64,000 nt of DNA. It comes from Squalus acanthias. Taxonomy: Eukaryota. Location: assembly GCA_030390025.1 (NCBI GenBank), contig CM059432.1, forward strand, positions 93,994,001 to 94,058,000. Reading direction: 5' to 3'. Shown one piece after another: positions 1-64,000 of the stretch (its first letter is position 1; every line of letters starts with the position of its first letter). The position numbers and the translations under genes were made by a program. Below the pieces are notes generated by a model. That model did not search any database, was not told the DNA's origin, and saw only the letters and a list, made by a program, of their open reading frames with translations.

Positions 1-750
1 GTATGGTGAAAGAGAAGGGTTTTGAGGAGGCTTTGGAAAGCAGGGAGGGAAGTCACAGAGCACAGAGGGACCTGGGGCAGGGTGTTTCAAAGAACAAGAG
101 CATAGTTGTTGATCAGTGGCTACCACTGGTCAAGCAGATGAAGAAGAAGCCTTTGTTAGGGAAGCAGAGAGTGTGCACAGGAATCACTAAGAGAGGGTAG
201 GGCGAGGTCTTGGAGGGAATTAAAAGTGAGGAGAAGAATTTTGAAACCAACTTGTTGAGGCCCACAGAGCTAGTGGAGCGTGGAGAGGATGAACGCGATG
301 GGATTACAGGACTTTGTGCAGGTGAGGATGTGGACAGAGGCATTTTGAAGAAGTTATAATTTGTGGAGGGTAGAAGCAGAGAGGTCGCTAGAAGAATGTT
401 AGAGAAGTCGAGCTTTGAGCTGATAAAGGCATGGACTAAACTTTTGAGAGAGAAATTGGGGTACAACATGTGTGGGGGACAAAACTGAGCTCAGGGTCAT
501 GAAGTGCACCAAAGCTCCACACCTCCTAACTCAGCCAGATATGCAGCCAGGAAGATGGATGGAGTCAAGGCCAGAGCAACGTAGGTACTGGAGTGAGCCA
601 AAGGGAGACGGTTTCAGTTTTGATGACGTTAAGCTGAAGGAGGTTTTGCCTCATCCAGTTTTTGATGTCAAATAGGCAGTTGGAGTGTGCAGTGACGGCC
701 TTTATATCGATGGAACAGATGTCGTCAGCATGCATGTGGAAGCTGACCAA
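1..750 (-). mobile_element. Decayed L2-clade LINE, RT C-terminal region
   Basis: Minus ORFs 113..469 (LVHAFISSKLDFSNILL) and 565..750 (FHMHADD...CLFDIKNWMRQNLLQLNVIKTE) match typical L2 ORF2 motifs; frameshifted. Confidence 0.85.
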
Positions 751-1233
751 TTAAAGAAAATAAACAAACGAACATTCAGTACAGTTTTAAAATTGGGTTT
801 AAAAATGTTTAGCCTGTAATTACATGCAGACTATGCATCTGCAGCATGACACAGTTTCTAAAATGAGGAGCACCTTCACAGGAATCATTACCCAATGATT
901 ACACTTATTTAGTAACCAGTTGCTATATTATTTCCACAACTGTGAAGCATCAGTCACATATCACACTGTTCTCACGTAATTATTTAAATTCCAATTGTTA
1001 TACTTATTGTAGAGTCATTAACTGTCATCTTTATTGCTAAGGTCTATGATTTTCTTGCTTTGTGCAATCAAGAAACCTTTCATTTGTGTGCCATTCTTTG
1101 GAATGAGATCACGCAGTTTTAGGGCTCAAAATAATTTTTGGATCTCAATTAACAATGGTATTGTGTAGAACTACAAACACATTAGCAACTGATGTACTTG
1201 AAGCAGCAGCAATTCTCCAGGTTTGCACTAAAT

Positions 1234-1918
1234 GAGTGATTGTTAACCATGCCCACCCTACGGAAACCAGACGGGCGGGCAGTTAAAATCACCCGTGTGA
1301 TTTGCCCTTCGAGTTTTGGCTCTTTTCCCACAGGCTCCGATTTTAACCTGCTTTTCGGAGCAGGCTGGGAGAACACCCACTGGAAACTGGTGGGATCCTT
1401 TATATATGCAGCTCGGGCTCCGATTTCATTATCGAGACTTAACTACTAATTTAACTAAAGGCCTGCACAGGGAAGCCATGTCTTTCCTGCCAGGCCAACC
1501 TAGCATGGGAAGCAGCGTCGAGCCCAGATAAAGCCCAAACAGGTAAGTCGTTTTACTTTTTTTGTCTTTCCTTGTGGGACCAGGGAGAAGCAGGAGTGCT
1601 CCTCCAGGCTCCACAAGAAAAGTTTAGGCCTCCCCTGTCCCTGGCTTCCTCCCTACCCCAATCGCTAGGCCCTCCAAAACTCCCTTCCTGTAACTTACCG
1701 GAGTGCCGGGACTGTTCCTTTGGTCCTTGGTGGCAGCCTCCTTATGCCCAACATTTTGCTTCTGCCTGCCGGCAAGCTGCTGCTTGCCACCAGTTTCAGA
1801 CAGGAGACTGACTGAGGCTGTACAGATGAGGAGTGCAAGTTAAAATCACCGAGGCCTTACACTACTGAAGTCGGGATGGTTTGCTGCCCACTCCCGCTCC
1901 AAGTTAAAAATCGAGGCT
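1234..1918 (+). mobile_element. Non-autonomous TIR DNA element (MITE-like), GATTTTAAC/GTTAAAATC family
   Basis: Degenerate ends gagtgattgttaac / gttaaaaatcgaggc; internal AGGTAAGT, T-tract and hairpin shared with copies at 24.3 kb and 39.9 kb. Confidence 0.6.
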
Positions 1919-2757
1919 TAAGTAGTTTCAAGTAGGTTTTAGGCTGCAATTCAAACCAAGAAAATTGCAAATGTAGAATCTTGGTTCTGCAAATCTAAGT
2001 TACGTTAGGCCGAACAGATCAATAAGATCTTTTGTCCCCTTTTCCATTACAGTGCTGAACAAAGTGCTATATTGTAAATAAGGCAATGCGACTTCGAGGA
2101 GCAGAAACCAACCTCAAGAAGTCATGATTTCCCGATTCTCTGTTAGGAGCAGCGCTGAGCCTACCTATACAGGGCAAGTTATGTGCTTTTTATATTGCTG
2201 GGCTGTACATATCTTCCCCAGACAGAAATAAAATTTGTGACTCAACATCAATGCATGCACGAGATTGCACATGATGCCACTGTTGCTATGGAGATCGCCC
2301 CACAATGCAAATGTGACAGTTCCACACCAGAACCAAAGTACATTACAGAAACTCTTCTCTTAAAGTAGTCCTATAACATAGAGATCATAAAAGACGCAGC
2401 CAGACGTTAAGCAATAGCAAACACTGTGCACAGTCAGCACTTGGATAGGAAGTGAAATACAGCTCTGGTTTCACATCATGAAACAAAGCTGATCACTGTT
2501 ATATCAACGTAGGTGTTCACCAAGTTAGTGAACATGAGAAAACAGAAAAGGCTATCCAGCCCACAATGACTTCTCCTTGCAATAGACCATGCATTATTTG
2601 AACGATCATGGATTTTCCAAAAATACTAAGAAAAAAACAATAGGTGCATTTAGGGAAGTTTCTTTCTGATCCCATAAGTAAAATCATAGAATGGCTGCCT
2701 TCCGTGCTGTAACCATTCAGCCCGAACCGACTCTCAGCTAAAAGTTGATTTTGCCGC

Positions 2758-2825
2758 TAGCAGAGAAGGGTTTTGATCCATTGACCTCTGGGTTATGGGC
2801 CCAGGTTCTGCTGCGCCACTCTGCT
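2758..2825 (-). pseudogene. Initiator tRNA-Met (CAT) pseudogene
   Basis: Reverse complement agcagagtggcgcagcagaacctgggcccataacccagaggtcaatggatcaaaacccttctctgcta aligns to vertebrate tRNA-iMet with a 4-nt D-arm deletion and CpG-type substitutions. Confidence 0.9.
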
Positions 2826-2869
2826 CAATAACATGGATATCAATCCACATGATCTCTGTAAGTGGCTCC

Positions 2870-3160
2870 AGTCCTTCAATCCCCGCATCCCATAATCCTC
2901 CAGTCATCGGACTCTGCCTTCCTGGGCATCCCCCCTCCTTTCACCCCACCATTGGCAGCCTTGAGCTGCCAAGGCTTCACACTCTGGAATGCTCTCCCTA
3001 AACTCCTCCTCCTTTAAGCTATTTCTTAAAACCCAACACTTTGTCTCGGCTTTTGCTCACCCCTCCCAATATCTCCTTTGGCTCGGCATCCATCTTTTCC
3101 TTACGTCTCTGAAGTGCCTTGGGACATTTATTTATGTTGATGGCGCTGTATAAATTGTTG
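2870..3160 (+). mobile_element. L2 LINE 3' fragment
   Basis: accattggcagc...ctctggaatgctctccctaaa...gtgccttgggac...ggcgctgtataaat matches the L2 3' end at 13157-13450 (minus). Confidence 0.7.
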
Positions 3161-3224
3161 TAGTAGCTATCCATATGTATCCAAGAAACTCAATTATAAT
3201 TTTATTCCCACCAAACGTTTTTCT

Positions 3225-3632
3225 CATTGGCTTCCTCCTCTCCCCTTTCCTCTTCTGAAAGCATCAGCATTTGCTGCAGTACTGTTCCATGAACACTGAT
3301 CACTTTGCCATACCTCATCCAAGTGACCATTATTCATGGGTCAACCTTTTTAGTGAATGCCAGGGGCATCACAGCAGACCCTGATCTTTTATTCCCCTGA
3401 CGTTCACATGTATGTTTCCAGCTGGGAACCATACATCTGGACATCAAGTTAAAACAGAATCAGGAACAAGAACCCTGGTGAGTTTTCCCCTCCTTAACAC
3501 GGGGACACAGAGGTCAATCATACCCCCATCCTGGCTGAGATCAGCTACTCAGCACAGACTGGGGGGGATAGAACCGGAGGTCTGAATGGGTCAGCAATTC
3601 AATGGATAAACTTGCTGAGCCATCAGGAGAGC
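3225..3632 (-). mobile_element. Old tRNA-headed SINE (AmnSINE2-like by recollection)
   Basis: Minus strand: tggctcag head, gtctgtgctgagtagctgatctcagcc, cagggttcttgttcctgat, catgaataatggtcacttgg; same blocks recur at 7.2, 15.9, 19.7-21.4, 21.8 and 42.6 kb. Confidence 0.6.
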
Positions 3633-3890
3633 TTGAATTTTAATCTGCATCAGCTATTCAACCAGGTTTGTTTTTAAGAGGGCATTAAATCAGCAAAACA
3701 CTGACCACTTTTGATGAGTCTATTGCACATATCTCCTCATCTGTAGTCAAACATAAAACTTACCATTAAAAAAAAAGCATGTCCTTCAGTTCTTTGATTA
3801 ATTTAAATTTAATAATCTGCTTACATCTACATTAAGATCTGCATTATGCTCCTGCTAGTGGTATGGGAAAAAGGTACAACTGGGTTAGAT

Positions 3891-3893
<3 letters not shown>

Positions 3894-3933
<40 letters not shown>
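3894..3933. repeat. (CA)n microsatellite, about 20 units
   Basis: Perfect CA run read directly. Confidence 0.98.
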
Positions 3934-3934
<1 letters not shown>

Positions 3935-6900
3935 TATCTGCCTCATGCACATATGTAACATTTTGATCAAACTGCGACTTGGTTTTCAAAGTGATAGCTG
4001 GCAAGTTCTGCCACTGGCGCATTTGGCTACACTTATGCGATGACAATGAAGGAAGTCATTCTTGGAAGCTCAAGATTCTTAATAAAGTTGCCAGCCAGAA
4101 TTAGGACTTGGGATTTGAATCGATAAGCTCTATGAAGGATTGCATAAAACAGAAAGACATTGGTGATTTAAGTGAATGACATAAAGCCAGTTCGAGAGTT
4201 ACAGAAAGCTCAATGCAGTCATTATTCTGAGTGGTGTGAACCATCTGAAACTCAGGAGCTGGTTTTAAATGATCAGAAATACATTATTGATTAGCATAAA
4301 ATGCAGCAGCTACAAGAGATGTGACGAGCCTACCTCAATTGAGGGAACCCAAAACATAAATAGAGGTCAAGCATTTCAGCTGTAATACGTTTCATTAATT
4401 AGACGTTTCCTATTAGCTTAGATGAGAATTTAAATGCTTTTTTGGTGTGGTGCGCAGCATGCCTAATTAGTGATTCAGGTATGGACCATTTTCATTTCTG
4501 AATTACTTACAAATAAATTATCAACCACCACACAACTCAAGAAAAATATAGTCAACACAATTATTCTCATTTGCATTGGACCTAAAACATCATTGTAAAA
4601 TTACCAGGCCCTATAGAAAATCATTTACTCGCAAGATCATTTTTGATGTTTAGAATTTCCAGATTATATTCAGAGATGGCTGGTTCAGAACGTCCTCCTC
4701 CATGTATGAGTGGCAGTCAGTCAGCTACTGTCTCAGCTGTTCGGTAGAATAGTTAAGAAGCCAATCAGGCATGTAAATCTACAGACAGCAAAGTTATAGT
4801 CCAGTTATAAACAAGGTACTCACAGCTAGTCTGAAAAGTCCCCCCAACCATACAGTGCCTAAAAATCCTGATTAATAGCATAATGCTGTTGGAAAAGCAA
4901 ATTCTACAAAGCACTTATTGAAAGGAAACTAGCTTTGTTAACCTGCTGATAAATTAATAGCATGTTAGAATGCAAGAATAAGCCGTTTCCTCTATTCCCA
5001 TAAAAGTGTCGAGTCAATTCGATGAATAGCCATAGCCCAGCTGGTCACTTCAAAGTGATCCTCTCTGAACAAGTGTATTAATTAATGCTGGGTTTTGAGG
5101 TTATCTCTTGGCTCATTTACACTGACTTGCTTCTTAAAAGGTACTGCAGTCATGGTTGTAGATAGCACGAATCTGGTTTAAACAGGTGCTGTCTGATACA
5201 AGTACTTAAATTACATTGGCAAAATAATTTACAGGCCACAAGTCCAGCGAGTTCTCATGCTAAACTGCCATTTAAATCTTGTGATAGGATTGCTTGGTCC
5301 AGAGTTAGTAAAGTGGACCAAAGTCTCCTACGAAGTCAGAAATTTAAATATTGCCCCCTTTAGTAAATGGTCCACATTCTACTGTACAATTTTTTTGCTG
5401 CATTACCAGATAGTAGTACTAGCTTGGGTGCCACATAATTCACATACAGTTTATTTGCTGTCAATCTAAAACTAACTTTCATTTGTTATCTAAATGTCTC
5501 CTACTGTGGGCAAGTTAAAAATAAACTGACCATGTACATTTCCACAGAACCTCCAAGGCAGAAATAATCCATACATTTTCCTTTTTCTCTTTAAAATGCA
5601 GATACAGATTTTCACTGGTGTCATGGAAAGTGGAAAACAGAGCAGCATAAAACAAAGTGTGTAAAAACTGCATTTGTATTCAGCATTTCCCTTGCTCCCA
5701 CTTTCTTCTTCTACAATCAAGATCGAACAAATAGCTGTCGTGGTAAAGATCTGCATTCTTGGGTTGAGGTCACAAACTTAATCCTACGCTGTACTGATAG
5801 TCCAATGATATGAGGGGAGTTTGAACAAGGTGAATAGTATTACACAGCAACAGAATGTTGCATTCAAGATTTTTTGTACAAAGTTTCCCCCTCAAAAGCA
5901 ACCAAATTCATTTTGTTTACTAATAAACCAAAATGGGGTAGAAACTGGACCTCGGTTTTAAAACTGATGTAAAACAGGTGCAACAAGGGCCAATTTTGTG
6001 CCCCAAGGATGCCTGAAGAACGATCGACCCGACATCGGATGGGGCCGTTTTTCAGGCGTCCGGGACTCTTCTGGCACACAGAGTGCGTACCATCTGGTTC
6101 GAGCCCGAAAACATGCGCGAACCAATTTAATCACTAATATTTTTTTTTAAAAAGCTACACAACATTCAGTTTAAAGCATAATTTTCTCCATTAACTTGTT
6201 GTTGCCACTTGAATCACCAATATTGTAATTCTACAGTTAGTAATTCTACAGCTAGCATACAGCAAACACTGAAGAAAAATTACACCATTTAAAGCTCTTG
6301 CTCTGGTGCCAGCCCTCTAAGGTTGCCATCCATCTGGTTTTGAAACAGACAGTCGATGCTCAAATGGACCAACTGCTAAGATATAAACCAGAACATCATA
6401 AGTCTCATTTTTAAAATGAAAGTCCATTTTCTCCACAGACAGGAACGAACCAGGAAATGGAGCTGCTCCATTTAGCTGCTCACCCACTCTATTCCCACCC
6501 AGCAGGGAGAATTAAAATTCCCCTCGATATTTTTTCTTAAGGATTTTTTCTTGCACATCAGAATACTAAACAGATCTTCGATTAACAAGCTTTCAGCATA
6601 CTCTGAAGAACAGTTCCTTAGTGAGTAATGAGGGAAATTGTAGCCTTTTTAAAAAAAGAGACATAGCATGTGGTATATATGTTTAGCTATACATATATAT
6701 TGCACTGCATATTGGATAAAAAGCAGCAAATGGTTCACAATGCCCTCACTATAACGGAGCCATGTTGCACTAGGTCATGCTCTCATGGTCATTGGCAATT
6801 CTTTTGATCATACCAGCTTCTGACAAGCTCTGAACAGACAATCTGTGCGAACAGTAATTTTTATTTTGTAGTTTGCAATGTGCAACACAAAGTAATGCTT

Positions 6901-7164
6901 CCAATTGTAATATTTTAGACTATTCCGACAGGAAAAGTAATAAACAATGAGTGTATTAGCTGATACATTACTACAGTAGTAAAAAGTCTCAAACAAAGAG
7001 GAAAATACTAAAACTGATGATTTTACAAGCCCTGAAATATTGCTGATTTAGTGATGAAGAAAACCTTGTACATTTCAACTGTTTATTGCTTCAGCCATCT
7101 CAAAATCCAATTGAAACACTTTTATAGGAATGCAAAACAAATGCTGTCAAAATCCCTTGTCACA

Positions 7165-7570
7165 TTTTTTTCTCTCCAAATCTCTCCTCTTAGCCATCCT
7201 CTGACAAATGACTCTTAATGGGGTGGAGTTCCATGAACATCAGCTGTCTTCCAATACCTCAATCAAGTGACCGTTCTTCATGTGTGAGCTTGGACAATAA
7301 CTACTGGTGGTTTGTTGTCTTTGGATTTCTACATCCAAGCCTCATCTGGCATCAACACATTCACTTCTAGCAGAGGACAATAGACAATAATTAGGTGTAG
7401 GAACAAAGACAAAGACAGACTCTTCCCCTCCCTAGTCTAGGGACATCTCTACTAACTGTAGAACAAAATCATCTCCAGTCCAGACCTACTAACTCAACAC
7501 AGCTCATGGATCAAACTGGGAACCTTCCTGGTCCATATGATTCAGTAGTACTCCTCCGGGCCCCATAAGG
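7165..7570 (-). mobile_element. Old tRNA-SINE copy (same family as 3225-3632)
   Basis: tacctcaatcaagtgaccgttcttcatgtg, cccctccctagtctagggac and accttcctggtc blocks shared with other copies. Confidence 0.5.
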
Positions 7571-7718
7571 AAAGTTGTGGTCTACTCTGCAGCATGGGCT
7601 ACAATTTCTTTACAAGAAGTGAGGACAAATCCCCAGAGTTTATTGCCACAATCTTGTACAAGTTTGGAATGTTAAGTCCATAGCGTTTTGTGTAACTACA
7701 GGCCATAGGTCCATAGTC

Positions 7719-8508
7719 AAATTATTTAAATGGGGAGAAATTACAAAATGCTGAGGTAGAGGGATCTGGGGGTCCTTGTACATGAATCACAAAAAGTTAG
7801 CATGCAGGTACAGCAAGTAATTAGGAAGGCAAATGGAATGTTGGCCTTTATTGCAAAGGGAATGGAGTATGAAAGTAGGGAAGCCCTGTTACAACTGTAC
7901 AGGGCGTTGGTGAGACCACACCTGGAGTACTGCGTACAGTTTTGGTCTCCCTATTTAAGGAAGGATATACTTGCATTGGAGGCAGTTCAGAGAAGGTTCA
8001 TGAGGTTGATTCTGGAGATGAAGGGGTTGTCTTGAACAGGTTGGGCCTATACTCATTGAAGTTTAGAAGAATGAGAGGGGATCTTATTGAAACATAAGAT
8101 TCTGAAGGGGCTTGACAGGGTAGATGCAGAGAGGATGTTTCCCCTCGTGGGGGAATCTAGAACTAGGGGGCATAATTTCAGAATAAGGGGGCACCCTTTT
8201 AAATCGGCAATGAGGAGGAATTTCTTCTCTGAGGGTTGTGAATCTTTGGAATTCTCTTCTCCAGAGAGCTGTGGAGGCTGGGTCATTGAATATATTTAAG
8301 GTGGAGATGGACAGATTTTTGAAAGGTAAGGGAGTCAAGGGTTATGGGGACATCTTTGTTGTCCAAAATAATGCAAAACAGCCGAGAAATATTCAGAACA
8401 CATTATGGAGTTGAGGCCAAGATCAGATCAGCCATGATCTTATTGAATGGCGGAGCAGGCGCGAGGGGCCAAATGACCTACTCCTGCTCCTACGTCTATG
8501 TTCTTATG
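7719..8508 (+). mobile_element. CR1 LINE, 5'-truncated (RT C-terminus and 3' UTR)
   Basis: ORF 7802..8035 LYRALVRPHLEYCVQFWSPY; 3' UTR gatcagccatgatcttattgaatggcggagcagg and ttcttatg tail. Confidence 0.95.
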
Positions 8509-8579
8509 GCTTTTTTGAAGCTGTTGGTTAGCTTTTGCTGGTTTTCCAGGTTGGCATGTTCGATAAAACCAAAATGGGA

Positions 8580-8750
8580 GATGTAATGTAACGTGAATGC
8601 AATCCTCCATAAGCTTGAAGGTACGACTGCCAATGATGAGGCGAAGGAAGTGGGGGCTGCACAAGAGGCCAGAGTTGGTGGAACGGAGGGTTGAACGGCT
8701 AGAGGAGATTACAGATATGGGGAGGCTATGGAGAGATTTGAACACAAATA
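8580..8750 (-). mobile_element. L2 3' fragment
   Basis: cacaagaggccagagttgg...ggctatggagagatttgaacaca resembles 13420-13530 and 52190-52220. Confidence 0.6.
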
Positions 8751-8769
8751 TAAAAAGTAGGATTAAACC

Positions 8770-9112
8770 TTTCCTTCAGATTTCTCATGCTTTCCTCCTC
8801 CTCCTCTGCTATTCTGCTATAACCATTTACATATTTTGTTTTTTCACTTGTCTCATTATCACCCCCTTTTGCCTTGCACCAGCATCACTTTTGTCATCCA
8901 ATCACTCCTGCCTTCCACCCCATCAGAGACCTATCCCTTTTGTTCTTTTCCTGCACCCGCCTTTGCCTTGGCTCAGTACTGCTTGAAAGCTGTTCATCTC
9001 GATCATCTTCCAGTTCTGATAAAAGATCATCAACCTGAAACGTTAACTCTGTTTCTCTCTCCACAGATGCTGCCTGACCTGCTGAGTATTTCCAGCATTT
9101 GCTGTTTTCATT
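8770..9112 (+). mobile_element. Penelope-like element solo pLTR/3' UTR with degenerate hammerhead (9012-9048)
   Basis: Homologous to 31010-31095 plus 33640-33875; contains agtt-ctgataa-...-gaaacgtt-aact. Confidence 0.85.
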
Positions 9113-9707
9113 TCTTTCCTTCAGAATGTCAGATTCTTTCCTAAAGCTTATAACACATCACCTCAGCCCATTAATCCAATAAATTCCATTCAGAACAAGT
9201 ACAGTTGGGATGGACCTCAGGTGGTCTTTACTCATGGATGGTTTCCTAATGCAGATTCAAGACTGGATTAATTAATTTATTATTGGTACCAAGATAAAAT
9301 GATCACTAATGATAGCCTTCAAAATTAGTTTTATTATAAACTTACAGTAAAACTTTAGCACATAGAGCCCGTTTAAAAAGAAAAGAAAAAACATGCATCA
9401 TGACCTGATGGCCTGCAAGTGAACTGCATACTGTGTAGATGAAGGAGGTCAACCTCCAGACTAAAAGAGGATGCAAGCCCCAGTGGTGAATTCATTCTTT
9501 TCAATACTCATATTTTCTATTTAATTATGGTGAATATTTCTCAGCTGTTTTGCATTATTTTGGACAACAAAGATGTCAACATATAACATTTCAAGCTTAT
9601 CCAAGACACTCAATTCAGTAAACAACTGAGAACAGATGAGGATTAAATTAGTAACCATAGCCGCCTATTCTGAACAAAGAAAAAGATGAACAAAGAAAAA
9701 GATAAAC

Positions 9708-10157
9708 AAAGAAATTGCATTTATACAGGACCTTCCATGACCTCAGGATGTCCCAAATTGCTTCACAGCTAATTAAATACTTTTGACGTGTAGTCACTGT
9801 TGTAATGTAGGGAAATGTGGTCGCCAATTTGTGCACAGCAGAGTCCCGCAAACAACAATTGAAGAAATGACCAGATAAACTGTTTTAATAATGTCAGTTG
9901 AGGAATAAATAGGAGTAGAACACCCCTGCTCTTTTTCAAATAGTGCCATGTTATCTTTTACATCCATCTGAAAGGGCAGACGGGTCTCGGTTTAATATCT
10001 CATTTGAAAGATGGCACATCCAACAGTGGAGCACTCCCTCAGTGCTGCACTGAAGTTTACTACCTAGATTGTGGGCTCAAGTCTCTGGAGTGGGGCTTCA
10101 ATTCAAGACCTTTTCACTCAAAAGGTGAGAGTGCTACCATTGTGTCAAGGCCGACAC
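9708..10157 (-). mobile_element. SacSINE1-like DeuSINE, near full length
   Basis: Reverse complement of the SINE at 52919-53336: tRNA-like head, central domain and L2-type tail. Confidence 0.85.
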
Positions 10158-10711
10158 CTAAATGAAAGAAATGAGCATTATCCAAATTAGATACAGGAAA
10201 GACACTAACGTTTTCCAGGATGCTGTCATTCACTTGTTTGGTGTATACGCAAAAGCTAAAAGAAGTGGACTCCTGAAGCAAAATCAGCTGTCTAAATTAT
10301 TATTCATTTTTAATCATTTTTCTCTATATGTTGCTGTTCTTCACCACTGGGTTATCCTTGCACCCTCTGATTTTTGGGTCTTACTGGTAAAAATCAGCTA
10401 CATGCAACTATGTACTTTTTCCAAGTCAAAAATAAAACAGATTCATAGACAGCTTTGCGCTTAATTGGGAGATTGCAGCAAGACCTAAAAAACCCCACCA
10501 TGTTCAGTGCAACACCATGTGATGAACTGATTCAATGAGCAAGAATCTATTTTTCTGCATGGGGAGGGTCATGCCTGGTGTTGGATCTAATCCTGCGACT
10601 TTATGGCGAGGGAGGGATGAAGTCTTACACTTTTGTTTTGCTTGAAGACAATGTTGTGGTTTAATTGGATTTCACCCAAATAATGTAAATTGGGGATAAA
10701 TAAATACTCTC

Positions 10712-11007
10712 GGAGGTGCCTTCCTCATATGGAGATGTTAAACAGAAGCACCCACAGGTAGACATAAAAGATCCAATGACACTATGCAAAGAAGAGCTGG
10801 GAAGTTCTGCTGGCGTCCTGGTTAACATTTATCTCTGAACCAACATCACAAACAGATTATTTGGTCATTTATCTTTTTGCGGTTTGAGATCTCCTGCTGT
10901 GGGCAAATTGGCTGCCACGCTTCCTTACTTTACAACAGTGACTACACTTCAAAATTACTTCACTTGCTGTGAAAGGTGCTATATATAAGCAAGTTATTTC
11001 TTCTTTC
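10712..11007 (+). mobile_element. SacSINE1-like DeuSINE, 5'-truncated
   Basis: ggaggtgcc...gagatgttaaac...aaattggctgcc...gtgactacacttcaaaa...aaaggtgctata. Confidence 0.8.
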
Positions 11008-12487
11008 TAAATACGGGGGTTTAAATCAGAAAGTTCAGATATCTTCGAGCAAATCAATGATAAAGAGCTACAAAGCAGATCAAGGCTAAAATACCCATTA
11101 ACAATCTTAAAACTTGAGAGCGAACATTTCAACTTGAAATGTTAAAAAAGCAAACAAAATATGGGCGATTAAAAATTGAAGCTCATGACGATCGAGGTTG
11201 CTGAGGGAATATCTAGACAGAAACAATGCATAGACCCTTTAAATTCCATCTCTTAAATTACAGTTAGTGAGGGTGCTGATAAAACCATATCACTTTTCAA
11301 TTATTTCATTAATTGTAATACTGCAACCTAAACTTGTATAATTGCTTAATCAACTGATTTTATTTGCACATTAAAATTTACATTAGTCAGAAAGTAAGTG
11401 GCCTCGGGTGAAGCTAATTACTGTAAACCAGCATCCTTTTGAACACATCAATAGTTTAATTGATTTAAATGAGTCCCCAAAAGTTTAGACAGACAGTCAG
11501 CTACTATACTTTGAACATATAAAATTAACCAAAGTAGCACGGTAGTGCTCTGTCACAGAATGATTGGATTTGTGTTCTCAGGTTGTCCAAGTAGACAGAG
11601 TCAAGATGAAACTCTTCCCCCAGATGAAATAATTAATAAAGGAGGAACATTTGCCTTACATAATTATCACATAATTCGTAGTGAACTGTTAGAGAGCAAC
11701 AACACCAAGACCCTGAAAACAGGTCAACTGTTCATTCAGTTAAATGTTGGCTCAGGGACACTACAGGGGGGAGAAAAAAGGCAATGAAATGGACCCTTAC
11801 TGTATTGTATACAAGTGACTGTAAAATAATTTAGAACCAGACATATTCTGATATTCAATTTACTTCATTAAATAAATGTTAAAAAAATGAATCAACCAGT
11901 GGGTCTATCTATTGCTTCTGGGTAATTTGAGGTCCAGAGCACAATTATGATGTTTATGTTTGACGAACCCAGTTCGGTCATTCCTTAACTTAATACATTT
12001 AATTGTTATAATTCAGAAGGCACATGATAAAGTTTTACATTTGAGGCTTCTAAAGAAGAATAAAGATCATGGTTAGTCAAGTTTGCTGGCTGGATTAAAA
12101 CCAGCTTTGGAATAGAAAGTGAACTCTGGCAGTAAGTTAACAGCTCGGTCTAAGCAGCAATGATTAACAATATTTCATATTATTCATAAAAAAAATTGAA
12201 AAATATGTCCAAATAATAAAGTTTTCTGATGACATCAAGCTATGTGACTATATACTGACACTACAACTCATTTGGTAAGCTCACATTTTGAACATTGAGA
12301 AATGAGAGAGTGAAAAGAAAGAAAGAGACACAGAGACACGATTCAACCTGGGCTGTGATCACAGAATTGGAAACCCTGAATACAAAGTTAGCAAGCCTCA
12401 AAATAAATTAGAACAAAGTTCCCCCTCCGACAGGCAAAGTGTGTTGGACTACCAATAAAAATCAGCTGATTCAATGTAGATTTACTC

Positions 12488-15400
12488 AAGAAATAGCAGG
12501 AGTAGGCCATACAGCCCATTGAGCCTGCTCCACCATTCAATAAGATCAGGGCTGATCTTCTCCCTCAACTCCACTTTCCTGCACTATCTCCATATCCCTT
12601 AAATCCCTTAGAGAACAGAAATCTATTGATCTCAGTCTTGAATATACTCAACTAAGCATCCACAACCCTCTGGAGTAGAAAATTTCAAAGATTCACAACC
12701 CTGAGTGAAGAAATTTCTCATCTCAGTCCTAAATGGCCGACCCCTTATTCGGAGACTATGCCCCCTAGTTCTGGACTCTCCAGCCAGGGGAACAACCTCT
12801 CAGCATCTAACTTGTCAACCCCCCTCAGAATCTTACATGTTTTAATGAGATCACCTCTCATTCTGCTAAACTCCAGAGAATATAGGCCCATTCTACTCAA
12901 TCTCTCCTCATAGGACAGCCCTCTCATCCCCAGGAATCAATCTAGTGAACCTGCGTTGCACCCACTCTATGGCAAGTTTATCCTTTCCACGGTAAGGAGA
13001 CATAGTGCATAGTATTCCAGGTGTGGTCTCATCAAAGCCCTATATAATTGGAGCAAGACTTCCTTACTCTTTTCTCCAACCCCCTTGCAATAAAGGCTAA
13101 CATACCATTTGCCTTCCTAATTGCTTGCTGTACCTGCACATTAACTTTGTGATTCAACAACAACAAGTATTTATATAGCACCTTTAATGTAGTAAAACGT
13201 CACAAGGTGCTTCACAGAAGTATTAAAAGACAAAAAAAGTGACACTTAGCCACATAAGGAGAAATTAGGGCAGATGACCAAAGTTTGGTCAAAGAGGTAG
13301 GTTTTAAGGAGCGTCTTAAAAGGAGGAAAGAGAGGTGGAGGTGTTTAGGTAGGGCATTCCAGAGCTTAGGGCCTAGGCAACAGAAGGCACGGCCATCAAT
13401 GGTTGAGCGATTATAATCAGGGATGCGCAAGAGGGCATAATTAGAGGATCGCAGATATCTGAAGGGGGGGGGGGGGGATTGTGGGGCTGCAGGAGATAGG
13501 GAGGGGTAAGGCCATGAATAGATTTGAAAACAAGGATGAGAATTTTGAAATCAAGGTGTTGCTTCACCAGGAGCCAATGTAAGTCAGCGAGCACAGGGGT
13601 GATGGGTGAACGGGACTTGGTGCAAGTTAGGACACAGGCAGCCGAGTTTTGGATGACCTCAAGTTTACGTAGGGTGGAATGTGGGAGGCCAGCCAAGAGT
13701 GCGTTGGAATAGTCAAGTCTAGAGGTTACAAAGGCGTGGATGAGGGTTTCAGCAGCGGATGAGCTGAGCCAAGGGCAGAGTCGGGCGATGTTACGGAGGT
13801 GGAAATAGGCAGACTTAGTCATGGCGCGGATATGAGGTCGGATATTTCGGGGTCAAATGGGCACCAAGGTGTTAGGGAGACTCCGACAAATATTAGGGAG
13901 GGGGAAGGAGTCAGTGGCTAGGGAATGGAGTTTGTGGCGGGGACCAAAAACAATGGCTTCAGTCTTCCCAATACTTAATTGGAGAACATTTCTGCTCATC
14001 TAGAACTGGATGTCGGACAAGCAGTCTGACAATTTAGAGACAATGGAGGGGTCAAGAGAAGTGGTGGTGAGGTAGAGCTGGGTGTCGTTGGTGTACATGT
14101 GGGAACTGACGCTGTGTTTTTGGATCATGTCGTCAAGGGACAACATGTAGATGAGAAATAGGAGAAGGCCAAGGATAGATCCTTGGTGGACACCAGAGGT
14201 AACGACGCGGGAGCTAACAAAGACCCCCAAATCCCTCTGAATACCAACATTTACAAGTCTCTCATCTTTTAAAAAATATTCTGCTTTTCCATTATTCTTA
14301 CCGAAGTGGATAATTTCACAATTCCCCACATTATGCTCCATCTGCCACCTTCTTGCCCAATCACTTAACCTGTCTATATCCCTTTGCAGCCTCTTTGCGT
14401 CTTCTTTACAGCTTACTTTCCCATCTAGCTTTGTATTGTCAGCAAACTTGGATATATTACACTTGGTCCCCTCATCCAAGTCATTGATATAGATTGTAAA
14501 TTGCTGCGGCCAAAGCACTGATCCTTGCGACACTCCACTAGTTACATCCTGCCATCCCGAAAATGACCCGTTTTTCCTACTCTGTTTTCTGTCTGATAGC
14601 CAATCCTCAATCCATGCTAATATATTACCCCCAATCCCATGAGCCCTAATCTTGTGTAACAACCTCTTGTGTGACACCTTATTGAAAGCCTTTTGAAAAT
14701 CCAAATATACTATATTCACTGGTTCCCCTTTATCAACCCTGCTAGGTAAACCCTCAAAAAACTCCAATATATTTGTCAAACTCTATTTCCCTTTCACACA
14801 TCTGTGTTGACTTTGTCAAATCTTATGATTTTCCAAGTGCCCTGTTACCTTAATAATAGATTCTAGCATTTTTCCTACTACTGATGTCAGGCTAACTGAT
14901 ATATAGTTACTGGTTTTCTCTCTCTTCTCTCCACCACCACCACCATCCCCCCCGCCCCCCCCACTTTTCCTGAACAGTGGGGTTACATTTGCTACCTTCC
15001 AATCTACGGGGACCGTTCTAGAATCTAGGGAATTCTGAAAGATCAAAACCAATGCACCCACTATCTCTGCAGCCACCTCTATTAAAATCCTAGGATGTAA
15101 GCATCAGGTCCAGGGGATTTGTCAGCTTTTAGTCCCATTAATTTCTCCAGTACTTTTTTGTTACTAATACTAATTACTTTAAGTTCCTCACTCTCATTAG
15201 AGCCTTGGTTCCCCACAATTTCACAGATGTTCTTTGTGTCTATGCTGAAGACAGATACACAATATTTGTTTAATGTCTCTGCCATTTACATATTCCCCAT
15301 TATAATTTCTCCTGTTTCTGCCTGTAAGAGACCCACTCACTAACTCCTCCTTTTTACATACTTGTAAAAGCTCTTTAAATCTGTTTTTATATTTCTTGTT

Positions 15401-15862
15401 AGTTTACTCTCAGATTTTATTTTCTCCCAATTCTCAGGCTTACTACTCTTTTTGGCATTATTGGAAGCCTCTTTTTAAAAATCTAATACTATCCTTAACT
15501 TCTTTAGTTAGCCAAGGCTGTACCCCTTTTCTAGTGGAGTTTTTATTCCTCAAGGGAATGTATATTCGTTGAGAATTATGAATTATTTCTTTAAATGTTT
15601 GCCAGTGCTCATCTACCATCACATCTTTTAGTCTAATTTCCCAATCTACGTCAGCCAACTCGCCCCTCATACCACCGTAATTGGCCTTGTTTAAATTTAA
15701 GACCCTAGTTTCAGACTTAACCACATCACACTCAAACTTAATATAAATTTCTATCATACTTTGATCACTCTTCCCCAGAGGATCCTTTACAATAGTAATT
15801 AACCTTGTCTAATTACACAATACAAGATCTAAAACAGCCTGTTCCATAGTTGGCTCCTCGAC
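12488..15862 (-). mobile_element. CR1 LINE ORF2 (endonuclease end to 3' UTR), interrupted by an L2
   Basis: ORFs 15458..15757, 15082..15285 (DKSPGPD), 14816..15076 (DWKVANVTPLF), 14000..14779 (YLDFQKAF...KFADNT) and 12745..12927. Confidence 0.95.
13157..14215 (-). mobile_element. L2 LINE, 5'-truncated, inserted in the CR1
   Basis: ORF 13373..13822 AYFHLRNIARL...HAFVTSRLDYSNALL; (ttg)n tail at 13157; CR1 sequence tgattca|acaaagacccc resumes across it. Confidence 0.95.
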
Positions 15863-15889
15863 ACCTCCCCAATATCTCAGGAAAATTAA

Positions 15890-16122
15890 CCAGTAACTGA
15901 GCTGAGTTTGAGAATCTCAAACAGTGATCCCTGCTGGAAGTACATGTGAACATCAGGTGAGGGAAGGATTGGACTTGGGGCTGATGTCCTCAGAGTGCCT
16001 GCAGGCTATTATACTGTCAAGGTTCACAAATAAATAATGGCCACTTGTGGCAAGGTACCAGCAGCTAGCCAGCACTTGTTGAATTGTTTCCAGCAAGAAG
16101 TTGACACCTTCAGAAGAGGAAG
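15890..16122 (+). mobile_element. Old tRNA-SINE fragment (AmnSINE2-like)
   Basis: cagtgatccctgctggaag...catcaggtgagggaaggattgg...aatggccacttg...ccttcagaagagg. Confidence 0.5.
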
Positions 16123-16847
16123 GTAAAAACATTTTTTTTTTTTTTTAATTAAAAAGAGCTGGAGAAATAACATGTCAAGCATCAGTTTGAAGGTTATAGG
16201 GATAATAAACAGGTGATCAAATACTCCATGGAACACAGCTGTTTTTGTGCTACTGGGATCTTTGAAAATGCAATCAAAAGGAACTGACCAATGTCAAGTA
16301 AATGAACTTAATGGTTAGACAGACATTGTGACCTTTTCAGAATTATATTTGGGGTTCAGGAAGAAATATTGCTAAACATTTCCTCAGGAGTTCAAATAAG
16401 TGGTAGCTACTATAAGGCAAATTGTACATGTTCTATGGAAGCAATAGGTTTTAAGTATGTCAATGCTTTATGTTTTATCCAGTTGTGCCACATAGCACAA
16501 ACTACATCTTTCCTTAAGATATTTTATACACATTGCATGTATTGTAACTATAACTACGGCAACGGAGTATTTTGGATGCTATAATTAAATGCATGCTATA
16601 GTAATATTGCATAAGAATGGAATACAAGAAGCAGAGAGCCAAGATTCTGTAAGCTTATGGGCAAAAATGGCTTACAACTAAGGTTGGGATATATTACCTT
16701 GATGGCAACTGTCTGTTTAACTGTTGGTTAAATATTTCTTAAAATCACTGATGAATTTCTCATGCTAAAATTTTATTTGAATTTCAGATACAAGGAGGCA
16801 TTCTTTCTTAATCTATCCTCCCACAACACCATAATTTCACTCATTAC

Positions 16848-17100
16848 AGACTAGTCAAGCAACAGCCCAGCATAGTCATACTCAGAATCATACCTAGCAG
16901 CCAATGTCTCAAACTCCTCCATCATCATCCCTGGGTATGTCCTGTCCCACCGGTGCAATGTATACAGTTGGGGGTAGTGGCCCTGGGAGTCCTCAACATT
17001 GATGGCAGACCCCTTTACATCTCACAATTTCAGGTCAAACATTGACAAGAAAATCTCTTATTACCACCTAACACCCTCCCACAGCTAATGAATCAATACA
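16848..17100 (+). mobile_element. Endonuclease-region fragment of the Zenon-like LINE
   Basis: gactagtcaagcaacagcc...ccctgggtatgtcctgtcccacc...gtggccctgggagtcctcaacattga matches 31520-31770. Confidence 0.75.
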
Positions 17101-18358
17101 AGAGTGAATTGTGCAGATCAGGATTATTATTTGTAGACTTAATGCCCCAAACCAGTGAATCTAGAGCACAAAACAGCTTTCCTTGCTGCCAGTTCTACAT
17201 GGTTATCAGTCAGCCAATAGTTGCAGATGAATATATAAAACAGTTTGTGCAAGCTGAATTATAGGTGGAAGTGAAGGATAAATCCTGAATCATAAAACAT
17301 CGATAAACAATGGTCTTGCATCAACTGCATGCTAACCAGTCCTATTCTATATCTGCAGGACTGCATAAATCCTTAATTCAACGATTATGTCAACAGAACA
17401 GTAATTTCCCAAAAATAAATTCTCCACAAAAGGGATTTTCAGCTGCGTGACCCCAAAATACACTTTTGCTAAAATGATTGAAGTACACGGAAAAAGAAAA
17501 TAGCACTTTAATATTCATTCCAAAAAGCATAAACATTTTTAATGGATTTCTTTCACTAACTTTCTGCTTAATTTCCCCTGAAACAGGAGTTTGTTTCTCC
17601 CTCTCTTATTCCCTCCCCCATACAGGCCATGGAAGAAATAAAAATTCACCACATATACTCAGATTAAATATAATTACAAAATGATTTTCAATGTTGCCCA
17701 GCTAATGGGAAAATGAAGTGAAGATTGGCAAAAGTTGGAAAAAAAAGCACTTCAAATTTTAATGTCTCAAAACAAAATTGATTTTATATTAAGATGCTTG
17801 TAATAGCTACTTATCCTGGTGGGCATTATTGAAAACAGAAAGTGCTAGAAATACACAGCAGGTCTTTTCAGCAGTCTTGGTCTTTCTTTTCATTAGAAAA
17901 CATTATTGATTTCAGCAACAAATAGAAACATGGTGGGGTCAGAAGCTTCATTGCCAAGTCTCAGCAACTCATGCTTTTAGTCTCATCTAAAGCATTTTAT
18001 ATTATGTTTCAGATGCTGACTAACTTGCTGTGTATTTCCAGCAGGTCCAGCACCCCCCAATCACAGGTAAACCATTACAAGACTACAATCTTTTTAGAAT
18101 GCATACAACAGCTCCATTTTTCTGTTATATTTTCTTCAACAACTTGTTGTATATTTTCTTCCATCGTGGCTTGCTCCCATTTTCAATGTTTCAACTGGAG
18201 AGAGAATAGCAGGCAATCATCTCTAAGGATTCGGTTAGTGTCACTGCAGCTGGTCGCTGAGAGGTCAACAGTCTGAGTTCTGATGAAGTGTTTCCTTTTC
18301 AGATGCTGACCAATTAGCTGTGTGTTTCCACATTTGATAGCACCTCTTTAGATCTATC

Positions 18359-19093
18359 GGGCCAGAAATTCGGCACTTGCCAGGTGAGTACGCGCTGTAA
18401 GGCCACCTGAAGTGTCGGTTTCCTGCATGCACGGGAAACCGGAACTTCAGTTCCCCTGAAGGGAGGGGTTCAGAGGTGAACCGTGTGCGCGGGAGAGGCT
18501 GCGCGCACGCAGCGAACTTCGTTTTTTTTCAGGTTTCTCCGGGAAGGTAAGTATGGAAGAAGCTGCGCTTTTAAAAAGGAGGCGCAAGACCCGTTTTTAA
18601 CAAGGTAAGTGGTTAATTAATTACAATTTAATTTTTTTTTCAAACAGGTTTATCTTTTTTAGATACTTTAAAGAAAGGTAAGTTTATTTTTAGCACTTAA
18701 AAAGTATTTTAATTTTTTCAAAAATTTAAATTTTTGTTTAAAATAATTAATTTATTTAACTTAGTTATTTTAAAAATGTGATGGTTTTTTAAAAAATTTA
18801 TTTGAAGTTTAGGTGTTGTTTTGGGGCCGATTTCAATTCATAGATTTGACAGGTCCTGTCAAATCTATGAATGAAAGATGGTCTGCTGCCATTGGCTCTC
18901 CATGGCCCACGTGATCCCAGGGGACGCATCACACTAACTACGCCTCTGGGATACACAAGCACTGCGCGCCGGCAGCTGCAGGAGGCCCAGGAGCTGAAGT
19001 CCCCGTGGGCCCAGAGGTCAACGGCAGGCGCGGTAGGTAGGTGCGCGCGCGATCCTTGCACCCGCGGGAAGCCAGGGAGCCGAATTTCTGGCC
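18359..19093. mobile_element. TIR element (MITE-like, probable PIF/Harbinger group)
   Basis: Perfect 15-bp inverted repeat ggccagaaattcggc (18360-18374) / gccgaatttctggcc (19079-19093); atc on both flanks. Confidence 0.85.
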
Positions 19094-19762
19094 ATCATAT
19101 TTTCCCTTCTTGGGAAAGTACTTCACCTCTACAAGACAGTCTTGCTGAGCAACTTAATGTGTGAAGAGTTATTGCCTCAAATCCACATCCTTACCACTGC
19201 ATGATGAAGCAAATTAATCTAACATTTTGCCACCAGGTTTACTTATGAAGCACTATTTTAAATATGAAATATCATCTTCCAATTCATGGGCTCATTACAC
19301 TGTTTTTGGTGAAGTTGCAATGATGGGTTAAGGATCAACTAACTAAAGCTACGATTGTACATAAAAAACTGATGGTTTGAATGCAAAGTTCAACAATTCA
19401 AAAAAGAGAAGCTATTTAACATTTTAATTTCTCATTGCAGTAATACATGCAACTTTACTTAAACCGTTAATTATGTCTATAATTCCAGTGCATATTACTA
19501 TTATGGACAGCCCTGCTTGGTGTGCTGCAATGTGGGATTCACTTTGATCGACCAACCATTTTTAGCATATGCCAAACATAGTCGATAATATGTGTACTTA
19601 GGGTCAGGCAGCTCTTGGTAGACTCCCAGGCCCTAGAGGGAAAGAGGTACAAAATGCAAAGTATCTAGCAGATTCTTGTTGAGCAAATACTTTGGACAAA
19701 AAGTTTCCTTCTAGCCACATAGACCAGGAAGGTCTGAAGCTCAATTGTTGATCTGTGCTGAA

Positions 19763-20178
19763 GTGTCAACTATGGCTCAGTGCTTGCACTCTCGCCTCTG
19801 AGGCAGAAGGTTGTGGGTTTAAGCTCCATTCAAGAGACAAAAGCACATAATCTAAGCTGAAAATTCAATAGAGGTGCCATCTTCCGGATGAGACATTAAA
19901 CTGAAGCCCTGTCTGCCCCCTCAGGTGGATGTAAAAGAACCCACAGCAAGCTTCGAATTAGAACAGGGGAGTTTATTTATCCCTCAATCAACATTCACTA
20001 AAAAAACCCAGATTATCTGGTCATTATCTCATTGCTGTTGGTGGGACCTTGCTGTACGCAAATTCTCTGCCGTGTTTCCTATAATACTGCACTTCAAAAG
20101 TACTTCAATGGCTGTAAAGCACGTTGGGATATCCTGAGATTGTAAAAGGCGCTGTATAAATGCAAGTTCTTTCTTTTA
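19763..20178 (+). mobile_element. SacSINE1-like DeuSINE
   Basis: gtgtcaactatggctcagtg head, ggatgagacattaaac domain, aaggcgctgtataaatgcaagttctttc tail. Confidence 0.85.
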
Positions 20179-20352
20179 TTTGATCTCAAATGATGTGGTA
20201 GTGAAGATGCGACATCTGCCCTTGCAGTACTGGATTGAAGGGGGAGCATCAAGGAGGCCAGCATTCCTGCTTCTAATCACTATCCATTGACCTCTGCTGA
20301 GACTGCACATGTATAGACATTGGATGAGGACAGAATGAGGCTCAGCTATAAT

Positions 20353-21296
20353 GGGCCAGAATATGCTGATAACAGCAAGTTAAAGGCACACACCGTTATT
20401 AGTGTAAAAAATCCAGCAATTTGTGGTGAGGAAGATATGCACAGTGGGTTACGAATCACCACAAATTGCTGGATGATTTGCGCTGCTCCGCCATTAGCCT
20501 CGCAAAAACGGGAGCTCAGTCAACCTCCTACATGAGGGTCAAGAAATTGCTGCATTTGCGCTATACATAACGAATTACCCGCAGAAAGTTAGGGATGCTA
20601 CTTCATGGTGTAAGTACCCTGTTAATGGGGTAATGTGTGTTTCCAATGGCCTTCCAGTTAACAATTAAATGATAATTGTTCTGCACATGCCACGTAAAGC
20701 ATGTAACTAGGATGCACGTTAAACTGTTTTGGTAAATTGATTTGCTGTGGATTCTGGCTGGGAATAAAGCCGATGTTAAATTCATTTCAGTTTGTCAGGA
20801 TTTAGAGTTACCCCAACCCCTCCAAGCATGTGGGTCCATTAATGTGCAAGTCACCAATCATGTTGATTCCACAAGTTGAATTGCTATAAAATATCTAGCT
20901 TGTGTGTGTAGGCAGCAGCTGCATTCGGTTCCTTAATTTCATGAATTAAACAACAATAATAATATGAACCATGGACTGGCAGGCTGTCTTATTCATATGT
21001 TTAAGTGTCATGTTCCATAGGCAAAAAAAAAAACTTAGACTACACATCTTCCTGCATGTAATTCAGTAAAACTTCATGAAAATAATCAGATGTCCAAGCT
21101 GCCACTTCGGAGCTTTGCTAACCATTCAAATCCTTAAATTTCATAGACTATTGGTCCGGTCAGTCACCAAGGTCCCAGATATCCCGTTATCACCTCGCGC
21201 TTCCAGCAGTTTGCAGCGCAAAATTAACTGGGAGCTGAAGGGGGAGGAAAAAATCCAACTCACTGCAAGATGACCCGCTCCAGCAAATTCTGGGCC
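20353..21296. mobile_element. TIR element with AAT TSD
   Basis: gggccagaatatgctg / cagcaaattctgggcc (14/16 inverted match); aat on both sides; interrupts a SINE cleanly. Confidence 0.85.
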
Positions 21297-21799
21297 AATG
21301 TCTCTCTCCATGGGTGAATCATTTGCTGGCATTCGCTGTGGGTTTACACATGAAAAATGACCACTTTGGGAACTTGGTAGAGGGCCAGTGTGACCTAAGG
21401 AACTGCACTTCAGCACAAGTCACTGCTTTCAGGCAAGAAGCAAGAAGAGTAAATTGGAGGAAAGGCAGAAGGGGCAGAAATATTTTACTTTTGAAGCATT
21501 TAATCTTGGTACTTTCAGTTTTATATACTTTAATAATTGGAGAGAAAAAAAAACTTTGAACCGGATGAGGTTGTAGAGTGAATCATGGATGAAGGAAACA
21601 GAAGATGCATCTAAATCAGATGACAATGACACCGTACTAAGCTTTCAAATACTGTATTGGTAAACAGTTAGATTAGCCATAAAAACATTAGAACAAGCTA
21701 CTAAAACAGGTAAAAGGTTATGCAACAGCAGAACTTTTATTGCGTAAATTGTTTAGCAACTGGAAGAATTTGGTTCATAAATTACTTGCAAGTTTCAAA

Positions 21800-22100
21800 G
21801 TTACTCCCTAATCAAGTAAACTAACTGCCTCGGAGTTAAGGTGAGGGAAAGGAAAGAAAAAAAAATGGCCAGGCTGATCACAATCCAGCGACCTCTCCTG
21901 AAACTGCATTTCTGTGCACATCAGGTGAAGACAGGATTGGGTACAGATGGCTCCACGGTTGAATTGCCTACAGACATTCAATGTCATGGCTCAGACACGA
22001 TAAATGACCACTTGATGACATAGTGGAGGGTAACTGGCACCTCTAGAATGACTTCCCAACAGGATGTCAATGCCTTCTCGTGAGATGGTGAAGAGAGAAA
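21800..22100 (+). mobile_element. Old tRNA-SINE fragment (AmnSINE2-like)
   Basis: atccagcgacctctcctg...catcaggtgaagacaggattgg...aaatgaccacttg. Confidence 0.5.
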
Positions 22101-22148
22101 ATTAATGAGTTGAAAAAAAGCCCTTCATCCTCAACTTCTAGTGACAAA

Positions 22149-22609
22149 GTCCAAGAAATTGGTTTCACGCCAGAAATTGGCACAGAATTGGTGGTGCGCC
22201 TGGAACGAACATCGGAAGAAGTCAGCCCGAGGCTTGCTCTAAATTGGGCTGTGGGCGCCAATAGGGCATCTCGATGCAGATGGCCGATCGAGACCCTTGT
22301 AAATTTGACCGGCTCCGGGTAAAACCAGCCCACAGGCAAGTCGGTGGAGGGCGCAGGTGAATGGGTAGGGGGCAAGCACAGGCCAGCAAAGGCCACAGTA
22401 TTGCTGTGGAGCCAGGAGAAACACTCATGCTCCTCCTGGCTCCACATTAAAAAGATAAATAAAAAATAATTTACTTCCCCTTTAATTGGCAGCCTCCTGC
22501 AGTTCTGTTAAGTACCATTGGTTAGGCCACTGTAGACACAGAGCAGAGCATGTTTGGTACTTAATTAATCGCCCGGATAATGGGCACAACACGGGCCAAG
22601 TTCTCCCCC
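22149..22609 (-). mobile_element. Degenerate TIR element carrying the conserved internal hairpin
   Basis: Ends agaaattgg / ccaagttctccccc followed by aat; 14-bp perfect stem at 22405-22446. Confidence 0.55.
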
Positions 22610-23986
22610 AATGTATCTGAAGACATTGTGAGATTGCACGCAGGGATACACCAGTGCCCTACCCCACCTCTACATTCCAAGGCATGTTGCCTTATCTTTA
22701 AACAACCCAGTCTGCGCATTGTACAGGGCAGGCAGGCTGTAATATCCTGTACATTTGGGGTTTTTTTTCAGCTAACATAACAAATCTGTAATGAAAAAGG
22801 TAGTCAGTTTAAAACTAATCAATTTGCATGAAGCTGGGATTTCTATGACAGTTCCCCCAAGTTGAACTCAATAGATTTCTTTTCCCTTTGTCCCAGCTCC
22901 TGGAACAGCAGTCTCCAGTCAGTGGAAATTACAGTAATTGCGAGCAACAGTAATTATAATGTACTGATTACGGATTGTCCAGAATACTGTGCATAAAAAC
23001 AAAAAGGAGCATCTCTGGTTGCACCTTGCAACCACTTCAACCTCAAGATCTGCAGTCAGCAGAACAGATCAGCAAAAGCAGATCCTCTTTAATCATTTCC
23101 TGTTCACCAAGTGGCAGTAACTTTAAAGACTGAAGGATCATTCTGAACCCAGCTGAAGAGCTGACCTGTAAATTATAAATAGATACATTTTACATCCCCA
23201 CTTAGAGGTAACCAAATAATTGCCTGAAAGAACAGTGCAGTATATAAATCATTGGCTACAAGTTAACAACACCTATTTTTTTCATTGAATATGACCAATT
23301 ATTTGGACATTGTTGCAACTTGGCCTTTTCCCCCCTCCCCACCCCCTACCAATACATTTTACTGATCCTGAACATGCAAAGTGAACTTCTACAGGCAAGA
23401 CTGTGCCTCCTATGAACCAAAACTTGACCTTATGCTCAAAGCATATGCATTAGTGTGCCACAAGGCAAAATGAACTCTTATACCGTCAAAGTATGCAGCT
23501 GAGCCACTGTATTCTCCAAAGCTCTCTGAAACAGGGGTAACACCACACTCAGACCATATACCTCAGGATAAAAACCTATCCAATTTACTGGAAGAAGTAA
23601 AATTATAAGGAAGCAAGAATAAATCAAACTAGATAGTACATTCCTCAACTTTCACCAGTATATTAACCAACTTAGATCCTAACAGAACAAATGGTTATCA
23701 ACATTCCTTTTCCAGAGTACTGCAACTTGCGTTTCGGAAAGGAGTGTACATGCAATCGTGGACACCTCAGGCTCCACAGGATCTCAGCTCGCCAGTGACT
23801 TGGAGGCGCAATCCAAGCGGGGGAAATGAGAAACCAGCAAAAAAACTCAGTATATTTATTTCCAAGTTCAGACAGTTTATAGTCAGAGAAATGTCAATCA
23901 AAATAACAAAAACAATGTTAGTGAGCAATGACACATACCCAAGAAATGTTAATGCGGAGACAATGGGCTCTATTTTATCTTCCCCG

Positions 23987-24054
23987 CCTGGTGAAAATGG
24001 AGCAGGGGGCCGGCCATACCTGGTGAAAATGGAGCAGGGGGCCGGCCATACCTG
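23987..24054. repeat. Perfect 32-bp tandem duplication
   Basis: cctggtgaaaatggagcagggggccggccata x2. Confidence 0.95.
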
Positions 24055-24440
24055 CTACTTCGACACCAAGATCTACCCGACTGCAATTTCAAATTTCTGG
24101 TGGCAAGGACACACGCCCCAAGCCGGTGGGGTGCTCTTTGAATATGCAGACTGAGCTCGGATTATGTCATCAGGGCCTGATCTGCCATTTTAACCAGAGG
24201 CCTAAGCAGGGCAGCAGTGGTGGTTTCCCCACTAGACCAAATATTCCAGAAACAGCAGCCAGAGCCAGAAGAGGCCCAAATAAGATAAGCTTTTAATTTT
24301 TTTTGTAAGTTTCCTTGTGGGCCAGGAACAGCAGGAGTACTCCTCCAGGCTCCACAAGGAAACCTTGGGTCTCCCCTGCCCCAGGCTTCTTCCACCTTCC
24401 CCAACCAGGATTCCCCTCCTGGAGCACTTGTTCTGGGAAT

Positions 24441-26688
24441 CGTAAGACGTAGGAGCAGGAGTAGGTCATTTAGCCCCTTGAGCCTGCTCCGCCATTCAAT
24501 AAGATCATGGCTGATCTGATCTTGGCCTCAACTCCATTTCCCTGCACACTCCCCATAACCCTTGACTCCCTTACCTTTCAAAAATCTGTCTATCTCCACC
24601 TTAAATATATTCAATGACCCAGCCTCCACAGCTCTCTGGGGAAGAGAATTCCAAAGATTCAGGACCCTCAGAGAAGGAATTCCTCCTCATTTCCGATTTA
24701 AAAGGGTGCCCCCTTATTCTGAAATTATGCCCCCTAGTTCTAGATTTCCCCCACGAGGGGAAACATCCTCTCTGCATATACCTGTCAAGCCCCTTCAGAA
24801 TCTTATATGTTTCAATAAGATCCCCTCTCATTCTTCTAAACTCCAATGAGTATAGGCCCAAACTGCTCAACCTTTCTTCATAAGACAACCCCTTCATCTC
24901 CGGAATCAACCTCGTGAACCTTCTCTGAACTGCCTCCAATGAAAGTATATCCTTCCTTAAATAAGGAGACCAAAACTGTACGCAGTACTCCAGGTGTGGT
25001 CTCACCAACACCCTGTACAGTTGTAACAGGACTTCCATACTTTTATACTCCATTCCCTTTGCAATAAAGGCCAACATTCCATTTGCCTTCCTAATTACTT
25101 GCTATACCTGCATGCTAACTTTTTGTGATTCATGCACAAAGACCCCCAGATCCCTCTGTACCTCAGCATTTTGTAATCTCTCCCCATTTAAATAAATAAT
25201 TTGCTTTTTTATTTTTCCTACCAAAGTGGATAACCTCACATTTTCCCACATTAAACTCCATCTGCCAGATTTTTGCCCACTCACTAAGCCTATCTATATG
25301 CCTTTGGAGATTCTTTGCGTCCTCCACACAATTTGCTTTCCCACCTATCTTTGTATCATCAGCAAATTTGGCTACATTACACTCAGTCCCTTCATCCAAG
25401 TCATTAATATAGATTGTAAATAGTTGAGGCCCCCGCACTGATCCCTATGGCACCCCACTAGTTACAGTTTGCCAACCTGAAAATGACCCATTTATCCCAA
25501 CTCTCTGTTTTCTGTTAGTTAGCCAATCATCTATCCATGCTAATATATTACCCCCAACCCCGTGAGCTCTTATCTTGTGTAGTAACCTTTTATGTGGCAC
25601 CTTATCGAATGCCTTCTGGAAAACCAAATACATGACATGTACTGGTTCCCCTTTATCCACCCTGCTCGTTACATCCTCAAAAGAATTCCTGCAAATTTGT
25701 CAAACATGATTTCCCTTTCATAAAACCATGCTGACTCTGCTTGACTATATTATGATTTTCTAAATGTCCTGCTACCACTTCCTTAATGACGGACTCCAGC
25801 ATTTTCCCAATGACAGATGTTAAGGCTAACTAGTCGATAGTTGCCTGCTTTCTGTCTCCCTCCTTTCTTAAATAGGGGCGTTACATTTGAGGTTTTCCAG
25901 TCCGCTGGGACCTCTCCAGAATCCAGGGAATTTTGGTAGATTACAACCAATGCATCCACTATCTCTCCAGCCACCTCTTTTAAGACTCTAGGATGCAGGC
26001 CATCTGTTCCAGGGGACTTGTCCACCTTTAGTCCCATTAGTTTGCCTGGTACTTTCTCTCTCGTGATAGTAATTGTTTTAAGTTCCCCCCCACCCCAATA
26101 GCCCCTTGATTATCCATTATCGGGATGCTTTTAGTGTCTTCTACTGTGAAGACCGATACAAAATATTTGTTCAAAGTCTCCGCCATTTCCCTGTTTCCCA
26201 TTATTAATTCCCCAGACTCTTCCTCTAGGGGACCAATGTTTATTTTAGCTACTCTCTTCCTTTTTATATAGCTGTAGAAGCTCTTACTGTCTGTTTTTAT
26301 ATTTCTTGCTAGCTTACTCTCATAAGCTATCTTCTCTCTCTCTCATTTTTTTAGTTGTCCTTTGCTGGTTTTTAAAAATTTCCCAATCCTCTGGCCTTTC
26401 ACTATTCTTCCCAACATTGTATGCTTTTGTTTTCAATTTGATACCATCCTTTACTTCCTTAGTTAGCCATGGATGGTTCATCCTTCTCTTGGAGTCCTTC
26501 TTTCTCACTGGAATATATCTTTGCTGAGAGTTATGAAATATCTCCTTAAATGTTTGCCACTGCTTTTCTAGTCTTACCCTGTAATATATTTTCCCAGTCC
26601 ACTTTAACCAAGTCTGCCTTCATACCTGGTAATTACCTTTGCTAAAGTTCAGGATACTTGTTTGAGACCTAGCTTTCTCACCCTCAAA
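24441..26688 (-). mobile_element. CR1 LINE, 5'-truncated, relatively young
   Basis: ORFs 26320..26508, 25783..26037, 25445..25660, 25163..25438 (KFADDTK) and 24601..25077; 3' part nearly identical to 7719-8508. Confidence 0.95.
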
Positions 26689-27884
26689 AAGTGTACCTCT
26701 GGGTCAACGGCAGCGGCTTCCTCCTGCCCGATTTTAACAACCGATTTCCCAGCTGCTTTGGTTGGCAAGCGGCATGCTAATGAAGCCTGGCCGTTAAAAT
26801 CGGTTGAGCCTGCATGTTTCCGCTCCTGACGGGCACGCCCCTCACTTTGCTGAGTTCCCACCCGGGAGCGGAGATCAATCCCAATTTGTACCTTTCCCGT
26901 CATCCAAACAAGGTATCTTCTGATCTGATGAATTACCAGATCAAGCAATCTGACCTGCTTTCACAGATAGCTTGACCCCATTCTAGGCAGATTATTTTGA
27001 AAGGACCCACACAGGAAGAAATATATAATTCTTGTGAATCAAGAGAGAAAACCTCCTATCACAGGATTTCTGTGGTACTGGCATATGTTTTAACCAAACC
27101 TTTCAATCTTTATTGAAAATTAGTACTTCAAAATTGCAGGAATTTGATTATCTTCAGTTAAATACAATACAAATCCAATTATAACCTGTAGAGCTATTCA
27201 AGTTAGGGCGCAGAATATTGTTTCAGTCTTAAATGCTCTCACATTTAAAACAGGAAAAGTTAGAAGAGGATCTGCTTGCAGATTTCAGGAAAAGCTCCTA
27301 TCGAGGTTTAATGCTATACAGTATCTACTATAACCTTACCGCACAAATTCAAAGTAAGAAACATGTAATACTGTACCCAGTGAAACTAAAAAGGTTCTCA
27401 TCCTTTTTACAGTAATCGTTTCTGACAGAGGTATGTAGTTACTATATATTTATGCAGACTCTCTTCCTTTGCCACTGTTTTTCTGATGTGCTTAATATGT
27501 TTATTGCTGTTATTTTATACAGTACATCATAAATTACTTAAGCTATTAAAATAATAGCTTTTTATCCTCATCTTAGATCAGGCCTGTGTTTTTGATTTCA
27601 TACATGAGACTTATCCAGTGTTCTTTAGAATAACACCAGCAGTACAGGTAAGATGGTAGAGGAGGGGGAAGCTGTATGTGAGTTCCTTCAGTGGATATAG
27701 ATCTGGAAGGAAGTACTCTGTGATGGGATTTTTTTGGTCTGCTGTGAAACAACATTGGAGATTCTCAGCTCATGTAAACAAAAGCAAAATACTGTGGGTG
27801 CTGGAAATCTGAAATAAAAAAAACACAATGCTGGAAATACTCAGCAGGCGAGGGAAATTCAGCATCTGTGGAGGGGAAAAATAG

Positions 27885-27920
27885 AGTTGACATTTCAGGC
27901 ATTGACCTTTCGTCAAAACT
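27885..27920 (-). ncRNA. Minimal type I hammerhead ribozyme, degenerate (C3 to U)
   Basis: Minus strand agtt-ttgacga-a-aggtc-aat-gcct-gaaa-tgtc-aact. Confidence 0.6.
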
Positions 27921-28827
27921 GGAAGAAGTTAGAGATGTAACTGTGGGTGGAAGGTGAGAACAAGGGGAACCCTATCGTGGTTCTGGGAGGGAAGAGAAGG
28001 GGTGAGAGCAGAAGTGCGGTAAATGAGATGGGCACAGTCGAGGGCCCTGTCAACCACAGTGGAGGGGAATCCTCGGTTGAGGAAAAAGACTATCGGAAGC
28101 ACTGGTATGGAAGGTGGCATCATCAGAACAGATGCGACAGAGATGGAGAAGCTGAGAGAATGGAAGAGAGTCCTTACAGGAAGCGGGGTGGTAGGAATTA
28201 TAATTAAGGTAACTGTGGGAGTCAGTGGGCTTATAGTATCCCCAGAAATGGAGATGGAGAAGTAGAGAAAGGGAAGGGAAGAGTCAGAGATGGACCATGT
28301 GAAGGTGAGGCAGTGGTGGCAATTGGAAGCGAAGTTAATGAAATTTTCCAGTTCAGGTCGAGACCAGGAAATGGCACCGATACGGTCATCAATGTACAGG
28401 GAAAAAAAGGTGAGGGAGGGGACTGAAACAAAGAATGTTCCACGTATCCCACGAAAAGGCAGGCATAGCTAGGACCCATACGGGTTCCCACAGCGACACC
28501 TTTTATTTCGAGGAAATGAGAGGAGTCAAAGGAGAAGTTGTTCAATGGTAGAGCAGGGTGGTGGTGGATGGGGACTGGTTGGGCCTCTGTTCAAGGAAGA
28601 AGCGGAGCACCCTCAGGCCGTCCTGGTGAGGAATGGAGGTGTATAGGTATCGGACGTCCATGGTGAAAAGGATACATTTAGGGCCAGGAAACTGGAAACC
28701 TTTACAGTGTCAGAGGGCTTCGCAAGAGTCGCTGATGCAGGTCAGAAGAGACTGGACAAGGGAGAAAAAAAAAAGAGTTGAGATAGGAAGAAATAAGTTC
28801 TGTGGGACAAGTACAGGCTGAAACAAT

Positions 28828-30268
28828 GGCCCGGATATTAACAGGGGCGGGGCGGAGTTTCAGACGGGAAACCCAGAAGTCTGGGTTTCCCCGCATGCTG
28901 TGAAGTTTTAACTCCGCAGCGTGCATCTTTTGCCCTTGATAGGCTGACTTCCGGGTGGGGAACCTGATTGATAGGCTTGGCATTCAGTCCGACGGGGAGG
29001 ACACCAGACCTGCCGGGTTTCCTGAGGCCAATGGAAAACCTGCAAATCAGGGACATGTTTATTCGCAACACCAAAAGCTCTGATAGGTGTGTCTTGTCAT
29101 CCAAGAGGACCAAACAGTTTCTCTGGAATGTGTAATTATATCCTCCCTGCCTACATAATCAGTTACTTTGCAAAGTGTAATTCGAGCCATTCTGACTGCC
29201 GACTCCAGACAGAACAGAGCTCACTTGGAACAGAGAGGGCTCACCCTTGCGGGTTAAGACCTTCTTCCACCCGCAAACATGTTCCTGCCCCCACCGCCCA
29301 AGTTCCTGACCTCCTCCCCCCCAAGTTTGTGACATTCTCCCCCGCCCAAGTGCCTGAACTCCACCGCCCCCCCCACACCTAGCCCCAGTTTCTGACCTCC
29401 TCCCCCACCGCCCGAGTTCCTGACCTCCTCCCCCTGCCCAAGTTCCTCCCCCCTGGATTCATGACCTTCTCCCCCCAACAAGTTCCTGACATTCCCCCAC
29501 ACCCTGCCTCCCTCCATAGATGGGGCATTGTATGTGGGTCACTGATTGTTAACAAGTTTATTGGCTATGAAGTGAATAGTGACAGTGTTGCGACTTCCAG
29601 ATTTCGTCCAGTCCAATGATGTCACTTGCCACACATGCACCGAGCTTTCCTAGAAATCAACCAGGTCTAGGGGGAGGAGAGGGAGGACGTGGTGCGGGTG
29701 TAAAGGGGGTGGGATTGGAAGAACGTGATCCGTCTTACCATCTGGATCATGTTCTCGCTCTCATTTCACCCCCACTTTAGACCTGGATCATGTTCTTCCC
29801 CCCCATCCCCACGGTGCTCTTTACCCCGCATTCTCCCCTCTTTCGAGCCTCTCTTTCCCCTCCCCCCCCCGGCCAGCACGGATCCAGAATGCCCACAGAG
29901 CTGAACAAAGCTCGGCCCACGCTGCACTGCAGCCGCAACTGAGAGATACTGTGCACGCACGGCCTCTGTGACAGCACGCACGCGCATAAGGGGATGTGGT
30001 AAGCATGCGCAAAAAAGGGCGGGCTCAACTGCGCACATGCGCAGAAGGACACAAAAATGTTCGTGCAGATAATCACTGTTAAATCAGAAGCTGCCAGCCT
30101 CATTAAAATATTTAAATTGCCAACCCGTCTCCTTGAAGCGGATTGGCTGCCGCCCCTTGTCCCGCCTCCGTTAAACCCAGAAGTGGGCGGGTTGAGTCGG
30201 GTTTCATTAAAATTTTAACATCTGACCTGACCCCAACCCACCAGTTTTTGGGTGTTAAATTTAACCTC
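28828..30268. mobile_element. 1.44-kb TIR element inserted in the Penelope RT
   Basis: Ends ggcccggatattaac / gttaaatttaacctc; flanks aat/gat duplicate the Ile codon of GRP-I-VSAC. Confidence 0.8.
29275..29510. repeat. C-rich minisatellite (about 20-25 bp unit, aagttcctgacctcctcccccc-like)
   Basis: About 9-10 imperfect units visible. Confidence 0.85.
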
Positions 30269-31096
30269 GATGGGTCTACCGGGGCAGTCCTGTTTGAGGA
30301 TCTTGGGAAGGAGGTAGAAGCAGGCTGTGCGGGGAAAGAGCTCCACAAGAGACGAGGTCAGTGACGGTCTGGGAAACGATGGCTTGATGTTCGGTGGTGG
30401 GGTCGTGGTCCAGTGGGAGGTAGGAGGTGGTGTCGGAGAGTTGGCATTCAGCCTCCGTAAGGTAGAGGTTTGTTCGCCAAACAACAACAGCCCTGTCCTC
30501 ATCAGCAGGTTTAATGGCAATGTCAGTGTTGGACCTGAGAGAACGGAGTGCTGCAAGTTGAGGGAGCTAGGTTAGAGTGAGTAAGGGGAGAAGAGAAATT
30601 GAGCCGGCTGATGCCACGCCGGCAGTTCCCAATGAAAAGATCTAGAGAGGGTAAGAGGCCAGAGGGAGGGGTCCAGGTGGAACGAGAACTCTGAAGATGG
30701 GAGAAAGGGTCTGCTGTGCGGGGGTTTGGTGGGGTGGGGGAGATTCCTGGGCATGGAGGCAAAGGAAGATGAGCTCAGCATCGTGCCAAGCTCAAAATTA
30801 ATTGATGTGGGGGCATAGGGGGATGAAGCTGAAGCCTTTGCCAAGGACTGATCGTTTGACCTCTTACACTGTTCCAATGAAGCTCAATGGAAGCTCGAGA
30901 AACAGCACATCATCTTTCGATTAGGCACTTTACAGCCTTCAAGACTCAACACGGAGTTCAACAATTTCAGATCATAACCACTGCTCCCATTTTTCGGACA
31001 GCAAGTGCTGATAATGGTTCTGCTGTTGCCATTTACAGCTCCTCTAGACCCATCTTTTGTTTCTTTACTTGTCCCAGTACTACCCCCTTTTGCCTA

Positions 31097-33639
31097 GTGT
31101 ACTGTAGCATAGTGGTTATATTACTTGATTAGCAATCCAAAGGCCTGGACTAATAATCCAGAGACACGAGTTCAAATCCCAGCATGGCAGTTTGTCAATT
31201 TGAATAAAAAGCTAGTATCTGTAATGGTGACCAGAAAGCTATCGGATTGTCGTAAAAACCCAACTAGTTCACTAATGTCCTATAGGGAAGGAAACTTGCC
31301 ATTCCAACCTGGTCTGGCCTATACGTGACTCCAGACACACAGCAATGCCCTGTGAAATGGCCCAGCAAGCCATGCACCAAACCCCTACAAAAAAGCACAA
31401 GAATAAAACCAGAGGGACCACCCGGCATCGACCTAGACACCAGATTCGGACACGACAAAGGCACATCCAGCTGAGTCAAGCCTGCAAAGTCTTCTTCACT
31501 AACATGTGGGGACTTGTGCCACAGACTATTCATACTCATGCAGAATATCAGCCGAAGACCCAGACTCCTTCATCACCATACCTGGGTATCCTTTCCCATC
31601 TAGCAGGACAAACCCACTAGGAGGTGGCGGCACAGTGGGAAGGAGTGGCCCTGGGAGTCCTCAACATTGACTCCAGACCCCATGATGTCTCATGTCATCA
31701 GGCCATGGGCAAGGAAACCTCCTGCTGATTACCACCTACCGCCCTCTCTCAGCTGATGAATCAGTACTCCATGTTAAACACCACTTGGAAGAAGCACTGT
31801 AGGTGGCAAGGGCACAGAACATACTCTGGGTGGGGGACTTCAATCTCCATCACCAAGAGTGGCTCGGTAGCACCACTACTGACCGAGCTGGCAGAGTCCT
31901 GAAGGACATAGCTGCCAGAATGGGCTTGCGGCAGGTGGTGAGAGAACCAACACGAGGGAAAAACCTCTTACTTACCAATAATGTACCTGTCATAGATGCA
32001 TCTGTCCATGACAGTTTGGGTAGAAGTAACCACCCTACAGTCTTTGGAGGTCAAGTCCCATCTTCACACACATCCATCATGTTGTGTGGCACTACCACCA
32101 TGCTAAATGGGATAGATTCAGAACAGATCTAGCAGCTCAAAACTGGGCATCCATGAGGTACTGTGGGCCATCAGCAGCAGCAGAATTGTATTCCCCATGG
32201 CCGTCATATCCCTCCCCCTACCATTACCAACAAGCCGGGCGACTGACCCTGGTTCAATGAGGAGTGCAGAAGAGCTTGCCAGGAGCAGCATCAGGCGTAC
32301 CTAAAGATGAGGTACCAACCTGGTGAAGCTACAAAGTGCAGAATTGCCCAGGTATGTCCTGTCCACAAAAAAGGACAAATCCAATCCAGCCAATTGCCGG
32401 CCCAACAACCTACTCTCAATCATCAGCAAAGCGATGGAAGGGGTCATCAACAGTGCTATCAAGCAGCACTTACTCACCAATAACCTGCTCACCGATGCTC
32501 AGATTGGGTTCCACCAGTACCACTCTGCTCCGGACCTCACTACAGCCTTGGTCCAAACATGGACAAAAGAGCTGAATTCCAGAGATGCGGCGAAAGTGGC
32601 TGCCCTTGACATCAAGGCAGCATTTGACAGAGTGCAACACCAAGGAGCCCTAGTAAAATTGAAGTCAATGGGAACAGAGGGGAAAACTCTCCACTGGCTG
32701 GAGTCACACCGAGCACAAAGGAAGATGGTTGTGGTTGTTGGAGGCCAATCAACTCAGCACCAGGACATCGCTGCAGGAGTTCCTCAAGACAGTGTTCTAG
32801 GCTCAACCATCTTCAAGTGCTTCATCAATGACCTTCCCTCCATCGTAAGGTCAGAAGTGGGAATTTTTGTGACGATTGCATTGTTCAGTTCCATTCGCAA
32901 CTCCTCAGATAATGAGGCAGTGGCAAGTAACGTTTGCGCCACACAAGTGCAAGGCAATGACCATCTCCAACAAGAGAGTCTAACCACCTCCCCTTGACAG
33001 TCAATGGCATTACCATCGCCAAATTTCCCACCGTCACCATTGACCAGAAACTTAACTGGACCAACCACATAAATACAGTGACTATAAGAGCAGGTCAGAG
33101 GCTTGGTATTCTCACCTCCTGAATCCCCAAAGCCTTTCCACCACATACAAGGCACAAGTCAGGTGTGTGATGGAATACTCTCCACTTGCCTGGATGAGTG
33201 CAGCTCCAACAACACACCACCTGGGACAAAGCAGCCCACTTGATCGGCAACCCATCCACCACCTTGAACACTAACTCCCTCCACCACTGGCGAAATGTGG
33301 CTGCAGTGTGTACCATCTACAAGATGCATTGCAGCAAATTGCCAAGGCTTTGACAGCACCGCCCAAACCCACGACCTCTAGCACCTATTGTCCTAATTTC
33401 TCCTTATGTGGCTCATTGTCAGATTTTGTTTCATAACACTTTGGGACATCCTACTACATTAAAGGCGCTATATAAATGCAAGTTGTCGTTGGAACTCCAT
33501 TACAGCACTGTGGGAGCACCTTCACCACACGGACTGCAGTGGCTCACCATCACCTTCTTGAGGGCAATTGGGGATAGGCAATAAATGCTGGCCTTGCCAG
33601 CGCCGCCCACAACCCATGAATGACTAAAAAAAAAAAAAA
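31097..33639 (+). mobile_element. CR1-group (Zenon-like) single-ORF LINE with tRNA-derived 5' head
   Basis: A box tagcatagtgg 31105-31115, B box gagttcaaatcc 31168-31179; endonuclease motifs TNMWGL and WVGDFNLHHQEWLGS; RT ALDIKAAFDRV, GVPQDSVLG; poly-A end. Confidence 0.9.
33389..33491 (+). mobile_element. L2 3' tail fragment inside the Zenon-like LINE
   Basis: cctaatttctccttatgtggct...aaaggcgctatataaatgcaagttg matches the reverse complement of 13160-13270. Confidence 0.8.
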
Positions 33640-33775
33640 TCATCAAGCCCTTTTGTCATTTAATCTCTCCCGCCCTTCACCCCATCACAGACCTTCCCTT
33701 TTGTTCTTTCCTCCCCTCCCCCTTTCCCCGCCTCTGTACTTGCTTAAAAAAATGGTTACATCTCCAACTTCTTCC

Positions 33776-33812
33776 AGTTCTGACGAAAGGTCATCGACCT
33801 GAAATGTCAACT
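33776..33812 (+). ncRNA. Minimal type I hammerhead ribozyme, catalytic core intact
   Basis: AGUU-CUGACGA-A-AGGUC-AUC-GACCU-GAAA-U-GUC^AACU: stem I AGUU/AACU, 5-bp stem II, GUC cleavage triplet. Confidence 0.8.
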
Positions 33813-36221
33813 CTGTTTTTCCCTCCACAGATGCTGCCTCACCTGCTGAATATTTCCAGCATTGTGTGTTTTTATTTCAGATTTCCAGCACCCACAGTAT
33901 TTTGCTTTTGTTTACATGAAGAACAGAGCTGAGAATCTCCAATATTCACAGCAGACCCAAAAAACCCCCAACACAGCACATCCTTCCAGATCTATATCTA
34001 CTGAAGGAATTCACATACAGCTATCCCCAACCTCTATCATCTTATCTTCTTAACTGTACTGTTGGTTTTACTCTAAAGAACTCTGGATAAATCTAGTGTG
34101 TGAAATTGAAAACACAGGCCTGATCAAAGATGAGAACAAGTAATTTATGATATATTGTACTGTAAAAAAATAACAGCAATAAATATACCATGCACTTAAC
34201 CAGAAAAACAGTGCAATTCTTGGTAGACTATCCAACAAATCTTTTCATAATATTAACATTCTCCTTGTTCTACAGGCTCGAATATATAAAATGGCAGTGA
34301 GGCAGGTGCACAGCTCACAAATCTTTTTACATTGAAAACCAGTAATAAAATCAGTATTAGGAGCCTCATCTACTTAATGCAGGATTAGTAGCTGGTCTCC
34401 CATTGGCTCCAGTTCAATCAAACCCTGCTGCTGAGCAGACAGACGATCATGACGTAAAGATACAGCAGCTTGAAAAACAACCAGACTCTCCAGTATACCA
34501 CGCCTCGGACCACCTGATCAGGGCATCCTTTTTTGAATGTAAAGGATCAACATCAATAAGGCAAGAAAATATAGTAGTCAGGCACAAACCCAGCAACGGT
34601 GCAGCCATCAATACTGCAGTCTTTTTTTTAAAATGTGTGTGAAGTGAATTTCTGAATACTGGACAGGCTGCACAATCAATAACTGACTCTAAAGACAAAA
34701 GCTGCAGCTATAAAGCAACTCAGAGCACCATAAAAATCTATCACTGCTGTGCAGTTTGTCAACCTGCCAAAGGCACATTACAGAGCATTCTAGTTCCACC
34801 TTAAAGATTTAGGAGGAAAAGAGATCTATTACTATATCTTAATATATTTATTCTGGGAAGGAGCTATGCCAGTAGAATTAGAATGCTTGTACCTCTGGAC
34901 ACCCATTGTAGGCCACAACAAGAAAACAGCAGCTGATGGTTGGGAAATGAAAATGCTGCAACTTAATTATATAAAAAAGGCACTCAATTTTGTACAAAAA
35001 GCAAAAAAGAAAAATTGTAAATGCCATTTTTGAGCCAAGACATTAAGGCAAAACCTATGATAGGGAGTGGCCACTTTACAGAATATACTGAATATGAAAA
35101 GCTTTTTTCATTTGCAACACGGTGGAGAGTCAACATGTGGAATACTGACACAGCTGCCTGTACACATGAAGTATGTTGTTTTTTTAGTACGAAAGTCTCC
35201 TAATTTCTTTCTGGATAAGTGCATGAGCTATGCCAACAGACAGCCATAATTTGAAGAAAAATTAGAATGCAAACAGAAGTACAATGTGCAATGTCAGCGA
35301 GTCAGCTGTGGATGTTCAGAGATCAGGGAGTTAAATATAAATTTTGTTTTTTTCCTTCTAGAATACAAACGAGGGATTAAAAAAACATTTCGGTCGAGAC
35401 TACTGGTGCTGTCAGCAATTTTCAGTTTCCTGTATGAATACCACAAGCTGCAGGCTGTTAAGTGTCCAGAAGTGCCTAAAATCCTCTGCTAACAGTCATT
35501 ATTCAGCAAGCTTACAATAACTTTTATAACTAGGAACATGTCAATCTTGATTTAAGTGTAAGTTTGCCACTTTATTTTATTTGATTTTATTAAAGAAAAA
35601 GAATGGCTGACTACTTATATTTTCCCTGAATTTAAGTTGTAAGAGTTGAGCTGTGACTGTATACACATGTAGACAAAAATGATTGAGCATTGCAGTGGTA
35701 GCTTGCATTGAAGATCAAATTTCTGAGTAAAATTTAGAAACGCACAGATGGTTCAGCGTAACCAAGGTAACATTTGGCAGAGGGGTCAAAATACATTTGT
35801 GTTTTTGCTCGTTTCAAGTGAGGATTACATTTCAGGAGTCTTTTTTTTCCAAATCATTGTATGGAAAAGAACTTGTGTGGAAAAACACAAGCATTACTAG
35901 TGGCCACTTGATTTAACTATGACCATTTCTTAAAATAATGGCACTTTCAAACAAACACATTATTACTAACTGTAAAAAGCTTTACCATTACATCGAACAT
36001 AACAAAATCAAACAAAACAACATTAAATAGACAGTTTGTTGATTAAATATTTTCCTTAATTCTAGTCGGGCTTAAGGCTGTTTCCACATTAAACAAACTT
36101 TGTAATCTCTCCTTGATTTTAAAAATTAGTTCGACCCAGAGTGAAATTTGTCACTGACTAAATCAATAGTTTAGAAAATAAGAGACTGATTACACTCAAA
36201 ATCTCTGCTTCAATACAGTTA

Positions 36222-36329
36222 TGAGAAGTCGCACAACGCCAGGTTATAGTCCAACAGATTTATTTAACCTGGTGTTGTGCGACTTCTCATTTTTGTCCAC
36301 CCCAGTCCAATGCCGGCATCTCCACATCA
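36222..36329 (+). mobile_element. Fold-back remnant, probably from a second Penelope pLTR family, with 12-bp TSD
   Basis: TSD tcaatacagtta at 36210-36221 and 36330-36341; 26-bp inverted repeat 36221-36246 / 36265-36290. Confidence 0.75.
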
Positions 36330-36789
36330 TCAATACAGTTAGATAAACATTGCAATGTTTTATCAGATTACTGATATCAATTCCAGGTAAATATTATACA
36401 AATCAACACGATCACCATACAGCACTTGTGTGTGTACTAATGGTCATACTTTACTACTTCAAAAAATGGAGTGGACTTTGACTTAAAAAAGTGTTATTTA
36501 GTTATTGTTCACTTCATAAATGAATTTCAGTACAAGTTATACCCAGAGAAATGTTCTCCTCCTCGCCCTCTTTTAGATCCCCTACTGATGTCAACCTCAG
36601 TTATATTTTGTCTTCTATCAGGAGGATGGTATCCCCTAAAACATGTGCACCAATGTATGAAGTACTTCTTCTGTTCGAACAAACAGTGGGAATAAATTTT
36701 CCAATGACAACAGATGGGTTGCAATGTCAATCACCACGGGAGATAAAACTTGTGACTTCTGGTTTTAAGATCAATAATTTGAAAAATAT

Positions 36790-37364
36790 GTCCCCCAAAT
36801 TTCTGGGCCCGGGGAGGGCAGTGTTACAGCAGACTATCGGAAGGGCGGGGGGAAAAAATCGCAATTTGGGACAGAGCTTGTATCCACCTCGTTTACTGCC
36901 TCGTCAAAACTCCTGGTAATATGCCGACCAACAAATGGGTGGGTGTGTTATAATATAATGTAAATGAGGAAATTAGGAAAATATGTAATTCAATGTATTT
37001 TCCTCACATACCCTTAGCAATGTTGGACGGCATGGATGCCCGAGAGTCCCTGACATGCAGTGTTACCTGGTCTGCAGAATGGGGAACATTTTTAAATTGA
37101 CCAGTTTCAGCTGTGCAATTGATAATAAGGACTGTGAAAGTTTCACTGCAGAAAAATTCCTTGCCCTTCCTCTCCCACTGACACTACCTCCTCCCCCTTC
37201 CAGTTCAGTTTGGTGTGCTAGTTCCACCAGGAATGGTGTGGGCATTGGTCCTTAACATTTAAATCGCCCTGATCTCCGGATGTCAGACAGGGTTGGGCAC
37301 ATTAGCAGTGGGTGGTCCAAAGTTCCATTCCACGTCAGATAGCCTTCCCACAATTTCAGGGCCC
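36790..37364. mobile_element. Degenerate TIR element
   Basis: GC-richer island with ends gtcccccaaatt / aatttcagggccc similar to the other TIR elements. Confidence 0.4.
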
Positions 37365-38053
37365 AAAGGTGAAGTGCATTTTGTATATTTATTTCTTAAG
37401 TATTATTGCCGTACTAAAAATAAATTAAGAAATAAAACAATTAGCAAATGCAAGAGACAGCAAAATATGCATGAACTGCTAAAATGCAAAGGCAGACATG
37501 CCACTTATTAAATCAGTATCTGGGCAGTATGCGGAGCTGTACAAAAGTAAACTGATTTTTTTACAATGCATCATATTCTGTTCAAAATTTGGCTTCTTAA
37601 AATGCTTTTCCGTTCCGGATAGGGTAGAGGGAGGTAAAAAAGGAGAGAGTACTGTCGAGAATTCAGTTTTAAAATCTAGGCAAACATATCAAGTAAAATG
37701 CGTCTTGTTTTAATCTTGCCAGAAGACATAATAGATCATCTCTATGCTCTTTTACTCACTATTACAATCTCAATATTAGACTTGTGGACAGTCAGGCACT
37801 GAGAAACCATTTTGATAAAAAATGATCCTTTTAGTGAGCTGCTAAATGAGGTCATCTGTATTCTTTCTAAATCTGCAGAAAAATGAAGCCATTTGACAGA
37901 CTAAGTAAGACTGTGGAGAATAGCAATACCTTTAAAACAGACCAACAGATTCCAGAGAATGGAATGTATGCTATTGTCAGTAGTTACTGCAACTATGTTC
38001 AAATTAGAAAAAAAAAAATTCTGAAACATTTTAATTTGTGCTGCCTGTTCATG

Positions 38054-38376
38054 CAATACTGAGGGAGTTCTATACTGTCGGAATCCCATCTTTCGGATAA
38101 GATGTTAAACCGAGGTAAAAATCCCATGGCACTATTCGAAGAAGAGTTCTCCCAGTGTCCTGGCCAATATTTATCCCTCAACCAATCTCACTAAACTCAC
38201 AAACAGATCATCTGGTCATTATTTCATTGCTGTTTGTTGAACCTTGCTGTACGCAAATTGGCTGCCATGTTTCCTACATTACAATAGTGACTATACTTCA
38301 AAAAGTACTTCATTGGCTGTAAAGCGCTTTGGGACATCCTAAGGTTGTGAAAGGTGCTGTATAAATGCAAATTCTT
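38054..38376 (+). mobile_element. SacSINE1-like DeuSINE, 5'-truncated
   Basis: tactgagggag...tttcggataagatgttaaaccgagg...aaaggtgctgtataaatgcaa. Confidence 0.85.
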
Positions 38377-38899
38377 TAAAAAAAAATTAGGGGGAACTCA
38401 ATACATACTTAACTAAAGTGAGGGGTAGGGGCAAACATTTATCCAGATTAGATCAATGAAGGAAAGTAATCAAGAATAGACTGCCAATAAGGATCTACTA
38501 CAAGAACTAATTCTGCTATTAAGTGTGGTTCAAGGCTACTTGAAGAAATACTCCTGGCCTCAGGGCTTCTCCTACTCTGCCACTGTAACTATGGAATTTC
38601 GGCTGAAAGCCTATTTGCATGTGCAAACTGGGCTTCCGCCGAAGTTGCAGCATTGGAATGGAAGAGGCTCCAAGGAAGTTCCCGGTAATAGACTTGGAGA
38701 CAGCCTGAATAAAGTTTCTAAAGTACAAAATAAAGATCCCGCAATGCTCTCAAAATCAGACAAAATACCCAATATTACACATCCCTTATTGTGAACCTCA
38801 TGACTAGATGGATGATCTCCTATAGCATTCCACCTTGAAAGAAAGAGAAAATTGTATCTATTGATAAGTTCTGAAAGCTGCATTTGATGGAACAATTAA

Positions 38900-39475
38900 A
38901 AAAAGCCAGATTTGTCCTGCTCGACCCTAAGCTAGGTTTTCTACTCCTTATCCTTGCCAATTCTTCTATCTCCTGTTTATGCCTCTACTTCATCCTCACC
39001 ACCACCCCAACCCCCCCACCCCACATACACCACACACAACTGCTGAAATCCTAACCTATCAAATGGCTTCTCCACTGTCCTCATTGGTCGCCGTGCCTCC
39101 ACCCTTGACAAAGCAATCCATTGCTCTGCTGCCCACATCTGCTCCCAACATCCCCATCAAATCAGCTTCAAGATCCTCATTTTCAAATGTTTCCATTGCC
39201 CCACTTAATCTATCCGAGCGATTTCCTCCAGCCATACGTCCCTGCCCGCACTGTCCTCTTCTGAGGACTTTATTCACAACCCTTCCACTCCGCCAATGGA
39301 GGGCGATCTTGTAGTCTCTACACCGCAGCTCTCAGGAAGTCTCTCCAAAAAAAACTGCCTTGCTAATTCCCTCCCGGTTAAAAGCCTCTTTAAAAACTCA
39401 TCTCTTTGATGATGCGTTACTCTGTAAACTCCTCCATTTCATACTCCGTGTACAAAGTGCTGTAAGATCTTATCT
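38900..39475 (+). mobile_element. Highly decayed L2 3' region
   Basis: tgctgaaatcctaa, ttcaagatcctcatttt and ttaaaaactcatctctttga resemble the L2 RT end and 3' UTR. Confidence 0.5.
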
Positions 39476-39563
39476 TTTACACAAAGAAGACAAAGTTATT
39501 ACAGTATTAAGTCATGTAGATCTGTTGAAATTAGTGCTTGTTCAACCATTACTAAATATAGGA

Positions 39564-40150
39564 GAAGCACAATTTTAACCTCTTGCGCCCAACGAGAACG
39601 GGGCATGCAAATCGAAGCAGCATCTTACTCACCAGATCCATGTCCACTTTGTGCCGCGTACCATTTCTACCAGTGCATTTTGGCTCATGCTCGAGGACCT
39701 CGCTTCAGGCAAGCGAGGGCCTCATTGAATGCAAAAGCTGGGGTCTGATGAGATTTTAATCGCACAGTTGTGCCTGCGGCAGCCTTGCCAGGAATACCTG
39801 GTGCCACGCAGGAGCAGGGCCAAGAAGCTAAGTAAATGTAATTTAAAATTTTTTTTTATTTTTTTTTATATAAACGTTTCCTCTTGGGCCAGAAGGAGCA
39901 GGACTGTTCCTCCTGGCCGACCCTCTTAACTGATTGCCGGTAGACTGTGTCCCCAGCCGTAGCCTGCTGCCACGCGATTTAGTTCACTCGTCCACCATGC
40001 CATTCCCATTGGCTTCAGGAAGGAGACAGTCCTGGGATATTGTAATGAAGCCTGGGGGTTAAAATGGCCTGGGCCTCACGCGAACACCTTATCGCTCGCA
40101 CCTGTATCCCTATCCCACACAGCACTCACACCCGGAGTTAAAATCGGGGC
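39564..40150 (+). mobile_element. TIR element of the GATTTTAAC family
   Basis: caattttaacc ... gttaaaatcggggc; internal T-tract plus hairpin at 39886-39918. Confidence 0.6.
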
Positions 40151-40654
40151 TGAGGTCTCTCACTACAAGGCTTTATAAGGGTGCCACTATTACTAATGCG
40201 GTTCTGAAAGGGGCTCCAGTCCAGGACTCAGGCCCGTACCCCCAGGCAGACTCTGTATGATGCGTTCAACCTGCAGTCTAAAGCACTGCACGGGAGAGAG
40301 ACCCAGCCATGAGAATTGCCTCCCTTTGACTTAACCCTTTTATGCCAGGGGTCATGATTGGGGGTGGGCAGAAGTTCCACCTGCTCCAGGTCCCTGTGCG
40401 AAGAGAGACTTAGTAGTACTCTAAGCAAAGACCCAATGTTCCTGGGTTCCATCATCTTCAGGGCTCCTGTATCCTGGGAACAAGAACTTTTGGCCCCAGT
40501 CTCTTGAATTAATCAGGCCACCAACCCACGCCCCCCCCCCCCCCCCCCCCCGCCCACCTTCATAATTTTTCCCTTCTAGCTGGAAATATTTAGTTCCCAG
40601 TCTCATCCCTAATGGAGCCAAGTTTCTGTAAATAAAAAAGAAAAAAAAAGAAAA

Positions 40655-41012
40655 AACTTACATTTATATAGCGCCTTTCACAACCTCAGGACGTTCCAAA
40701 GTACTCTACAGCCAATGAAGCACTTTTGAAGTGTAGTCACTGTTGCAATGCAAGAAATGCAGCAGCCAATTTGCAGACAGGAAGCTCCCACAAACAGCAA
40801 TGTGATAATGACCAGATAATCAGATTTTGTTATGTTGATTGAGGGATAAATATTGGCCAGGGGACCAGGGATAACTCCCCTGCTCTTCTCCAAAATAGCT
40901 CCATAGGATCTTCTACATCCACTTGAGAGCAGACGGGGCCTCGGTTTAATGGCTCATCCGAAAGATGGCACCTCCAACAGTGCAGCACTCCCTCAGCACT
41001 ACACTGGAGTTC
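40655..41012 (-). mobile_element. SacSINE1-like DeuSINE, headless
   Basis: Reverse complement matches 38054-38376 and 53030-53336. Confidence 0.85.
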
Positions 41013-41019
41013 TGCCAAC

Positions 41020-41670
41020 ATATTATGTTCTGCCATTCTAATTAATGCCTCTACTTCCCCAACTTCATTTGAAATGCTTTGTATATTTGCATACAAGAAC
41101 AACCTTGACACACATTCATACTTCTCAGTACCTTTTTCCTTTCCTTCATATTGTCTTAGCAGTTATATCTGCTCTTAGGAACTCCATATTCACCCCTCCA
41201 TTGATTTTACTATTTTAGACTGTTTTTCACATTCACTGTAATTATTCTCAGCCCTCCCCCATATGCTTAAGATGTATCCTCCACCTGTCTGACTCGTTTA
41301 AATTCTCCCACTGTTCCTTTTACCCTCTCCGAGAGATTATTGATCCCAGTTCAGTTTAGGGGAAGCCAATGCTGCCTGTGGAGCTGCATTTGTCCTAGAA
41401 CTCACCCCAGTGCACCAGAAATCTGAAACCCTCTCTTCTGTACCATCTATCAAGCCATATGTTGATATGTCTAATCTACTTCTCCCCAACTGACCTAATG
41501 CATGGCAGTGATCCTGAGATTGCTATCCTGGATGTCCTGCATTTCAATCCAAATCCCAACTCCTCAAACTCCCTCTGCAAGACCTCTGTTCTTCCCTAGA
41601 TTACTGGTCCCGATGTCAGCCACAACTACAGGCTGCTCACCAGCCTTGCCAGTCCCTTATGCTGGCACCT
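41020..41670 (-). mobile_element. Old CR1 fragment: ORF1 (SGNH esterase-like) end and ORF2 start
   Basis: Minus translation RTSRIAISGSLP...INIWLDRWYRREGFRFLVHWGEF, then LFLYANIQSISNEVGEVEALI. Confidence 0.7.
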
Positions 41671-42579
41671 GGGAGGCAACAAATTATTTGGGACATAATC
41701 GCAGCTGCAAATAAGGCAATCTGTACCACTTGCCTTTTCTCAACATTGTCACCTCTTCCCTTCGGGTAATCATAGTGCTATGCGAGTATAATATATCAGA
41801 CAGTATGGACACAGTCCCGTGGACTTCAGTGGGCCATGGCATAATCGAAGATACATGGAGGGTAAGCAAATGAGCAAGAAAATACATAATTTACTGTATT
41901 TTCAAAGAAAATTTATAGTTAACTAGCCTAACTATTTCAAATTCACATTTCTTTGGAATTATAGCCCAGCTGAACTGTAATGGTTTTTGTCTAGATGGTC
42001 TCACAGGGTTCTGCAGAAACTAGAAATTATTTTCTTAAAGAAAAGTAAGTAAATGGCAATGCTTAGGTGCAGAACTTCCTCTGGAAATTTCAAAAAGCCA
42101 TTTATTTTTCATTATACTATAAAACAAAAACATCTGTCAGGTCATTTGATATATTCTACTTTAAAACCATTATATTGCATATTTCTTCAATAATGAAACT
42201 CTAAAATAAAATTTAAATTATCTACCATTGTTTCTATTCTAATCAAAACCTTCAGAGATATGCATGTTTAGTAGTTATTTGGACAGAAACTATTTATATC
42301 TCCATTTTATGAAATTAAAAATAATCAATTGTGATTCACCTTCAATTTCTGCAAGTCACGTCTGAAAACGGTCCTAAAAATGCAGAATCAATGGTCATCT
42401 GGAATCAGGCTCATTGTGAAGCAAAGTATTGAACACCAGCTGGCGGAATATGCTTTTTTGGTGCGGGGGGTGGTGAAGGGAAGAAAGTTTAAGAGTTACA
42501 AATGTAATTCATGCCTGGGTCTTCTCTTCCTCAAAAGTGGATGAAAACTATAACTGCAGGTTGGAAGTCTGTTTCCTTT

Positions 42580-42975
42580 TGCTTCTCTTTTTCTGACCCA
42601 ATTTCATCCCCCCGCCCTTCTCACACTGAAGACGTCAACTCATCACAGGGGTATAGTTCTGTGACTGTCACTAACCCTCCAGTTGCTTATGCAACTGGTC
42701 TTTATTCATGCATGAACCTAGATAGCAAACATTGATAGCATTACAGGCATAGGAAGCATCACAGCAAAGCTTGATCCTGTTCTCACCTGATAGTCACACA
42801 TATCTACATTCAGAAGGAGAGACCGTATAGCAATCAGGGGCAGAAATGCTGTCTGATTTTGCTTTCTCTTAAGCTGAATGGACTCAGGCCATTTGGAGCA
42901 CCCCAAACATGAACCTGGCTAAATTTAATTTTGTACAGGCCAGAATCAAACCTGGGACCTTCTTGCCTGTAGGGT
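42580..42975 (-). mobile_element. Old tRNA-SINE (AmnSINE2-like)
   Basis: ttgatcctgttctcacctga, tagcaatcagggg and aaacctgggaccttcttg blocks. Confidence 0.5.
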
Positions 42976-43545
42976 GGGGGAATAGGTGATGCAAGTACCC
43001 TTGAAGGTCAGGTTGTTAGGCTGTTTCTTGCCAGAGATAGTCGTTACCTGGCACTTATGAGGCACAATTGTCATGTGCCACTTGTCAGCCCAAGCCTGGA
43101 TGCTGTCCAGTTTACTGATGAAATCATAAGCAAACAGCTCCACTTCTGATCGAGTGATGGAGCGAAGGTCATTGATGAAGCATCTGAAGTGGTTTAGGCC
43201 AAGGGCACTGCCTTAAGGAACTCCTACAGCAATGTCCTGTGGCATGTTTGGCCTTGGATAAACAGCTTCCTGTGTGGCAATCATGACTCCTTTTCTTTTT
43301 GATCCCGATTGAACTCAGTTTTACTAGGGCTCCTTAGTGTCATACATGGTCAAATGATGTCTTGATGCCAATGGCAGCTACTCTCACCTCTCCTCTGACA
43401 TTCAGCTCATGTTCATATCGAGACCAGAGCTGTGAGGAGGTCTGGAGTCAAGTCGTTCCGGTGGAACCTGAAGTGAGCATGTTATTAGCAAGAAGGTGCC
43501 ACTTGATGGCACATTTGGTGAATCCTTCTACCTCTTTGCTGATGA
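42976..43545 (-). mobile_element. Older RT fragment of the Zenon-like LINE
   Basis: ORF 42946..43143 IQAWADKWHMTIVPHKCQV; similar to 44560-45170. Confidence 0.75.
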
Positions 43546-45965
43546 TATACACAAATATTACATTATATTTTTTGCTTTTCATATCTCGAGTACTTTAGTA
43601 GTCTGAAATCCCTTGAACTGGATAATCCATTGTGAAATTAGGATTCTAAGCTTCAATGACTTGTGCTTTGGACAAAAACATATTGCACTTTCAATAAGGC
43701 AGTCTAATTGAACATTGTAATAACACAATCTAGTTATGTTAAAACATTAATGGGTAATTATTAGAAGCCTGCTGAAAATGAAATGCCTAAAATTATGTTT
43801 TTTTACGCCACTGATTTTAATACATTACATCAGGGCCAACTTCTTTTTGTCTAACCAGCACCAAGCTTTTTTTCTATTATTCGTTCCTGGGATATGGGCG
43901 TCGCTGGCAAGGACAGCATTTATTGCCCATCCCTAATTACCCTCGAGAAGGTGGTGGTGAGCCGTCTTGTTAAACCGCTGCAGTCCTTGGTGGTGAAGGT
44001 ACTCCCACAGTGCTGTTAGGGAGGGAGTTCCAAGATTTTGACCCAGCGACGATGAAGGAACAGCGATATATTTCCAAGTCTGGATGGTGTGTAACTTGGA
44101 GGTGATGGTGTTCCCATGCGCCTGCTGCCCTTGTCCGTCTAGATGGTTGAAGTCGAGGGTTTGGGAGGTGCTGCCGAAGAAGCCTTGGTGAGTTGCTGCA
44201 GTGCATCTTGTAGATGATTCACTCCCTGCCCCGTGGCTGCATTATGTTTAAGATGGTGGATGGGGTGCCAATCAAGTGGGCTGCTTTGTCCTGGATGGTG
44301 TCGAGCTTCCTGAGTGTTGTTGGAGCTGCACTCATCCAGGCAAGTGGAGAGTATTCCATCACACTCCTTACTTGTGCCCTGTAGATGATAGAAAGGCTTT
44401 GGGGAGTCAGGAGGCGAGACACTCGCCGCAGAATACCCAGCCTCTGACCTACTCTTATAACAGTATTTGTGTGGCTGGTCCAGTTAAGTTTCTGGTCAAT
44501 GGTGACCCTCAGGATGTTGGAGGGGGATTCGGCAATGGTAATACTGCTAAATGTCAAGGGGCGATGGTTAGACTCTCGCTTGTTGGGGATAGTCATTGCC
44601 TGGCAATTTTGTGGCGCGAATGTTACTTGCCACTTATCAGCCCAAGCCTGAATGTCATCCAGGTCTTGCTGCATTTGGGCATGAACTGCTTCATTATCTG
44701 AGGAGTTGCGAATGGAACTGAACACTGTGCAACCATCAGCGAACATCCCCACTTCTGACCGTATGACGGAGGGGAGATCATTGGTGAAGCAGCTGAAGAT
44801 GGTTGGGCCGAGGACACTCCTGAGGAACTCCTGCAGCGATGTCCTGGGGCTGAGATGATTGACCTCCAAAAACTACAACCATCTTCCTTTGTGCTAGGTA
44901 TGACTCCAGCCAGTAGAGAGTTTCCCCCGATTCCCATTGACTTCAATTTTACTAGGGCTCCTTGATGCCACACGTGGCCAAATGCTGCCTTGATGTCAAG
45001 GGCAGTCACTCTCACCTCACCTCTGGAATTCAGCTCTTTCGTCCATGTTTGGACTAAGGCTGTAATGAGGTCTGGAGCCAAGTGGTCCTGGCGGAACCCA
45101 AACTGAGCAGGTTATTGGTGAGTAAGTGCTGCTTGATAACACTGTCGACGACATCGTCCATCACTTTGCTGATGATTGAGAGTAGGCTGATGGGGCGGTA
45201 ATTGGCCGGATTGGATTTGTCCTGCTTTTTGTGGACAGGACAAACTTGGGCAGTTTTCCACATTGTCGGGTAGATGCCAGTGTTGCATTCCACCACAATC
45301 TGTACAGCTACAATTCTGTTGCTGCTGATGGCCTACCGCGCCTCATGGATGCCCAGTTTTGAGCTGCTAGATCTGTTCTAAATCTATCCCATTTAGCACG
45401 GTGGTAGTGCCACACAACACGATGGAGGGTGTCCTCAGTGTGAAGACGGGACTCAGTCTCCACAAGGACTGTGCGGTGGTCACTTTTATCAATGCTGTTA
45501 TGGACAGATGCATCTGCGACAGGTAGATTGGTGAGGACGAGGTCAAGTAGGTTTTTCCCTCATGTTGGTTCTCTCACCACTTGCCACAGGCCCAGACTGG
45601 CAGCTATGTCCTTCAGGACTCGGCCAGCTCAGTCAGTAGTGGTGCTACCGAGCCACTCTTGGTGATGGACATTGAAGTTCCCCACCGAGAGTACATTCTG
45701 TGCCCTCGCTACCCTCAGCGCTTCTTCCAAGTGGTGTTCAACATGGAGGAGTACTGATTCATCAGCTGAGGGAGGGCAGTAGGTGGTAATCAGCAGCAGG
45801 TTTCCTTGCCCATGTTTGACCTGAACCCATGAGACGTCATGGGGTCCAGAGTCAATGTTGATGACTCCCAGGGCCACTTCTTTCCAAGTGTATACCACTG
45901 TGCCTCCACCTCTGGTGGGTCTGTCCTGCCGGTGGCACAGGACGTACCCAGGGATGGTGATGGAG

Positions 45966-46138
45966 CTCTCCCTGCCTCTACACTTGCTTAAAAACCTATT
46001 ACATCTCCAACTTTTTCCAGTTCTGATGAAGGGTCATCAACCTGAAATGCTAACTCTATTTCTCTCTCTACAGATGCTGCCTGACCTGCTCAGTGTTTTT
46101 ATTTCAGATTTCCAGCATCCACAGTATTTTGCTTTTGT
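45966..46138 (+). mobile_element. Solo Penelope pLTR fragment with hammerhead motif (46019-46055) and 12-bp TSD
   Basis: atggtgatggag at 45954-45965 and 46139-46150; insert homologous to 33725-33911. Confidence 0.9.
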
Positions 46139-46177
46139 ATGGTGATGGAGGAATCTGGGACACTGGCTGAAAGGTAT

Positions 46178-47257
46178 AAGAACATAAGAAACAGGAGCAG
46201 GATTAGGCCATTCAACGAGATCATGGCTGATCTTCTACCTCAGCTCCACCTTCCTGCCCGATCCCCATATCCCTTGATCCCTTAATATCCAAAAATCTAT
46301 CGATCACTGTCTTGAATATACTCAACATACTGAACCTCCACAGCCATCTGGGTAGAGAATTCCATAGATTCACCACCCTATGAGTGAAGAAATTTCTCCT
46401 CATCTCAGTCCTAAATGGCCGACCCCTTATGCTGAGACTATGACCCCTGGTTCTAGACTCCCCAGCCAGGGGAAACATCCTCCCTGCATCTACCCTGTCA
46501 AGTCCTGTAAGAAGTTTGTATGTTTCAATGAGATCACCTCTCATTCTTCTAAACTCCAGAGAATATAGGCCTAGTCTACTCAATCTCTCCTTATAGGACA
46601 ATCCCCCCCATCCCAGGAATCAGTCTGGTGAACCTTCGTTGCACTCCCTCTATGGTAAGTATATCCTTCCTTAGGTAAGGAGACGAAAACTGTACACAAT
46701 ACTCCAGGTGTGGTCTCACCAGGGCCCTATGTATTTGCAGTAAGAGATATTTACTCTTATACTCAAATCCTCTTGTAATAAAGGCTAACATACCATTTGT
46801 TTTCTTAATTGCTTGCTGTAACTGCATGTTAAATTTCAGTGATTCGTGTACAAGGACACCCAGGTCCCTCTGAACACCAACACTTCCCAATCTCTCACCA
46901 TTTAAAAAAAATACACTGCTTTTATATTTTTCCTACCAAAATGAATAACTTCACATTATATTCCATTTGCCATGTTCTTGCCCACTCACTTAGCCTGTCT
47001 ATATCCCCTTGAAGCTGCTTTGCATCCTTCTCACAACTTACATTCCCACCTAGCTTTGTATCATCAGCAAACTTGGATATATTACATTGGTCCCCTCATC
47101 CAAATCATCGATATAGATTGTGAATAGCTGAGGCCCAAGCACTGATCCTTGCGGTACCCCACTAGTTCCAGCCTGCCATCCCAAAAATGACCCACTTATT
47201 CCCACTCTTCTGTTTTCTGTCCATCAACCATTGCAATTCTATGAATTCGTCCTCCAA
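46178..47257 (-). mobile_element. CR1 LINE, 5'-truncated
   Basis: ORFs 46591..46890 and 46221..46601; ttcttatgttcttat tail. Confidence 0.95.
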
Positions 47258-48516
47258 TGATTCTGTGAGTACGACGGTCAGGCTGTTGCTTGACTAGTCT
47301 GTGGGACAGCTCTCCCAATTTTGGCACAAGTCCCCAGATGTTAGTGGACTTTGCAGGGTCGACTGGGCTGGGTGTGCTGTTGTCGTGTCCGTAGCCGGTG
47401 CCGCGGTCGATTCCAGGTGGTCCGTCCGGTTTTATTCTGATCATTGCTTTTCGTAGTGGTTGTGTACAACTGAGTGGCTTGCTCAGCCATTTCAGAGGGC
47501 AGTTAAGAGTCAACCACATTGCTGTGGGTCTGGAGTCACATATAGGCCAGACCAGGTAAGGATAGCAGATTTCCTTCCCTAAAGGACATTAGTGAACCAG
47601 ATGGGTTTTTACGACAATCCGATAGTTTCATGGTTACCATTACTGATACTAGCTTTTTATTCCAGATTTATTTAATTAACTGAATTTAAATTCCACAGCT
47701 GAACTAGTCCAGTAACATAACCACTGTGCTACCCTTCCCTAGCTTGGATAGTAGTAATTTTATTCAATAGATTGGGGTTGTCACGGATTGCCCAGTATCA
47801 ATTTAATCAACCAGGAGGAACAATTCCATAGGATGAGTTGCTTTCCAGCTCACTGCTATAAATTGGCTTCATACAGTAGTTTGGTTTAAAAAGGAGCAAG
47901 AATACATGCAACTAAATTGTGAAAGCTAGAAGGCACGTGTAATTGCGTCCTAAACTCATGAGCTGGTTGGGAGTCCAGCACTCAGACACCTTGAGCTGAA
48001 AGGCAGATAGAAATACAACAGCTCAAGTCAAATGTACATGCTTCATTTCTTCGAAAATTAAATTCGGCAAACGTTTTGTAGTGGAGAAATAATCACATTA
48101 CCTATGTCCTTTAAGGCTGCAAGGGCAGAAGGAAATCTAAACACTACAGAGTTAATAATATTAGCAAATAAAACCAAAAGTAAAGCAACTAATAAATTGG
48201 GAGCAGCAGACTGCCTTATATATTCAATTTACATTAAGAATATGACATCTCCTGGGCATGAAAGACATGACTTGATTAGAAATATCCATGTGGGTGAAAT
48301 ACTGAGCAGCATTTGACTGAACAAAAGCAACAACTTCCTTTTTAAGAAATTAATTCTCTAAAATCTATACATTATTAATGCCACAGGACACAGTTTGACC
48401 AATGTTTTATTAAGGGACTGCCATTGTTTATACTCATAGCTACAAATTAATACAAAGCTGAATCACTTCAATTCAACTTTTGCAAAATCATTAGAATTCG
48501 ACTTCCACTGAACATG

Positions 48517-49369
48517 GCAGGGCAATATCCATCTCGCTATCACCCCGTTTTTCAGCGTGAATGTGGCAGTAGTGAGATGTAGGGATCATTTAGGACTGAG
48601 ATGAGGAGAAATCTCTTCACTCCGAGGGTTGTGAATCTTTAGAATTCTCTCCCCCAGAGAGCTGTGAATGCTCAGTCGATGAGTATATTCAAAACTGAGA
48701 CCGACAGACTTTTGGGCACTAAGGGAATCAAGGAATATGGGGATAGTGTGGGCAGGTGAAGTTGATGTACAAGATCAGCCATGATCTTATTGAATGGCAG
48801 AGCAGGCTCAAGGGGCCATATGGCCTACTCCTGCTTCTATTTCTTACGTTCTTATGTAAACATTAAAAATAAACTTACCACCAACTTCCTGTCCGAGGCT
48901 CACCCAATCTGATTTTCAAATGGGCCTCGATTTAGGTTCCAGCACTCCCATCGGATACAGATAGGAGCCTCACTGTTCCATGCATATAGGACCCCAATGC
49001 TGTTTTTGTTGCCGCCAGCAAGGCAGCCACTCAGTGGTAAACCCACCCACATGGGCAGTACAGGGCGGCAAATGGCCAAAGTCCATACCCCTTAAATTAT
49101 GCCATTGTCCCCACTCTTTCCCCGCCCCCAAATCTGTCCGGCCCTCCCCTTTACGGTACTGCTGCAGGTCCATGCTCAGTGGCTACCCTGCCAGATTTCC
49201 CACCCACCCAAAACAGCGAGCTATCTGACAGCACTCAAATCACATGGGCAGGTCACCAACTACAGTTAAATGAATCCTGACCATCAAAATAGTTTGGGCC
49301 TCTCACCAACAACATTGGGTGTGGCCGTTGCAATCACTCCACACAATGCCGAAGTCCAAAATCAGGGCC
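48517..49369. mobile_element. Degenerate TIR element hosting a CR1 3' fragment
   Basis: GC-richer island ending aaaatcagggcc like other family members. Confidence 0.4.
48582..48856 (+). mobile_element. CR1 3' end fragment
   Basis: gagatgaggagaaatctcttcac...gatcagccatgatcttattgaatgg...ttcttacgttcttatg. Confidence 0.9.
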
Positions 49370-50214
49370 AGCAATTCAACCACTCCAAGTGTACAGGTCT
49401 ACAAAGAAATTGAATTCTGTAATACACAGTTGTTAATGGTGGGGGGAAACATCATTTTCATTGGAGTCTATACTGTCGATTTCTAAAATTGCGCACTCCT
49501 ATGCACAAGGCTTTAGCTAATAACAGATGCTCCCGAGATAGTGTACCTGATTCACATGCCACAAGCTGAACGCCAGGCTGCAAGTCCTATCTGCTGTTTT
49601 ATGTAATTATTCAACCCGCTCACTTTTCCTTAATAATGCCACATAACTTTCAGCTGAGTGGTCCTTCTTCTTGTGAATTCTATTTCAGTTTTTCACTACT
49701 GCCCAACCAAAAACAAACTGCCCATCTTACACAATCCAAACTTCCAGATGAGTTAACTGGACAACTTGATGCGGTTTCCATTGCTACTAGAGTTCTATTT
49801 TTTAAATTAGATTTCAAACTCTTCTTTATTTAAAATATATTGGGGAAAAAAAAACTAGAATCAAAGCGCACAAATTTTGCAGTTTATAGACAAATGAGTT
49901 TCAAAGCAATTCATTTTAAAATGTGTTAATCATTCCACATTAAACATGCAAAGATATACAGATCAACTAATTTGGGTAAGTTTGTAGTGTGTTCTTTCAC
50001 TCAAAGCCAGTGATTTATTCAGAGCATTTATATATTTGTACAATTTTGTTATATATTCAGCAATAAAAATATACAGAAAACCATTATGTCGATATAGTGG
50101 AGATTGCGCGCCTTTTGAAAGATACAGAAAAAATTCAGTACTCCGAAGGTCAAAATAATATGGGCCGCCAAATAAGTAGCTGGTTATTGAACACATCAGT
50201 ATTTCCTTCAAATT

Positions 50215-50810
50215 ACACAGCATCTACAGCACAGAAACAGGCCATTCAGCCCAACTGATTTACGCTGGTGTTTATACTCCACATGAGCCCCCACCCCCAT
50301 TACCTCTTCCTATCCTTCCCTGCTCATGTACGAATTAAGCCTCCTTTTAAATGCATTAGTTCTATCTGCTTCAACCATTCCGTGTGGCAGTGAGTTCCAA
50401 ATTCTTATCACAATCTATGTAAAGAAATTCCTCCTAAATTCTTGATTTGATCTGTTAGTGGCCATCTTATATTTATTCCCCCTTGTTCTGGACTCACCCA
50501 CAAGTGGCATCAGTTTTTCCACATCCACCCTATCGAACTCCTCCATAATTTTAAAGACCTCTTATCAGGTCTCCTCTTTTCTAGTTTTCTCTTTTCCAGA
50601 GAAAAAGGGCGCAGCCTGCTCAATCTTTCCGGATAGTTGTATCCTCTTGATTCTGCCAGCATCCTTGTAAATCTTTTCTGTGCTTTCTCCACAGCTTTGA
50701 TATCCTTTTTGTAATATGGAGACCAGAACTGCACACAGTACTCCAAGTGCGATCTAACCCAGGTTCTATATAAATTTTATATGACCTCTCTGTTTTGTAT
50801 TCGATTCCGA
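50215..50810 (-). mobile_element. CR1 3' fragment (different subfamily)
   Basis: ORF 50510..50746 EYCVQFWSPYYKKDI. Confidence 0.9.
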
Positions 50811-50937
50811 TAGAACTTTGTTTGCAATAGCACTTGACCAGGTGCAATAATCTCGGTTGGCTAGTTCTCAAATAAATTTATGATTCTCAAAGAAAATTAA
50901 GGCCTTGTCAAGATGCACGATATGAAGAGGGGGGAGT

Positions 50938-51108
50938 GGGGCGTTATTTTGACTTTGGCTAATAGTGTAAAATGGACAATAGCTTAATCGGCAACCCATT
51001 GTACATCTCTCCATTGAAGCCAAATGGAAATGAATATCTGTAAAACAGCTGCCGATTCGCTATCGCCCATTTTACACTCTCCCAATGAGTAAAGGTGAAA
51101 CATTGCCC
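50938..51108. mobile_element. About 170-bp palindromic MITE
   Basis: agtgtaaaatggacaatagcttaatcggca pairs with tgccgattcgctatcgcccattttacact; gggc/gccc ends; central ccattgaagccaaatgg. Confidence 0.7.
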
Positions 51109-51613
51109 AGGGGATTAAAAACAAAAATATATAAATTCTTTTAGTTCTCATTTCAGAGTATAAAATTTACCCAAATTACTCAGTTGTACCAACATGGCTG
51201 CCGGCTGAAACATATTTTTTAGGGATCCATGGTGACACTCGGTGGCCAAATACTGCAACTACAGGCAGATGCAACCAGCATTCCTGTCTCAACTCTCAGT
51301 ATACTATTGGGGGTCCATCAATTTTCCTGCACGATCCTGCCCAAAATTGCAGGAAGATGGGGCAGCATGGGTTACTACCACCACCACAAACAGATTTTCC
51401 TCCTCCCACCACAGCTGGGACTGCTGCTTCCCATGCCTTCCTCTACTGCCGCATGCAGGAGGAGTGGGGCCTAGATTCCCAGCGGATTTTCTTTCCTTCT
51501 ACCCATCTTGCGACTGCTTCCTGGGGCCACTGGGTACTGGCCTTGTAGTGACCTCCTCCCCTTTCATTCTGTCCCCAACTTTTGCAGGGCCCAGACTCGC
51601 TGAGGCCTTAAGT

Positions 51614-51932
51614 GGGACACAGTGGCATAGTGGTTAGCACTGTTGCCTCACAGCGCCAGAGACCCGGGTTCGAATCCGGCCTCGGGTGACTGTCTGTGTG
51701 GAGTTTGCACATTCTCCCAGTGTCTGCGTGGGTTTCCACCGGGAGCTCCGGTTTCCTCCCACAGTCCAAAGATGTGCGGGTTAGGTTGATTTGGCTATGA
51801 TAAATTGACCCTTAGTGTTAGGGGGGATTAAATACGTGGGGTTACGGGGATAGGGTGGGATATGTGTCGGTGCAGGCTTGATGGGCCGAAATGGCCTCTA
51901 TCTGCACTGTGGGGATTCTGTGATTCTGTGAT
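51614..51932 (+). mobile_element. HE1-type V-SINE, full length
   Basis: tRNA head (tggcatagtgg; ggttcgaatcc), V domain tgtgtggagtttgcacattctccc...ggtttcctcccacagtccaaaga, CR1-type tail gatgggccgaaatggcctc...gattctgtgattctgtga. Confidence 0.92.
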
Positions 51933-51944
51933 TTCCTGTAATCT

Positions 51945-52255
51945 TCAACAACAACCTTTATAACGCCTTAAACGTAGTAAAACATTCCAAAGTGCTTCAC
52001 AGGAGTGATCAAACAAAATTTGATACCGAGCCACATAAGGAGATATTAGGACAGGTGATCAAAGAGCTAGGTTTTAAGGAGCATCTTGAAAGAAGAGAGA
52101 GAGATGGAGAGGTTTAGGGAGGGAATTCCAGAGCTTGGGGCCGAGGCGGCTGAAAACACGGTCTCACCAATGGTTGAGCAGAGAAAATGGGGGATGCGCA
52201 AGAGGCCAGAATTGGAGGAATGCAGATATCAAAGGGTTGTAGGGCTGCAGCAGGT
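51945..52255 (-). mobile_element. L2 3' fragment
   Basis: Matches 13157-13490. Confidence 0.85.
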
Positions 52256-52918
52256 CAGGATGCTTCTGCACCTTTAAGGACCCTTGCTAGATCTTCTGGT
52301 GCTGCAGCAGCATCCCCGCACTTGCGAGCTCCCCCTTGACAACAGAAATTCTGCCACAAGCCCATCATGAGCCCCACGTAATCAAAAACACAGGAAAATG
52401 GATCGCGGCAGGGATGGATACAGAGGAGCGGTTAGAAGTCATGCCCTGTTGTTGCTCTGCCGCAAAGAAGACAATTCTTCACCCCTCCCCCCCCCCGCAA
52501 GATCTCTGCTGTTGTTTTAGCAGCTACCATTACATGATATTAAAAATTGAAAATACCCATCACCAACTGTAGTTAAATGCTAAAATTAGGAATTTCTCAG
52601 AGACTGACGCAGGACTTTTCAATGCATTTTGAAACTGAATGTTGCACGCACTCAGCAATTGTAATATATAATAGATATTACAAGAGATATGGCAGCCTAG
52701 TGGCAGAATTGTCTGTACCAGAGGGCAGGAGACTTGCTGCAACTACCCACTAGTCGGCTGAGATCTCTTCCTGTCAGTAGTTGACTTCTTTCTTTCTCCT
52801 GGAAACGTTAGTCTCTCAATTGCTTCCAGAGGCCATTTATATTAGTGTGTCTTTTTTTTTTTTTTTAAAAAGCAGATTCTATTCATTTATTGTATTTCAG
52901 CTCATCTATCCCAATCAA

Positions 52919-53336
52919 GTGTCAGCCTTGGCTCAGTGGTAGCACTCTTGCCTTCGAGTCAGAAAGTCATGGCTTCAAGTCCCACTCCAGAGACATGAGC
53001 ACATAATCTCGGCTGACACTTCGGTGCAGTACTGAGGGAGTGTTGCGCTGTTGGAGGTGCCGTCTTTTGGATGAGATGTTAAACCGAGATCTTGTCTGAC
53101 CCCTCAGGTAGACGCAGAATATCCCAGAAGAGCAGGGGCGTTCTCTCGGTGCCCTGGCTGATATGTATCCCTCAACCAACATTATTTAAAGATTATTTGT
53201 TCACAAATCTCATTGCAGTTTGAAATTTGGCTGCCATGTTACCTCATGACTACGCTTCACAAGTACTTAATTGGCTGTGAAGTGCTTTGGAACATCCTGA
53301 GAATGTGAAAGGTGCTATATTGATACAAGTTCTTTC
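52919..53336 (+). mobile_element. SacSINE1-like DeuSINE, full length
   Basis: tggctcagtgg A box, ttcaagtcc B box, ggatgagatgttaaaccgag domain, L2-type tail. Confidence 0.88.
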
Positions 53337-55064
53337 TATTTTTGGAGGATATTTGGTACCCTCCCAGCCTCGTTTGATATTTCTTACCCGACTCGGTGGT
53401 CGGCCCTATTCCTCCAGGCTTGATAATTTTGAATAGATATGGTCTGGTCTGTTTTTTTAAATATGGACTATGATTTTTTTTTAAAACAAATCTAGTATTT
53501 TCTACTAGATTCTAGTTCTGAACTTTGTTCTACTTATACTTTTGATGTTTCTTGCCATTCTATTGCTTCGTTTAACATGTAATATTGATTGTTTCTGCAT
53601 CGTCGACTCCCTGGGTATTTTCTTTGCATTAGCTGAAATTTAAAAACAATCAAGAAGAATAAACCCCTCCCCCCCCCCACAGTAATGGCGCAAAAGCTTA
53701 CAGTGCAAATAATTGTGCACTATTTACACAAAAACAAGTGCTAGGACACATTTTAGATTGCTTGGGGTAAATTTATGCTACACGTTTAGTGTTGGTACAT
53801 TGGACTGGTACATCAAATCGGGTATATGGTTATTCCAGACTTGGGGAAACACTTAACTTCTCATTTCCGATAATCAGTAAACCTGCAAAGAGAATTGTAT
53901 TCAAGCTATAAAATCATACCATCACCATTATCCCACTGTAATTCAGCACTGAGTGCATGGATCAATGTCTTCCCAGGGCTATGAAACAAAACAGCCAACA
54001 TCCTACCCAGCATGCATGCTCAAGGTCAGTTCCCATAATATTTTAAAAAGCACAGCACAATATTACAAATTGCTTCCAATAAATAATTTACAACAATATG
54101 CCGAGTTAGGGATTGGTTTACAAAATAAATAGTAGCAGTGCCTCAGAATCCTTATTGCATACCAGCACTTGAGAAACCAGGCTTTTTTTCTTAATGAACA
54201 TTACTTTATAGCCACATAAAAAATTGAACATTAGAGTACTGCCAAATTAAATTTCTCTCTTAACTAAGTAATTTTGCCAGTTCCATATTAGATTCTGCAA
54301 CTCAGCAATTAATCCATAAATAGAGACAGACCTACACAATTCTATTACGGAGTATAAAATTAGCTGATAGAAAATCTGTCAGATTTTAAATTTCTTCAGT
54401 CTGAAGCAATTTGTTTAATAATAATATTGACCCATCCAGTTTGATAATTCTCAGAAGATTAACTAATGGAAATTTCTTATTCCATTGTAAAACCAGAATT
54501 ATAATGTAGCCTGTTGAATTAGAAAATACTAGATTTGTAAAAAAAAAAGTCCATACTTTAAAAATATACAGTTAAGGAACAATTAAAACTGCAAAGCTTT
54601 GTTACATTGAAATTCAGCATTGCACAGGTTTTAGGTAATGTGCTAATGCTGAGCACTAGCTAACAGGTTCATTTCCCACTCAGCTCAGTTCACATGAGAG
54701 TCAAGGAGGTGCAGGAAGGCAACAGTAGAGACAAGGACATCACCCAGCAGAAGAGTCACACCTGGACAGTTTCTGGCTACAAAAGAGCATTAGCGGCAGA
54801 TATAGCAAGCCTTGTCCACCTTTCACAGCTGCAGAGGTCAGATGAAGAAAGAGATAACATTACAAAACAAAAAGGAGAGAAGGGGAAGAAATCTGCTAAA
54901 AATATCCATATTAAAAGCTTTATATAAACAAAAGAGTTACTCTAGTTTCCTTACCCAAAATGGCATTGGCAATACAATTAGCTTAAGAGAGACTTCTGCA
55001 TTTCTAACTCAAATAGTCATTTGTAAATGTAGGCACAACTTGCAAATTATGGATCCTATTTGAC

Positions 55065-55505
55065 CATCACAAGATAATTACGGATGAGGAAAGCCATTCA
55101 GGACATCTTATTTTATTTATAATGACCCTAAAGTCCTCCCATTGCAGCATTCAATTGGTTCTTAAAAAAAAAATCCTAAAATCTTGCCTCCACTACTCTA
55201 TCCAAGAATGCATTCTAAGTATTGATCACTCTTTGTTTGAAGAATTTCTTGAGATCAATCCAAATTTGCCCTTTTGTAGCTTGCTTTGTTATATTCCTAC
55301 AATTAGTAAATAATATAGAAAATATTAAATTTATATAACATCACCTCTTAGACAGCTCCAGTCAAGACTGAAAAGCTCAAATCTCTCTACTCTTCGACTT
55401 CTAATACTATCGATCAGCTTTCTGGCTCTTCTCTGCACTGCCTCGAATGCTTGAATATCTCCCCAGTGTCTCAGCAACCAGTACTACACACAGTACTGGA
55501 GACCT
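55065..55505 (-). mobile_element. Very decayed CR1 3' fragment
   Basis: gaagaatttct, gctcttctctgcactgcctc and cacacagtact resemble the reverse-complemented CR1 3' region. Confidence 0.5.
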
Positions 55506-56340
55506 GGCACCCGATTTTAACCCATTTCACCCAGAGGGAACAGGACGGGTGAGCAGTTAAAATCGCGAAAATCGACTTATGCCTCAACAGCGCCTGAAAA
55601 CAGGTGTTTTTAAAATAGGAAAACACAGGCCCTATTGCAAGGGCAGAGCCATGGCCGAAAGATTGTGGGGGGTGAGGTAGGGGAGGGGTTTGAAGTCCAG
55701 ATTGGCCAACTTGCATAGCACAGTCATGACAACTTCCTCCAATGCCGCATTGCCGCACCAGGTCCCAGCCATAAGCACAACTTTTCTATATGGCCTTGTG
55801 GGGACAGAGCCGCCACCCGCCCCAAAAGGCCGCTGACATGAGGGGGCGCGGGGCCAAGGTCAGAGGCTTCTTAAGTCAGGAGATCCCACTCCTAGACCCT
55901 CAGTCAGCAACTGGCGTACCACTGTCACACATATGCCTGGTCTCAATTGCATACCTGGACCCCTGAAGATTGGGGAGAGTTTTTTTTAAATCCACATTTT
56001 AAAGTAGCTCCAAAGGCAGTCACAAGGGGCTTCAGAGAATCCTCTTCTGGCAAGGGGCCGAGGGGGGGGGGGGGGCCCGAGGGGGGGTGGGGGGGGCGGG
56101 GGGAAAGAGGAGAATGGCAGGTAAAAGGCAGCAGCTTACAGTCAGGATTCTGGACTCCTCGGCAAAAGCGGGCTGTCGTACATGCGCTCCCAAAATGCCA
56201 ATTGTCTACTCATGGAGGCTCCTCCCTGATCCTGCAAACTTCAGTGGGGTCAGCGGCAGAGTTCCACAGCAGGCACGATGCCAGCGTAACTGCCAGGATC
56301 GTGGCCCCACAGGTTTTCTAGATCTAGATTTCAAAATCTC
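55506..56340. mobile_element. TIR-family element with internal G-tracts
   Basis: Left end cccgattttaacc...gcagttaaaatc matches 1234-1290; right end uncertain. Confidence 0.45.
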
Positions 56341-56420
56341 AATATTATCAAACAGAAAAGATTAAGCAGTGTACTCACGATGGAACTGCATAGAAAATGG
56401 AAAGGACAGTTGAAGACAAT

Positions 56421-57134
56421 GGCCCGGAATTTGCAGTCAGCGGCAAAGAGAAGACGTTCACCTCTGGCCCCGAAGTATGCTTTGCACAAGGATCTCGCGA
56501 TCTCTGTTGAGAATTTCAGGTTTTCCAACATTCAATTCAAATCAATGGAGCTTAGTGGGGATCCCATAGTGCGAACTGCTGGGACGTCAACAAGATGTCT
56601 AAGCAGCCAGTCAACATGCAGAATTCTCACAGACAGCGAACAAGGAAGTGGGTAAGCTCTTAAAATTCTAACTTTTTTGAAATGTTAGAGAAAGCAAAGC
56701 AAAGATTGGGGCTCTCACATGGGGAAAAGGCAAACCTGAAATAAAGATGGACAGTTTCTTAAAAATCTTTTTTATTAAGGACAAATTTCACATTGCTCAA
56801 AATTAAAATTAGTTTTTCAGGCTCTTTAACATTTGTTTAGCAGTCAATACGCTATTAAAACCCCAGTTACACTTAATCCCTTTGGGTCTAACTTTTAGTG
56901 GGAAACTTAACAGGGTAATTATGGCAGAAGAGCTAAAGTTATCAGTTTCCCCGATTTGGGTAATTTCACTGTGGGGGGCACAGCGCAGCCTGTGTCGGAG
57001 CTGTGAATGACAGACCGCAACTTAAGGATTTCCGCATGCACCTGCACCAAATCCCGAAGTTGCGGTCAGTTTTAAAGACGGAATGACCGAGAACGCTGCC
57101 AGTTTGCCGTCACCCCGACCGTAAATTCCGGGCC
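56421..57134. mobile_element. TIR element with AAT TSD
   Basis: aat|ggcccggaatttgcagtc ... gaccgtaaattccgggcc|aat. Confidence 0.88.
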
Positions 57135-57299
57135 AATAGCTTGAAGAAACCAGAGTATTTAATGTTGAATCACCACTGATTTAAGTGGATTTAGAGTTTC
57201 CTCTTTATACTTCAAGGTTTACTAAAAACGATGAGCACTCTCAAAATGTTAAAAGTAACCGACTAATTAAAATTAGAAAGGACAAGTTGATCTAAGAAA

Positions 57300-57690
57300 A
57301 TAATGAGTACAAAATTGAAGATCTTTGGTCTTCATCAGTCTTATTGCCCTACAGTAAAATCAGATACACAGAGGAGGATCAACACCTTTTCAAAGTTAAA
57401 TACAAGCAAAAGTGATTATATAAATTGTCAGGTTGAAAATAGCTGTGGAGAAGATTGATTTAGCTTGGACTTATAGAATTAGAAGAATAGCCTGTCAAAA
57501 ATAACTATAAAAAAGGCAAGGTGGGAAATAAGGTCCCAAGGAAGACCAAAAGAAAGATAGACTAGCACCATCAAGAAAAATAATTGACCGTCAATTCTGG
57601 CAACAAGACAAAGGACCAAAAACACTGAACTGAAGAAAGCGGTGGTGGCCCAATCCCGTGCTAGTTAAAAGTGGATGATGATAGATGAGA
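57300..57690 (+). mobile_element. Possible ancient RTE-type LINE 3' end
   Basis: ggcaaggtgggaaataaggtcccaaggaagaccaaaagaaagatag resembles GKV..KR.RGRP..RW; ends in gatgatgat. Confidence 0.4.
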
Positions 57691-59537
57691 GTCCACCTGT
57701 TCAGCTGGGTCCACCCCAGATTGATATATTTGAGAAATGTGCTGAATAAGATTTATATTCTGTCAAACACATTTGTTTTCAAACATGGCCCAGTTTCACA
57801 ATAACATTTTCTTATTTCAAAAATGGAACTTACAGATCAACAAAATGTATTCGGCAGTGCAGTAAATTGCAGCAATATTACAGTATAACTCAATTAATGA
57901 AACTCTAATAACCTTCCCAGTCTATTAAAATCTGCTGTTTATTCACAATGAAAATATGATACACATTTAAAACGTATATTCTTATAGCTCTTGGAAACAT
58001 GTCAAAGTGCTTCACATAAAAAGTTACTTCGAAAAGGCAGCGATTGTTGTGTCATCCAACATATGCTGTGATCAAGAAGATTGATCAATAATGCTAGCAT
58101 TCAGAAGGAAATAAAATAAACTTTCATTAGGTGTTTATTGACACAAAACAGTCTACCAACATAAAAAAAAAGGCCGCTTGTAAAAAGACACCATGGCATT
58201 CAGAGATATCTCACCTACTCCACTGAAGTATGCAAGTCTTAACAATGCTTAAAATAACTCTAAATATGGTTATCAATTACTGTGCTACAAGTTTAAGCAT
58301 TATCATCTCTGGAAGACAAGGTCATTCACACTCGGTATTTCCTCACACCCCAGAACTTAGCCTTTACCACTTATGGAATGTGAATGACAGGGAGGAAAAC
58401 AGATGCAGATAGTAACCCTTAGCCATGGTTAAGAGGTTTCTGCTGACAAATGCACTATTGCCCCATCAGTTTAATGAGCAATAAAGCTGCAACAGTAAAC
58501 ACATATTCTGCTGACATTAAACCATAATAGATTACCTTAACCTCTGAACAGGTGGGGTTGTTGGCTATAAACAGTCACTTTATCTCAAAAACTGTCAGCC
58601 TCAGGTCAACTCAACATTATTAGGGATTCAAATTAGAACACAATCAAAAATTTCAACTGGCACATTATGCAACAACTGCAACCAGTCAGTAGCAGTTTGT
58701 TTCTACATTTATCTCCCAACCCAAGCAACACACAAGGAACTCTTCGGTTAGCCAACACACTTGTCTATCAAAACTGAAACAAGCACATATTTTACATAGT
58801 TCTTAAAAGTTTTAGTTGCGAAGTTTCAAATCAATGCAAATCAAAAAGATTGACAACTCTACTGCAAATATCAGTTCTACGATTTATTTATGGACAGTTA
58901 ACGCCACTGTACAGAACTCAAAAGGGCATTCAAGGTTAATAAAAGAATATTTATTCAAAAAGCAGTCATAACAGGGACTGGATACTGTAATGTTCTTCCA
59001 TCCTTACCACCTTGGTTCAGATGAAGCCTGCACTATTGGGATGAAAACCTCGACTCTCTGCTGGCTGTAAGGATCCTACATAAAATGGATTTGACTAGTC
59101 TCATTCCAAGAGGGTGCAAGCCCCAACAGAAAACTAACCAACAGTAAGCCTAAGCTGGCAATCTCACTCAGGAAGACTAAAGGGTGGCTGGTAGAAGGAA
59201 TAGATATTTCACACTGGTGGAGTAGACAACAATCTTCCAAAGTAAAGATACATATTTGGAACATGGTAGAGAAATTTTCACTTTCTATTTGACCATGCTA
59301 TAGTTGACCTACATCTGTTTGGTGCTCAAAATGGAGAAGTATTCCATCCACTAAACTTGACAACTACAAACATATAAAGAAAAAAACCAAATTGCATTTA
59401 TATAGAATCTTTCACGTCCTCAGGATGTTCCAAAGTGCTTCATAGCCAATGAAGTACATTTGAAGTGTAATCACTGTGAAGTGTTGTAATGTGGACAAAC
59501 ACGGCAGCCAATTTGTAAACAGCAAGATCCTACATAC

Positions 59538-60845
59538 TTCAATGTCGGGGGCGCGATTAAGAAATTTGCAGAGGATACTAAAATTGGCCATGTGGTTGAT
59601 AGTGAGGAAGAAAGCTGTAGACTGCAGGAAGATATCAATGGACTGGTCAGGTGGGCAGATGGAATTCAATCCAGACTAGTGTGAGGTAATGCATTTGGGG
59701 AGGGCTAACAAGGCAAGGGAATACACAATAAATGGTAGGATACCGAGAAGTGTAGAGGAACAGAGGGACCTTGGAGTGCATGTCCACAGTTCCCTGAAGG
59801 TAGCAGAACAGGTAGATAAGGTGGTTAAGAAGGCATAAGGGATACTTTCCTTTATTAGTCAAGGCATAGAATATAAGAGCAGGGAGGTTATGCTTGAACT
59901 GTATAAAACACTAGTTAGGCCACAGCTAGAGTACTGCATACAGTCTGATCACCACATTACAGGAAAGATGTGATTGCATTAGAGAGGGTACAGAGGAGAT
60001 TTATGAAGATGTTGCCAGGACTGGAGAATTTTAGCTATGAGGAAAGATTGGATAGGCTAGTTTTTTTTCTTTGGAACAGAGGAGACTGAGGGGAGACTTA
60101 ATTGGAGGTATATAAAATTATGAGGGGCCTAGATAGAGTGGGTAGGAAGGACCCATTTCCCTTAGCAGAGAGGTCAATAACCAGGAGGCATATATCTAAA
60201 GTAATTGGTGGAAGGATTAGAGGAGAGTCAAGAACAACTGTTTTCCACCCAGAGGGTGGTGGGGGTCTGGAACTCACTGCCTGAAAGGGTGGCAGAGGCA
60301 GAAACCCTCATCATATTTAAAAAGTACAGGAAACTCTTTATTAACTGGCACCGACGGGACCGGCGTGGTGCCGGTTAATCAAAAAGTCCAGATAACGGAG
60401 AGTTATATCTCCCAACGTACAAGAGCCCCGTACACATTGACATGCGCCTGCATTCGGAGCTCCGTCTCCCTGGGGACCGCCAGCTGACCATCTGTCGTGT
60501 CCGCTGCCTACCCGGGCTGCACATTCCCCTCCCAATCTACACGCTCCGATACAAGGCAAACGCCTCGGGGTGTTTTTTTAAAGTTAATTTTAAACGAGAG
60601 ATGAAGGAAAACCCCGGTTACCTACTCAAGAATTTTGCCGGTTAAGAGAGATTTCCGGTTATTTGGGTGCCGGTTAATAAAGAGTTTCCTGTACTTGGAT
60701 ATACACTTGAAGTGCCGTAAACTACAGGGCTATGCATCAAAAGCTGGAAAATGGGATTAGGATGGATAGCTCTTTTTCAGCCGGCACAGACATGATGGGC
60801 CGAATGGCCTCCTTCTGTGCTGTAAATTTCTATGATTCTATGACT
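59538..60845 (+). mobile_element. CR1 LINE, 5'-truncated, with 8-bp TSD
   Basis: ctacatac at 59530-59537 and 60846-60853; CR1 RT end and ttctatgattctatga tail. Confidence 0.92.
60327..60691. mobile_element. Tc1/mariner-pogo (Tigger-like) MITE, 365 bp
   Basis: 26-bp TIR caggaaactctttattaac(t/c)ggcacc, 25/26 match; TA TSD; removal restores CR1 aaaagtacttgg. Confidence 0.93.
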
Positions 60846-62749
60846 CTACATACAGCATGGAGGTAAAGAACGAGATAATCTCTCTGGTGGTGTTGGCTGA
60901 GATTTAAATGTTGGTCAGGATACCAAGACAATTCCCCTGCTCTTCTTCAAATAGTGCCATGTAATCTTTTACATCCACTTGAGAGGGCAGACAGTTTCAC
61001 GTGTCATTTGAGAGAGAGCACCTTTGACGGAGAAGCATTCCCTCAGTGCTGCACTGAAGTATCAGTCAATGGGTTCAAGACTCTGGAGTGGGGCTTGAAC
61101 CCACAACCTTCTGACTCAGGCCAGATTACTACCACTGGGTCACGTAGCAAACACATCAATGTACAAAGCAATGGTAACTGTGAATTTGCGGGCAAATGCA
61201 TGTGATAAAAAATGACAATACTACGACGTGTTAAAATATTAGGTTACACCAAACGTAATACACAGTAGCTGGTGTAAAAGATGCCCCACGAGACAAATTG
61301 AAAGTCAGCATTATCTCGGAACAGTGCCATATCCAACTGCATCACCGGACCACGTCAATAGACTTTCATCTCAGTCAAAGTGAGTACCTACAGTAAAATG
61401 TAAATGTCAACTTAAAAAAAGCAACACTTAAGAGCTGGCTTTCTGAGCACTTGGATGATATAAATAGCATTCTTCAAGATTAGGGAATTATATTTTAATC
61501 TTCCAGAATTGGTAAGCAGACCAAAAGGACCTTCACAACTTAAAACCACTTGTAGTATGTGGTCAGATCACTAATTTCAGTACACTAATCCTATCCAACG
61601 ATCTTGTATTTCCCATTTGATAGCAAACATCAAACTGAGCAAGTCACAATTTTTTTACCTGGTTAGACACTTTATTTACCATCAACAATACTGAGGAAGT
61701 AATGTCATGTTTTGAACAACAAATTCAACAGTGCACTTTACTGAAGCAAACCTTTGCACAGTACATAGATTCAAGAGCTGAGAGATTATCTCTTTCAATA
61801 TTTAATTTCCTGGCTGAGCAGGTCTACAATAGAGTTTACAAAACTGATAACCTACCACTCTTTATACAGAAAAAAATATGCGACTTAGAACAATGCCAAT
61901 ATCCATAGCACATCCATTCAGATGTAGCCAGGTGTCCGAGTGGCTCAGACTGACATGCTGGAACCAGGTTATCAACCGAAACTTCCTCAAATATAGTTAG
62001 CTTCCAATTTCAACTGAAGTGGGCAGAGAAAAAGTTAAGCAGAGAAAAGAAAGGAGGGCATATTTATTTTTGGTCAGCTAAGTATATGCCTCACACAGAA
62101 ACTCATTACCATGTTTAAGAATCTTCAAGCCAACCTAGTGAAAAATTCACAACTGCAGAATTTCTGATTGCTCAATAATGCACACTCTTCCTCGACTGCC
62201 ATAGGGATACAACCCAACTTAAAGACAAAGAGGTAAGGCACAGCTTGGCAGTGCCAACATTTCAGGACTCTCCAAATGTGTACAGGGTACTGCTAGAGCA
62301 CAAGTAGTTAAAACTGCACAAGTTACCAGTACAGAACCCTGGCAAAGTTTCTACTGTTTGACCAGTTAGGGTTACCCTACCATTAAGATGTTGGCTTGCA
62401 TGGTTCTCTGGAGACAAATTGAAAGAATCCCAGTCCTTAATATAGGACTACTATTCCAGGTTTCACTAGTGAAACAAATTGGTTCGTCAATCATCAGCAA
62501 TACCCTGAAGTACTGCAGGCCTGCCTGGTTCAGTTATCAATTACCAAATCTGCTACAAGGGGTCAACTTGGTTCCAAACTTAACAGGCATGTCATCTTGG
62601 TGCCATCTTAATCCAAAAAGACTCCAGTTATCTCCTCCACTCTCCAAGGAGGATAGTCACTAGTTGGTCAGTAGACAACTAATTAGTTGGTCATCAGACA
62701 ACTAAAAAGCATAGGTTTTAACTATTGCTGGGTCGACAGCAAGTATGAG

Positions 62750-63680
62750 GAGCCCTTCACAAATGGTATGATAAGCAGCACAACTCACCATAAAATGTGA
62801 GTGCTTCTCACTCTCCTGCTAATTACAGCACTGACACACACCAAACCTTACAGAACAGTAGTTGAAGGTGGTGAGCTTTAGCAGTGCCTGCTTATCTCTC
62901 TGAAACCTAATCATGGCAAGTACCAAACCCTAGATATATGAGCACATATCCTCATGTCTGGTCTCCAGATGACACTTTCCAGCAGCAGTCATCCCCGAGT
63001 TTCTTCATCAGCACTGCAATAGACATCTGCCAGTGTGCTGGAAGGATCTAAACAGGGTAGCTTGTGTCATGCCAGTCATACTATAACACTCTGCTTTCTG
63101 AACTCCCAGGTACTGATATGAATCAACAATTGGAACACATGCTACTTGCATCTTTCAATCAAAAGCTCAAAGATCCCTTCATATGCCATGCAAAGTCATA
63201 ATACTGCAGTTGTGGACACCCAGTAAAATATCCCACAAGTTAGCCCATTGTTGGTAGATTATATCGACCATTTTGAACAACACAATATCATCTGTTAAGA
63301 AGGAAAGCCTCAATACAGAAGGTTCCAGGAACAGACAATCCCAAGTCCATCCCTCAATATGCTATCCAATACACGGTTGATGAAAACACTGAATAGGAGG
63401 ACAGTGGAAACTGTGCTTCACTCCCCTTTTGAAAGAGACATTCAATGAGTTTCTCATCCATCGTACATGGATATTGGAGCTGCAATATGCAACCCAGATT
63501 AAATTGAAGATTTGGCCATGCACTGCTGGAGCTTTTAATTTTTCTATGAGGCACTAGATATAAAGCCATTAGGAAAATCAATGATAGCAATGTAAGTGGG
63601 TCTCCCCTCCCACCCACGCGAGCCTTTCAATGTTCTGAGATCTTCAAAAAAGCCACAATCTAATTCTCAACATTCCTTAA
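62750..63680 (-). mobile_element. Ancient non-LTR RT remnant (RTE-like)
   Basis: Minus strand tacattgctatcattgatttt (YIAIIDF), ggagtgaagca (GVK) and ctattcagtgttttcatcaac (LFSVFIN) in correct RT order. Confidence 0.45.
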
Positions 63681-63881
63681 AAAAGCAGAAACCAATCCAA
63701 GTTATCTACTATTGCGCCTGTTCAACCAGATAATTACAAAGTGTCATTCTCAGGTTTGATAACAGGTTACAGTACCTCTTGGTTGGCAGTGCGAATGTGA
63801 GGGAACACCACAGATTTTTTTTCTAGATCAAAAAATATATTTACTAAAAGAAGAATGTACAGTTCAGTTTCAAGACTTATC

Positions 63882-64000
63882 GGGTACGGTAGCGTAGTGG
63901 TAATGTCACTGGGCTAGTAATCCAGAGGCCTGGACTAATGATGCAGAGACGTGAGTTCAAATCCCACCACGGCAGCTGGGGAATTTAAATTCAGTTAATG
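63882..64000 (+). mobile_element. tRNA-derived head of the same LINE/SINE family, running off the window
   Basis: gggtacggtagcgtagtgg...gagttcaaatccc matches 31097-31190 and the reverse complement of 47680-47739. Confidence 0.88.

Follow-up and report, generated by a model that had tools for sequence, protein, structure and literature searches.

The window, i.e., the whole stretch of 64,000 nucleotides analysed here from the 3.7-Gb genome of Squalus acanthias, contains members of an abundant LINE family that lacks an ORF1 and begins with its own tRNA-like 5' end bearing A and B boxes, an architecture that is found family-wide. Head and ORF have been co-inherited through two subfamilies, the ORF is under purifying selection in the masters, and the sense strand of the family avoids T-rich, terminator-like words. 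Because the element has an exact tRNA-type start and has specifically lost T-rich words, we take transcription by Pol III as the best explanation, and this 3.3-kb coding LINE is probably transcribed in that way. It is also reasonably likely that the family represents a once very successful coding retrotransposon made by Pol III, with an uncapped 3.3-kb RNA that was purged of T-rich terminators and lacks an AUG start, and with a 5' end that is shared between LINE and SINE.

Members of the tRNA-headed LINE family in the window and the parts of copy 1 (positions are those of the window)
Feature	Position	Strand	Basis or remark
LINE copy 1	31097..33639	+	decayed; consensus position 5 = 31101; A tail at end
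tRNA-like head, 5' end of the element	31097..31190	+	copy 1; anticodon arm duplicated
A box	31105..31115	+	by sequence
B box	31168..31179	+	by sequence
5' body/leader, common to the SINE	31191..31385	+	consensus alignment
Basic leader, APE endonuclease and first part of the linker	31386..32331 (start approximate)	+	frameshifted; Pfam on copy L061, consensus alignment
Endonuclease motif I codons (TNMWGL)	from 31498	+	copy 1
Deletion of ~480 nt	32331-32334	+	copy 1 vs consensus
Reverse transcriptase and C-terminal region	32331..33571	+	decayed; Pfam RVT_1 on L061
Position of the family stop codon	33569-33571	+	TGG in copy 1; consensus alignment
Nested tail fragment of another repeat (SINE tail), outside the family	~33389..33490	+	matches other window repeats, without match in copy 2
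Short 3' UTR, common to the SINE	33572..33639	+	AATAAA 33580-33585; A tail 33626-33639
LINE copy 2	43867..47739	-	decayed; layout as copy 1; nested CR1 and SINE inserts ~45966-47256
Third head, 5' part of a 388-nt SINE (locus L070)	63882..64000	+	continues beyond window end
Older RT fragment of the family	42973..43546	-	68% identity
Endonuclease fragment of the family	16846..17099	+	77% identity

The A box, the B box and the TNMWGL codons of copy 1 lie in the sequence where the original prediction had placed them. It had also held that no room is left for an ORF1 ahead of the endonuclease, and in the consensus the ORF indeed opens already at position 330. The junction between head and endonuclease recurs in copy 2, which is 91-95% identical to the consensus of the older subfamily and in which, as had been described, the segment with the B box (consensus 38-91) is deleted. 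The head at 63882, noted at the time as a third head, belongs to a short SINE composed of consensus 1-328 and 3216-3307 and not to a third LINE. Sense-strand runs of four or more T (T4+) are found in copy 1 at 32864 (T5) and at 33424 (T4, within the nested SINE-tail fragment), and in copy 2 at 44872-44868 within the element, with six more in its nested CR1 and SINE inserts; once nested inserts are set aside, the counts per copy agree with those first given. The window additionally holds young CR1 copies at 24450-26600 and ~7758-8497 (minus/plus), the arms being ~16 kb apart and 96-97% complementary.

Family members were drawn from the source genome in two sets. The head-picked set comprises 60 loci, namely 39 of 40 scored matches, 20 of another 40 and the third head of the window; since the queries spanned the head-ORF junction, the frequency of this joining is not measurable from that set, and three of the loci (L082, L085 and L086) lie on one contig with shared flanks and are not independent. 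The RT-picked set comprises 40 of 89 loci chosen by the RT-to-end protein alone. Derived from 26 copies, the consensus measures 3307 nt and has one frame of 973 codons, from position 330 to 3248, which is open in both subfamily consensuses (built from 22 and 36 copies) as well. On copy L061, Pfam identifies an APE endonuclease followed by a reverse transcriptase (PF14529, E=1e-14; PF03372, E=4e-9; RVT_1, E=5e-39).

The all-against-all depth among head-picked loci rises sharply at the head, with nothing common upstream, and 36 of the 60 start at consensus position 1-2. Ten of the 40 RT-picked copies reach the head (position 1-7), eight of them at position 1, and no alternative 5' end occurs among the 40. 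Full-length copies thus start at the tRNA head and share no sequence upstream of it, as had been expected. The remaining 30 RT-picked copies are 5'-truncated at scattered breakpoints (159-1786); a head match is found in none of their loci, and the 25 upstream bases differ from copy to copy. The 3' end, on the other side, is fixed and carries an A tail, with all 40 copies extending to 3300-3307. The whole open frame is present in none of these 40 copies, the longest having 874 codons. TSDs enclosing head and ORF, which were anticipated at the outset, are absent from the 33 end-to-end copies, where scores of 4-9 compare with 4-10 in mismatched-pair controls. A lack of TSDs is a trait of CR1/L2-group elements. 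Seven of the 30 truncation points fall within a 124-nt part of the leader (consensus 159-282) and none within 8-158, a clustering with a post hoc P of 0.004 for the interval and of 0.29 for the whole leader.

The head matches the Rfam tRNA model weakly (16.2 bits, E=1.7, on L065). ARAGORN reports a tRNA-Thr(AGT) on the consensus only at a relaxed threshold and makes no tRNA call in the window at default settings. A tandem duplication of the anticodon arm, of ~21 nt, lies at consensus ~27-68 of the head. Two one-letter variants of the A box together account for 31 of 49 LINE copies, and one and the same B-box 12-mer is shared by 38 of 61 LINE copies and 12 of 21 SINE copies; the boxes are not visibly better conserved than the rest of the head. 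An Rfam match to sR23 on the minus strand (E=0.005) was taken as chance, its score being far under the gathering score.

Diagnostic sites divide the copies into two subfamilies, an older one whose members are on average 95.0% identical to its consensus and a younger one for which this value is 97.7%. In 45 of 49 copies, the ORF haplotype follows from four sites in the head (table 25/4/0/20, P=4e-10). The subfamilies differ by 34 synonymous codon changes and 27 replacements, compared with 604 and 1283 among the changes restricted to single copies (P=2.4e-4). This linkage, together with the synonymous bias, indicates that selection for the protein acted on masters that bore the head.

The family also has a short form, sampled here as 20 of 40 matches (three of which share flanks), and its 420-nt consensus is 98% identical to the two LINE segments named above. 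Given that the SINE equals the two ends of the LINE, one might propose that the LINE targets this SINE, or adjoins it by chance, so that head and tail would be target sequence; target-specific LINEs of the Tx1 type do exist (PMC4494074). Hardly any credence can be given to this proposal. The 30 truncated copies have no head in front of them, which refutes target-specific insertion into the SINE, and the last ORF codons and the stop fall inside the shared tail. Moreover, the linkage of head and ORF haplotypes, in combination with selection on the ORF, rules out chance adjacency as well as insertion into a SINE target.

The SINEs rather look like deletion derivatives of the tRNA-headed LINE. The last ORF codons are retained in all SINEs observed and the junctions in the source genome vary (~300/3208 and 328/3216), both of which point to repeated deletion from the LINE; further head-to-tail joints are found in contigs from other sequencing runs. 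The statement that the LINE had captured a SINE promoter covers one of two directions: the SINEs look LINE-derived, and the first fusion of a tRNA head onto a LINE may nevertheless have come about through a SINE. The head haplotype is the older one in most SINEs and the younger one in the SINE of the window (63882). Three SINEs (L251, L254 and L256) lie on small contigs in what is a tandem or segmental array, with identical flanks and each behind another SINE tail.

Distinct from the LINE head is a Deu-like tRNA-SINE family with five copies in the window (at 9991, 19880, 38089, 40945 and 53063), which are probably of SacSINE1 type. A Deu-like motif of 21 nt, chosen with the BivaMD alignment in the supplement of PMC4824008 as a guide, occurs five times elsewhere in the window (0.02 expected) and not in the LINE. 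On the absence of this one motif, an identity of the head or of its SINE with SacSINE1/Deu was rejected, and the element is assigned to another family.

In 17 of 70 copies, the A tail is separated from the element by a run of 4-9 T, which would place a terminator exactly at the ends of those copies. As a templated terminator the run is unsupported, with a single T present in 40 of the 70 copies and T length unrelated to A length (rho=-0.16, P=0.18). It is missing from the consensus, and such runs may arise after insertion.

Across 3.3 kb, T4 runs are absent from all three consensuses, the one of 26 copies and those of the two subfamilies, so that the claim of a shared consensus without T4 stands. 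Taken alone, this absence is significant against base shuffles (P=0.03) and not against synonymous-codon shuffles (0 vs 1.6-1.9 expected, P=0.11-0.15). With protein and codon usage fixed, however, five T3 runs are observed where 11.4-11.6 are expected (P=0.001-0.002), and only 1-2 windows have four T in five nucleotides where 9-10 are expected (P=0.004-0.016); the equivalent A, C or G windows show no depletion. A depletion relative to codon-shuffled controls thus holds for T3 and near-T4 windows and fails for T4 by itself. Interrupted T runs of this kind serve as weak termination signals for Pol III.

As outside controls, those 56 of 80 metagenome loci of relatives were used in which a frame spans 600 codons or more. 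The observed/expected ratio of windows with four T in five is 0.11-0.21 in the tRNA-headed LINE, against 0.69-1.37 in these relatives, where the T3 ratio is at least 0.77. For the host CR1 consensus, the two ratios are 0.96 and 1.04. T4 is carried by all 56 relatives, at 1.2 per kb or more, and their T content is at least 0.215, compared with 0.19 in the LINE ORF. Within the genome, family copies have 0.10-0.17 T4 per kb versus 3.4-5.1 in the five largest CR1-type clusters, in a control set that is CR1-type only, with no L2, RTE or headless sister family among its members; two single fragments (320 and 502 nt) are without T4. In the non-coding 5' 329 nt, T makes up 26% and no window has four T in five, versus 11 such windows of A. 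Depletion of TT at codon junctions reaches z=-4.4 in the LINE and -3.1 to -3.8 in 7 of the 56 relatives.

The main rival to transcription by Pol III is that Pol II makes the coding RNA, from an internal promoter in head or body or by read-through from upstream, and that the avoidance of T has another cause, be it a low-T composition or U-rich processing, splicing or decay signals. This would agree with LINEs being transcribed by Pol II and with Pol III elements being short (PMC10886601), with the low T content of the ORF, with the absence of T4 falling short of significance by itself, and with an AATAAA ~45 nt ahead of the A tail. Polyadenylated Pol III SINEs, however, have an AATAAA too (PMC9599045). 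The depletion survives fixed protein and codon usage and is T-specific, it lies far outside the 56 relatives and CR1, and it reaches into a leader that is T-rich and non-coding; in addition, the 5' end lies exactly at the tRNA start. Considering both sides, we regard transcription by Pol II as unlikely, if a serious contender. Contigs from four presumed-RNA runs span the whole element, from its head to its tail, and include head-to-tail joints, contigs being blind to start, strand and polymerase.

The leader is unusual in its start codons. The first 305 nt of both consensuses contain eight ATGs, the last of which (consensus 303; 31357 in copy 1) is in frame with the ORF, the frame being kept in 51 of 60 copies. 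Behind it, in ~75 copies, codon 3 is TAG in 47 (CAG in 12, GAG in 6) and codon 9 is TAA in 49 (TAC in 12), and no further in-frame ATG occurs until codon 287, past the endonuclease. Eight upstream ATGs and a first usable in-frame ATG at codon 287 are a poor fit to cap-dependent scanning. As the in-frame ATG is closed by stops, the LINE protein would need a non-AUG, read-through or re-initiation start, and such routes are discussed for LINE ORFs in general in PMC3894237. At consensus 339, the near-cognate ACG is in the majority (41 copies), and the ACA of 15 and the ATG of 8 copies fit CpG decay of ACG. In P0001 and P0007, the closest relatives of the LINE in the tree, a Met lies ~28-35 residues ahead of motif I. 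The folding energy of the leader is nothing unusual against shuffles (z=-0.49), which leaves an IRES unsupported. The missing AUG start fits with an uncapped RNA and is no proof of one.

With TAG and TAA behind ATG 303, no ordinary start remains, and the head-bearing long copies could accordingly be seen as non-autonomous Pol III passengers, SINE-LINE chimeras that an unseen headless master mobilises in trans. We consider this improbable, given that the 40 RT-picked copies show no other 5' end, that head changes track ORF changes and that the latter are biased to synonymous ones. Deletions that copies share just past the putative start also measure 3 nt (7+3 copies), though they lie in a repeat where slips of 3 nt are natural.

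If the coding LINE is transcribed by Pol III, TFIIIC would bind the A and B boxes of the head, and the polymerase would read the full 3.3 kb, with no T4 or near-T4 word to halt it, and would stop where a T run first occurs, at the tail or behind it. Translation of the uncapped RNA would begin near consensus 330-341, at a non-AUG codon, internally or by re-initiation, and the LINE protein would bind the 3' tail for target-primed reverse transcription without TSDs, often leaving 5'-truncated copies. Deletion of the ORF would repeatedly give a tRNA-SINE with the same two ends. More speculatively, the family may have originated when a bipartite SINE that bore the head recombined back with the LINE via their shared 5' sequence, which would also account for the in-frame ATG being cut off by two stops. 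Walsh et al. 2013 reportedly described SINE pieces in BovB ends, and the promoter of human L1 was in the past said to be Pol III-dependent. Against such a long transcript it has been argued that the weak processivity of Pol III limits elements of this kind to ~0.1-1.3 kb and that their autonomous partners must use Pol II (Kojima 2024, PMC10886601).

At the RT level, the family is 33% identical to the host CR1 and 48% identical to the nearest of the relatives compared. In an RT tree without named references, it groups with P0001 and P0007 (support 0.80), apart from the host CR1; the label CR1-Zenon, which we assume for it, is a guess. ARAGORN found no tRNA on 44 metagenome loci of relatives, at settings that also miss the LINE head, and a B-box pattern lies far upstream in 2 of the 56 relatives, whose contigs may end short of the 5' ends. 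Two of the metagenome relatives, L091 (~390-480, twice) and L094 (~180-210), have a short 5' motif in common, which resembles a hammerhead-type ribozyme core. Of sampled words from one copy of the LINE, 20-74% are present in runs under eight organism labels from seven studies, and the source may be among the best of these. CR1-Zenon elements have been reported in the whale shark (10.1101/443036) and in bivalves (PMC10294476, PMC11481361). In the literature covered, to which Repbase/Dfam and most subscription papers did not belong, a tRNA-headed coding LINE is not described and three motifs of the family matched no paper; an existing repeat-library entry for the family is quite possible.

In the textbook division, Pol II makes coding LINEs and Pol III makes short non-coding SINEs, a split that a LINE with a tRNA promoter, if true, would break. 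It would also mean that a protein is naturally made from a long Pol III RNA without an AUG start, against the limit on Pol III argued in PMC10886601, and it would allow a direct test of the exchange of heads and bodies between SINEs and LINEs.

Several known systems share part of this organisation. The lepidopteran CR1-group LINE Zenon has a single ORF, as here, and an internally deleted derivative, Persaeus (PMC6740152); Persaeus has neither tRNA homology nor a Pol III promoter, whereas here LINE and derivative are both tRNA-headed. The 420-nt SINE consensus is composed of a tRNA head, a LINE 5' part and a LINE 3' part, in the same manner as Bov-tA/Bov-B, CoeSINE4 and SINE2-1_ACar/Vingi-2 (Kojima 2018, PMC5786205), but in those cases the head is described on the non-autonomous element, and here the full coding LINE is headed too. 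SacSINE1 and the Deu-SINEs of cartilaginous fishes, with L2-2_CM as partner, are likewise tRNA-headed, 400-460 nt long and provided with a LINE-shared tail (PMC5499810); the homology reported with their LINE is confined to the tail, and the SINE described here is without the Deu-like motif. T+ SINEs such as B2 and Can also combine a Pol III head with an AATAAA near the end and an A tail (PMC9599045), yet they are described there as short, non-coding and equipped with a T run, while the present LINE is coding and its consensus has no T run. The TRIMp3 elements Cassandra, Helenus and Ajax are, like this LINE, non-SINE retroelements with a Pol III promoter derived from a small RNA, but according to PMC10886601 they are of LTR type, non-coding and at most ~1.3 kb long, unlike a coding LINE of 3.3 kb. 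The long element resembles SINE2 in its head with A and B boxes and departs from it in being neither short nor non-coding (3307 nt, with a selected ORF), whereas the 420-nt derivative is both short and non-coding. What differs from the known cases is that the coding LINE itself bears the tRNA head.
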